A DNA stretch of 63,970 bases, the filler included, from Craspedostauros australis (Eukaryota), in assembly GCA_030167865.1 (NCBI GenBank). It is 11 parts of 11 records of this genome, joined end to end, with 100 filler letters (N's around TTAATTAATTAA, not from the genome) between each part and the next. Parts side by side here need not be neighbours in the genome. Positions count along the whole stretch, not along the records: positions 3,754 to 19,311 come from JALAGF010001429.1; 10 more parts are not named here. The stretch is one strand, 5' to 3'. Position numbers and translations under genes: made by a program. Shown one piece after another: positions 1 through 63,970 of this stretch (the stretch's first letter is position 1; the number at the start of each line of letters is the position of its first letter). The notes under the pieces are model-generated. The model did not search any database. It was not told where the DNA came from and worked only from the letters and a program-made list of their open reading frames with translations.

Positions 1-536
1 TCCCAACTAAACCTCAGATGACGATATCATCTGACAGACTGCTGCATCACCAATGGAACATGACATCTGGAGAGCAGAAGGACGACAACTGACGTCGACA
101 GGATGTCATCGTGTCACCACGTCGACATCTGTCTCCAAGTCAGAGCAGAAGGCAAAGATCCGATGAACGAAGAGGATCAGCATCATGGATACTGAAGGTG
201 AACTTCAAATGGTAAGTACTCATGGAGTAGGAACCAGTACTGAACGAACGGAGTGTCGAATGCGGAGTACGCATCAAACACGGAGTATCGTGTAGGACGA
301 AGCACGCGATACCGAGAGAGAGAGAATGCAGAGAAGAGCGAGAGAGCATCTCGCGTACCGACTCATAGTCGGAGACCAAATCTACGAAACAGATTGAAGC
401 GCCGAGAGCATCGGGCAAGACAACGTGCGTACACCGAGAGGATCGGAGTAACCAACTAATGAAATAGCAAACGAACGACTATCAACCAACGCCATCTTCC
501 ACGATCGTAGGTTACCGTGAGCGGAACTTGCCAACA
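1..536 (+). mobile_element. LTR family A, 3' part (runs off window start)
   Basis: Reverse complement of 36068-36606 and 38847-39381; ends ...GGAACTTGCCAACA at 536. Confidence 0.85.
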
Positions 537-979
537 TCCGTGCCTCCTTTGAGTGCCACAAATCAGCTTGCTATACGTGTTTTAGATCTGACAGCAGCTT
601 GCCCGATGTACCTGATACTACCAGGATGTTGCACGCTAATGGGCGCAGTGCCCCCCAGGTGCCAGCAGTCGCTTCAATTCACCTGGTTCCACCACTCGCG
701 TTTTCGTCCAGCGTATACCTGCCTTCCGGTGTCGTTAGACTCACTNNNNNNNNNNNNNNNNNNNNNNNNNNNNNNNNNNNNNNNNNNNNNNNNNNNNNNN
801 NNNNNNNNNNNNNNNNNNNNNNNNNNNNNNNNNNNNNNNNNNNNNNNNNNNNNNNNNNNNNNNNNNNNNNNNNNNNNNNNNNNNNNNNNNNNNNNNNNNN
901 NNNNNNNNNNNNNNNNNNNNNNNNNNNNNNNNNNNNNNNNNNNNNNNNNNNNNNNNNNNNNNNNNNNNNNNNNNNCGCT

Positions 980-1098
980 CCAAGTTTTTACGTGTGTCTT
1001 GCTTCACGGGCTTTCACCTTTGTCGATGCTGACCAGGCCAAGTGTTTACGTGTGACTTGCTTCACGGGCTTTTATTCCTTTGTCTTGTAGCTGACCAG
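980..1098. repeat. Two imperfect tandem copies of a ~58-bp unit
   Basis: CCAAGTnTTTACGTGTGnCTTGCTTCACGGGCTTT...GCTGACCAG starts at 980 and 1038, next to an N gap. Confidence 0.7.
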
Positions 1099-1504
1099 CT
1101 ATCGTAAGTATCGCAGTGGTGCGGAACTTGGTTGTTTTTAGGGAAGAATTACTCCACCTGCGATATTCGCAACAGTGGGTGAGCCTTTCTGCACTTTAGC
1201 AGGGCAAAGCGGGTGTGGCCGCACGTAGCAATCTGCACACACGAGCAATTTGTCCGTCGTCACGGACGCGTTGGGCCTTTCTTGGGCCAGAATCAAAGGA
1301 AGGGGACAGCGTGATGTCACCAAGGCAGCACAGCACTTCAGAATTCGTTCATACGCTCCGATAGAGACTGCGACTGTTAATCTGATAATCAGCAATTTCA
1401 CACAGGACAGGGCACCAAACACTGCACTTACTTCTCCGCCAGGGTGATCAAGCCATCAAGGGAAGCCAGAATGTTTGGTGGTATTCGTTGTTGCTAAGTT
1501 AGTG

Positions 1505-2126
1505 TGTCAATTGATGATTGAGTTTGGAATTGTGAGCACAAGATCTCACTCATCCTAATCTGATGCATTCATGCACCATTCTACGATCTTGGCTGATTCA
1601 TCATCAGGTCTTCCTACTGATCTGCTCGATGTCTTCGTGTTACATCGTGCATATTTCCTACTTTGTTGCCCAAGGATGTTGTCTGCTTTGCGCAGTAACT
1701 TGTGTTATTTCTCCTCTTGGGTCTTTCTACATCTCTGTCTGATCTTGTCTAATCTTGTCTGGTCTTGGCTGGTCTTGGAATCTTGTAGGATTCATATATC
1801 CCAACCGTCGACGTCAGCAGATTGCTTGCATCATCCCTGACATCACAAGACTATTTCCTAATTGTTGTTACCACGTGCTCACTGATGCACCTGGCGTCAC
1901 TAGACAAGTCAGCATACCATGACTATCACTTATTCTTGATTCCTCGGATCCCAGCGACGATCCTCTGACGTCATTCTCTGATGTCAGTGCCTACGTCATA
2001 TCTGATGACAATAGAACCCGAACACCATTTGCATCATCAAGATTCATTCGACTATACTATCAATTGAGTCGAATCACGTTCCAGTCATGTGTGATGTTAG
2101 CCTAAATTTCGATCTAGATGTTGACA
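1505..2126. mobile_element. Putative LTR family B (~620 bp)
   Basis: Inverted termini TGTCAA...TTGACA; integrase homology of the neighbouring ORF stops exactly at 2126; no TSD seen and no second copy in window. Confidence 0.5.
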
Positions 2127-3048
2127 AGACGAGTAAAGCAACGCCCTCACCATGGTGCCGAAGGTCTTGTTCAACCGTTCCACTTTTCCATTCATCCACC
2201 TGCAATCCGCTCCAGTAGGTTCAACGTTGTACCCACACTCCTGGACCATGGTACCAAAATGACTGGACCTGGCCAGTTCACCGCCCAAGTCGACACGAAC
2301 CGCACGATAGCCTTCGCAGAGCCCAAAAGTAGTCAGGGTCTGCCGTACAGCCATGATGGGCAGGGATTTGTCCTTGGTAAGAAATACCCACACATAGCAT
2401 GTACACGCATCGACCACAAGAAGGTACGCGCAAAACCCATCGACGGAGTGGATGACTCGTTGAGCGCCTTGTGACATCTTGCGCTGGCCGTACGCATCGT
2501 CAGTGGCCCTCATGAACCCAAAATCGACGTGGAACCTAGTGCCAGCGACGTTGGCTGTGGCCGTGTCATTGGGGCCGCGTGTGGCGTGTTGATATCCTGC
2601 CTTGCTGCACGTGTCACAGTGTCGAAGTGGGTGAATGTGCCGTGTAACAGACGCCAGAATACCAGTGGAGCACTTGGAAAGCTTTTGCAGCTGTGCCATG
2701 CCCACATGTCCAAGTCGTAGATGCCAAAGTTCCGACAGGAGCGTAGGCAATGCCTGTCTCAAGGTCATGGCTTGTGGACGAACGCCTCCAAAGAAGTACA
2801 GACCGTTGCGAATGTACAGCGGCACACGAAGATTGTTATCCGGAGACTTGAAGACGATGTGAGCACTGTGCTGGGTGGATTCAATGCCGAAGCTGGTGTA
2901 TGGGTTGTCACGTTGTCTGATGATGGATTGTGGCGACACAAGCGTGTCAGCCAGTCGTGGGCACAGAAGAGTGTGCACCGAAAGATGCGCGCCGTCGCTG
3001 CAGGATAGCCGCATGTACCCTTCTCCCGGGCACTCCATAGCAGGCGAA
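2127..3048 (-). mobile_element. Ty1/Copia pol fragment (protease C-terminal part, GAG-pre-integrase, integrase core)
   Basis: ORF 2097..3038: LWHLRLGH...HCDTC zinc-binding motif, FHVDFG, RVDLGGEL, NGKVERLNKT (DDE integrase). Confidence 0.9.
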
Positions 3049-3300
3049 TGTCAGGAATCGGGGGTACGACTTTGTCAAGATACCCATGATTGCCGCACCT
3101 CCCAAAATTATCAATCACGACTGAAGTCAACTCTTGTTGATCACACCTTTGAGTCCTATTCATCACACCCGTGACTCAAGACGAACGTGACTGATCTCAG
3201 TCTTGACAAGAAAACAAGCCTGTCCTCCTCTAACAAGAAAAACCATGACGACGCAAAAACAGGATGTCCCAACATCGAACATGACATCGCGACAATCCAA
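3049..3300 (+). mobile_element. LTR family C, copy 1 (right boundary uncertain)
   Basis: Starts TGTCAGGAATCGGGGGTACGACTTTGTC; homologous in reverse complement to 25906-26194; abuts and truncates the Copia pol fragment. Confidence 0.7.
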
Positions 3301-3653
3301 ACAACGACGTCACAGGAGAAACATCGATGACCAGCAGGTCTGTGATCACCCCATCAGGAGAACCGAAACACGTGCCACTCGCGGACTAGAACAATTCAGA
3401 AAGGGCATCAAGCTTGACACCAATCGTAAGAAAAGGTGTCAAGAGATCAAGGACGAAACCTGTGACGAGATGGATGCATGACTGCGGAAATGTGCCGCAT
3501 GAATGTTGAGCGAAATGAAACTACTGAAATATATGAAGTGCATGAAGAGATGCATGGTGAGATGTACATGAAGTACATGCTGCATGACATGATGAACACA
3601 GCAGTATCTCACGATGTTACTGTGGATTATACATGCTATGGCAAATGGAATTG

Positions 3654-3753
3654 NNNNNNNNNNNNNNNNNNNNNNNNNNNNNNNNNNNNNNNNNNNNTTA
3701 ATTAATTAANNNNNNNNNNNNNNNNNNNNNNNNNNNNNNNNNNNNNNNNNNNN
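3654..3753. other. Assembly linker N44-TTAATTAATTAA-N44 (also 19312-19411, 25725-25824, 29405-29504, 30930-31029, 32363-32462, 34615-34714, 40275-40374, 47637-47736, 52494-52593)
   Basis: Identical 100-nt structure ten times, with stop codons in all six frames. Confidence 0.97.
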
Positions 3754-4270
3754 CACTCGAAATCTTGATTCTCAGATTTGACTACCTTCCAGACGGATCT
3801 AAGACCTCATACTTCGTGACCAGATCCTTTGGAGTGTTTTGGAAGTGGGCGCCAGGTCGGATCTGATTGTGATTGACATTTTGCATGCACATATGACCAA
3901 CGCATTACACACAGTGACCGAATGACAGCACATGAACTGACTAAATGTAATCTGAATCTCCTTGCAGTTGGATGTAGCTGTTCCAAGGTAGGTACATGCC
4001 AATGGNNNNNNNNNNNNNNNNNNNNNNNNNNNNNNNNNNNNNNNNNNNNNNNNNNNNNNNNNNNNNNNNNNNNNNNNNNNNNNNNNNNNNNNNNNNNNNN
4101 NNNNNNNNNNNNNNNNNNNNNNNNNNNNNNNNNNNNNNNNNNNTTTCGCCGTTGTCACAGGGACGCGCCGGCCAAAATTCCGGCCATTGTGATTGGCCAA
4201 TACCAAAACGACCTGGTTAGTGGACTTTGGCCTCCAAAACGACCTGGTGAGTGAATTTCCTCATTCAGAT

Positions 4271-5416
4271 TTAGTCGTCGTCCTTCTTTTCCTTTTGCAA
4301 ACTCCGAACGATGCGCTGCCGTTGTGTGGAATGCAATTTGCGCTGGTACTGTATTTCTGGCACGCCTTCGCAGTAGTTGACCCACCGAGCCGCAGTGAAG
4401 AAGTAGTCCGATAACCGGTTGACGTACTGCAGGGCATTGGGATCACACGTCTTGTCGTCAACGAGCTCGATCATGCGGCGTTCTGTGCGACGGCAGACTG
4501 TTCTGGCAACATGTAGATGCGACGCAGCTTTTGCACCGGTGGGAAGGATGAAGGAGGTGAGTTCGGGCATCTCATCAGTCATGGCGTTGATCCACCCTTC
4601 CAGTTGCTCCGTCAGTTCCGGGCTGATACCATCCCCGACTCCGTTGGCGACGAACTCCTTTCCATCGTCGGCGACGAACCGTGGCTTCGCAACATGACTG
4701 CCAACATCGAAGAGCCTGCTCATGACATCCAAGAGCTGATCCTGCAACGGCCCGTAGTCCTCGTCATCATCCAGATGCGCGTACACGACACCGACAACGC
4801 AGCACACTTCATCGACGGATCCCAATGCCTCGAAGTTGGGATCATCCTTTCGTCGGCGTTCTCCGGTTAGCAGCATGGATGTCCCCTTGTCGCCAGACCG
4901 GGTGTACGGCACGTTCTTCGGCGTTGTTCGCTTGAAGGGAGGTTCGTCAATTTTGATCTTCGTCGATTTCTCAGCCTTGGACCGCGGTGGGGCGGTTGCT
5001 TTGCGCGCATGCGTGTCGCAGCATGAAGCCTTTGAGGTCCTTGGCGTAGCGCTGCCAGCGGCACAAGCATCATCATCAGCAATCTCAGGCGGGGCCGTCC
5101 CGTTCGCCTTCAACACGTCCAGCTCATTCAAGTGCGAGTTGCCATCGATGATGTTCTGCACCATCTTCTGCGCTGCTTCATAGTCACCGGACCGCAGTTT
5201 GGCTGGCCTCGATTGATTCGGCACTTCCTCCCATCCGTACGGACAGTGGCGGCAGTTGTTGCCGCAGCACGTGCCGCGCTTCAGATGCAGAAGTTCTGTG
5301 AAGCACGTGAATCCGGTCACCGGGTCGATGTAGGACGACGAGGCGTCCTTCAGCGCACCGCGATGCAGATCCTCGATGTCCGGGACGGAATCTTTCTTCT
5401 CCTCGGTGGTGCTCAT
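4271..5416 (-). CDS. MMAB: PduO-type ATP:cob(I)alamin adenosyltransferase with N-terminal Cys-rich DUF5522-like domain
   Basis: [50 protein letters not shown]-terminal YIDPVTG...[15 protein letters not shown]. Confidence 0.92.
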
Positions 5417-6173
5417 GATTGACCTGATCGTATGTGTGGACGAATGGTGTGTCCAAGCCTTCTCTCCGCGCTGTTCCGCTGCCTCTGCCTCTATCTCTAT
5501 TTCGCTTCTGTTTGTGTCACAAGCGCACTCTGAAGTCCCACTTGACAGTTACTCTCTCATACCCGTGTTCTGTTCTGCCTTGTGCCATTATGACAACTCC
5601 CCTCTTGTGCCAAAGAGATGCAACTTCCACACGGTTCATCCTACCATCGCCGCAGAATCAGGATGACAGCCATCCGTTGGTGGTGGCAGTTCCGTGCGAC
5701 GAGACAAGGAGAAAAGAATGAAACGTTGGTGTTGTGTCACGGTCTTCGTTTGCGTTTGGAACGTGCTTCGATGGTCACACGAGTCGGAAATGGCGCCAAA
5801 ACCAAAACGGGACTGCACATTCATCCGTGTTGTTCCAACTAGTCAATTGAAGAAAACTGGGAGGCCAACCACCCATCTTCCATTTTGCGCGCAAAATCGT
5901 GGAAAACAAGTCGCCAAAAAGTATCTCCGTGGACATCGTCAACTGCGACACCAGGGACGACGACGATGCCGATGATGTTGACGCCGGTACTGATGCTGCA
6001 AGGCACATCCCAGAAGGAAGTCCAGAACCCTATCTACTCGTGTTGCAACTATCGCAACATACGTCACATTCGTCACATTCGTCACGCCACCCGCTTGTCC
6101 CAACGTAGCTCTGAAGCGAAGCTGCGAGCCGAAGGAGAACAACAGAGCAACGACCTCAAATCGAAGAAGAACA

Positions 6174-7289
6174 ATGACAGGCAAGGAGAAGGCAGATGAA
6201 GAAACGGCCGAAGGAGTTGCGCGGCTTCCGAACAACAAGAACGACGACGGAGACGACAGCGATGACTCCGTGTCGTCGGAGGAGGACGATGATCTCATCC
6301 TTGAGGGAGCGTTGATGAGGAATCCTGACATTTCCGATTCGGATGACACGAGCAGCGAAGAGGAAGACGACGACGGCGAAGAGGACGGCAGCGCTGACCA
6401 GAAACCAGCCGGATCCAAGCGCCCAGCAAATGCTGCACAAGTCTCCAATCCAAAAAAGAAAAAAGCCAAACAGGAAAAACCGAGCAAAGGCAAGGGCGGC
6501 GCCGTCACGAAGCAAGACAAGCAGCCACAGACCGGAAAGAGAAAGAAGAAGCAGAAACAGAAGTCATCGGGCCCCGAAATCATTCAGGTCGAATTCACCT
6601 TTTGCGACATGGATGAGAAATACTTTCATGGCCTCAAGACGTTGCTCACCTCGAGCAGTCCGCTGTACAGCGCGACGTCCTCTCCCTTGTCCGATCTCAT
6701 GATCGAAAACATCAGCGTGGGTACAGTCGTTAGCACAGAAGGCGATGTCGATGGCAACGTCTTTGGATTTGCGTCCGTCCTCAATGTCACCACTTACCAA
6801 AAGCACGATTGCATACAGACGCTCAAATCCATCTGCCTCGACCACTGCCCCGACGACCGCAAGAAGGAGCTGCAGACGGTATTGTCCGGCAAAACGAAAC
6901 GACCCGCCGGGTTTCTGCTGCACGGGCGCATGGTCAACATGCCGTTGGAAGTTGTGGAGGTGCTGCATCAGCAGCTGGTTCTGGACATGGATTGGGCGGT
7001 GGACAATGCCGATGGTGGGGAGGATGCTCGCAAGGCATTGAACTTTGGCGCCTTCGTGCGCATCGCACCCACGTACCGCATGGCGCAGACGACGGCCTAC
7101 AAGTTCTTCGATGACGAGATGTTCGCCCAGCATGCGGAATTCACCTTCGACGTGGAGCTGCCCAAAACATTTGGGATGGAGGAAACGCCTCTGTGCAGCG
7201 TCATTGTCATGACCAAGACGGGACATCGGGCTGCCATGAAGTCAATGGCAGACATGATCAACGGCGCGAAGATGGCGGAAGCGAGTTGA
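6174..7289 (+). CDS. BCP1: BCCIP/BCP1 family protein
   Basis: Acidic/Lys-rich N-terminus, then VEFTFCDMDEKYFHGLKTLL, VFGFASVLN, GFLLHGRMVNMP. Confidence 0.85.
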   Translation: MTGKEKADEETAEGVARLPNNKNDDGDDSDDSVSSEEDDDLILEGALMRNPDISDSDDTSSEEEDDDGEEDGSADQKPAGSKRPANAAQVSNPKKKKAKQEKPSKGKGGAVTKQDKQPQTGKRKKKQKQKSSGPEIIQVEFTFCDMDEKYFHGLKTLLTSSSPLYSATSSPLSDLMIENISVGTVVSTEGDVDGNVFGFASVLNVTTYQKHDCIQTLKSICLDHCPDDRKKELQTVLSGKTKRPAGFLLHGRMVNMPLEVVEVLHQQLVLDMDWAVDNADGGEDARKALNFGAFVRIAPTYRMAQTTAYKFFDDEMFAQHAEFTFDVELPKTFGMEETPLCSVIVMTKTGHRAAMKSMADMINGAKMAEAS

Positions 7290-7368
7290 GTGGGTTCTAT
7301 CATGAACACTGGCACACACTCAAATCAACTGCAGCTATTTGCAGTTCTTCTGCTGATAGTAGAGTACT

Positions 7369-9890
7369 TTAATCGTCCATTTCCATCTCGCGTGCCGCTT
7401 TGGCATCTCTATTGTAACACGTATCGCAATGTCGTAACCATGGACATTCCTGGAAGACGACATTCCATGCGCTCACCAAATCGGTTGGTTCCGCCATGCA
7501 CCGGAGGAGTTGGTAACGTTTGCTGTCATCTTGCCGGATACTGTACACCGCATCCACCCAATCGCGGAGACGGGGCAGGACTGTGGCATTCCAATTGGAT
7601 CGATGTTGCGTGACCCTGTCGTCTAAGTTCATTCGGCTCACCGCGATTTCGATCGATGCATCGTCATTGTCATCGTCATCGTCGCTGTCGTTGGCGGCAT
7701 CTTTACCTTTGTCCGGATTCTTCTCAACATGGCTGTTGTTGTTGGTACTGCCATCGACAACTGCCTTCGTGCCGTCTTCCCTCCGCTTCGTGCTCAACCC
7801 CTCCGCCTTCGTTCCGCTTTGCTCTGCTTTTGATGAATTTTCGCCAGAGCGTGAAGCCTGCGTGTCTAATGTTTCTGTCGCCGCATTGCTGCTCATCATG
7901 TCATCCTCTTGCTCTTCAGCATGCGCCTTCGTAGCTTGCCCGCAGGCATCAGAAGTCTTCGCCTCCTCGTCGTTCGAGCCAGAAAGGCATGGTTCTCTTG
8001 AGGTGCCTTCAGATAATTGATGTTGCTTCCCACAATGCTCTTTCTTCTCGTGTGCATCAGATCCAACACTTCTTGCTTTGTCCGCGGCCTTCGTAGAAGC
8101 CGTATCCTTGGATGGGTCATTTCCGCCGTTGGTGGTTTCGCTACTGGCACCATCCCCTGTTACAATACCACCGCCAGCAGTAGGTGCAGTTGCAGGTGCG
8201 GCAGTGCCTCGTTGAATACGCTTGCGTCTCTTCTTGCGCTTGCGAAGCACCTGGATAATGTCCGCATCATCTGCATCATACATCAGGCAGTAGATCGTCG
8301 TTTGGATTTGTTCATAGAGCGGAGGTTGCGGCCTGATTCGTTCCACGCGATGCTTGCATTCCACAACGACTCTCTTGAACACCCAGCTTTCGTCGTCATC
8401 GTTGTCGTCATCAAAGCTGTCTCCATTCACTTTGGTCACCATGCCCGAGCCTCCACCCGTGTCGACACCCGTATCCATGCTCAAAGCTTCACCGCGGCCC
8501 TCCTTGCGTTCAATGACCATCAGATTTGGTTGGAGTTCGCCGCGCACACCATCCACAGCGCCTCGGATTGAGAAGTAAGGGAGTTCGGTGCTCGCGTTTG
8601 TGTTGGACTGTGATCCACTGCTCGTTTCTGCAGAAGAAACGGTAGGAGTTGCGCGCGGTTCGTCTTTCACCTGCTTCGCTGTGTCAGCGGCTTGTTGGTC
8701 GGGTTTTGGAAGCTGATGAGACAGTGTGTGTCGATCTTCTTCTGTGCTGTCGGTTGGTTCATGACATGCTTGGTCCTCGCCAACGTCGACTGGCTTGGAG
8801 TGACTTTCTTCCATTCCCCTGCGTCAGTCTGTTCCGTCGTTTGCAGTCTACGATGGACGTACGCAGGACATATGGGCACGGCGGTCTTCTGCAGCTGGGC
8901 CTCACCCTCTCCATCTCCGTCGGTTTTACCATCGTTGGCGTTTTGGACACGGAACGGCCATGTGCGAAGCTCTGCGTTGCGTTCTTCGACTTGCTCACCG
9001 CACATCTTTTCATACTCATCCAATGCCTTGTCCTCCCAGCAGTTGCCGAAGCCCGTGTTGATGGCTTCACGTGTTCCCTCTTGCAGTTGCCGGATCTCCC
9101 GCTTGTTTAGCACCTTCGTTCGCTTGGCCTCTTCCATGATCTTGGCCTTCATCTTTTGGACCGCATCCGACGATGACACCTTTCGCTTGCCTTTCTCGAC
9201 TGCCAGAGCCGCCTGGATGGATTTCTTGACGGCCTTGCCCGCCTTCTCGGCGACCTGGAGCAAGGCCTCTTCCTTCGAAACCAGGTCGATCATGAGCAGC
9301 TTGGCGTCGTGTGCTCTCAGCATGTCTCCTGTGCGTCCCTGGTAGACATGATCCAACATGGTGGCCGGAAGGCGACGGTACGGATGGAATCCAGTCAAGG
9401 CGGCCACTTCGGACGCGGAAACGCGCAAAGAATGGCGTTGATAGCGAAATGCTTGGATTGCGGCCATCCGTTCTTCGTCGCGAAGCCGCGGGGATCGTCG
9501 TTGTCGTCGTTTGCTGTGGAGATCTTGGTTCCCTTGGCTTGGTTGCGAGTTGTCGGCCGTCAAGTCAATCAATGTCGCTGGAGTTGCTGGAGCTGGTTTT
9601 GCATTGGAATCTTCGTGTTGTGATTGAGTGATGACTCGTTTGCATGAGGTGCCTTGTGTGCTGTGTCCATCCTCATCGGTCCGTGCTGCAACACGATCGC
9701 AACGTGGAGTATCCACGCTATCAGTTGTCGGAGTTGCTGAATTGCTTTCGTCCTGTGCGCTAGCGCATGCCGCATCGCTAGTGGTCGTCGTGACGCCGTC
9801 ATTGTCGGGTGCAACCACGGTAGCCTGTGCTGTGGGATCGTTCATGTTGCACCTTGCACGCGCACCGGTAGCCGTAGTATTACCATGCAC
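7369..9890 (-). CDS. YqaJ/lambda-exonuclease-like PD-(D/E)XK nuclease split over two frames (possible intron 8819-8862 or frameshift)
   Basis: Upstream ORF has VSASEVAALTGFHPY and GNCWEDKAL; downstream ORF has IRGAVDG, VVVECKHR, YEQIQTTIY; long low-complexity insertions. Confidence 0.7.
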
Positions 9891-10544
9891 GGCCGTGGGG
9901 CAAGTTCAGTTGGTTGTTGGTCTGTGCACTGTGCATTACGATCTGCAAATAGTATAACACAATATTCAGTTTCTCGACTCTCTGTTTGTTTGTGGAGGAT
10001 GTTTGTGTTGTATCATCTGCACAAGGTGCTCTCTTTCGCATGTCTGTTTGCTCTTTGCTCTTGGCTCTTTGCTCTTTGCTCTTTGCTCGTGTTCTGATGC
10101 GGCCCTCCCTCCCCCTTGACGGCAACAAACACACACATACCCCAGACTTTCCCTCCGACGACAACACGACATTCGCCAACAATCGATGGCTCTTCCTCTT
10201 CCTCCAAATCTTCTTTGCCATGTGATCATGAGGATGTTCTCCTCTCGCTAAACGCAGAGCACAACAATACTGTTCACGCGAACGTGTAGGGTCGACTTGT
10301 TTGTACACATTCTCTCTATTATCGTCTACCATGCCTGTACTCTCTGCAGAGAATCTTATACCATGCTGCATTCCTTTTGCGAATACAACACAGCGTGGAC
10401 GCCCACGGGACCATCACAACCGTGTGCATGGATTATCGCCGTCACTCAACTCTCACGTTCCTTGAACCAAGCTGTTCTCGCAGGCATCTCTTCCCCTGTC
10501 GTTGTCCTGCCGCCGCTCTCAGTTCTACTCGTCCGCACAATACT

Positions 10545-13500
10545 TCACTTCTTCTGTTGCTGATTGTGTCCCGCCATGAGGAAGCTCACCAGATCCCGCG
10601 ATCCCAACTTGTCGTTGCTGGACTGCCGCTGCGAAGTCACTGGTGCGGGTATGGAGTGCCGGTACTTCGTCATGTACCCGCGCACAATCTCCCATCCCTT
10701 CAGCTGCCATTCGCTTCGGTTGGCAGTGGCATAGTTCAGATACTCGTCGCTCGAGACGCCAAAGCAACCGCATTCCTTCAGCTTCTTCGCCAGCGGGATG
10801 ATGTAAAAGTCGAAGAAGCCCAGCTCGCCTTCGTACCAGCCAATCGACGGGTCTTTCTCGCTCTTTCCTTCCGTGTACGCTCTGTACATCTCGTGGAACA
10901 ACTTCTCGTTCCACTTGCGATACACGTGCCAGTGCTGCATCGTGTGGGATACATCCGAGGCCTGGATCAAGTGCTCGATCACGATCGTCGCCTTCCGGTT
11001 AACGCTGTCCCGCTGCAGCTCCAGGGTGTCGCTGGGCAGCGCGGATTGGTCGAAGGCCGTCTCCCACCGCTTGCGGCGCAACGCCCCCAGCTCCTTGTCG
11101 GCGATGTCTGTTGCCATGACGGAGTTCACCACCAGCTGGCGGAAGCGATCCATCTCCTCCTGATCCATGTAAATGCAACCGCGCAGATCGACGAATCTCG
11201 GTTCCATGAGCAGCTCCCAGCTCAGGTCAACAGAATTCTGTTCTGCAACGCTCTTCTTCTTGTAGCGATCTGCGAGTTCTTGGTTGCATTCGATGAGGTT
11301 GGCGTTGGGCAATCCGGAGTGATCCACATCGTGAATCAACGCGGAGTAGATGCACGCGAAGTGGATCAAAGGATCCGACGTGATGCCGTACGTGTATTCG
11401 TGCAGCTGCGCTTCCCCCGTCTGCTTCTTGTAACGCATGACTTCGTAGTCGATGGAGTCTGGTGTCACCACGCGCGCCATGAGCTTCGCCACCGACTGCG
11501 TGACGTGGCTGGCATGCTCAAAGGAGTGGAACGGGTTGTCTCGGTACATCTTGCTGATCTCCTCCACGTACTGCTGCAGCTGATCGACGACGGCTTCTCC
11601 CAGGTCGATGTCGTCCGGATCGTGCTTGTACTGCTTGGTTTGCGTCGAGAGGTTGATGATCTCCCGCACCTCGTCCAGGACGGTGTCACCTTCCACCTCG
11701 ATGATCAATTCATCAACATCGTCGGGCATGCCTCCGCCGATCTCTTCTCGCATGGCCGTGATTTTCTTGAGTTGCTGCGCCATGATGTCCACGTTCCATT
11801 CGATCAGCCGCATTGTCTTCTCATCGATGCTGTCATTCGAGAGCATCGAGTTCGCAGACGACGAAGACGATTCGTCGCTGCTATCCAGGCTGTCACCATC
11901 ATAGTCGCTGCCATCGGCTGACGAATCCTCGACGAAGTCAATTTGCAATTCCCCGTCGCTGCTTTGGCCGTTCCCGTTCAGAATGGTTGAGAACTTGTCG
12001 TCTTGGTTGGACATTCGCGAGCTCCTCGGTGGCAGGTCCTGGATCTGCGTCTGATCGAAGATCAACCACCACGTTTGCATCATGCCCTTGCCCTTGACCT
12101 CCACCAAGGTATCGCGTGGTGACACCCAGTCTCGCATTCCCTTCGCGATGAGAATGTTGGCGGTCTCCTCCGACAAGTGAATGCGATCTCGTGCGCCCGT
12201 GCTTTCGATGCGGCACGCGGTGTTCACAGTATCACCAAACAGTTGGAACCTGGACTTGTCACCGCGGAGGACACCTGCCGTGACTGGTCCAGAATGCAAA
12301 CCGAATCTCATCGACAGATCTGCCGTGTCCGGTCCCAGTATGACCTCCAGCTTCCTAACGACCTGGTTCATGCGCCGGCGGCAGGCATTTGCAAACTTCG
12401 CCATCGCCTCGGCGTGGTCCTCGCGACGTTCCGGCAAGCCCGCCACAGCAACATAACAATCTCCGATGGTTTCGACCTTGAAGATCTGCTGACGTTTGGC
12501 GATAGCATCGAACGCGCTGTAAACAGACTCAAGCAACGTGAAGACTTCGGCTGGTTCGCGCTGAGAACTCCATGCAGTGAATCTGTGAACGTGCGAGTGT
12601 TCCAAACGTGGTCGAGGCAGTGGAAGAGTTCCATTGGGCATAGCAATGGGCATCACCATGGGCATGAGGTTGAAGCCGGCATTGCAATTGAAATGCATGC
12701 AGGAATTCGGAAGAAGATGATGCAAGAAAAAGTATCAGGTGTGATTGTGAATGTTAGTGCATTGTGTTGCGTCGCAGCGTATCATGCAGCTGTGAAGACT
12801 AGAAGCGCTTGCGAATGTTGTCACGACAGCACGCACCAATACACAAGTTGCGCTATTCATCTTCGTGGGTTCCACACGGCGACAATTGGAAACAGCACAG
12901 CACGCAATTCTTCCTCCTCATCGATGCAACAGTCGCACGTACCCAGCAATATCCGCAAACATCACTGTGCATTGAATGAACAGTTCTGCGATGGGTTTGT
13001 TGACTTGGAATCTGCTTGTCACGCTCTCCGGATCCGACATCATGTCTTCGTCCATGCTGTGGTCATTCGCAAGGTTCGGATCGTCAATGTCGCGTTCGCT
13101 GCCTCGCAGCGACGCGTTGCGATTGTTGTTTGGATGCGCCTCCTGCCGACGTTGCTTTTTGTCGCGTGCAGCACCGCCGAAGAGCAGACGATCCCTGAAT
13201 TGCGCGGGAAAGAGCGAGCTGATGAAGGCGTGCGATTGTTCAGCAGACTTCACGGCCTGGTCCTGCTGCTCCTGGTACATGCGATCGTAAATCACGAACA
13301 CAACCAGCAGCACGACGAACAGCAAGGCGACGACCGCCGTGAACACTCGCGGTTGCATGCTGGCATGGTCATCTTCAAGCTCGTCTGTCGAAAAGATGGA
13401 GATGGAGATCGGGCAGTACCCGCCATCGCCATCGGTGGATGTCAGAAGGTATTCCGTTTTGCTGATCTTCGATGATGTGATCTCCTCTTCGATGTTCAGT

Positions 13501-15429
13501 TGCGTGACACGGTAATCTGAGTCGATGTGATAGTAATGATACTGATTCTTGGTGCAGGAGTCCTGAATTCCGACGTGCACGTTCTTTATGCAAGACGTTT
13601 GTGACAGGACCGATTGCAAGAACGATATCCACGGGAGTCGGATGATATCGACCGCCACCACTTTCTGTGCGCCCTCGATGAACGAGTCCAGGATGGTTGA
13701 CATGAAGATCAGTTTGATGGGATCTGATACTTGCTGCAAGGAGACGATGGATCGCTGCTTGTTCTCCACGACGTGATTCAGGTACCGCTGAAAATCTGGC
13801 TCGTGAAATAGGTTGTTGTTGACCAAGTCCAACCTGACAGGGTTGGATTCCCAGATGGGTGCGAAGTACGAATCGATGCCGCCATCGTCATACACCGGTT
13901 CCCACTCACTCACCTGGCCGGTGTTGGGATCCGTGTATTCTTTGCGAAAGATGAATGGTGTGATGGACGGCTGTTTTTGCGCTGTCGTTTGAGGCAGACC
14001 ATTCTGGGTGAGCACCAGATGCTCATTCTCGATGGTCCAGGCTTCGTACCTTTGTCGCTCGGCACGCGGCACCAGCGGCGCATAGAACACCTCCATGGGT
14101 GCGCCGTCGTGACCGGAGATTTTGTACATATCTTGGTCGGAATCGCCATTGGATTGTCGGGGGATGATGTTGAACAAGCTCTCCGAACTTTGCCGGAAAT
14201 GAGGCAGGTGCACGAACGGCCACGTTACATTCGTATCCACGGCAAACGACGTTGTTGTTGTGCTCATCGTCGTCAGCGAGGACATGATCGTGCTTGCGTA
14301 AATGTGCGACGTCGAAAAGAAGGTTTCTGATGCATCCTCGAACTGTGGTGGGAAGATGGAAGCAGCAGAGCATGGATAGTGGGTTAAAGTCGGAGAATGA
14401 TGGAAGGATGGGGCATTACATTGTATTGCGTTGCATGAGAAGGTGTAATGTCACATGAGGGAAAGATGGAGGTTAGATTGGACACGAGATTGGGCACGAG
14501 ATTGGACACGAAATGAGGTGAGTGAATACCATCGCACAAGTCATGCCACGACCCAAAGAGGCATTCACGGACGAGAACTCCACAAGTGATAATGGGAATG
14601 CGAAATGAACTTCCAAGACTGTTGTCAAGCAATGTTCTGTCATGTCAACCAGAGCGATGATCCAGATAGCCCCAAAACCGGATACATGCGCCCAAGCAAA
14701 CCCCTGGTGATGATGGACCTTTCTCCCAAGATAGCAACGTCGATGCAAACACATTCATTCACACGCGGGATGCCAACGTACCGAATCTTCAAACTCGTCG
14801 TTTTCTTTGCGTGTGAGGATGACATAGGTGCTGATGCAGCACAGGATGCCAATCCCGACGATGGTCGCAAGGACCAGCTTCTGGGCCCAGCGGATGTTCT
14901 GCGAGCCGGTCTCGAAGGTGTCACCATCTCTGTTGGCGGCGCTGGTCTCGTCTTGGAAGCTCTCGCCTCGCTTCATGCGGGGATTGTTCTCGGCGGAAGC
15001 AGACGCTCGTCTCCCGGAAGCGGATGGGAGGACCGACATGGTGGATGGTTTGCCTTTGGTTGCTTTGCTGTGTATGCGACGTGTCGATCGGTTCTTGCCC
15101 ACAACTCTTCTGCTGCTGCCAGTGGCGCCGCTTGTGCCCTTGAGGCGATTGCCGGCTCTGCGCGTGCCTTTATTGCTGCTCTGCGCGCTGCTGGAATGCG
15201 ACGAGGACTGCGACCACGTGTCCTCCTCCTCTTCGGAATCCGCGGTGCTGCTGCTGAGTGCGTAGTTGGGCGACAGGAACTGGGAGCTCCCGTCTGTTGG
15301 TTGTGTCTGTGTCTGTAGTTGTGGCTCTGTCTGCGTCTGCGGTTGTGATGATGCCGCTGCGTCAAGTTGGGTGCGAGCTTCTTCCAGTTGATTCGTCTGT
15401 CGGTTGGCTGAGCGGGTTGCTCCTGACAT
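10545..15429 (-). CDS. Transmembrane class III nucleotide cyclase fused to a class I cyclic-nucleotide phosphodiesterase; exons 15429-14782, 14342-12943, 12582-10545
   Basis: GTACGT...CAG introns join the frames (FEDS|FEDASE; FADIAG|FTAW). Cyclase motifs KVETIGDCY, FGDTVNTACR; PDE motifs NPFHSFEH, IHDVDHSG, MATD, ASDVSH; two hydrophobic TM segments. Confidence 0.92.
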
Positions 15430-15911
15430 GCTCCTTGGATGTTCCTGTGAGAGGCTTCTGAGTGGTTGCTGGGTGGCTGCTGGTTGGAGGAACGCGTTTC
15501 GGTCTTTCGGCTCGACAGGAAGTGGCGAAGCTGATCTATTTGGTGCAGTTGCCTCCTGTTGTTGGAGCTGTTTGAATTGGAGCTGTTGGTAGTCGCGCTG
15601 TTGGGCAAGATGCCTCTTGTTGCGCCGAAATGGTCCAATCTATTCTGTTTTACCAACGATACTCAGCGTGTGCTACTTCTACAAACTCTGAAAAAGGGTG
15701 GACTCCCCCTCCTCAAAGACGAACGATGGTGTTGGTGATGCTGTTTTGGTGATGGTGGCAATGGCGGCGGCGCTGGTGGCGCTGACAACACTGGCGAAGG
15801 AAGTGGCTTGGGTGTTGCTGGTGATGATGTTGATAATGAGGATAAGGGTAAAGTTGGTGGGTTGTCTCCCTTGTCTCTCCTCTATCTGCTTCTGCCTGTT
15901 TCACTTTCATT

Positions 15912-16000
15912 CAATGGCAATGGCGATGGCAATGGCAGTGGCAATGGCAGTGGTAATGGCAATGACAATGGAGATGGCAACGGGAATGGCAATGGAGATG
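15912..16000. repeat. Degenerate (GGCAAT)n hexamer repeat
   Basis: aatggcaatggcgatggcaatggcagtggcaatggc... Confidence 0.85.
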
Positions 16001-18212
16001 AGTGTCAAACTGTTCGAAGTCGAGGGACCAAGCGAAGCAGCAAACGCGAGAACGATGTGGAGAGGCGATGATACTCGTAACTCGCATGAGCCATGTAGTC
16101 GGTTGAGGGACATACACACCTTCCACGTTCCTTGTGAAGAGCGTCTTGTTGGTTGTTGTGCTGGTTTCGGCGTGGGGGGGTGTTGACTTCAACATGTCAG
16201 GCATCTTGGCTGTTGGTGTCTTCCGCGTGAGTTGACACCAGCTTCTTTGTGCACTTTGGCGCCGACAAAAGCAACGAAACGGGTGTCAATCTGGTCCAAA
16301 TGACCCTGCCTTGGTGTTCTTCTCATTCGGTTAACCACAACCAGGAACGCAGAAGGCGCGGGCCCTTGCCGCCGTACTTTCGCCGACAAGAAGTGTCAAT
16401 ACTCTGAAAGCCGGCGAATGTGTGGCCACGATAATCCTACAAACAAGCTGAGGAACAAACGGATCACTGCGCCGGCTTAACCGCGCTGACGTAAGGTTGA
16501 GCCCCACTTAGCTCGTCGCCTTTTTGCTCCTTCGAGTACGACTCGCCCTGCGGCGTTCTCTGTGTCACAGCTTTGACATCTTTCCCTTCTGCGTGGTCAT
16601 TCTCAATACCCCCATGCCATCGCACGAACAGGATGTGATCAGATCCACTGTGTGGAGTGTTCTTCAACTTGCCCACCACATTCGCTGCAATCGAACCAAC
16701 GGGCTCGAGTTCTCGTAGCTGCGCAGGTGGTGCTCTGCGGTTGCGCTCGAACATGAAGCAACACAGTTTCCCAAACCACGAGCCAACACCATCGTCGATG
16801 GTGATGCAACAGAGTGCACAGGAGGTATAGATCATACTGCACTCATTTGGTATGTATCTGTATGGTGTGGTGTGTAGGTCCATTGTCACCTTCTTGTTCA
16901 TCTGGGATTGGTATCGTGCGATGAAAGTGTTCAGAGCACATCCCAAATGCTGCAGGGTTGAGCTTAACATGTCCACCATTCTGCAACATTGCATCTGTGA
17001 TGCTCCGCATCACGTACAGTTTTCCTCCTCTTGCCCCCAAACTCGCAAACGGCTGCTTCCTCCGACTGGAGAGGAATGGTCTCGCGTTCACATTTGCATC
17101 GCCGCATGCATTGATTGATGTTGCGAACGGATTCCTCCTCCTCTCTTGTATAATAATAGTATGTTCCTCCTTGGTTGTTGGTTGCTTCTTCGTCTGTTTT
17201 GGAGCCGCAAGCTGATTCTTCCTGGTCCGTATGTTCCGACACATTTGATCTGTCCGCACTAGTACGACCTACAACCATACTCACCACGGAACACTCTCCA
17301 AAGAGAGAGAGAGAGAGAGAAGAATGCGCCTTGTGGATGGAAAAACCGGGTTCAAAGTCGGGAGCGGTCTCGGAGGAGAAGAGCAGCGACCGCAGCAGGA
17401 ACACCGTCGAGGCGGTACGATCGCAGGACAATCAAACAATTCTGAAGTTGTCAAGATGTCCTGGGTTGACCACTGCACATACTCCTACGACTGTTACAGC
17501 AGCCATGTTAGCTCCAGATGCTTCGTCGCTCAGAGCGCGACATGACTATGATACCCCACGATACCGAGGGGATTGCGCAAGCCAAGAGCGGAATGATCGC
17601 CGAGACAACTGTGGAGTATAGTTGAGTCGGCTGGAATGGTACTCGTACGACTAATCACACCAAGTCCGAAGCCAAGGTAGCAATAGTCCTTGCAGAATGG
17701 GAGCCGGAAGAGCTCTATGAGCCCCTCGAGTAAGTCGACCAACACTTTGAAATGGACATTCTAACTTTTCATCTGCGATATCCAAACCAAGCACATATTC
17801 GTAATCCCTATAGTCTCTTTATACATAATTAACCGTTACATTTTTTGTTAGATCCTTATTTTAAGTTTTATGGAGTGATCTATGTATGTATAGCAGTCAC
17901 GTTGGTCCAACAGCACAAAACCCGTTGTTGTTGGCAGAAGGTTCTATCATGTTCTCATGTATTTATCGTGAGGTGATCAGTCACGGACTTGCTTCCGAAG
18001 GTGTCAGTCGTTTGGTACGCGTTAATTGCACGTTAGCATGTGGCACCTGATTCCACATTCTGTTCGTCACAAAACACATGACACAAAACACATCACACAA
18101 AACACATCATCGCCATCATTTCGCAAATTTGTGCCATGCTTCGGCTCCATTCACAACTTGCCTCGCCAATGCCCTGCACACTCGCCCTTTCGCTCCATGC
18201 TAGTTCTCGTTG

Positions 18213-18213
<1 letters not shown>

Positions 18214-18263
<50 letters not shown>
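18214..18263. repeat. (AGT)n microsatellite
   Basis: Perfect AGT run of ~16 units. Confidence 0.95.
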
Positions 18264-20349
18264 GGTGTTGTCATTGTTGGTGTTGTTGTCAACGAATGGT
18301 CGACCATTCATCGTTTTCTCTCCTTCCTCACTTCATCTCAACCTGTGCAGCTCATCACATCCACCTAGCAAACAACACTACTCTCCACCAACAATCCCAC
18401 CATGTTTCCCTCTGCTGCTGCCAAGGCCCTCTCCAAGGANNNNNNNNNNNNNNNNNNNNNNNNNNNNNNNNNNNNNNNNNNNNNNNNNNNNNNNNNNNNN
18501 NNNNNNNNNNNNNNNNNNNNNNNNNNTGCGGAGCAACTGTTGCCTGACAAGCCATCCGCTGCGTTGAGGAAGCCAACCACCATCACGCGAGTGATTGATG
18601 TGAAGCCGATGCTCGCAGCGGATGGCAGCCTCGTCCCGAACGGTACGCATGCGCACGCTCGCGAGCTGCATGTGTTCGTTCACATCCTCGATGGCAAAGG
18701 AGGCGTCTTCGACGACTCCAACGTCAACGTGCGATCCGAGGGACGAGGTGTCGGCGATGGAACAGTGGTGAGCGTTGTNNNNNNNNNNNNNNNNNNNNNN
18801 NNNNNNNNNNNNNNNNNNNNGCCTGTCGAGCCTACCCCGCCAGCGAGGCTTCCCCGGCGCTGCAATACTGTTGTTGCTGGGGGCTACGCAGATGCCTCTG
18901 GCGACAGCGACAGCACCTACGACGACAACGGCAAGGAGGAACGGGCGCGTGCCAGCAGGAACAGGAGAGGAGGTCAGTTCGGGTACAATCTGGAAGAGGC
19001 GGGAAACTGGAGGCGCGATGCCATCGTTCGTGCGATGGCAGCTCTTGGATCTAACCTAGATCCAAAACTGTTGCAGCTGATGCCGAAAAAAGGGTTCGTC
19101 CTCACAGGCAGCCACGATCGGACCATCTGGAGCTCTGTGAAACAGATGTGGAATGTTGTCTCATCCGCGCTTTGGACAGTGCTGCTGCCAGAAGAGGACG
19201 TGCCAACTCGTCAGATGGAACAGGTGGTTGCATTCGTGCGCGGCAACGTGGATCTTCCGCCAATCATGTTGGCGCCCAATCTGTACACCCTGGGCTTGCT
19301 CGGAGAAACTCNNNNNNNNNNNNNNNNNNNNNNNNNNNNNNNNNNNNNNNNNNNNTTAATTAATTAANNNNNNNNNNNNNNNNNNNNNNNNNNNNNNNNN
19401 NNNNNNNNNNNCTCAATCTCCTCGTGTTCGACCTCCTTCGTTTCTCATTTGCTCGAAGCGGGTCTTGGTCCGGCTTCACTATCCGATTGCATCTTCTCTG
19501 ATGGGTTTGCAATTGGTGTCATCGATAGCGCATTCCGTGTTTTTGAGTTTTTGTTTGTGTGTCGATTTTGTCGCCGCGGGCGATCATTTTGTGAGCTCCG
19601 CATTGCCATCAAATGGCCGTTGTCGCACATGGTTCGAATTGTCCTTACTTAGGGATGTGGCCCTAGTGTGGCCGTTATAACCGTTAAGTTTGGGTCTCCA
19701 TTGCGGGGTGATGCACATGGCTTGCATTCCCGCTGTGTGTCCCGTCTTCTTCCTGCGGATGATGCCCTGGAGTCGTATGGGTCGGCTGTATCAACCAGTC
19801 AATTATGTCTAGAAGTGACCCGATTTTGCTGATGTCGTAGTTGAAGTTTTCGCGCCAAACTGATTTTCAAGGAACGACATGGGACACACTCAAGTTTCCA
19901 GTCGTGTGTTCTTAAGTGAACTTCAACTCTAACTGTGCATTTACAATTGGAACCGCGTCTGTTTGTGTGTCATTTGGGCCAAACAATTGTCGATACGGTG
20001 GTGTGTTCAAGTAGGAAGGGAAAAGTGAAGTCCTTGGGACGCTTCTCTTTCGTCCCTGATCGTGTTTGGACTCAAACATCTTTGATGTATGGTGCAGCCT
20101 GCGCGCGTAACGAGCGACTTGTGGGTGCCGGTGATGTTCGGGTCAAGACCGATTAGCGCTGACCCTGGATGCTGCCAGTCTAACCACGGAAGGACGAAAC
20201 AACAACACACAACAACGCAGAATTCTCCAAAAACCTTCAGCAACCCAACAAAGCTCGTGCAAAGCGCCAAGAACCCTCCAGAGAACGCATTTGGTTGTGG
20301 CTCCGGTACAATTGAGATGAGAAGATTCTTCATCCCACAACACCAACAC

Positions 20350-20350
20350 C

Positions 20351-20382
<32 letters not shown>

Positions 20383-20383
20383 C
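20350..20383. repeat. (CAA)n microsatellite
   Basis: Perfect CAA run upstream of the LRR gene. Confidence 0.9.
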
Positions 20384-20513
20384 GACGGTGACGACCTCCA
20401 GCATAAACGACGAAGGACAGAACTCCACCACCAACGACGAAGGACAGAACTCCACTTCGCTCGACTCAACTCCGCTAAACTCCACTGAACTCCCCTTGTT
20501 AGACGCCACCGTG

Positions 20514-23500
20514 ATGGACGACCAGAAGCCACCACCAAGGAGCCCTGGCGATGACAAGGAAGGCAATGACGTGATGGAGAAGGAAGACAACGATGGCGCC
20601 TCCAGTGTTGCTGACGACAGAAAGCCTGCAGCCCACCGCCGGGAGGTCCGCATCGGTCGAGACCGAGTTAGACAACGTCGCAGCGGTGCACCGACCAGGA
20701 CCAACTCCACCGCCGACGATGATGCCAAGGCAAAGGCGAAGGCTGGAGCGCAACGTCCTGCTGGTCTGGTCTCACCCAGCAGCGTGTCCTCCGTCTCCAG
20801 CGGATTCTTCTCCCCCATTGGATCGGAGCAACGCAATACAATGCAGTTGCGAGTGTCAGGATCAGCATCAGTCGTTCCGCCGCCACCACTGCTGCGACCA
20901 GGAGCCGTGTCAGTTTCTGGCGTCGACGCATCAATGGAAGACATCGAAGCTTCCAATGCGTCCAATTCGTCCAATGCAGCGTACACGATTTCGCAGAAGG
21001 TCGGGGCTATCCCTACGTCCCTCAGGACCACCGAGGCATTGATTGGCACACGGACCGCCGGTGGCACAGGCATCCACGAGAGGAGCAAGCTTGGATACCC
21101 CAGAGGCACGCGGCCGTCGCAACGGGGTTCCAATCCCAGCAGGGCCGCCATGCCCAGTCGCAACTCAGTTGAAACGAAGGAGGAGGAGGATGACGAGGAG
21201 CTATTGCAGCCAACGGATGACCCGCCTCAGACCGTCCCGAGCCAACCAGGCGCCGTTGCAATTGTCGACAACTTGCGCCCACCCACAGCCTCCACCTTTT
21301 CCGCGGATCCATCTCACGCGCCACCGGTCTCGGAGGTGCACCAAACCAGGCCTTCCGACGTCTCCGTCTTCACCACGGACCACACCGAAAACAGTGACAC
21401 TAATGCCACCCTCATCACAGCCCAGCTGGCTCCAACCGAAGAGGACGTGGCGGATCGTGTCAAGGAGCGTCTCGAGAAGGAGTTCGCGGAGCGCATGGAG
21501 ACGCAGTTACAGGAGCGCATGGAGACGAAGTTACAGGAACGCATGCGCATGGAGAAAACGCGCAATGGCGGCAGCACGGTCCCGAGTGTCGCAGTTGTCA
21601 CCGCCGAAGCGGTGGAGGTCACGAAGGACGACGAAAACGGCAACTCCGGCAGTCAAAGCAGGCGCAGGACGTGCATTGGCATCATCGTCGCTTTGGTGCT
21701 GGCAGGGATCGGCGCTGGAATTGGCGTGGCGCTATCAGGCGGCAACTCCTCCAATGCCGACAACAGATCTCTCGTGACGTCGGCACCAACCGCAGCTCCC
21801 ATCGCATCACCGAGCCCGACCTTCACACCGCAGACCGCAGAATTCGACATGCTCGTCGATCGTCTGGCGCAGATCCTGGAAGGTGAACCGGCAAACACTG
21901 GGCGCAACGTACTGGAGGACCGATCCACCACACAGTACAGAGCATTGGATTGGCTCGCAAATCAAGACACCGCAGGTATTAACATGATGTCCGCTCCTCT
22001 ACCCGAGCTCCTCGAACGCTACGCACTTGCCGTTCTGTACTATACGACTGGAGGCGAGGACAAGTGGGGGAACAAATACAACTTTCTTACCAAGAGCAGC
22101 GTATGCGAATGGCGTGATGTCAGTGCTGACACCTTCGGCGGCATTGGTTCGTGTGACGAAGCTGGCAGGGTGACCGAAGCAAAGTTTGAGTCCAACTTCA
22201 TGACTGGCACCATTCCGAAAGAGCTCTTCCTCCTTGAACAGCTCACCAGCTTGCACATCAACAACAACGTCATCAGTGGAACGCTGCCAACCGAAATTGG
22301 TCTGTTATCAAACTTGATGGAACTCGCGATAGCCTTCCTCCCAATGTCCGGCCCCATGCCCACGGAGATCGGCCGCCTGGTCAACTTGACGGAAGCTCGA
22401 TTTGATACAGTTGGTTTCACCGGTACGCTTCCGTCCGAGATTGGCAACCTGCAATTACTTCAGTTGCTGGATATCTCCAGAAACTCCCTGACAGGCGTGT
22501 TTCCGACCGAGGTCGGTAAGATGCAAGCCCTGACCAACCTCCAGATCTTTCAGAACGGATTCAATGGGACAGTCCCAACCGAGTGGGGCCAGCTTACCAA
22601 CCTGCGGAGTCTTCGTGTCGAGGACACCGGGTTGCAGGGCAACCTGAATCCAATCTTTTGCTCAGGCTTGCATCCCAACCTTATTGACTTCTACTCAGAT
22701 TGCGTTGCCACTGACGATGGTGGGATTCCAGCAGAAACGACATGTTCCTGCTGCTCGAACTGCTGCGATGCCATGGGCAACTGCTGCAGCACTGTGACAG
22801 AGTGTCGCATTGTGAATGCCGAGAAGATGAACAACATACTCGCCATATTGAAACCACATCTGCAGGGCGATCCAATCTCTACGGACCCGTTGGTGTTCAA
22901 TGATATCGAAAGCCCGCAATACCGTGCCCTGTACTGGTTGGCAGATGTCGACAGCTTCGATCTCGACCTTGCCAATACAACAGATGAGGTGGTCGTGGAG
23001 CGATACGCCTTGGCTGTGTTCTACTATGCCACCACCTTCTTTGGGCGTTGGGACACGACTGCTCCTGTGTTGTCGCCTTCATCCGTTTGCGAATGGTGGA
23101 ATGGGGAAGAAGAAGTAGGCATCCAATGCGACGCCGAGGGCTGCGTCGCCTCCATCATGCTCTCAGACTCAAACGTGGACGCTTACCAGCTTCCCTCTGA
23201 GATTGCTCTTTTCGAAAACTTGACCATCTTCGATTGCTCCGACAATTACATCTCGGGGTTCCTCCCCACAGAAATTGGAAAGCTGGCTTGGCTTGAGGAG
23301 CTCAACCTCTCATCTAACGAGATATCTGGTGCGATCCCGACGGAATATGGAGACCTTTCGAGTCTCAGACTTCTCGATCTCAGCTCCAACTTCATCGGGG
23401 AGGAAATCCCATCAGAGCTCGGGAGGTTGTTGGTACTGGAGGAACTCTACCTCGACGACAATGGGCTCACAGGCGCGTTGCCATCTGAGATTGGTGATCT

Positions 23501-23768
23501 GTCCCAGCTTGGTGCCGTCTCCGTTTCAGGAAACTCCATCATCGGGGAGGTCCCGCCCCAATGGGGGAATCTGACGAAATTGTACAGCCTTCGATTGGAG
23601 GGGAACTCGATCACAGGCAACCTCACCGAAGTGTTCTGCGATGGATCATTCCAATTCTCTTTGTTTAGTTCAGACTGCAAGGAACCAGGCAACGGCGTCC
23701 TGCCTCCGGAGACCGAGTGCGCATGCTGCACACGGTGTTGCGAACGAAATGATGTCTGCGTCCCCTAG
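20514..23768 (+). CDS. Type II membrane protein with two tandem plant-type LRR modules, no kinase domain
   Basis: Disordered N-terminus, TM helix (RRRTCIGIIVALVLAGIGAGIGVAL), two QYRALxWL...ERYALAV caps, LxxNxLTGxLPSEIGxL repeats, Cys-rich C-caps. First ATG at 20514 (ORF track starts at GTG 20388). Confidence 0.9.
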   Translation: MDDQKPPPRSPGDDKEGNDVMEKEDNDGASSVADDRKPAAHRREVRIGRDRVRQRRSGAPTRTNSTADDDAKAKAKAGAQRPAGLVSPSSVSSVSSGFFSPIGSEQRNTMQLRVSGSASVVPPPPLLRPGAVSVSGVDASMEDIEASNASNSSNAAYTISQKVGAIPTSLRTTEALIGTRTAGGTGIHERSKLGYPRGTRPSQRGSNPSRAAMPSRNSVETKEEEDDEELLQPTDDPPQTVPSQPGAVAIVDNLRPPTASTFSADPSHAPPVSEVHQTRPSDVSVFTTDHTENSDTNATLITAQLAPTEEDVADRVKERLEKEFAERMETQLQERMETKLQERMRMEKTRNGGSTVPSVAVVTAEAVEVTKDDENGNSGSQSRRRTCIGIIVALVLAGIGAGIGVALSGGNSSNADNRSLVTSAPTAAPIASPSPTFTPQTAEFDMLVDRLAQILEGEPANTGRNVLEDRSTTQYRALDWLANQDTAGINMMSAPLPELLERYALAVLYYTTGGEDKWGNKYNFLTKSSVCEWRDVSADTFGGIGSCDEAGRVTEAKFESNFMTGTIPKELFLLEQLTSLHINNNVISGTLPTEIGLLSNLMELAIAFLPMSGPMPTEIGRLVNLTEARFDTVGFTGTLPSEIGNLQLLQLLDISRNSLTGVFPTEVGKMQALTNLQIFQNGFNGTVPTEWGQLTNLRSLRVEDTGLQGNLNPIFCSGLHPNLIDFYSDCVATDDGGIPAETTCSCCSNCCDAMGNCCSTVTECRIVNAEKMNNILAILKPHLQGDPISTDPLVFNDIESPQYRALYWLADVDSFDLDLANTTDEVVVERYALAVFYYATTFFGRWDTTAPVLSPSSVCEWWNGEEEVGIQCDAEGCVASIMLSDSNVDAYQLPSEIALFENLTIFDCSDNYISGFLPTEIGKLAWLEELNLSSNEISGAIPTEYGDLSSLRLLDLSSNFIGEEIPSELGRLLVLEELYLDDNGLTGALPSEIGDLSQLGAVSVSGNSIIGEVPPQWGNLTKLYSLRLEGNSITGNLTEVFCDGSFQFSLFSSDCKEPGNGVLPPETECACCTRCCERNDVCVP

Positions 23769-24654
23769 AGAGTGACAAGCGGCGGGGCGCACTCCAGAAA
23801 CGTACTGTCATATTCCATCCGTCGTTGCTTTTGCTCTATCGCAATCGAAGGAATCTGGAAGTCCGCCTCCTCAGGAATGGCGAAAGATGGAGATTTGAGG
23901 CATGCCAGGACTAGAGATCAGGTAGTCAGCCTCATTGAATCTAGAAGATAGTATTAAACCTTCATTGGGTCTGTCGAGAGAGAGAGCAGGCTGTTCGATT
24001 TGGAGATGACACGTCTCTCTCTCTCTCTCTCTCTCTCCGACTGCGTATGGTATGCTCGTGATGCCATGGCATGTGCATGCATGAAAGTCGAGTGGAGAAG
24101 AGGATCCGTGCCAATCAAGCAAAGCAACGTGTATGTAATTGTTGGAACCGTTGATCCCTTCATCCGCCATGGTAATCTGCTCTGCTCGCCTCTCCTCGAC
24201 TTTTGTCTATTCAGTTCTATCATGGGTAGGCACAAGTATAGTACAGAGCACTGATCGTGCACTCTATAAAACCACAGGTGGACAGTGCTTCCAACGCTTC
24301 ATAGGCAACATTGTCGTTGATAGCATGGAGGGAGTTGGACTTCGAGTGTGGACTTCGAGCGTGGACTTGTGTGCGTCTGCATGGCGACCGAAACTGCGTG
24401 CTAAGAACCACACAAAATACGCTCGTTTCCGTGGTGGAAAGAACACAACCGCGCTCTCCATGGCAGATCCAAACGCCACCTCTCCGCAGTGTCCATTGAC
24501 CGTGCCCCATTGCTATGCGCTGACGGTGCAAGGTTCGACCCTCACAACTCTCTTCAGCAAGCGTGAGCAAGTGCGGGCAAGAACAACAGTGTTATTCTCG
24601 CCATTCGCAGGAGCAACCACATCAGCAAACGTGGGCGGAGATCAACCCACCGCA

Positions 24655-25724
24655 ATGGCGAACAAAAAGCGGAAGGATCGCAGGAACAAATCGGTTCCCA
24701 GGAAATCGAGGACAGCAGAGGTCGCAGGTGCTCTCGTTCATGCTCATGCTCGCACCCACGCTGCCGTTGATGCCAACAGCCGCAAAAGCAAAAAGAGGAA
24801 GCTCGGCAGCAGCCGTGGGAACATACAAGTCGAAGCATCCAAAATGAGCAGCAGCAGTGGCGATGCCGATGGCGAGAATGCTGGCGGCATCTATGACAGC
24901 GCGCTCTGCTTTCAGACACTCATGGCATCCCACAGAACACAGGAAACGCAAGCAGAGGCAGAGCAGGATGTTTCATCCATCTTCTTTGACCTCGCCAATG
25001 CACCGCTCATTCAGTATCGCATCAGCGAATCCAACGTGACAAGCGATCGCAATCGCGATGTGACATCCCTCACCACCCAACGCATCACCATCGAACAAGA
25101 TCTGGAAGGTGCCTGCGGCGAGCACACTGGCGGCATCGTCTGGGAAACATCGTACTTGCTGTGCGAATACTTCTTCTTACAGCAGCAGCAGCAGCAGCAT
25201 GCAACGAGCAAAAGCGACACGATGCTTGGCGACGTCTGCGAAGTGGGTGCAGGATGCGGATTGGCGGGTCAAGTTCTGCATCGATCGGGACTCGCGCATC
25301 GTGTCGTCATGACGGAATGTCATCCAGTGCTGAGAAATCTGCAAAGCAATTTGAAACGCAACCGCGACGATGAGATGAGCAAGGCATCGAGAAGGAATCC
25401 ATCCAAACAAGCCATGTATTCGCTTGCATGCATCGACGCCGTCGCGTTGGATTGGACCAAGTACGAAGAAGATGCCAAGGCGGCCCATCCGCTCTTGCGT
25501 CCAGCGGCATTTGACACCATCATCGGGACGGACGTCATCTTTGCCCAGTCGTTGGTGGAACCGCTCTTGCGCACCATGGCGTACCTATCGCATCCCGCAA
25601 CCCAGGCATACCTGTGTTTGCAAGAGCGATGTCCCGATTCGTATCGATTGCTTTTTGAAAAGTCGAAGGAACATGGTTGGGATGTTGCCGACGTGTCCGA
25701 CCGCGTCTATGAAGAGCACTCTGC
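24655..25724 (+). CDS. Lysine methyltransferase, Methyltransf_16/METTL21-like (3' end lost in gap)
   Basis: TGGIVWETSYLL, VCEVGAGCGLAG, ALDW, DTIIGTDVIF motifs. Confidence 0.88.
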
Positions 25725-25824
25725 NNNNNNNNNNNNNNNNNNNNNNNNNNNNNNNNNNNNNNNNNNNNTTAATTAATTAANNNNNNNNNNNNNNNNNNNN
25801 NNNNNNNNNNNNNNNNNNNNNNNN

Positions 25825-25905
25825 AAGTGCGTATGAGAGAATAGCGGGTGAACGATGCACATATACACGTACATCTTGACATATACTCACATGTACATCT
25901 CGACA
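25825..25905 (-). mobile_element. LTR family A, terminal fragment
   Basis: Matches 36785-36865 and 39560-39639, ending CATCTCGACA. Confidence 0.85.
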
Positions 25906-26194
25906 CTGGCTGACGTCGCTGTCTGCGTGGTGGCATGGTTGGTTTGGTGTCGGGACCTCCTGTTCTGCGTTTGGTGAGGTTCTTATACTGTCAGAGGACA
26001 GGCTACCCTTTCTTCATTGTAGGACAGAGATCAATCACGTTCGTCTGTAATCATGGCCGTGATGAATAATATTCAAAGGTGTGACGAATAATATTCAAAG
26101 GTGTGACGAATAATATTCAAAGGTGTGACGAATAATATCGGGAGGTGCGGCAATCATGGGTATCTCGACAAAGTCGTACCCTCGATTCCTAACA
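25906..26194 (-). mobile_element. LTR family C, copy 2 (interrupted by LTR A)
   Basis: Ends ...GTCGTACCCTCGATTCCTAACA, the reverse complement of the terminus at 3049. Confidence 0.7.
26064..26138. repeat. 22-bp tandem repeat x3.4 inside LTR C
   Basis: GAATAATATTCAAAGGTGTGAC, perfect copies, no spacers. Confidence 0.95.
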
Positions 26195-28256
26195 TGGATG
26201 CTGGTGCTAGACATGGAAATAGAAAGGTAAAATATGATTACCCCAGATCCCACGAGGTCGAGAAAGCAAGTGAGGCGCACGGAAAGGAAACCCCTGAGAC
26301 GTGACCAATGATGCCGCGCTGCATCGTGAGCTTTTTTGGAAATCGCCAATGGATGCGTTACTCGAAGGAGTCCAAAAAAGCAACTTATTTTGGGATTTGG
26401 AAGGCAAATCACGTTTTTTCTACAACACGGTACATGGTGAGGAACATGGGACTAAAGTAGTACACATGACATTTTCGGCGACCTTCCATTTGTCTTGGCA
26501 GACAAGCTACCTTCCACCTCACTCACTCGGCAAACCGATAGCACTAGTTGTAGAGTTTTTGCCGTGTTCCTTGTCAGATTGACTCGTGTTTGGATGATCC
26601 CGGGAATATCGGTAATGATGCCGACACTGCAGTTTCACAAGCCAGCTCGTGTTTAGTGACGTCACTGGTTGTTTGATTCACGGAAAATGACAGTGGACTC
26701 ACCAGACTCAGGATTCTTGGTGAAGGTTTGGAGGCATTCGTTGGAATTCTGTTGTGATTTCCCACACCCCAACAGCAAGAAAAGACCGTCACCAAGAAAA
26801 GAAACACAACAACACGACAATGGGGAAACAAAACAACACTCTGCGAGAACCGCAAAAAGTCATGGACGGCACTGCATCAACCACCAGTCCAATGCCAGAT
26901 CCAAGCACATCAACGGAACCGCCATAGAAATATTGGTGGATGGGCAAGAGGAAGCTATCAGAGCAGTTCATTTGAATCAGCGATAGCGAAACGTGCAAAA
27001 ATGCGTCAAAAATGCATGTTGGGTACGGGCTGTGTGTGGACGATACAAGCCATTTAAACAACCATGGATGGGCAAGACGCATCAAGGGGATCAATATTAA
27101 GGGTCCTACGAAGTTTGAGGCTGAAAGAACGCCTGGAGGGTGTCGATGGAGGGGAACAAGTGGAGTGCAAGAGTTTTTTGGGTGGTGACAAAGCACCCAT
27201 CACGTGGCTTTGCTGGTGTGGTGGCGCACGTGAACATCCGCCACATCGCCAACCCACCCATGCAAGATGTGTTCATTATCAAGTCAAGAATAGGGTTGGA
27301 GAAGTGGGGATCGATTACATTGAGTGGAAGAGGTTGGAACCAACCAAATGCTGCAGTCGCATTTTTTTCGATACGAAGAAAAACTGACGATGGCATCAGC
27401 GTCGGGATGGATAAAAAATTGGAGATCCATCTTGAGGCGTTGTGGGATGCATCAGCGTGTACTCAGTTCATCGGGTATCGAGGGAGGTTATGTGGGGGGA
27501 ACAGAGATGGTTGTGAGCGGGAGATATGATCGGATGAAGCAGCTGCCTTCGGACCGTCCTTCATTTTCAAAAATGTTGGATTTCAGAACTGGGCTGCCAA
27601 TGTGCATTGAACGGAGATATTATGGTGCATGCTTGTCAAGGATGGATACATATGGGGTATATGGAGACAATTAGGCATGCAAGTGGACGAAACGAGACGT
27701 TCATGGGCATCATCTTGGATGGCAAAGCGACGGCAGGATGGTCCCATCCAGAATTTTGGGCCACACACAATCCCACGTTGACAACAAAAATGATGTTAAA
27801 TTTGAAGTTAATTTAAGTTTAAGTTCAATATTCTTATTCGCAGCCAACGATTTGTTCACATAGTATGATTATTTTTATTTATGAATGATGTGGTGTTGCG
27901 ATATAGCATCATAAGCGTTTATTGGGATGGATTGCAATTTTGCTCTAGACTGGACTACGCAACACGACTAATCCCACGTTGGAGGGCAAAAAACTCTACA
28001 ACTAGTGCTATCGCTTTGCCGAGTGAGTGAGGTGGAAGGTACGTCGAGTCTGTCTCCGCGAAAACCCTCTTTGTGGATAGAGGCGTCTTCCCCAACAGGA
28101 ACACAATTCCACCCATCGTCGCTGTTTGTCATTTTAACTCTCCGCAACCGACCGCAACGCAGAGTACGTCATCGTGCCCAATTTGAGCACCCCATCGCAC
28201 CGTTGTCGTCGAAGGATCCACATGCAATAAAGTATAGAAAAGCAAAGCGGCCGACG

Positions 28257-29404
28257 ATGTTTGCACAAGTTGATCGCCGAATCCGAAACCATGGCAGAGG
28301 ATCCATCCTCATGATCGTCATGGTGACACTGGGATTGCTGAGCATGCTCTCATCTTTCTTGGTTACGATGACCACCTCCTTCGCGTCGCCGCAGCTGCTG
28401 CCAACACCGCAGGACCTGCCAGTCACGGAGCCGCAGCCCGTCAAGATCGACCCCGCTGACATGGCAAAGATCGATGAAACCCTCGCCTTGCTCAAGGAGA
28501 TCGCCCAGTCCTCCGGCCTTCGTCCTTGCGTCGATGGAACCACAACCGCGACCACGCCCAAGGCCACAGCTGCTGTGGCGAAAAAAGCACCTCAATTCAG
28601 CCGCAGAGCGAAGCTGGACGGCGTCCTCCTCACCGGCAACCCGAAGATTCCTTCAATCCACGAGCGCCAATTCCAGTACAACAGCACATTGGACTTCACT
28701 GAACCCTTGAAGCAAGTCGGCACGGGCGGCTGCTGCGGTCTGGGACATCGCCTGTCCCGGACGATACCGGGATTGGCGTACGCTCTGCGTCATCAACGTC
28801 GAGCAATCGTGTACTGGGGCGACACGCCATGGAGNGCATTCTTTGAGGAGACCCCGTACGTCCAGTGCGAGAGAGCACTGAGACAGCGCATCAACACAAA
28901 ACCCAGACCGCAAGAGAACTTCGTCAACGGTCTCCCCTGGAACTTCGATGGCGTCGAGCGCACTCACGACTTCCCGGCGGGCAGAGGCGACCTATCTAGC
29001 GTGTATAGCTCGTTTGAGTTGTCTCAGCGGATCCTCATGACGAATCTGGAATCCGGAACAGTGCTGCAGCACATGATGAACAACCTCAAACCGATCGTCA
29101 CCGACAAGCTCGTGCCTGTGCAGAAGCAGGTGCAACCGCTGCACATGTGCGCGCACTTTCGTCTGGGGAACGGCGAGACAGGCAACTGGGAAGGCAGAAA
29201 ATGGCGCCACGTCAACAATAAAGATGCCATGATGGGAATGGTGTTGGAGGAGATGATCAAGTTCTCAAAGGACAAGGCGAACAGCGAGAAGACGGAGGGC
29301 GGCGTCAGCCTTTTCGTTGCTGGTGACGATCCCAACATCCAAGGCTGGTTCCAGAACAACGTGCCAACGGGATGGAAGGTCATCATGCCCGAGGTGGATA
29401 CATC
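28257..29404 (+). CDS. Type II membrane glycosyltransferase, NodZ/GT23 fucosyltransferase-like (3' truncated by gap)
   Basis: N-terminal TM; CCGLGHRL, AHFRLGNGE and LFVAGDD resemble the GxGNxL / HxRxGD / FxATD motifs of fucosyltransferases. Confidence 0.55.
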
Positions 29405-31029
29405 NNNNNNNNNNNNNNNNNNNNNNNNNNNNNNNNNNNNNNNNNNNNTTAATTAATTAANNNNNNNNNNNNNNNNNNNNNNNNNNNNNNNNNNNNNNNN
29501 NNNNCACTTATGGGCGTGACATGACCTGTCCTGAACGGACAATCGGGTCAAACCGTTGGATGAACCTTGTTCCCCCAAATTGATCGGAGGAGAGTGAACA
29601 ACAAACTCTCTCTCCGACCGTCACGAAATTGATGTCTCCTCTTGGAAATGGCAACATCGACACCGCGATGATTGCACGTACGGAGACTCAACGCTCCACT
29701 ATGTTACTACTAATAGAGATGTTGCAGATCCAACTATAATGGATGCTGCACATCACATGCTCACAATCCAATTGAAAGTTTCATTTGGATTCGTACAGCT
29801 CTAAAGACTAAGACACACTCTTGCAATCAAACTCACCAACCTACTGCACTACCACGGATTGATCACCCTTCGGCGTTCAGTAAGTTCACCTCGTTTTCAT
29901 TATCGTTTTATCAGTTGTTGATTGGTCTTGCCATGGTGGTTGATACTGTAATGTGATAAGCTTGGTGGTAGATCACAACTCTTAATCTGTCAAAGTGCAC
30001 AAGTAACTACTGTAGACGCATTGGCCCGTTGCTGCGTGCCCTGGTCGGAGCTCTTGTTCTTTATTTGTGAGTTGTCCCCGACCAGTATTTTGACTAATAT
30101 GATTAATAAAGAGGTAAGAAGGTACAGAGAAAGTTGTCATGTGATGTCGATGTGCATGGCTTGTGAATTTTGGTTTGGGCACGGAGTTCTGCGTGATGTT
30201 GATGTTGATGGTTTGTGTGTGTTTTTGTTGGTGATGGGTTGAGCGAGTTTGGGCGTGGGCATCGCGAGTTCTGCATGATGCGGATGGCTTGTGTGTGTGC
30301 GCTGCGGCTTGGTTGTGCGGGCTTTTGTACGTGTGACCATAAAAATGCACACAACGCGCAGATTTGGCCATGAAAAGTGACTCTCTGTTCCGAGTGAATT
30401 CTCGGCAGATTGCGTCCAGGTTCGGAACAAAACCATTGATATGTACGAGGTTTGTTCCATGTTACGAGCTCTGTATTCGTGACTGTTTGTCAAAACGGGA
30501 ATCCAGGGAACAAATCTAGAAACAGTCTGTAGATAGTAATTGCCGTTACCCCCACTTGAGGAGCAGGAGGAGGTAATCACTGTCAGTATCTGTACGGGAG
30601 GATGTGTGTGTGTGTGTGTGCTAATGATGGATTTATGGGAGGAGACTGTCTCCGTTGTCACTCTTCAGAGGCGGAGGCTGCGGACGTCTGTCCTGCGTAC
30701 GTATGCCAACACCCCCCCACGCTGGAAGATTTCCAGCGGGAAAAATTGCTCTGACCGAGCGACGCCCATCATGGTCTTGAGCGAAAGACGGGCGGAAGCG
30801 ACCCATTATCAAGTCAGTATGGCGGAAAAAGAGAACCGACGGCGTCTGTTTGGTGCATGCATCCGCTGCGTTGAGATCGGATGCGACGTCCTCGATAAGA
30901 ATAAGATCCCGATCCACCCAGTCACTGACNNNNNNNNNNNNNNNNNNNNNNNNNNNNNNNNNNNNNNNNNNNNTTAATTAATTAANNNNNNNNNNNNNNN
31001 NNNNNNNNNNNNNNNNNNNNNNNNNNNNN

Positions 31030-32362
31030 CTGCATGTTGGTGTCCGACGACTACATCGAAGACTCCTTCTTCGATAACTTCGAGTACGTCGGGAGTGACG
31101 ACGAAGTGCAGGATGATGAGATCATCCCGGAGTGGCTCAGCGAGGAGCCAATCATCCACGAGGTGGATCCAAGACGCGAAGTGAGCTACGAATGCTGCTT
31201 CAACGCGCACGATCTGATCGGTTCATACGGCGACGAAGCTGAGATGGACGACGAGGCCAACGATAGCGACATCGAAGAGGCCATGAGTGATGACGACAAC
31301 GACGCAGATGAAGACGACGAGGCGAACCGCGACGAGTTGCCTCCTCCTCAAGCTGGGAGATACGAGAGAACGGGAACCTTCATCAATCAAGGCGAAACGG
31401 GCCGCGCCGCGGCGCCGCCTCCTCCAGCGGCGGGGAATAACAGATCGGGCATCTTCGATGAGGATGATAGCGACGAATCCGAGGACGGCAATCATCCAGA
31501 TGACAGCTTCAATCCAAACGAGCGCGTCGTCTACCCAGGGAATATCGACTTCCCACCAATCGAGGATCCCAACAGATCCAACTACCTCCATCGTCATGAC
31601 ACCGTCCCATATGCAACAGAAACAGCATTGGTGATCCAGAAGCAACTCATCTTCGATGCAGTGATGGAAGCAGGAGTGAGCCTGTTCCCAGGAATCGAAC
31701 GAGGAGTACTCAGACCGATATGGGTCAACATCATGGGATCGATCCTATCCGAGAACTTCAGATCGATCGAAGAGATTCTGACCAATTCGGTTGTGATCAA
31801 TCGCATACTGGAAGCAGCCGAGACAGAGACGATCCCAGAGACGGATCTTCATTACATTCTTGGAGGATGTATGCGCGTACTCTTACGCGAACGACCACGC
31901 GTCTACCCATACGATCCTGTTACAGGATCACATCGAAACAGCACCATTCCATCGGACTACGCGCAATTACCCGATGACATGGATGACGGAGATCATCATC
32001 CTCCATACAACGAAGATGGAGTTCACGAAGACGATGATGATGGCAGCTTCGACAACGAGATAGCTGCAGCAGCTGTGGAACAACTCCACGAGCTGAGCAC
32101 CAAGTACAAGGACAAGGTCAACAAGGACACCTGGCTCGCCGATAGCGGAGCTTCGTGTCACATCGTCAACTCGGACGCCGCTCTCTTCAACGTGCGGCAC
32201 ATCAAGTCCTTCGTCCAAGTGGGAGACAGCACGAAGCTGGATTCTCCCAAGATGGGATCCATTCGCTTGAAAATCAAACAGCGAGACAACACTGGCCACA
32301 TCATCCGGCTCGATGACGTGAAGTACACACCGAAAATGGCGGTGAACCTTTTCTCTACGAAC
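31030..32362 (+). mobile_element. Ty1/Copia gag-pol fragment ending in the aspartic protease
   Basis: WLADSGASCHI...VQVGD...LDDVKYTPKMAVNLFS, preceded by a long acidic region; gaps on both sides. Confidence 0.85.
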
Positions 32363-32462
32363 NNNNNNNNNNNNNNNNNNNNNNNNNNNNNNNNNNNNNN
32401 NNNNNNTTAATTAATTAANNNNNNNNNNNNNNNNNNNNNNNNNNNNNNNNNNNNNNNNNNNN

Positions 32463-34614
32463 TTGACCATGTTGGGGTTGTCGCCACATGGGTGCTCGCT
32501 TGGCTTGCAGTAGTGATCATTGACCGTGTTGTTGGTGGCGTCAGTCTTAGCTTCGATCGCGTGCTTGGAAACAGTCTTCTTGGCGTATCCGCCAGTGACT
32601 TCATCACCCTTGTTGGCGTCAGTGGCCAGCTTTCGGGCTGCGGCTGGGCATGGGTCGTTGCACTTGATCTCGAATGTGTACTGGATGGTGGGGTAGTTGG
32701 CATCAGCCGGCTTCTGGCAGCACTGAGGAATCTCGGCGTCGTCGAGGACGCTGTCGAAGGATGGATCGGAGACGAAGATGTCCACAACTGCGGCGTTGAT
32801 TGATTCCATGCAGGTGGCTGTGAAGATCTCGCCGGCGTTCCAGTTGACATCTTCCAACAAGACGCACTCGCTGTCGAAGAGGGATTTTTGGTAGTCGGTG
32901 TACACGTATCCGACTGTCTCCGTCCAGGTCTGCTTGACCTTGAATGTGACGGTGGTGCCATCGTAGGAGACGACATCGATCGGGTTCTCCAAGAACTGAG
33001 TGTTTCCCTTGCTGTTGTAGACAGTGGCGCCGGATGGGCATTCGCTGTCGTCCTCGCCCACGGTTGGCTCCGAAGTTTCCTCCACTGAGTTGGTAGTTGG
33101 CGCTGAAGTGGGTCCGCTGGTTGGTTCATCCGCATGGGCGGTCGGTGCACTAGTTGGGGCACTGGTTGGTCCACTGGTTGGTCCACTGGTCGCCTCTTCC
33201 GCTTGGGCAGTTGGTTCAGACGTTGGCATGCTGGTTGGAGACGTTGTGCTGGATGTTGGGGTTGTGGTTGGCGTGTCGGTAGAACCATTGGTGGCAAGGC
33301 CGTATGGTGCTGGAGTGCTGTTGGGGTTGCGGCAGATCTGAAGCTTGGAGAGACTGCCACGTCCTTCGAATTGGATCTCGATCTGGAAAATTCCATCCAC
33401 GGCAACCTTGAACTCCTTCACGCCACTGAACGCGTCGTACTCGTCGACTGACACAACGGTGGAGATGACTTCACCAGAAGCGGTAGTTTCTCTGGATCTG
33501 CGGATGATCTTGAATTCCTGGTCTGCGCCAAACAGACTGAGGCGCATGTGCTTGTCCTGGGTGAGGTCCTGGTTGATCATGATGGATCCACCTTCTGGGT
33601 TCATCTCATCGACGACGGAGTTTGGATTCGGCACCGCGAGGGCGACTCCAGCCTCGACGTCATCCGTTTCGACATAGGCCAAGTTGCCTGCGCCGTCCGA
33701 GGTCATGGACATGATGCGCATTCCGTAGGTGTTGGACCAAGTCTCTGGCAGCGCCATGCCACCCTCGCCCTCAAAGTCAAGGACGGTGTACTCGCACAGG
33801 TCGTCAGTGGGCTGGTCGGAAGGCATTTCGGTTGGGTTGCTCGTTGGTGCGGAGGTTGGTCCGAAAGTCGGGATGCTGGTGGGCGCTGTGGTCGGTCCGC
33901 TGGTGGGCGTGGTGGTTGGCATGTGCGTTGGGTAGTTGGTCGGGGTGCTGGATGGGACCAACGTAGGGCTGGAGGATGGGAGGTCGGTTGGATTGGCCGT
34001 GTTTTCGTAGCACAAGTTTCTGAGGAGGTTGGCCAGGGCGTCAGTGGTGGTGACGACCGGTGGGAGCAGGTCGGGGAAGGTCTTCTTCAATGGGTTGTTA
34101 TCGATCAAGTACAGACCGCTTCCGATGCTGTTGTCACTGGCCTTGCCCACGCCAATGGATATTCGCTTGACTCCCTCCGGTCCGAACTTGTCCAATCTGT
34201 CGAATTCGCTCTGGAACATCTTGACGGACCGATCACCCTCGCATGTGGATCCGAGCACGCATGGCTTGTACTTGTTGTCCCAGCAATCACCGTCACCGGA
34301 CATGCAGAAGGAGAGCTCGCCAGACTCCCATGGCAGGGTGTCATCGGTGTCAGCCTTGTTCCTGGCCCTTCGGTTGTTGCAGTTCAAGTTCCTGATGCCG
34401 TGGTCGCAGAATGGCTCTTCGTCTCCGTCACCGCGAATGTTGGGAACTCCGTCGGACAGGAAGACCATGAGGTTGGTCCATTCGTCGAAGTTGATGGTCG
34501 GGTCGTTCTCTCGCTCGATGAAATAGTCGATGGACTTGTCCAAGGCATCGTCGAAGTTGGTGAAACCCTTGTTCTGGTAGATGACGGTGGCGTTCGTTTT
34601 GAGGGTCTGGATGC
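32463..34614 (-). CDS. Partial extracellular protein: VWA domain, two Pro/Thr/Ser-rich tracts, Cys-rich domains
   Basis: TNFDDALD, MVFLSDGVPN, RISIGVG (VWA); PTSxPT repeats; CPS...AEIPQCC...YTFEIKC module; open frame gap to gap. Confidence 0.8.
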
Positions 34615-34714
34615 NNNNNNNNNNNNNNNNNNNNNNNNNNNNNNNNNNNNNNNNNNNNTTAATTAATTAANNNNNNNNNNNNNNNNNNNNNNNNNNNNNN
34701 NNNNNNNNNNNNNN

Positions 34715-37700
34715 CCCCCCCATTGTCTGGTGGTGCCCAGGGTTTCGTGCTTGTCGTACGCTAGCGCGTGACGTCCTTGCTGTATGTGGTTCTTCGTGCG
34801 CTCTCTCCAGGAGTTTGCGTTTGACGCTTTTGACCAGTTGATCTCAATTTCCGAGAGCATGGCCACGTCAATCTTCTCCTGTTTGAGCCGCTGCCATAAA
34901 TCCTTATTCTTCCAGTGCTGACCGAGCTCGGGGAGTCCTCCTACGTTTAGAGCAGCTAACCTGATACCAGATGTGCTCTTGTTGAGTGTGGTGTCTCCCC
35001 ATTCCTGGTCGTGGAGGTTTCGCTCATCGTGACCCGAATCCTCCTCCGATGCACCTATTGGGCTTGCGGGAGTGGGTGTTGGTGCTTCCCTGCCTCCCAG
35101 CCCTTGGCTAATATTTGGTACTGTCCCTGCTCTTGCTTGAAGCTGGGACGTGCAGCGCTTTATCCCTTTCTTTTTGGGATTGCAGCTCCGCAATGATTCT
35201 GTCGAGTTCGGCGATCCGTTGCGACTTCTCTTGCACAGTTGCATGGTCCTGTTCTGCATGTTGCTTGGCTCTGGCTTCCTTGATGGAGTTCTCCACTTCG
35301 TTGGTTTGACCGTCGGCGGACCCTGGTTGGCTGCCTTGGATGGTGGCTTCAGACTCCGGAATGCTGTAGTTGGTGGAAGTCATTGATCTGCTGATGGCTG
35401 TTCCAAACGAGAAGAATGATGCGTCTTCGAGGTTCTTCCTTTTGGGTGCCTCTTCGAGGATAAGCTCGCTGAGTCCTTCGATGACCAGCTTACCCATGTC
35501 CTCGTCAACGTTGTAGTCCAGCGTGTCTTCTGTGTCCTTGTCGATGTAGTCACCTTCAGGGGTGCGCATCATCCCGCTGCTGATCTTGACGACGTCCTCG
35601 GAGAACCAATCCAGCGTAGACTCATTGATCTCCTCCTTGCATCGGATTGCAATGGAGTTGATGATGCCTGTTGCCTTGTCGTACCTTTCGTCGAAGGCGG
35701 CCACATGGATGGCGTCATTTTGACCGTCGGCCATGTGTGTGGTGTTTACATCGTGGATGTAAGGGTTGGCTTGTTCCATGGTCTGAGTCGAGAGGAACTG
35801 GCGAAGGGTGATCTGCTTGGTGTCAGAGTCGACCTCGTCCAGTGTGAAGTCTCCTTCCAGCGTGAACCCTCGCAGGCTTCTGACATAGCTGATGTGCTTG
35901 CGCACCATCGCCCTAATCTTCGTTGCTGTCTTGGCTCCCAGGATGGTCGTCCCTGGATTTGGCACGTACCGATAGTTGAGTCCGCCTCTGTCTGCGTTCT
36001 TTGCGTTGAACAGTCTCCCCAAGGCTTTGGTTGCTCACCTGGCGTGTTTCAGCTCAGCGTGCAGGTGTGTTGGCAAGTTCCGCTCACGGTAACCTACGAT
36101 CGTGGAAGATGGTATTGGTTGCTAGTCGTTCGTTTGCTATTTCACTAGTTGGCTACTCCGATCCTCTTGGTGTACACCAGTTCTCTTGCCCGATGCTCTC
36201 GGCGCTTCAATCTGTTTTGTAGATTCAGTCTCCGACTATGAGTCGGTACGCGAGATGCTCTCTCGCTCTTCTCTGTATTCTCTCTCTCTATCTCAACATC
36301 GTGTGTTTGTGCTACACGATACTCCGTGCTCGATGCATACTCTGCATTCAACACTCTGTTCATTCAGTACTGGCTCTTACTCCATGAGTACTTGCCATTT
36401 GAAGTTCACCTTCTGTATCCATGATCCTGATGCCCTTCGGTCATCGGATCTTTGCCTCCTGCTCTGACTTGGAGACAGATGTTGACGTGGTGACACGATG
36501 ACATCCTGTCAACGTCAGTAGGCATCCTTCTGCTCTCCAGATGTCATGTTCCATTGGTGATGCAGCAGTCTGTCAGATGATATTGTCATCTGAGGTTTAG
36601 TTGGGAAGTACCTCAAGATTCTCTTGGTACCATTGATGGATGGACGGACGATATTTCCAATTCTCTCAGAAATCGTCGATTGCAAATTTCCTCCAGAAAT
36701 NNNNNNNNNNNNNNNNNNNNNNNNNNNNGCTGTAATTCTGACGAATCACAGCATACTATTGACACGAATGTAGTTATACCGTCCAAGTGCGTATGAGAGA
36801 ATAACGGGTGAACAATGCACATATACTCGTACATCTCGACATATACTTACATGTACATCTCGACACAGGTGGAGTGCCGCCCACAGGACGTTGATCCACC
36901 ACCCACCGTGCTGCTTATGCAGAGCACGCTGTGCATCGGTGACCTTCCCCATTAGTCGTACTTTCCCTCCAATCTGTACTCCCAGGTTCCGCTCGCTCAG
37001 CATGTGGTTGATGTACCAAACAGTCTGCTTTGCGTTAGTGAAGTTGCCGGAGTAGGCGAGGAACCCTATTTCAGTGGTGGTTTCTGCGTCGCGCAGGTCT
37101 GTGATTGATGCGAATTCTCCTTCGCCATAGGCTCCTTCCATCTCCGAGCATCGGTGTGTGAACACACGCATGTCGAGGTTGGACGCTATCGAAATTCTGC
37201 AGTACACTTTGTCGTCTGTGGACTTGGGATCCGCATGTCCCACGAAGATTCTGAATTCGTCCCAGTCTTTGGGGATGTCGCTGGCCGTAACAATGCTTCC
37301 CTGCTTCTTGTGTCGTTTGTACCACGGATTGATGACCAATGTCTTGTCCATCGCTCTGGCTCGATCGTACCACAGTTTGAACCGCTTCTTGAAGTCGTGT
37401 CTGGGTGTCATGGACCCTTTAGGGATCAGAAATCGCATGTTGAAACGTTCTCTGTACCTGCGTCGGGGACCCGAGATGTTGGTTAGCTTCTCTGCGCCGC
37501 TGACTGACCAGCCCTTCTTTTGCTCTTCCGCTATGGTGTCGGTGTCAGGCATGGGTACAACTGCGCTGATTGTGATCGTCTTCGACTTCTTCTTCAAAGG
37601 GCTCCCGGTGCTGTTGGTGTAGCTTGCGGCGTGAGCTGTCATCGATGTCTGCTTCAGTACTCCTTTCCGTTTGTTCGCGAAAGTTGTCAGGTCATAATCC

Positions 37701-38359
37701 TCCGTCTCCATGTCGTCATCCGAGTCGACCTCTGGTGGCATAAGCTCTTCTGGGTATTGGCTGCCCAGGTAGCTTACTGCTGCTGACCATGCGATTGTCA
37801 TCTGGTTTCTTGTCAGTGTCTTGTCCCCGTCCTGGAGCTCGCCTTTGAAGCACGCCTTCGGTTCCGTTTGCGCCAAGTCTGCGATGAGTTGTTTGATCTT
37901 GACTCTGGCTGGATCATCGGAACTGACTTTTTTGGATCCAAAGTTGGTCGTTCTCCCGTCCATCACGGTTTGGAAAAACGTCGCGAGATCCTTGATGCGT
38001 GGCAGCTCGCTTGAGACTGTCGCTGTGTCGCATCCTTCCCATCGCGCCTTCTGAGCCAGCATGCTTTTGACTTGGTTGTGCATTGAGTGGTCACCTTCGC
38101 TGTACACTTCGGATGCCTTGAATCCGTCTGATTTCTCTGTCACGTCTTTGCGGATCTTTTTCCACCTGGCGCTGTTCGGCTCTTTCCATTTGGCCGGCAC
38201 CTTGTTTTGCTTCTCGTACAGGGCCATCTCGTCTGCTGCAGGATCCGGCTCCAGCGATGGTCCTGGAAGCTGATCACGCCCGTCGGTGGTGGCTGCTGCA
38301 TTGCTGGAACCGTTGGTTGATGGGTGGTCGTCCTGCGTTACTATCGCTGTTGGCGCCAT
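34715..38359 (-). mobile_element. Non-LTR retrotransposon (LINE, Ambal-like by inference): long ORF1 plus start of ORF2
   Basis: ORF2 N-terminus has APE-endonuclease motifs IRLAALNVGGL and IDVAMLSEIEINW; ORF1 (38359-35108) rejoins in frame once the solo LTR is removed. Confidence 0.8.
36068..36865 (-). mobile_element. Solo LTR family A (798 bp) with target-site duplication CAGGTG
   Basis: TG...CA termini; CAGGTG at 36062-36067 and 36866-36871. Confidence 0.92.
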
Positions 38360-38846
38360 TGTCGATCTTTTTTGTATCCTTCTACGCGAAAGTCGGTATG
38401 GTTTCTACAGGCGTCAGTGAAGCAATTTGGTACTCTGTGTTTGTGATTTCTGCGTTCGCTTTTAATTTGTGGAATTCGGATTTTATATGTTCACTCATCT
38501 AGATTTAAGCAAACTGATTCTACAACCCAACTGATGACGGAGATCCAGATGTTTTGCTGTGGGGGAGCGGAGAGTGATGGTATCGATGATGAGTACAGTT
38601 GTATGTCCATGGTGGAGCTGTACAAGGTTACGGATGAGGATGAGGGTACAGTACATGTGGATTCATACTTGGATCGGGCGACATTAGTGGACTTCGCCCA
38701 CTCCATGAGCACCAACTCATCCAAAGTGATTGAAGTGGACGGCCCTGCTGAGGAAGAGGAGCGAATCACAACAACAGCAGACTGAGAAGTGAACGAATGC
38801 TAGATTAGAGTTGATGTGTAAACTAGTGGTCAGAGTGGTATCCATT

Positions 38847-39639
38847 TGGTGGCAAGTTCCGTGATTGGAAGCCTACGATCGTGGAAGACGGTGTTGTTGA
38901 TAGTCGTTCTGTTTGCTATTTCATTACTTGAGCACTCCGATCCTCTCGGTGTCTGTTCTCTTGCCCGATGCTCTTGGCACATTTGTCTATCTTGTAGATT
39001 GGTCTCCGACTATGAGTCAGTACGCAAGATGCTCTCTCGCTGCTCTTCGTATTCTCTTTCTTTCTCTCAATATCGTGTGCTTTGTGCTACATGATACCCT
39101 GCGTTCGATGTGTACTCCGCATTCAACACTCCGTTCGTTCATTGCTGGTTCCTACTCCATGAGTACTTACCATTTGAAGCTCACCTTCTGTATCCATGAT
39201 CTTGATGCCCTTCGGTCATCGGATCTTCGCCTCCTGCTCTGACTTGAAGACAGATGTTGACGTGGTGACACGATGACATCCTGTTGACATCAGTAGGCGT
39301 CCTTCTGCTCTCCACATGTCACGTTCTGTCGATGATGCAGTGGTCTGTCAGATGATATCGTCATCTGAGGTTTAGTTGGGAAGTACCTCGAGATTCTCTT
39401 GGTACCATTGATGGATGGACGGACGATCTTCTGATTCTCTCAGAAATCGTAATTTGCAAATTTCCTCCAGAAATTCTGCTCATTTTCGTGTGTTCCATTT
39501 CCACTGTAAATCTGACGAATCACATCATACTATCAACACGAATGTAGTTATACCGTCCAAGTCCGTATGAGAGAATAGCAGGTGAACGATGCACATATAC
39601 ACGTACATCTCGACATATACTCACATGTACATCTCGACA
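38847..39639 (-). mobile_element. 3' LTR (family A) of a Copia element
   Basis: TG...CA termini; on the minus strand directly preceded by polypurine tract AGGAAGGG and the RNase H ORF. Confidence 0.9.
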
Positions 39640-39659
39640 CCCTTCCTGTGTGCATTCGG

Positions 39660-40274
39660 TCATTCGGATGTTCTTGATGTGTCAAGGTACGACTTCTCGT
39701 GTTCTCGTTGTAAGTCGGCCTTGATGTTCTTGGTGAATCCGTCGCTTGTGTTCTGCTCGGATTTGACGAAAATGATTTCGATGGTTTTGTTAATTACCAT
39801 GTTCCTCACGTAGTGATGGCGCACGTCGATGTGCCGCGATCGTTGGGGTGTTGATGGGTTCTTGGCGATGAAGATCGCTTCGATGTTGTCCACACGGACC
39901 TTGATCGGTGTCTTAACTGGGACGCCCACACTCTCGAGTAGCTGCACGACGAAGAAGATTTCCTTTGCCGCTTCGGAAAGGGCAACGTATTCTGCTTTGG
40001 ATGAGCTGAGTGTGACGGCCTTCTGTGCCTTGGATCGCCAAAGGATTGGTACCTTGCACAGGTATAGGATGAANNNNNNNNNNNNNNNNNNNGTGTTCTT
40101 GTCTCCTGCATATTCGCTATCGCAGAAGAGCTCCATGTCCCAGCCGTCGTCGTCTGGACGTGCTGGATGGATCTTCAATACGTTGTGTTGTGTATCGATC
40201 ACATACTTGATGATCCGATACATCTCCTTCATTGCGGCTTTGGTGGGCCCGATCAATACCTTGGAGAGTTCCCT
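39660..40274 (-). mobile_element. Ty1/Copia RT C-terminus / RNase H
   Basis: FCDSEYAGD, WRSKAQKAVTLSSSKAEYVA, VDN, RSRHIDVRHHYVR, SDGFTK. Confidence 0.93.
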
Positions 40275-40374
40275 NNNNNNNNNNNNNNNNNNNNNNNNNN
40301 NNNNNNNNNNNNNNNNNNTTAATTAATTAANNNNNNNNNNNNNNNNNNNNNNNNNNNNNNNNNNNNNNNNNNNN

Positions 40375-40980
40375 AAGCACGTCGCTGGATGCGTACTTGT
40401 TGAAGAGCTTGCGTGCAGCTCCTTCACCGAGGTCTCCGGCGCACGCGAAGAAGTTCTGCAGTTGCTCGGATTCCTTGACAGCGCTGATGGCTTCGCGGCA
40501 GGATGGCTTGGCAGAGTTGCAGATGATGGTCTTGGCGCTTACCTCTTGCTGTGTGAGGGCGGTATTGCCATCCGGCTTGCAAATGACCTTGACGGTAGAA
40601 TCAAAGACCACTGGGGCAGCTGATGGTTTGGCAGTTGGCAGGAGCGTCGGTTGAGAGGTCGGCAACGCGGTTGGCTGAGCGACAGGTGCCATCGAGGGCA
40701 TCTCCGAAATCAAGCCTGTTGGCGGCCCAGTAGGCAATGCGGTTGGCGCGGTTGTTTCTGCAACAGCCGGGTTTTCAGTGGGTGGCACTTGGTTGTTTTT
40801 GTTGCCCTTGTTGGTGTTCGTGTCACCGCCGGCGTTCTTGAGGATGCGGGTCGTCATCATCATCATGTGGAGTTCCTTGGTTGGATCCACGGGAGTCCTG
40901 TTGCCGCGGAGCACGGCGTCGACCGTTGCCATGTCGGCAAGAGCGAGAAAGGCGACGAAGGCTGCCTTGGCGTGGATCAT
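40375..40980 (-). CDS. Secreted Pro/Thr-rich protein, paralog 1 (3' end in gap)
   Basis: Signal-peptide-like MIHAKAAFVAFLALA, LRG, RIL, PTAxPT repeats, Cys-containing domain, RKL. Confidence 0.75.
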
Positions 40981-41185
40981 GGTTGTCGGTACTTGGTGGT
41001 TGGTGATTGATCGTTCAGGGTTGATAGTTGTTTGTTTGGTGTTATTGGTTGACAACTTGGATGAATTTATGAGATGAAGAGTTTGATTTGTTGGTTGTTT
41101 GGGCCATTTTGTTTGCGTCTTCGATGTTGTGCATGAGGCAACCTGGTACGAGGATGGCATGACACCAAGGAGGCCAAAGCTCCGC

Positions 41186-41551
41186 CACAACCTCGAACCT
41201 TCACAACTGGTGACATCACCGTTGGACAGAAAGACTCTGTGGATCGATGCCGATGCCCAGCATTTATGGTGCAGGATGACCCTCCCTGACATACATCATC
41301 CATTGGGCCTGACCAATAATACGTCCGAGCAAAGCGCATGCCAGTATGCTAGGACAAGCAGACAGGGAACCTTCACAACCTCGAACCTTCGCGACTGGTG
41401 ACATCACCGTTGGACAGAAAGACTCCGTGAATCGATGCCGATGCCCAGCATTTATGGTGCAGGATGACCCTCCCTGACATACACCATCCATTGGGCCTGA
41501 CCAATAATACGTACGAGCAGAGTGTATGATACGACTAGGACAAGCAGACAT
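41186..41551. repeat. Tandem duplication of a ~188-bp unit
   Basis: CACAACCTCGAACCTTC...GGACAAGCAGACA present twice with scattered substitutions. Confidence 0.9.
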
Positions 41552-43009
41552 GGAGCACGCCGCTCTTGCTCATCTCCACAGGTCATCATCTGTCGTTCTT
41601 CTTGATCCGCAATTCTCGTGTGTGCCACGAGGGCACCCTGTCGCGGTCTGATTTCCAAAAGGGTACACACTTTATGTATTTTCGCACGCAACACGCAACC
41701 ACCACAACCCATTCCGCAAAACAACAGCCCTGGAGTAGAGCAACGGAAAATACATCAAGGATCTTGATCCCTTCAACGCAAGAACGCAAGCGATGAATCG
41801 GTATCTGGGTTTGCACCTTCCCAGCAAAAAAGGAGGGAGAAAAAGACTCGCCAACTGTTCGGGTGGAAGGGTCTTCCGTGATCGTCGCCTCTGTGATGCA
41901 AACACAATCAGGTTGTCGAAGCCTTGTAGGGAACGAGAGCTGAATGTGCTTTGCAGAACGAAACACCTTCTTCGAATTTTGGTCGGGCGCACACAGCGGG
42001 AGGACGGTTTATAGTGGTCTTGAAATATGTATCTTGGAGTAGAGTATCGCTTCTTGCGACTTACAATGATGGGTGAATTAGGCCTGTGCCCCTGTGAGCG
42101 CAGCTTTGGCATGAACACTCCAACGCTTATACAGTCTACTGTGCAGCTGCACCACTCAACAATTGCGAACGTGCTACCCTGACTCTGGAGCTGCCGGCGG
42201 AGGGTTCCTGCTCTTCAAAGTAGGAGCTGTTTCGTGTCGGTGTCGGAGTTTGTGACTCTTCACTTCACTCTCACAAGCATTTGCGTGAGGAACACAACAC
42301 AACTCTGCACAAGTTGCGTTACATGTTGTGAACAAATGTTCGTCACCCCGGCGAAGAATCTCCGTTGGGCGAAGACAGAGAGACATTCGATAACCCCTTG
42401 AGATTCTTTGTGACTGTTGGTGACCGCTTTGGTGGCTTTCTTCTCTGACGCTCGCCGACATCGACAAGACCAATGTGTTTGTGAAGAGATTGGAGACACC
42501 ATCAGCGATCCTCCTTCTCTTCATGCGATCTTTGAATTGGTGTCATGCATCATGTGTGGACACAGCCAACATCGACATCAGCATCAACATCGACATGATG
42601 ACAACAGAGTACCACTTGCGTCGAGCAGGGATCCTTCCGCAGCAATGCGAGCATCGTGTGGATCAAGATTGAAATGGCCCCAAACGAGCAATCTGGGAAT
42701 GAAGGATGGAGGATAGAGAGTGTACATGAATGCATCTGTAGTGCCACCACGCCGCGGAAGAACGTTCAGAGGTCATGACAAAAGCATGGACGAAGCACGA
42801 TGGAAGCGAGAGACGACCTTGCATGAAAGTCGCCGCCAACGACCACACTATGGCTCCTTTCTTGTGTAGCTCCATTCCATGTCACCTCCAGGATGGAGCA
42901 GATCATACACCATGCACAACCAAGATCCCAACGACACCAGCGAAAGCGCACCAGCGCGGAATGAAACGCATGTACGACCTAGGCGTCGCACCTCCAGCTG
43001 CAGCGTCTG

Positions 43010-44745
43010 TTCTGTGATCATCTCTGCAAATCCTCTATCGGAGCGTCATTGTCGATTCGGTCACCATCAACAGCTCGAAGAACCTCATTGATAGTTGGAA
43101 TGCTGTCGCTCAGTTGTGGCATCGGTGTCGTCTCCGGCGACTCGTCCGCTCGTGTATCCGCTTGCCAATGGATCGGTCTGATCTAGATCGTACCCAGCAC
43201 GACAGTTGCGCATCTCCACAGCATCATCGCAATCATGATTGTGAGTGCGATCATGGTTGTCAACAAACTGTGCCAGATGATGGGAGCCATCAGCTACTGT
43301 GGATGCTGAGAAGCCGAAATTAAACGCAAGGGATGCTGGATCGGCTCGGGGATGCGGATGATGTTCCCCGCGATTGATAATGTCGCATATCAGTAGGTAT
43401 CGTGCAGTATGCCAGGATTCAAGGCAATCGTTCCACATGACGACCGACTGCGCGGATTCTTTACGGTGCGATCCTACGTGAGCCACAACGTGCGCCTGTC
43501 AGGATGCAGGTGCGGTCCGGAGTCAGAAGAATGAATACACACGCGCAGCTGCGGGACGGCGCGTCATCCTCACCATCCACCAGCCCTCCAGCTTCAGCTT
43601 CGTCTGACACCTTATCAACAATGCCGTGCTGCTCAGCAAGGGGCTGTTGATGTACACAGGCAGCCGGCGGTGCATGAAGAATTTCTCACGGTCAAGGCCC
43701 ACCCGCACGAGATAGATGGAATCATGCCGATCCTTACGCCACCATGGTCATCGATGAATCCCGCATCCACAAGAAGACGGTCCACAAATGAGCCAAGCTC
43801 TTCAGTGATTGACCACAGAATGATCCAGCAAAGAATGGCGAGGCATTCGTCGATGGTGATAGCTGCTTCAGTGTGAAGTACGAAAGCACGCGCGCATCGT
43901 GCACCTGCAGCCTACAATAGCTGGTGCACGAGGAGCAGCAGGAGACTTTCCGTCCGGGCAGATTAGCGGCCGTGATGGAATTGACATACCGGTACTTTCT
44001 CGACCTCTGGCTCAACACCTCTGGCTCAACCCAGGCATCTTCTTCGCGCTCATTGTCATGCAATGCACTCGATGCTGGTATTGATGGTTGGCGCGCTGTT
44101 TTGGGAGCTCGGTGAACGCAATGACCATGAGAGCATTCTTTCGCGTGCGGCGGTGCTGTTCTACTGCGTGACTTTCGTCATCTTCATGAGCGTCGCCGTG
44201 CTGCCCTTCATGGTCATCATGCACGGCATCGTTGACAAGGAGCTGCTCAATGACTACTACTATCCCATTGTCTACCACATGTTGCAAGGTCTTGCTTTGA
44301 TCTCAGGCACCGGGTTGCTGGCATTCCTTGCCTCGTTCATCATCATGGCGATGCTCGAGTTCAACTATCCCTTCTGGTACCTCCTCAACATGGCGTTTGT
44401 GGCGGGGTGGTTTGGTTTCTCCGTGCTGTTCCAAGACTCCATAATCATGCCATCCAACTTCCCAGACCGCTTGCAATGGACACATTACGTCGCCTTCCAC
44501 ATGCACATATACACTCATGGCGTTCCTTCACGAAGACCGAGTTTGATGGCCGCACCTTCGACAGTGAGCTGTTCCCCACGGGTGAGTCGCTGCTGCGTTT
44601 GTGCGAAATGGAAGATGTGAATCACGGCAACGACATTCTGATGCTGACTGGATACGCGATGTTCCTGCATCTATGTTCCTTCTTTGTATTGCACATCCCG
44701 CATACCTCCTTCTACGGACAGCTGGAAGCGTCCAATTGGGAATAG
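43010..44745 (+). pseudogene. Degraded ABCG (White-family) half transporter
   Basis: GRRVILTIHQPSS and AVLLSKGLLMYTG (H-loop region); TM remnants LMVGALFWELG, LQWTHYVAFH, EFDGRTF; multiple stops and frameshifts; 5' boundary uncertain. Confidence 0.8.
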
Positions 44746-45130
44746 AGTGGTGGCGATGTAGACGGTGGAAGATACATGAGCATATGTCCAACGTACGAAG
44801 CTGGACTCAGCGGCATACAATAAATATACATTCCTCCAACGCAGTATTCGCTCCCCAGAGAGCATGGAATGAGTCACATAACACATGTCCCAAGATATGC
44901 AATACCTTCACGGTGCATTCCACATTTCACATCGGATGCAGCAACATGCGGCCCGGTTTCTAAGAGTTGATCTGAAGCGGTGCTAGTAGGGATACATGTC
45001 CATCTTCTTATTGAAAACTCCGGTGTGGTATCTGGAACGACTGCGGGTTGTACGCAAACTTCTCAATCTTGCGTTATCAAACATCATAAACTTGATTGTG
45101 ATGCGCCCCATCACCAAAAATTTGATGTGA

Positions 45131-45203
45131 TCACCTTTAGCTCAGTTGGCAGAGCGTGCGACTGTTAATCGCAAGGCCACTGGTTCGATCCCAGTATGGT
45201 GAG
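45131..45203 (+). tRNA. trnN: tRNA-Asn (GTT)
   Basis: TCACCTT-TA-GCTCAGTTGGCAGAGC-G-TGCGACTGTTAATCGCA-AGGCC-ACTGGTTCGATCCCAGT-ATGGTGA-G, followed by TTTT; one T:T mismatch in the acceptor stem. Confidence 0.93.
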
Positions 45204-45554
45204 CTTTTACTCAATATGTTTTGGACAAGTCCCCTTTTGTTCCTCCTTCGACTCCGCCCAATTCAACCAGGGCTCGCAATCAGTGTTTTGCATCCACAAG
45301 TGCGCGAAGGTTGCTGTCTCATCCATAGTCGTAGTATCCAGTATGTCATTATGTGCTCATGACACAAACGCACCTTGGAACATGACCCTGACGGTGTACT
45401 GTTTTGTTAGTCGTATCGACCCACGTGAGCGTTGGCATCAACAGCAGCAACATCGTACGTGAAGTGATCTGCGCAGCACATGCGAAGGGATCCATGCGAC
45501 GCATGCGTACGCAGCTCCATTCCACCCTAACATGCATATTGGCTGCTTCTATCC

Positions 45555-47159
45555 TTATTTCTTGTGTCGGTACTTCTTGGTTTGCTTGCCAATCGTGCGG
45601 CCACGACCGCCACCCGAATACCCTTTGTGGATTTCATTCTGGATCATGCCTTCCAGCCCGTCCTCTTCCGACCCCATGCGTCCAGGCTTGCGCTTTCGGC
45701 GACCTCCGTGGCCCTTGGCGGCTGCCAGCTGCTCCTTCAATTCCCGTGTCGCCAACCGCTGCGCATCGTTGACGCGTTCCAACAGCACCAGCACCGTCTC
45801 TTCATCCAGCTTGTATTCGGGCAGCTTCCTGCCGAGCAGGTGCTCCAATCGCTGGTACACCTCGACATCGTACTGCGTCACCATCGCGATGGCCTTTCCG
45901 GATCTTCCAGCACGCGCCGTGCGTCCGACTCTGTGAATGTAATCCTTTCCATGTCCGGGCAGATCGAAGTTGATGACCACATCCACCTGTGGGATATCCA
46001 AACCACGGCTGGCCACGTCCGTGCAGATGAGGATGGATCGGTCGCCCGTTGTGAAATTGTGTAGCGCACCCAAACGCTTCGGCTGCGACATCTGACCGTG
46101 CAAGCAAATTGCCGGGAAACCGAGGTTGCGCAGCATCAGCGCCAGCCTTTGGACGTTGTTGCATGTGGCCCCGAAGACCAAAATGGACTGCCCGGCGTGT
46201 TCGTGGATGAGGTAGGTCAGGTAGCAGTCCTTGTACTTGGCGGGGATGAAGAGGTAGTTCTGCAGCAATTGCTTGGGGGTGGAGAACTTGGTCGATACCT
46301 CCACCTTGACGGGATCCTTGAGCGCCGCTCGTTGCAGCTTCTGCACCTTCGACGTCATGGTCGCGGAGAAGAGGAGCGTCTTGCGGCCCTCTGACGGAAT
46401 GACCTCAAGCAGCTCGTTCAGCTCCTGCTCGAAATCCAACGAAAGCATGCGGTCGGCCTCATCAAGGACGAGATACCTCAGCTTGCGCAGATTGAAGCCC
46501 TTCGTGTTGGTGAGGTGATCGAGCAACCGTCCCGGCGTGGCAACGATGATGTGCGGATTGCGTCCCAACGCGATGGATTGCTGTGTCATGGGCACCCCAC
46601 CCACGACGCACACGCTGGTGGCCCCGATGGTCGTGCCCAACGCATCGACGACCTTGTGGATCTGAAAGGCCAGCTCACGTGTTGGTGCCAGCATGACCGC
46701 GAACGCAGCACCGCGCACAGGATTGTTCAGCAGGTCCTGCAGGACCGGCAGGCAGAACGCCGCTGTCTTTCCCGATCCTGTCTCCGCCAAACCAATGATG
46801 TCTCTGCCCTCCAGAGCTTCCGGCAGGACCTTCTCTTGGATGCGGCTGGCGAACTTCCAGCCCAACGAATCGCACGCCTTGCACAGTGGCTCGCAAACGC
46901 CAAGCGTTTCGAATTTGGTCGTCGTGATGATCCCTGTGTCGTTGTCTTCTTCTGCCGCCGATTCTGCGCTCTTGCCAGAATCGTTGCTTGCATCGTTGCT
47001 TGTATCGTTGCCATCTGCGGCAGCGGCGGCCAGCTTGGTCTCCTTGTCGGACACATCTTCTTCCACCTTTCTCTCTCGAGGCTTGGATTCTGCCTTGCTC
47101 GACCTCTTGACCTTCTTGACCTTCTTGTTGCTCTTGGATTTCTTGTCGCTTGATCCCAT
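45555..47159 (-). CDS. RRP3: DEAD-box rRNA helicase RRP3/DDX47
   Basis: AETGSGKT, PTRELA, TPGRL, DEAD, SAT, HRVGRTARAGRSG; family-typical YLFIPAKYKDCYL. Confidence 0.93.
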   Translation of the reverse strand: MGSSDKKSKSNKKVKKVKRSSKAESKPRERKVEEDVSDKETKLAAAAADGNDTSNDASNDSGKSAESAAEEDNDTGIITTTKFETLGVCEPLCKACDSLGWKFASRIQEKVLPEALEGRDIIGLAETGSGKTAAFCLPVLQDLLNNPVRGAAFAVMLAPTRELAFQIHKVVDALGTTIGATSVCVVGGVPMTQQSIALGRNPHIIVATPGRLLDHLTNTKGFNLRKLRYLVLDEADRMLSLDFEQELNELLEVIPSEGRKTLLFSATMTSKVQKLQRAALKDPVKVEVSTKFSTPKQLLQNYLFIPAKYKDCYLTYLIHEHAGQSILVFGATCNNVQRLALMLRNLGFPAICLHGQMSQPKRLGALHNFTTGDRSILICTDVASRGLDIPQVDVVINFDLPGHGKDYIHRVGRTARAGRSGKAIAMVTQYDVEVYQRLEHLLGRKLPEYKLDEETVLVLLERVNDAQRLATRELKEQLAAAKGHGGRRKRKPGRMGSEEDGLEGMIQNEIHKGYSGGGRGRTIGKQTKKYRHKK

Positions 47160-47736
47160 GATGCCGTTCTCCGTGGAGTACTCTAGAGCATAGTGTATTG
47201 TCTCTTACCCCGGTTCTTGTAGTATTGGTCACAATGCATCTACTGCTGGTGGTGCTTGTTGTACTTGTGGAGGTTCGTTGCTAACGGTGCCATTCATCAC
47301 TCGTATCAATGCGACGACGAACAGAACAGGACTGAATGGTGTTGTTGGTTGGACTTCTCTCCTTTTCATGTCCCGGTATTTGTTTCCTTCCACGCAGTTT
47401 TGGTGGTTGTTGCTCAATTTCGCGCGCGAAGGACAGATTGACAGACCGTGTGAGGATCATTGAGTCTTGTTGATTCACACTTGAAGCGTCACGAAGAGGA
47501 ACACGTTTCCACGATGATCGTGTATGCAGACACAAGACTCCGAGAGTCCAATCCCACCAGACAGACATGGGACCAGTGAAATAGACATCCTACATGGTAA
47601 AGGTCAACAACTAACCAGCAGAAAGCGAAAGCACCANNNNNNNNNNNNNNNNNNNNNNNNNNNNNNNNNNNNNNNNNNNNTTAATTAATTAANNNNNNNN
47701 NNNNNNNNNNNNNNNNNNNNNNNNNNNNNNNNNNNN

Positions 47737-48342
47737 AAGCACGTCGCTGGATGCGTACTTGTTGAAGAGCTTGCGTGCAGCTCCTTCACCGAGGTCTCCG
47801 GCGCACGCGAAGAAGTTCTGCAGTTGCTCGGATTCCTTGACAGCGCTGATGGCTTCGCGGCAGGATGGCTTGGCAGAGTTGCAGATGATGGTCTTGGCGC
47901 TTACCTCTTGCTGTGTGAGGGCGGTATTGCCATCCGGCTTGCAAATGACCTTGACGGTAGAATCAAAGACCACTGGGGCAGCTGATGGTTTGGCAGTTGG
48001 CAGGAGCGTCGGTTGAGAGGTCGGCAACGCGGTTGGCTGAGCGACAGGTGCCATCGAGGGCATCTCCGAAATCAAGCCTGTTGGCGGCCCAGTAGGCAAT
48101 GCGGTTGGCGCGGTTGTTTCTGCAACAGCCGGGTTTTCAGTGGGTGGCACTCGGATGTTCTTGTTGCCCTTGTTGGTCTTCACGTCGCCGTCAGCGTTCT
48201 TGAGGATGCGGGTCGTCATCATCATCATGTGGAGTTCCTTGGTTGGATCCACGGGAGTCCTGTTGCCGCGGAGCGCGGCGTGGGTCATTGCTGTGTTGGC
48301 GAGAGCGATAAAAGCCGCGAAGGCTGCCTTGGTGTAGAGCAT
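47737..48342 (-). CDS. Secreted Pro/Thr-rich protein, paralog 2 (3' end in gap)
   Basis: MLYTKAAFAAFIALA signal peptide; body apparently identical to 40375-40789. Confidence 0.75.
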
Positions 48343-49484
48343 CTTTGCTGTTGTCTTCGTTGCTGCCGTGAGAATGTTGGGGTCTACACGGCGGGCGCAT
48401 TTGTATGCGTGCATGTATGCGTACGTGCCACGAGAAGGGGCCGGTACGGATCACGTATGAGTTGAGATTGGCAATGCGATCACCATGTGTACGTTTGGCG
48501 GCGAGTTTCGTCCCACGAAGAACGGCAACGATTGTGAGTGTTGCAGTGATGGGTTCGTTTGTGTGAGCAGAATCGTCGGTGTGTGAAATGATGCAATACG
48601 TGGTGGCGAGCAACGACAACGACGGCGATCAATGAAGATCAACGATATCCATCAATCGACACCCCATCGTGACGATTCGATCATGTCAAGATCGCGTTCA
48701 CAGGAGACATCAGTTGCGCATGCGAAGGGAAGAGAAGGAACGATGGTGATGGAAAAGAGCAGCATGAGTTAATTTGGCTTGGACGAGGTGCAGGATTAGA
48801 CCCCTGGGTGTGGAGTGGCGCGCGTCTGGCATTGGCATGGCACGAGGCATCCTGAACGAGATGATCGCCACCGACAGGCGCCGCAGCATCGCTGCATAAC
48901 GAACCGCGAAGATTGACTGGGATGTAGGTGTGGTGCTCATACTCGCAGGTATCTTGCATCTCGAGCGTTGGTGCGTGCTTCCGTTTCATCAATGCTGCTG
49001 CATCATCTGCGACGCTATCCGCAGTTCGCGTGCGTCTTGACGTCGGTTTTGCAAATGAAATCATTCTCCGTTGTGTGGTTGTCGATTCTTCCTCATGCAT
49101 AAGCCAGGCTTCCATCCTCCTTTCTTCGCGATGTGTACGTACCTTTTAGTTGTTTCACTTCGTTGCGGCCTCAGAGGGGCTTGCCGTCTACTTGCGACGC
49201 CTGCTAGTTGTTGGTTATTTGCTGGATGATTGCTGGTTGCTGGCGTTTCCAATCTGACGATTGATTTGTTTTGTGAGACTTTGTGTCGATTTCGGAGGCA
49301 AAGAAGTGATTCCTGTGAATATCGCGAGTGTGTTGTGTTCGATGTGCCATGAATGCGCGAGATACAATGAGCCTGGTGGTGTGGAATGCAGCCGCAGCTA
49401 CTGACACCTCCACCAATACTACTATTGTATCTTGTTCTTCGGGTGAGACTCCAGTCACAACCACAACTCTGCAGTGTTCGGATT

Positions 49485-49668
49485 CATAATCACCGATGCG
49501 ATTTATATCACCGATCGAAGTCATAATCACCGATCCGATTTATATCACCGATCGAAGTCATCATTATCGATCCGATGTATATCACTGATCGAAGTCATCA
49601 TTATCGATCCGATTCATATCACCGATCGAAGTCATCATCATCGATCCGATTCATATCACCGATCGAAG
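49485..49668. repeat. 37-bp minisatellite, ~5 copies
   Basis: TATCACCGATCGAAGTCATCATTATCGATCCGATTYA-type unit, no spacers. Confidence 0.9.
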
Positions 49669-49980
49669 CCATTAAAAACGATCGGATTCTTGTTTCTTCA
49701 TGCACATTTGGGACAAGCTTCATTGCAGGACAGGACTGGTTGTGGAGGGGCAGGGCAGGGCAGGGCAGGCTCCAAGGTAAAGCGAGTGCGATCAATGCGA
49801 GTTGATTCCAACTAGTTCTACTGATATTAGTTGTTGGAACATGACGAATATTCAGATTTGTGTATGCCCCAGTAGGGGTCACAGTTGCACAAATGACTGG
49901 GACACCAGGCAAAACGGGTCGAATTAATCCATCTTCGAGATAACTGACCCAGCCAATCAAAGCTTGGTGTTTTGGCAATA

Positions 49981-51405
49981 GGACCCGGTTGTGTGACGGG
50001 ACCTGCAGTCGGTCCTGGAGGGGTGGCAACTTACGGATATTTCGACAAAAACACTCGCATATTATTAAAATAGATATACTATAAGATGTTTGATGGACGC
50101 TGATTTTTATCTAAGTCCTTATTTTAACTTTTATGGACCCCTCGATTTTGGACCCGTCTAGACTAAGCTAGCGTACTACGGCCAGACTTACTGTATTGGT
50201 ACCTCCAAAAGCAGAATCTTCAATGTCAATTTAAGGCTAAATATATGTATTTAGTACCCGCATTGCGGCTCTGACACTTTGCTGCAATTGTGTCCTCACA
50301 TTTGTTCCACCATCTCAGGAGATTCCGGATGTTCCTCCATCGTCTGTGTCTCACATGCGATTTGCTCTGATGTTGTGTTTTCTTCTTGTTGCAGCGCGAT
50401 GTCCTCCTCTTCTGCTGTTGTCTGTTGTGGAGGCACGATCTCTGCATCAGTATTGTTTGCGTTCGTAGTCGTAGGTGGTTGGGTAATTGTTGTATTCGTT
50501 GTGTTTGTTGCGTGTTTGTTGAAGTCTGCGATTCTGTTGGTCGTTGGTAAGAATCTCAACATCTCACTCGTTGTCGAACGTCGCGCCTTCGAGCACAGGA
50601 GGGAGGAGCTTGTCTGTTGCAGAAGTCGGATTGTGCTGCTTACCATCCATATGCAATGGAGGTAACAGCTTCTCAGCAGTAGATGGTGTGAACAGTTCCT
50701 TGCAATCAATTGGATCGGATGGAAAGGGGCGCACCGATGGAGAGGATGGCACACGTTGCTTCTGGGAGCGGGAAGGATTGGCATCCTTGGACGCAGCTTT
50801 CGAGGTAGAGACGAGCATGACGTTGATTGCTACTGATGGGTAGATGGAGAAGACTACTAGTGATGGAAGTGAATTGAGGAGGAGAAGTGCAAGAAGGTGG
50901 CAATACAAGCACTACATGAACATGCAATAAGCACAGCACACCATCGCAGAGAAGCAAAGGTTGGCTCTGTGCCGAATTGTGAGGAGATTTGTGACATGTG
51001 ACGAGAGCCAAATTTGAATTTGAATGTTACTGTCTCATAACGGATAGTAGCCAAGAAAATGTGTTCGGACAGGTCAAACAATAACGTCGCTGAAATGCCA
51101 AATTCCGTGCGCAACCCGTCACTAAAAGTTCTTTCCCGAACGTGTCTGCGCACATTGTGCTGTTTGCGTCGAAAAACTAATCAATGTCATGTGATCATCA
51201 CGAAGCAGCGTTCATATTCGACCAAGAGGACCGTAAAACTACAAAGGTCCATAAAAATTAAAATAAGACATTAAAGCAAAATCGGCGTCCACTGTGATTC
51301 TTATATTTTTCTCTAGATTATGAATATGTGAGTGGTTTGGTTGAAAGCCCCGTAAGTTGCCACCCCTCCAGGACCGACTGCAGGTCCCGTCACACGACCG
51401 GGTCT
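49981..51405. mobile_element. Non-autonomous DNA transposon with ~160-bp imperfect terminal inverted repeats, flanked by TA
   Basis: GGACCCGGTTGTGTGACGGGACCTGCAGTCGGTCCTGGAGGGGTGGCAACTTACGG at left; reverse complement at 51350-51405; TA at 49979-80 and 51406-07. Confidence 0.8.
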
Positions 51406-54243
51406 TATGACTGCAACCTGTCTCGATTCCCTCCATGGCTATGACAACTACCCTATTGCCGCAGTCATGGCATGCATATCCAATCTGCTTCAACCCAAGC
51501 AGGGAATCCGAGAGTGAATTCTAACCACAACCACTGCAGGACGACGTTTCAGCCCAGCTCTTACGTGCGTGACAGAAGGCAGGTGCAACTTGGCAGATGG
51601 GATCGTCGCTTTCATGGGTGCGAAACGCAACGAAAAGGGCGAGCTGGTTGACCATGCGCTCTACACCATCTTCATCCAATCCGAGGATCTTTTTGGAGAT
51701 TCCGACATCGACACCGCAGGTATTCGCGACAAGAAGAACAGGGTCGATCAGGAGGTGCTGGATATTCCGTTTGGGAATACCCGACTGTACTGTGTGGCCA
51801 GTCGATCGGAGGCGTTGTCGACGAAAATGCTGGAGATCAGTGAAACCGACGAAGTCAAAGACAGCATCCAAAACAAACAATCGAAGAAGAACAAGAACAT
51901 GAAGAAGAACACGAAGAAGAACACGAGAGTTCCGTTTGTTTCGTATCCGACTGATGAAGGCATGATGCTGCCAAATGTGATGTTGGCCCTTGATCCACTT
52001 CGCAATCACCAGAAGTTGGATGACAACGCAGTTATGTTGAAATTCTCCAACAGCAAAGATGAGTGATGAGGCGGTGGTGGTACTACCAACGGACGAGATG
52101 ACTATGATGCAGGATGGATTCAATCTCCACTTCATCCATATGACAATGTCGAACTATCTAGCAATATCATGTTCCAATGATGATCTTGATCTGATTGTTG
52201 ATACTGTGCATGGTAGCTGCTGTGTCTTCATGATGGGTAGACTGACATCTGGTGGATGGTGTTTCTTTGCCTGTGCTGTCAGATCTTGTCTCATGCGATG
52301 GCAAGATCCGATCCTGTACGAGCTCCAACCCTGGTGTCTTCTTTCATTGCCGTTTGATCAGGGTGGGTGATGCCTCTCATGTCAGCCAACGAGCCGAATT
52401 GTGAGATATGGAACAACCCTCATCACACTTCCCCTTGCATCTTGCAAATCGGCCGATCTCCAAGGTGATAATGAAAATAAGAGGACCGCAGCTNNNNNNN
52501 NNNNNNNNNNNNNNNNNNNNNNNNNNNNNNNNNNNNNTTAATTAATTAANNNNNNNNNNNNNNNNNNNNNNNNNNNNNNNNNNNNNNNNNNNNTTTAACA
52601 AGCATAAAATGTTAATCGTTGATGTCCTCCCTTGTCTGTTGTAGTGAGTTCGTGTTTGGTGTCCTGGTTTGAAAAAGGCAAGCACAGCATCGCGCTGACT
52701 GGTTCATCGTGTAAGTGCTCTGCTTTACTGTGGGGAACACTATTTGCCAACGATGCATCTTGGACCCACTGGAAAGCCGTGGTGGAGAATGGGCAAGGAG
52801 CTTCGTCCACGTGGGGTGACATCCTTCCTGGATCACAAGAGGATGGACTAGGCAACCAGACACTGTTGCTTGCGCAAAACAATCCAAGTGTGTCCTAATG
52901 AAACGAACGAAAACACCAGAGAAACATCTGGACTGTGCAATCACACGCACGTTCAGCGGAGGGGTGGGAGGATGTTCACAGCAACAGCCGACGATGAGAG
53001 CGACACGAGCAGGGGAGCGACACAAGCAGGGTTCATCACGCAATGACGCGTGGCTATGAGGACAGGAAAGGTAGGACATGATGCTGCCTACCCCCCTGCG
53101 AACGAACATGCTCACTTTCGTCACAGGTGTGGAGAGTGACGAGTGAAGAATCGAAGTACACCGGGCAAGAGTATGATGAGACAATGCATGTTTGTTGGTG
53201 TGCTGCACAGCAAGGAATTGTGGCGCGAAAAGGAACCACCCCACACGTTCGAGAGTTGTTCCGGCCACGAAGAAACGCACCAGCACGAACAACGAATGCG
53301 AAGCAAGGACCCTCTTGAAAAGCAAGGGGCGATTGAGCCGAAGGGCTGTCACGGTCGAAAGGAGGCAATGTGACGTAGCGGGTTTGGGAATGGCGCTGTC
53401 TTGGAGCAGACACGAAAGGGTGGAAGGAGAGCAAAGCGGACGTCATTGGCACGTTCACACAGTGTTGGACATCGCCAGGCACTCACGTTAATAAGCGCAA
53501 CGTCACGCCGACACGGGAAAGGCGTGCTCTAGTAGTCGCATGAGTCGATGATCCCAACGAACAAAGCACGGCAGAACGCGCTTCAAGCGTGAATAAAGTA
53601 CAAATCGACACATGTGGTGTCTTTACCGCGCTTCCCTTGTGATCTCGAACTTTCGTCGTCGGCGTTGTTGTGACTGCCAAGTCGAACCGGATGTGGAATA
53701 CGATGATGACGACCTCGTTGCCTCTGTTTCTGTTTTTTGCAGGCAGATGTGTGCTGCATCATCGTTGGGAGAACCGTTTTTTGTTTGTTTGTTTTCCATG
53801 ATTGTGGACAACCAATCGATTCTGATCGTTGTGGTTTGAGGCGAGGCGCGCTTCCACTCGGCGACATCCTACTTATGATCCAACACCGTTTCGTCATGTC
53901 CGAACCATGGCAATGACGCACGGCATTGGAGGCCACGAGCTGAAGATCCCGGCGCTATTCCGTTCGCTTTGTGGACTCTCGTCTGGACGGCGTCAGTGCT
54001 CGTTGACACACACAACAAACCAAGAATTTCAATCCTCACTTTTTGTTGTGACCACTTGGTTTTGTTCACCGCAACATCAAGCTCTCTCGAAGATCCGCGC
54101 GGCCGTTGGCATCGGAAGGAAGCGCGGACGTGCATCCGGGGACAGTGGCAGGAACATTGGCACTATACTCTCATACAGGTCAAGATCAATCATCCCGAGA
54201 ACGCAGAGACCGCAAGTCCGGAAGTCGACGTCAAGGACCCAGC

Positions 54244-55404
54244 ATGAAACGCTGCGTTGCTTGCATCATCGGGCTGGCAGCCCTTCTCACATCAAGGGTG
54301 ATTGGATTTGGCATTCCGTCCAAGCCATCCAACCCATCCATCTGTGCCCATTCGAGAACCGAACGAAGGGGTAAGAGAAGCATCTTGCAAAGTTCTCAGC
54401 AGGAGGTGGAAGATTCTTCACAGCAGACGCAAACGCAGACGCAAACGCAGACGCAAACATACATGGAACAAAGGGAACAGCACGCGCAGGATGAGGCAAC
54501 GACGCTGTCACCGATTGCGCCATTCAAGCTGGAGAACGAAGAACTGACGCAGCGCAACCTGCGATTCGGGGGCGTCGGTCGATTGTACACGACGCAGCAG
54601 GATTACAATCGCAACATGGAGGGCAACGCAGAGGATCTTCATTTGAAGGTCGTGGATCGATTGTCATCTGCTACCGTCATGGTCATCGGGCTGGGTGGCG
54701 TGGGGTCGTGGGCTGCCGAGGCGCTGTGCCGCAGCGGGGTGGGCTCCCTCGTGCTCATCGATCTGGATGACATTTGCATCAGCAACACCAACCGGCAGCT
54801 CCACGCGACAGCATCGACCGTCGGTCAGATGAAGATTGATGAGATGCAACGTCGTCTCAATGACATCAACCCGGCCTGCAACATCACGCTCATTCATGAC
54901 TACATCTCCGATGCGAACATCGCGGATATCCTCGATCGCGTGCCCGACATCACCGCCTGCCTCGACGCCATCGACGGCACGGAGGCCAAGTGCGCGCTGA
55001 TCTCGCAGTGCGTCGATCGTCAAATTCCGGTCGTGACGTGCGGCGGGTCAGCTGGTCGTACAGATCCCACGCGGGTTCGCTACGACGACATCACCCGGAT
55101 CGAGGGTGACAAGCTGCTCAGCGCGGTGCGCAGGATTTTGCGCAAGGAGCACGGATTCTCGGCTGGTGTGGCCTTCTACATGCAGCGAAGTAAGAACACG
55201 AAGATGCCGAGGAAGTGGCGTGTGCCGGCGGTGTATTCCACGGAACCGACCAAGGTCGTGTCGAAGGACACTGTGTCGTCCTTCAGACGGTGCGATGGTG
55301 CATTGGGAACAGCATGCTTCGTGACGGGAACGTTCGGCTTCATTGCGGCAGGTCGCGTGGTGGAGATGATCGTCAAGGACGACCTCGTTGTTCCTCGAAA
55401 ATGA
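54244..55404 (+). CDS. tcdA: tRNA threonylcarbamoyladenosine dehydratase (TcdA/CsdL, ThiF family) with probable plastid presequence
   Basis: RFGGVGRLY, VIGLGGVGSWAAEALCRSG, DDICISNTNRQ, DAID, VYSTE, GTACFVTGTFG; N-terminal signal peptide followed by Phe. Confidence 0.88.
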   Translation: MKRCVACIIGLAALLTSRVIGFGIPSKPSNPSICAHSRTERRGKRSILQSSQQEVEDSSQQTQTQTQTQTQTYMEQREQHAQDEATTLSPIAPFKLENEELTQRNLRFGGVGRLYTTQQDYNRNMEGNAEDLHLKVVDRLSSATVMVIGLGGVGSWAAEALCRSGVGSLVLIDLDDICISNTNRQLHATASTVGQMKIDEMQRRLNDINPACNITLIHDYISDANIADILDRVPDITACLDAIDGTEAKCALISQCVDRQIPVVTCGGSAGRTDPTRVRYDDITRIEGDKLLSAVRRILRKEHGFSAGVAFYMQRSKNTKMPRKWRVPAVYSTEPTKVVSKDTVSSFRRCDGALGTACFVTGTFGFIAAGRVVEMIVKDDLVVPRK

Positions 55405-55699
55405 TAGAGTAGATGATGGTGCATCAATGGACAAGCATGTTGTGTGTGTGCATTGAGAACGTTGATGCCATCTTCCTCACTTTCCCATGCGGACAGTTGG
55501 GAGTGGCGGTACGGTGGCAGTTGCAGTAATATTAGGCGTATTGTAGCAGATTAACTTCTTTACTCCACTTTCATTACAATAGTCATGCAGAGCTCGGAAA
55601 GATCGATCCTGGTATTTGCACAACATAGCATGTCGTAGCATAATCATATCACGTCAGGACATCGTTGTGCGCACACCCCTACCGTGGGAATGACCACTT

Positions 55700-58600
55700 T
55701 TATTTGGAATACACTTGCGTCATGTCATTGAGAATGCCGCAAGTATTGTCACCCATCGCGACGTAAGCGTATCCATTCATGCCCCAGCTGCTTCCCCATT
55801 GGTTGCGAACGATCCAATAACCTTCGCGATCGGAGTCGTCACGGCTACCGCTCCCGCTGTGGCTATTGCTTCCACTGTTGTTGTTATCGTCGCCATCTTC
55901 GTCACCGTCGTTGAAGGCGTAGCCCACGATTTGGACGCAATGGTTCATGTCCAAGAAGGCGGATGTGCAGCCGAGCTCTGCCGTGATGATACCACCGGCA
56001 TAGTCCTGCCACAGTGATGCCTCCAGGCACACGGTTGTTGGTCCGTAGGATGCGACGTTGCGCACAGCAAGCGCTTCATCCTGTGTGTCGCAGTTGCAAC
56101 CGCTGCCATCCGTGTAGCACAGGCAACGATCGGTTGCGTATCCGTAGCCATCGATCTGGCCGTACCGTTGGCTTTGGCTGCCACTGTTGTAATTATCATT
56201 GTTGTCGTTGCTTCCGTCGTGAGAGTTGCCCTCCGCAGGACAGATCTTTGCGGCATAGGATTGCACAGCATCCGCTCTGCACAAATACAATGATAAGAAA
56301 CACAGGAAAGGAAACAAAAGCATAGAATCGTGGTGGTGGTAGCAGACAGAGTGCAAATATGCACAATTGTTGACAGATGTGTGAGAAGTGCGCGGTGCAG
56401 CATGCGCGAGACAATCAACAAACGAAAACATCAAGCAACGCAACACAGTGATCCACTTACGTGTAGGTGTAGCTCGTGCCTTCCATCGCCTCGGTGAGTT
56501 CCAGAAGGAATTCATCATCGTACGCCATGTCATTCTCCAGCAGCAGACCGTTGTGCTCCATGACCCATTCGAAGGCGTTCTGTGGCCACCCGCCGCTGCA
56601 CATCTCGCAGGTGTCGTCGCATACGATGACCTCCGTTTCGGAAAGATCGTAGAGCTGACCTGTTGACAGGAAAGTTGCCGATTCGATGGTTTCCACGGCC
56701 GTGATGGCCCAGCACGCGCCGCAATCTCCCTGCGACTTGATGTCGCTGACAGCGCCGCCATCGCGCCAATCGACCGCGACGGGGTAGGAATCGGCATCGT
56801 ACGTTGGTTCCATGGTCCCAAAGCCGAATTGGATGCCCGCGGAATTGAACAACCACCTGAGCCAGCACGAGACGTTGTACCAGTTGCAATTAGCGCTGGA
56901 GGATGACATGACGCGCGAATCTTGCGCCAAGCTTCGCTTGGATAGGACACGGCGTTTCGCAGATGCCTGCAGCTTTGGATTTGCCTTCGTTGGGTCCAGG
57001 ACGTGTCCGGAGCCGTGGCTCAATCGGCGCGTCTTGGGTCCAACAGCTTTGTGCTTTTGATGGTGATGCCAGTCTTCACCCATGAGGCCCTTGTATCCGG
57101 TGAGGTATCTGGCCTTGAATTCTTCATGCGTCAAGTCTTGCAGACCGTTGGAACCGAAGACTTCCTTCTTGGTCATCTTGCACGCACCATGTTGCACATT
57201 CTTCTGCTTCGTTCTGCGCAACATTGAGTATTCAGACAGAGTATTTGGTTGTGGCCGTGTGATACATGTCGCGCATTTGATTCATGTTTGGCAAAAAAAC
57301 GAAAGAAAGAAAGAAGTTGAAGATGAGGAACGAGAAGCAACAGGGTAATTCAGAGAGTATACTCTTCAGAACCACCCAACCAACCAAAGAAAAGAGGAAC
57401 AATAGCGGAGCTCTTGTGCCAACGGATGACTTACCGTTCGTGATTGTGCGACCAGATATGAAAACGATGCTCCTTCTCCTCGTGAGAATGGTACTTCTTG
57501 CCATGGTGATGTGCCCAGCTTTCGAACTTCTCCCTCAGCTCTTCCTCCATCTCCAGGAGGACGCGGTGCTGACCATGTGCAGCGTTGTGATGTTGTTGGT
57601 AGACGGCTTGCATGGGCTCTGCCATTCGGAAGCGTGGATCATTCTGCTGACCAAGTCTGGATATCTCGTCCTTGGACAGTGGCAGCAAGAGGATTTGCTC
57701 TGGCACTTGATCATTGGCACTAGCAGTGTTGGCGTTGGTGGTTTGGTAATTCCCATTGCCGATGGCAACGAGATTGGCGTCGGCGGAGGCCGTGACATCG
57801 GAATCGGAATGACCGAAGGAATGCATGAAGACCCCCGTGAAGGTCAAGAGCAGAGCAGCAGCTAGAACCATCCAGATGCGGACGAACGAGAGGAGGCGTC
57901 TGGCTTTGAGCAACGCCATGGATGGACCGCTTTGTGGACGGTGGGCAAAGCCCCGAGACCACGAGTTTCCGTTTTCCATTTCAAAGTAGTCGCGGTCAGG
58001 GTTGAAGTGTGACGGTTGCGAAGACTGCGATCTGGTGGGTCTGAATCTCTCCCCTGCCTGTCCCAGTGCACCGAAGAGGTTGGATGTCTTGGCACCGATG
58101 GAGGCACCTTTCCTTTTTTGATTTGCATCATCATCGTGGGCATGCGAATAGGCATATGGGTTTGCTTCGTGCGGTGATCTTGTCGGCATTCTGATCGTCG
58201 GACTCTTCCTATGCGTGAGCAACAGGCCCGAAGATGTCTTGATGGGCTCTTCCCCACCATCGTTGCGAACCGCATTTGATGCATTACTCGGCGATCGGGA
58301 GATGTCTGCGTCGTGCTGCTGATCGTTGACTGATCTCCTTGAGGATGATGGCATGGCCATTGGGGTACTTCTAGTCGCTGTTGCTGCACTGTTTGGCGTT
58401 GCAGAAAGCGCGTTCATGCGGGGCGGTTCCTCTTCGATTTCTAGGTAACCTGCAGTGCCCGGAAAGACCGAATTGACTGGCGGTTCCCTGTGCGCGCCAT
58501 ACTGTTGCCGCTGCTGCTGCTGTTGATGATGTTGATGATGCCGTTGAAAGCCTGTTCTGAAAGAGTCTTGCGTTGCAACGGAGGATTGATCGTCAAGCAA

Positions 58601-59092
58601 AGAGTTGCCTTTGACATTGACGAGGGTCTCCGCGGTGGGACCTCCGGTAATGGCTACGGCTTGGTTGTTGGATGCAGATTGGGTGTGCATGAACGGATCA
58701 AAGCCTCCCGATGCCTGTGCAGATCCATACGCCTCCTGCCTTGCTTGTTCAGACATCGCGAGTTCAATGGTGGTGGGCGAGTTGGCGGCGGAGGACATGG
58801 ATGGCGAAGTCATGTGCGCGAGGAGCGTCGATTGGTAGTTGCGGCCCTGGATGGTTGCAGGCGGTGTCAGCGATTCGACCGTCTGCAGGTCGTCGTCCGA
58901 CGCGTCATCCCTTGATTGAGGATCGATCTCCGTCTCGAAGCTGACGGTCAAGCGATCCGCAAGCGGCGTGCCACCCATGTTCGCCGCAACGCCACCCGAG
59001 ATCCCTTGGCGTGTCTCCGATTGCTGATCGCCCTCCGGCTCATCGTCCGATGAAGCGTGGGAGAACGACACGTACTGCGAATCCGGCATCAT
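55700..59092 (-). CDS. Papain-family (C1A) cysteine protease with I29-type prodomain and N-terminal TM anchor; exons 59092-57435, 57213-56461, 56276-55700
   Basis: GTAAG...CAG introns keep the frame; QGDCGACWA, NHCVQIVGY, WIVRNQWG catalytic motifs; FESWAHHHGKKY...RFHIW prodomain. Confidence 0.9.
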
Positions 59093-59879
59093 CTCCGGTG
59101 TATGATGCTCTGCTGTGCTATATTCGATACCTTGGAAGTATAATAGCAAAGTGGTGGAGTGGCTGTGGAATCAACTGCTGCCGATGTTGATGCTGCTTCT
59201 TCTGCAACAGAACTGTGTCTTTCTTGTGTCGAATGAACGCGGACAACGGAAGAGCAGAGCGTGTCGGGTGCGGAACAGTGGCAGATAGTAGTAGACCAAG
59301 AAGAAGTCGCGTTCACCGTGCTTTTGTCTCTCGTGTCGTTGGTTTGGCGTTTGGCTGCGACAGACTTTCCCTCCTCCATTTCGCGCCCTTGTGCGTTGGC
59401 TTTCGTAGCGATTTTTCTAGTTGGCGAGAGAAGCCCACCACAATTTCGCCGCGCGCCGGCCGGCATTCACCTTGACTCGTTCGAATTGAGATTCGCCCAA
59501 TTTTTAAATCGTTCATTTAGCCGTAATATAACGTTACAATGCCCACCTCTTTCATTCGTGTTTCATCTCTCATTCGTGGCGTTGAACAATGCCGAAGCCT
59601 TCGCGTTTCGATCGTCATCGTGTTTGACGGCCTTCCTCGGTTTGTTGGGATGGGATGCCTCCGACATCAGCGTTCGTGATGGTGGTCGTGTGACAATGAC
59701 GACGACGATGGCAACGATGACGATGGAAGAAGAGAGGAGAGAGAACACTGAGTTCGCGACGCCGATTCCTTCCTCCTCCATCACATCGCATCACATCGCA
59801 TCACCTCGCATCCCGTCAGGCCAACGACCGAAAGAGAATCGATCACAAAAGAACGGCCGAGGCTTGACACATAAAACCA

Positions 59880-60050
59880 AGTCACAAGCAAAACAACAAC
59901 AACAACAACCACAATAGAAAAGCAACAGAGCAACAGCAACACAACAGCAACACAACAGCAACACAACAACAGCACAGCAATAAAGCAGACGATTCATCAC
60001 GTCCATAACAGAACAACAGAACAACAGCAGAACAGCAGAACAGCAGAAGA
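59880..60050. repeat. Compound ACA/AGC-rich microsatellite upstream of galE
   Basis: caacaacaac..., (caacacaacag)n, (cagaacag)n. Confidence 0.7.
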
Positions 60051-60071
60051 TCAACACTAAAGCAAGGCACG

Positions 60072-61172
60072 ATGACACTGAAGAATAGACAGACGGTCCT
60101 GGTGACCGGAGGTTGCGGGTACATCGGCAGTCATGCGCTGACAACGCTGCTGGATCAGGACTACAACGTGGTGGTGGTTGACAACCTTTCCAACGCCACG
60201 GACGCAGCCCTCGACAGGGTGGCGCAGGTATGCAAGATACCGCAGGAGGAACGCAGCGAGCGCATCGTCTTCCACAACGTCGATGTGTGCGACAGGGCGG
60301 AGCTCAGGAAGGTCATGGAGGCATCGCCGACCTTCACAGCCTGCATCCACTTCGCTGGTCTCAAGGCCGTTGGCGACAGCACCAGCATGCCCCTTCTCTA
60401 CTACCACAACAACCTCTACGGCACCCTCGTCCTCCTCGAGCTCCTGGATGAGTTCGGCTGCCGCTGCATCGTCTTCTCCTCGTCGGCAACCGTCTACGGC
60501 GAACCAAAGACCATGCCAATCACGGAGCAATTCCCAGCAGGCCAGGACATCACCAACGCCTACGGACGCACCAAGTACTTCGTCGAGGAGATCCTCAAGG
60601 ACTTTTACAACTCGAAAACGCTCAAGGGCAAGTCCACCGACTGGTCCGTCATCCTCCTGCGGTACTTCAACCCCATCGGCGCCCACGAATCCGGCCTCAT
60701 CGGGGAGGACCCCAACGGCATCCCTAACAACCTCATGCCCTACCTCGCGCAGGTCGCCTGCGGCAGGCGCGAATTCCTCACCGTCTTCGGCAACGATTAC
60801 TCCACTCCCGACGGCACGGGCGTCAGAGATTACCTTCACGTCATGGATCTCGTCGAAGGTCACGTCCAAGCCATCCAGCATGCCCAGAAACAGACCGGCG
60901 GACTCTACACCTACAACCTCGGCACGGGGCACGGCGTCAGCGTCCTTGGATTGCTCAAGTCCATGGAGAAGGCCTGCGGGCATGAGCTCAAGTACAAGCT
61001 GGGCGAGCGCCGTCCTGGGGATATTGCCATCAGCTATTCTGATGCCAGTCTGGCCGCGAACGAAATGGGGTGGAAGGCCAAGCGGACCTTTGATCAAATG
61101 TGCGAAGATGTCTGGCGTTGGCAATCCAACAATCCGAACGGATACCGCAGTGCCAGCGAACTTGAGAAGTAA
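60072..61172 (+). CDS. galE: UDP-glucose 4-epimerase
   Basis: TGGCGYIGSH, HFAGLKAVG, FSSSATVYG, YGRTK, LRYFNP, PNNLMP, GVRDYLHV. Confidence 0.97.
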   Translation: MTLKNRQTVLVTGGCGYIGSHALTTLLDQDYNVVVVDNLSNATDAALDRVAQVCKIPQEERSERIVFHNVDVCDRAELRKVMEASPTFTACIHFAGLKAVGDSTSMPLLYYHNNLYGTLVLLELLDEFGCRCIVFSSSATVYGEPKTMPITEQFPAGQDITNAYGRTKYFVEEILKDFYNSKTLKGKSTDWSVILLRYFNPIGAHESGLIGEDPNGIPNNLMPYLAQVACGRREFLTVFGNDYSTPDGTGVRDYLHVMDLVEGHVQAIQHAQKQTGGLYTYNLGTGHGVSVLGLLKSMEKACGHELKYKLGERRPGDIAISYSDASLAANEMGWKAKRTFDQMCEDVWRWQSNNPNGYRSASELEK

Positions 61173-61285
61173 CATTGTACAATACGTATTGTAGTATGAG
61201 TATGGCACAAAGATAAGGAGAGTAACACAGTTGGATTACGCAGTGTAGTATTTTTCCTTTACAGTGCAACACTCCAGCTTCCGTC

Positions 61286-63202
61286 CTACACACCATTTCG
61301 ACCGTCTCCTTCCATCGATTCCTCTTCAATCTGCCCCATCCTCACGCTCGTGCTCGTGCTCGTACTCTCGCTATGATGAGCACTCGCACGCACACTCTCA
61401 TTCTTAGTAGTACCAGTGCTGACGACGGACACCTTCCCCAGCGCGTCCATCTCCACCTTAACACCGGCAGTTTGCAGCTCCTTCGATTCCACCGGTTTCT
61501 GCGCTTCCAATTCGGCCACCATGGCTTGATTTGCCGCGTTCTCATGTAGAGCGTTGCGAATGGCGACCAAGGCCCATTCGCGCAGTGTGAAGCAGGCATG
61601 TCCAAATGACGTCGATGACAGCAGGACGTGCAACCCCGTGCGTTGTGTCGTACCTTGCACAGCGCGCATTGTGTCCTGGTTGCGGCAGCATTGATAACAC
61701 AGGTTGCCGATGCATCGCACCAGCGACACCATGGCGTGTTGCTCTTCCGGTTGCAGCACCAGCTCTCTCGCCTTCTTGCCGAAACTGCGTTTGAGCAGAA
61801 TGTCCACCATCGCGCCCAGATCTTGCAGCAGGTTCGGCAGGAGGAGGGTGCCGAGTCGCAACCGGAGGATAGCGCAGTCGCTCGTGTCGCCGCTCAAGGA
61901 CGTCGCCAGTATGTCCAGCACTGTAAGGGCGGCAGATTGGCCCAGCGGGTCGTCCTGCGACGATGCCGTTGCCTCCATCTGCGCGCTGCCGTGAGGCAAC
62001 TGGTCGCGCAGAGAGTTGTACAACGACACCAAGAAATCATGCGAAACGTCGCCGACAAGTCGTTCGCTGTCGGATTCCGTCTCCTTGGCGAGACAATGCA
62101 GCAACACGAGTTGTTCTGGGAATATAATCGTATTCGTGCCGTCATCATCATGAGTTGATCGCGAGGATCCACGGCCCGCCGCATGAAAGATGTTAGCAAC
62201 CATGTCGCGTCGACAAAATTGCAGGAGCAACAGAACGATCCACTCCGTCGCCGAATCGGCTGGGTCGTCGGATGGTTCCGTTGTTGCTGACGGTGGTTTT
62301 GTATTCGCTTTGTCTTGAGTGAGATTCTCTCGGATGGATTGGGTGGAGATAATGTACCGCAGCAGATTGGATATCAGCAGTTGGCTGTTGGCAAGTGCTG
62401 TGATGAATGCAGTAGCATGATTCTCATTGTCGTCATCTTCTTCGTCTTGTCCTTCTTCGATGATAGGAGTGCTTGGTGAATCCTGATTGCCATCGGAATT
62501 GGGCGATAACGACACGACGCAATTGTGCAATGCAGCCACAACAGCACCGAGGATTTCGCGATTGCTCGTGTGCGCGGACGTGATGATCATATCCACCCAA
62601 TTCGACGATCGGCTGTGCGCGTCTGGTTGTGATGATGATGATGATGGCGATGATGATGTTGTTGTCGCATTCTCAAACAGATTCGTTTGCTCCAGCATTC
62701 GATTCTTGACATCATCAGAAGAAGGTTCAATCGGGATATCGTTCGCAATGATCCTGGCCGTTTCCTTGTTACCAGTGACAAGGTTGCACAAGAGTTTGGC
62801 AGCCATGAGCTGACACTTGGCATCCGTCGTGCCACCCTTGCAGAGCAATTGAGAAATGGGAAGATGCAGCCTGTCCTCTGCAATGGCTTGCTGCTGTATG
62901 TACCGACGATTGGAATCGTTACGAAAGGATATGCAAGAAACGCCATACCGCAGCGCTCCTCGCGTTCGCAGGATCCTCTGCTTGCGTGTCTCGTCGCTGT
63001 CGTCGGGAGCTGCATGGTGAATGATGAAGTCCTCCAGCTGATCATTCAACGATCGGAAGTGTGATGCCATCAACTGCAGATCTTCGATGTCCTCTCGATG
63101 TGGCTGTTCTTGTTGTTGGGCCTGCCGCTGATGTTTGTCACGGATCCCTCTGGACCATGTCAGCAACGATTTCCATTCTGTGGGATCTTTTTGGGAGTCC
63201 AT
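61286..63202 (-). CDS. Ataxin-10 domain (ARM-like) protein
   Basis: C-terminal LVRCIGNLCY...NQD...LREWALVAIRNA...NQ motif; first ATG at 63202. Confidence 0.8.
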   Translation of the reverse strand: MDSQKDPTEWKSLLTWSRGIRDKHQRQAQQQEQPHREDIEDLQLMASHFRSLNDQLEDFIIHHAAPDDSDETRKQRILRTRGALRYGVSCISFRNDSNRRYIQQQAIAEDRLHLPISQLLCKGGTTDAKCQLMAAKLLCNLVTGNKETARIIANDIPIEPSSDDVKNRMLEQTNLFENATTTSSSPSSSSSQPDAHSRSSNWVDMIITSAHTSNREILGAVVAALHNCVVSLSPNSDGNQDSPSTPIIEEGQDEEDDDNENHATAFITALANSQLLISNLLRYIISTQSIRENLTQDKANTKPPSATTEPSDDPADSATEWIVLLLLQFCRRDMVANIFHAAGRGSSRSTHDDDGTNTIIFPEQLVLLHCLAKETESDSERLVGDVSHDFLVSLYNSLRDQLPHGSAQMEATASSQDDPLGQSAALTVLDILATSLSGDTSDCAILRLRLGTLLLPNLLQDLGAMVDILLKRSFGKKARELVLQPEEQHAMVSLVRCIGNLCYQCCRNQDTMRAVQGTTQRTGLHVLLSSTSFGHACFTLREWALVAIRNALHENAANQAMVAELEAQKPVESKELQTAGVKVEMDALGKVSVVSTGTTKNESVRASAHHSESTSTSTSVRMGQIEEESMEGDGRNGV

Positions 63203-63788
63203 TGTGCAACCAATTGTGAATGTGTGCGACGATTGAAAGCAGTGTGCTGGAGGATGCTGGTGACCATTTGAATGGTGCTGATGGTGGTTTGCGAGGGAAG
63301 GTCTCACGTTTCACATCTTGTGCGTAGTTCTACCGCTCCAATATTTCATCATTTCCTTTTTGCCACCCAAAATATTCCATTTGTGCTTTCCAAATAAGAC
63401 ATTTTAAGTCCCAAATGGGCCTATTACATATTTCAAGTAGGTATCTATGTCTTGGTGAACAAAAGCAGAAAGAACCCAATCAGCACATCAAATCCAAACC
63501 AGCTATCACGCAGTATCACGCGAGCTACAAGTGGAGGAGCATGCCTCTGGGACACCCGGCAAGTGCATCAAATACTTCAGTTTACGACTAGTACGACTCA
63601 AAAGTGGTTTTTGTCGTTTGTTGTGTTTCTTCGTTGTTTGTGAGATGTTGACAAAGCAAATGTTGCAGCGACGTCTTCGTTTGACTCATTGATATTACTA
63701 CTTTATCAGTCGGTGTTACTCGGACAAATTTAGTCATTGCTTCCGTTCGGTTGAAGTGTCATCGAGTCCCGTCGAACCTGCTTCCTTT

Positions 63789-63970
63789 TGCATTTAATGC
63801 ATTTGGAGTGCATTTAATGCACTTGGGGTTCAAAAAATGCATTTGAAGTGCATTAAATGCAAATGGAGTGCATTAAATGCATTTGTAGTGCATTAAATGC
63901 ATTTGGAGTGCATTAAATGCAATTGGGGTGCATTAAATGCATTTGGGGTTCAAAAAATGCATTTGAAGTG
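63789..63970. repeat. 20-bp tandem satellite running off the window end
   Basis: Unit TGCATTAAATGCATTTGGAG, ~9 copies. Confidence 0.95.

Follow-up and report, generated by a model that had tools for sequence, protein, structure and literature searches.

A DUF5522-adenosyltransferase fusion protein in the diatom Craspedostauros australis and the predicted place of DUF5522 in vitamin B12 handling

The fusion gene, its product and its distribution

The window, that is, the whole analysed stretch of 63,970 nucleotides of C. australis DNA (filler included), contains on the minus strand a single-exon open reading frame (ORF) of 381 amino acids (positions 4271..5416), in which a DUF5522 domain is fused to an ATP:corrinoid adenosyltransferase of the PduO/MMAB type. 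Translation runs from the ATG at 5416 to the stop at 4271 with no interruption, and the plus-strand frame over the same interval is broken by stops. An earlier note had described such an uninterrupted ORF with a Cys-rich, DUF5522-like N-terminal module, a linker of about 100 residues and an intact PduO/MMAB domain, and apart from the linker this description was borne out by translation and profile searches. The DUF5522 domain (C1orf53 family, Pfam PF17653) occupies residues 18-63 (5228..5365, minus strand) with an E-value of 1.5e-19 and 70 bits against a cut-off of 25. The Cys-rich motif lies within it as quoted (CCxxxCxHCP with C50, C51, C55, H57 and C58; 5240..5269, minus strand) and is marked by the aligned domains as a putative metal site. 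The adenosyltransferase domain (Pfam PF01923 Cob_adeno_trans) covers residues 171-346 (4379..4906, minus strand) with an E-value of 1.2e-50 and 172 bits against a cut-off of 24, and it also passes the NCBIfam model TIGR00636 PduO_Nterm (151 bits, cut-off 108). The spacer between the two domains (residues 64-170) does exist, but it is partly folded: DUF5522 continues into a helical extension (residues 64-104; 5105..5227, minus strand; AlphaFold2 helices 79-90 and 94-104), and disorder is confined to residues 106-153 (4958..5101, minus strand; pLDDT <50), a segment whose length varies between orthologs.

The best PDB match of the adenosyltransferase part was human MMAB (2IDX, E 2.9e-35), and in the alignment to this enzyme and across the invariant columns, the N-terminal ATP-binding motif and the RxxERR and NRLSD residues are all intact. 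Among 115 columns conserved to at least 90% in an alignment of 135 proteins, 113 match the consensus, which equals the median ortholog, and V204 and T311 are the only departures; the fusion protein is therefore not decaying. The AlphaFold2 model built with the 135-sequence alignment is of high confidence at residues 10-104 and 170-375, with pLDDT >90 up to about residue 90, and its adenosyltransferase part forms a helical bundle of five long helices with pLDDT mostly >95. From these sequence features, the gene is predicted to encode an intact PduO/MMAB-type adenosyltransferase, and its PF01923 domain is the sole match to this family in the assembly.

The third-position GC content of the fusion ORF (0.69) matches that of the neighbouring BCCIP gene (0.70), so that the ORF looks native. 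This BCCIP gene (6174-7289, plus strand) is divergent from the fusion gene and about 750 bases away. Elsewhere in the window, an ORF with a GAG-pre-integrase domain (2097-3038, minus strand) represents a fragment of a copia-type retroelement, and another ORF (10545-12698, minus strand) fuses a nucleotide cyclase to a phosphodiesterase. Contigs of one public run, which is of uncertain type and only presumed to be RNA, matched positions 4202-4920 with zero differences, a span that leaves out the DUF5522 part and the 5' end.

Both Pfam domains were found in 120 of the 120 homologs listed (the best 120 of 1075 matches), the named ones being diatoms. An Atlas cluster of 93 members, mostly diatoms, likewise has both domains in 100% of its members, and the architecture was thus already visible in automated annotation. 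A FastTree phylogeny (135 sequences, P0225 as root) groups the Craspedostauros protein with Nitzschia and Cylindrotheca in a clade of 49 members with support 0.976. The fusion, expected by the earlier note to be kept in related genomes, is the normal diatom form. An assembly fusion artefact and bacterial contamination are ruled out by the two-domain homologs, the placement in the diatom clade and the native GC3. In metagenome scans, one set contained no such fusion and another contained it in 2 of 80 loci, both with introns. An Atlas cluster comprising four taxon records had hinted at a viral version, which was rejected, as none occurred in 80 and 79 viral loci. A tandem double DUF5522 was seen in proteins P0126, P0127, P0157, P0179, P0215 and P0250; in P0126 and P0127 it is accompanied by the adenosyltransferase and a C-terminal hydrophobic tail, both of which are likewise found in P0238, a protein with a single DUF5522 copy.

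Translation start, compartment and pathway context

The N-terminus of the Craspedostauros protein is acidic, counting 7 D/E against 4 K/R over its first 30 positions. Upstream, the frame stays open and acidic for 44 codons without an ATG until a TAA at 5549-5551 (5417..5551, minus strand), so there is no contiguous presequence ahead of this ORF, unlike in many orthologs. A simple charge rule applied to the 135 aligned proteins assigned a mitochondrial-type presequence to 51 of them and none to 67, with 17 unclassified; many of the 67 may reflect the choice of the gene caller, as a comparison of P0004 with its near twin P0017 suggests. The acidic N-terminus that had been contrasted with the presequence of animal MMAB thus holds for this protein but not for the family at large. 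Of the 51 orthologs with a presequence, 47 have a second Met at the point where the net charge flips from +1.5 to -3.4 (31.6 expected; the P value of 5e-6 is overstated because the orthologs are related), and the Craspedostauros ORF starts at the position of this second Met. The family is probably dual-start, because 51 of 135 proteins carry a presequence in frame before a second Met.

A spliced targeting exon upstream of the Craspedostauros ORF is possible. Among 582 single-intron models, 22 gave presequence-like starts, 4 of them with good splice sites. One stretch at 5645..5673 (minus strand), reading MAVILILRRW before a stop and ending at a GT donor, is similar to how orthologs P0017 and P0020 begin, a likeness spotted post hoc, and might be a small 5' exon or the relic of a presequence start.

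METH and MMADHC are present in the assembly, and the B12-binding domain of METH was the sole one found; METH is also the only B12 enzyme found for the cytosol. METE, class II ribonucleotide reductase (RTPR) and EutB were not found in the assembly, nor were MCM, MMAA and methylmalonyl-CoA epimerase among its 6734 contigs, where the search controls did give matches. Subunits of PCC and MCC were not found by family searches that returned two ACC and one PYC (two PYC genes are presumably the rule in model diatoms, against only one here), and neither were BCKDH alpha and beta by those that returned two PDH, OGDH, two transketolases and DXS. Three loci came up for acyl-CoA dehydrogenase: a strong one of the short-chain type, a FadE-like one and one that stayed unclassified. 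An MMSDH-like gene is retained. An apparent block loss of branched-chain and propionate catabolism fits this pattern better than random gaps do, although the fragmentation of the assembly into 6734 contigs, the single PYC and the retained MMSDH-like gene count on the other side.

Since the genes of the MCM pathway were not found while housekeeping paralogs were, the adenosyltransferase looks orphan in this genome, with no AdoCbl enzyme detectable, and the Craspedostauros copy is fairly likely to be cytosolic. The non-mitochondrial B12 step suggested in the earlier note is accordingly likely for this genome, where no in-frame ATG precedes the upstream stop and neither MCM, MMAA nor epimerase was found, but it does not extend to the family, given the presequences in 51 of 135 proteins. 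Two other uses of the enzyme were considered and set aside: feeding of cobinamide remodelling is unsupported, CobU, CobS and CobT not being found in the assembly, and feeding of a cytosolic class II reductase fails because both ribonucleotide reductase loci (G000:C4074 and C6100; L177-L179) are two divergent class Ia large subunits, EutB likewise not being found.

DUF5522 and its genomic company

The motif residues C, C, G, C, H, C and P are invariant in 86 of 86 aligned DUF5522 domains, and CCxxxCxxC occurs in 148 of 149 representatives. Modelled in isolation, the domain consists of a helix, a beta-hairpin and a second helix followed by the Cys loop (AlphaFold2, mean pLDDT 82.7). Comparison of this small model with solved folds yielded no match (best Foldseek E-value 3.1, best VIA-align Z 2.2), and a sequence search of the PDB returned nothing significant; by word index, the isolated domain had 3 matches. 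The CxxxCxxC spacing resembles that of radical-SAM proteins, and matches of this type were weak and non-significant (Pfam E 7e-4 on P0126; PDB 4WCX, E 0.28). Prediction of a complex of DUF5522, the enzyme trimer and Zn scored 0.00 in a run without alignments and favours neither side. With very high probability, the conserved Cys/His residues would make DUF5522 a metal-binding domain. At CCxxxCxxC, an Fe-S cluster appears more likely than Zn because the motif contains the CxxxCxxC spacing.

The only other DUF5522 in the assembly lies in a 714-aa protein (L001:742-2886 on G000:C6005, minus strand), flanked by a BtuF-like domain and a PP-loop ATPase, the latter bearing the ENGEFH signature of the DUF71-B12 subgroup. 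This triple fusion has no apparent signal peptide, and homologs occur in Nitzschia inconspicua and others. A diatom ABC-class protein labelled C1orf53 in a passage of PMC3237598 is consistent with it. The profile search yielded 3648 DUF5522 representatives, of which the best 150 were examined, a set leaning to diatom-like sequences. Most representatives stand alone or are fragments, 78 of 149 being shorter than 170 aa. Among the 71 of at least 170 aa, PF01923 is present in 37 and PF01902 and/or PF01497 in 17, while the other 17 show no further clear domain. All clear Pfam fusion partners of the longer representatives thus come from three B12-associated families.

The bacterial sample comprised the best 80 of 371 loci, with neighbours within three genes annotated through 185 cluster representatives; the genes were called by a simple ORF picker, which is prone to errors where GC is high. 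A cobalamin riboswitch (RF00174) stands at the start of the operon in 9 of the 80 loci (Burkholderiales, Methylophilaceae and Bacteroidota), this being the unbiased figure in place of 8 of 14 among hand-picked loci; two further loci have the gene order of the riboswitch operons, and their sequence ends upstream. The riboswitch-headed loci are located behind TonB receptors, and for the four receptors tested the BtuB models were the best, under their cut-off. DUF5522-DUF71 fusions make up 19 of the 80 loci, 12 of them outside a BtuB operon. In Limnohabitans planktonicus, one operon (L076:695-10378) unites a cobalamin riboswitch with genes for a BtuB-like receptor, BtuC, BtuD, a PduO-type adenosyltransferase, DUF5522-DUF71, two BtuF-like proteins and an ABC ATPase, and so contains every partner of both diatom DUF5522 fusions. 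At another locus (L059), the DUF5522 gene abuts CobS and CobT. No B12-uptake operon was found at 69 of the 80 loci, 29 of which belong to one alphaproteobacterial group (Erythrobacter/Porphyrobacter/Sphingomonadales). Polynucleobacter loci such as L024:5162-6825 have a 277-aa gene without Pfam match ahead of the DUF5522-DUF71 fusion; in these fusions ENGEAH replaces ENGEFH, and there is no riboswitch nearby. Beside stand-alone PduO genes, DUF5522 occurred in 0 of 78 metagenomic and 0 of 79 viral loci, which means that most adenosyltransferases work without an adjacent DUF5522.

In the viral sample (best 80 of 591 loci), a monomeric class II, RTPR-type ribonucleotide reductase lies upstream of DUF5522 in 72 of 80 loci, 62 of them recognised by the ORF picker and 10 (overlaps or contig ends) by tblastn and a motif check. 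The one phage reductase tested had TIGR02505 as its best model (245 against a cut-off of 340) and the AdoCbl enzyme 1L1L as its only PDB match. The phages are related, and the reductases next to DUF5522 form just 2-3 groups at 60-70% identity. Picked in reverse, 24 of 80 viral RTPR-type loci have DUF5522 within 2 kb and 56 do not, some of these loci being cut; as a control, albeit from other virus types, 0 of 80 viral class Ia reductase loci had it within 3 kb. The phage DUF5522 genes (L184-L263, L423-L502) often overlap the 3' end of the reductase gene, next to a helicase gene. An N-terminal His helix is present in 5 of 80 phage copies, most being without it. Giant-virus-like DUF5522 loci adjoin unrelated genes.

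The earlier note had read the fusion as a Rosetta-stone link between DUF5522 and B12, and this link is strengthened by the triple fusion, the riboswitch operons and the class II reductase neighbours in phages. Given its repeated occurrence next to B12 genes in both bacteria and phages, DUF5522 is likely, with good confidence, to act in B12 handling as a helper.

Proposed function, its alternatives and known systems

The overall explanation that we put forward, with about an even chance, is that the fused DUF5522 serves as a small metal-binding helper for B12 handling, most plausibly as an electron donor to the adenosyltransferase. The tethered Cys4/His module, as the simplest candidate for this donor, would be carried to the active site by the flexible linker and would pass an electron to enzyme-bound cob(II)alamin, reducing it to cob(I)alamin ahead of adenosylation. 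In diatoms, two in-frame Mets may give rise to a longer form for the mitochondrion and a shorter one for the cytosol, and Craspedostauros may have kept the short form only, after the loss of the mitochondrial MCM pathway. Rather than load MCM, this short form, which is probably cytosolic, would serve to hold, store or condition B12 for use in the cytosol. The specific role as a redox donor is proposed tentatively. MMAB binds four-coordinate cob(II)alamin and thereby raises its potential by about 250 mV, as stated in passages of PMC8633584, and it may need no dedicated reductase according to a part of PMC2995210, which counts against this role.

In the main alternative, which is rather unlikely though compatible with a real B12 link, DUF5522 would instead be a non-redox Zn module that holds or hands over corrinoids or docks partners as a chaperone or adaptor, with no electron transfer. 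Four Cys and one His in a 50-residue domain would suit a Zn site equally, two of the partners, a binding protein and an ATPase, have no evident redox step, and PMC8633584 (in part) describes MMAB as an escort of its cofactor, sequestering B12 whenever MCM is not available, which suits a genome without MCM. Nevertheless, the adenosyltransferase and class II reductase partners do need reducing input, and it was the radical-SAM type to which the CxxxCxxC spacing gave its matches, weak and not significant as these were. Alternatively, DUF5522 might be a small redox or metal protein of general use that was drawn into B12 operons in some lineages and to the reductases of phages for unrelated reasons, in which case the fusion would say little on C1orf53. 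The bacterial loci without a B12-uptake operon (69 of 80), the predominance of stand-alone or fragmentary representatives and the unrelated neighbours in giant-virus-like loci agree with such a protein, and the phage reductase neighbour could equally mean a thiol reductant with no B12 role; it is made improbable by the fusion partners of the 71 longer representatives, all the clear ones being from B12-associated families, and by the phage copies following the AdoCbl-type reductase and not class Ia.

The remaining alternative concerns localisation only and is again rather unlikely: the protein would be an ordinary mitochondrial diatom MMAB whose presequence is encoded by an upstream exon that escaped notice, and the genes of the MCM pathway would be missing from a fragmented assembly. 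The presequences of 51 aligned proteins out of 135, among them 4 of the 6 closest ones in the tree, point in this direction, as do the available splice models together with gaps between exon matches of about 300-400 bases in this genome; moreover, passages of PMC11439496 describe diatom MCM as usually present and mitochondrial. Against it, the searches that came up empty for some ten pathway genes at once did find their housekeeping paralogs, the assembly gave 29 proteasome-family matches, and the presequences of orthologs are contiguous with the ORF.

By domain search, vertebrate C1orf53 orthologs are DUF5522 proteins. They share with the diatom protein the domain (PF17653) and the CCxxxCxHCP motif, but the vertebrate domain stands alone behind an N-terminal extension, whereas that of diatoms is fused to an enzyme. 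In the searched literature, which did not extend to subscription journals and bioRxiv supplements, we found no mention of DUF5522, no function for C1orf53 and no link of C1orf53 with cobalamin. Excerpts of PMC8664129 flag human C1orf53 in the MitoCoP mitochondrial proteome, the compartment of MMAB, and give its depletion on TOMM40 knockdown as not significant (class 4, p 0.22), and it is listed as transcript-only in a part of PMC10298883. The widest version of our proposal, in which DUF5522/C1orf53 is an Fe-S donor or corrinoid chaperone from phages and bacteria to human mitochondria, with mitochondrial and cytosolic forms in diatoms and an MCM-independent job in the cytosol, is unlikely as a whole. 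If it were true, C1orf53 would become a candidate gene in human B12 metabolism. The physiological electron source of human MMAB is unsettled in the passages of PMC2995210, and the conserved fusion together with three other B12 contexts of DUF5522 points to C1orf53. The finding matters for the path that it opens to DUF5522/C1orf53 and for the apparent orphan status of the adenosyltransferase in Craspedostauros.

Compared with known systems, the diatom protein shares the catalytic domain and its conserved motifs with human MMAB (cblB) and the bacterial PduO-type enzymes (2IDX, 3CI1). It differs from human MMAB in the added N-terminal DUF5522 and linker and in the lack of a contiguous presequence, and no MCM or MMAA was found in the assembly. 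The other partner of DUF5522 in Craspedostauros and bacteria is the DUF71-B12 subgroup of DUF71/COG2102, for which a role in B12 salvage was predicted in 2012 from gene clustering (PMC3541065, in part). Its members are PP-loop ATPases, unlike the adenosyltransferase, and the available passages of that paper make no mention of a Cys-rich partner. The closest parallel to the orphan status is the CblB of hornworts and liverworts, a lineage other than that of diatoms, in which the adenosyltransferase is kept without MCM and CblA, a retention left unexplained in the passages of PMC11439496. An intact adenosyltransferase without a detectable AdoCbl enzyme in Craspedostauros bears on this puzzle, and also on the way in which diatoms that depend on B12 cope with a limiting supply of it.
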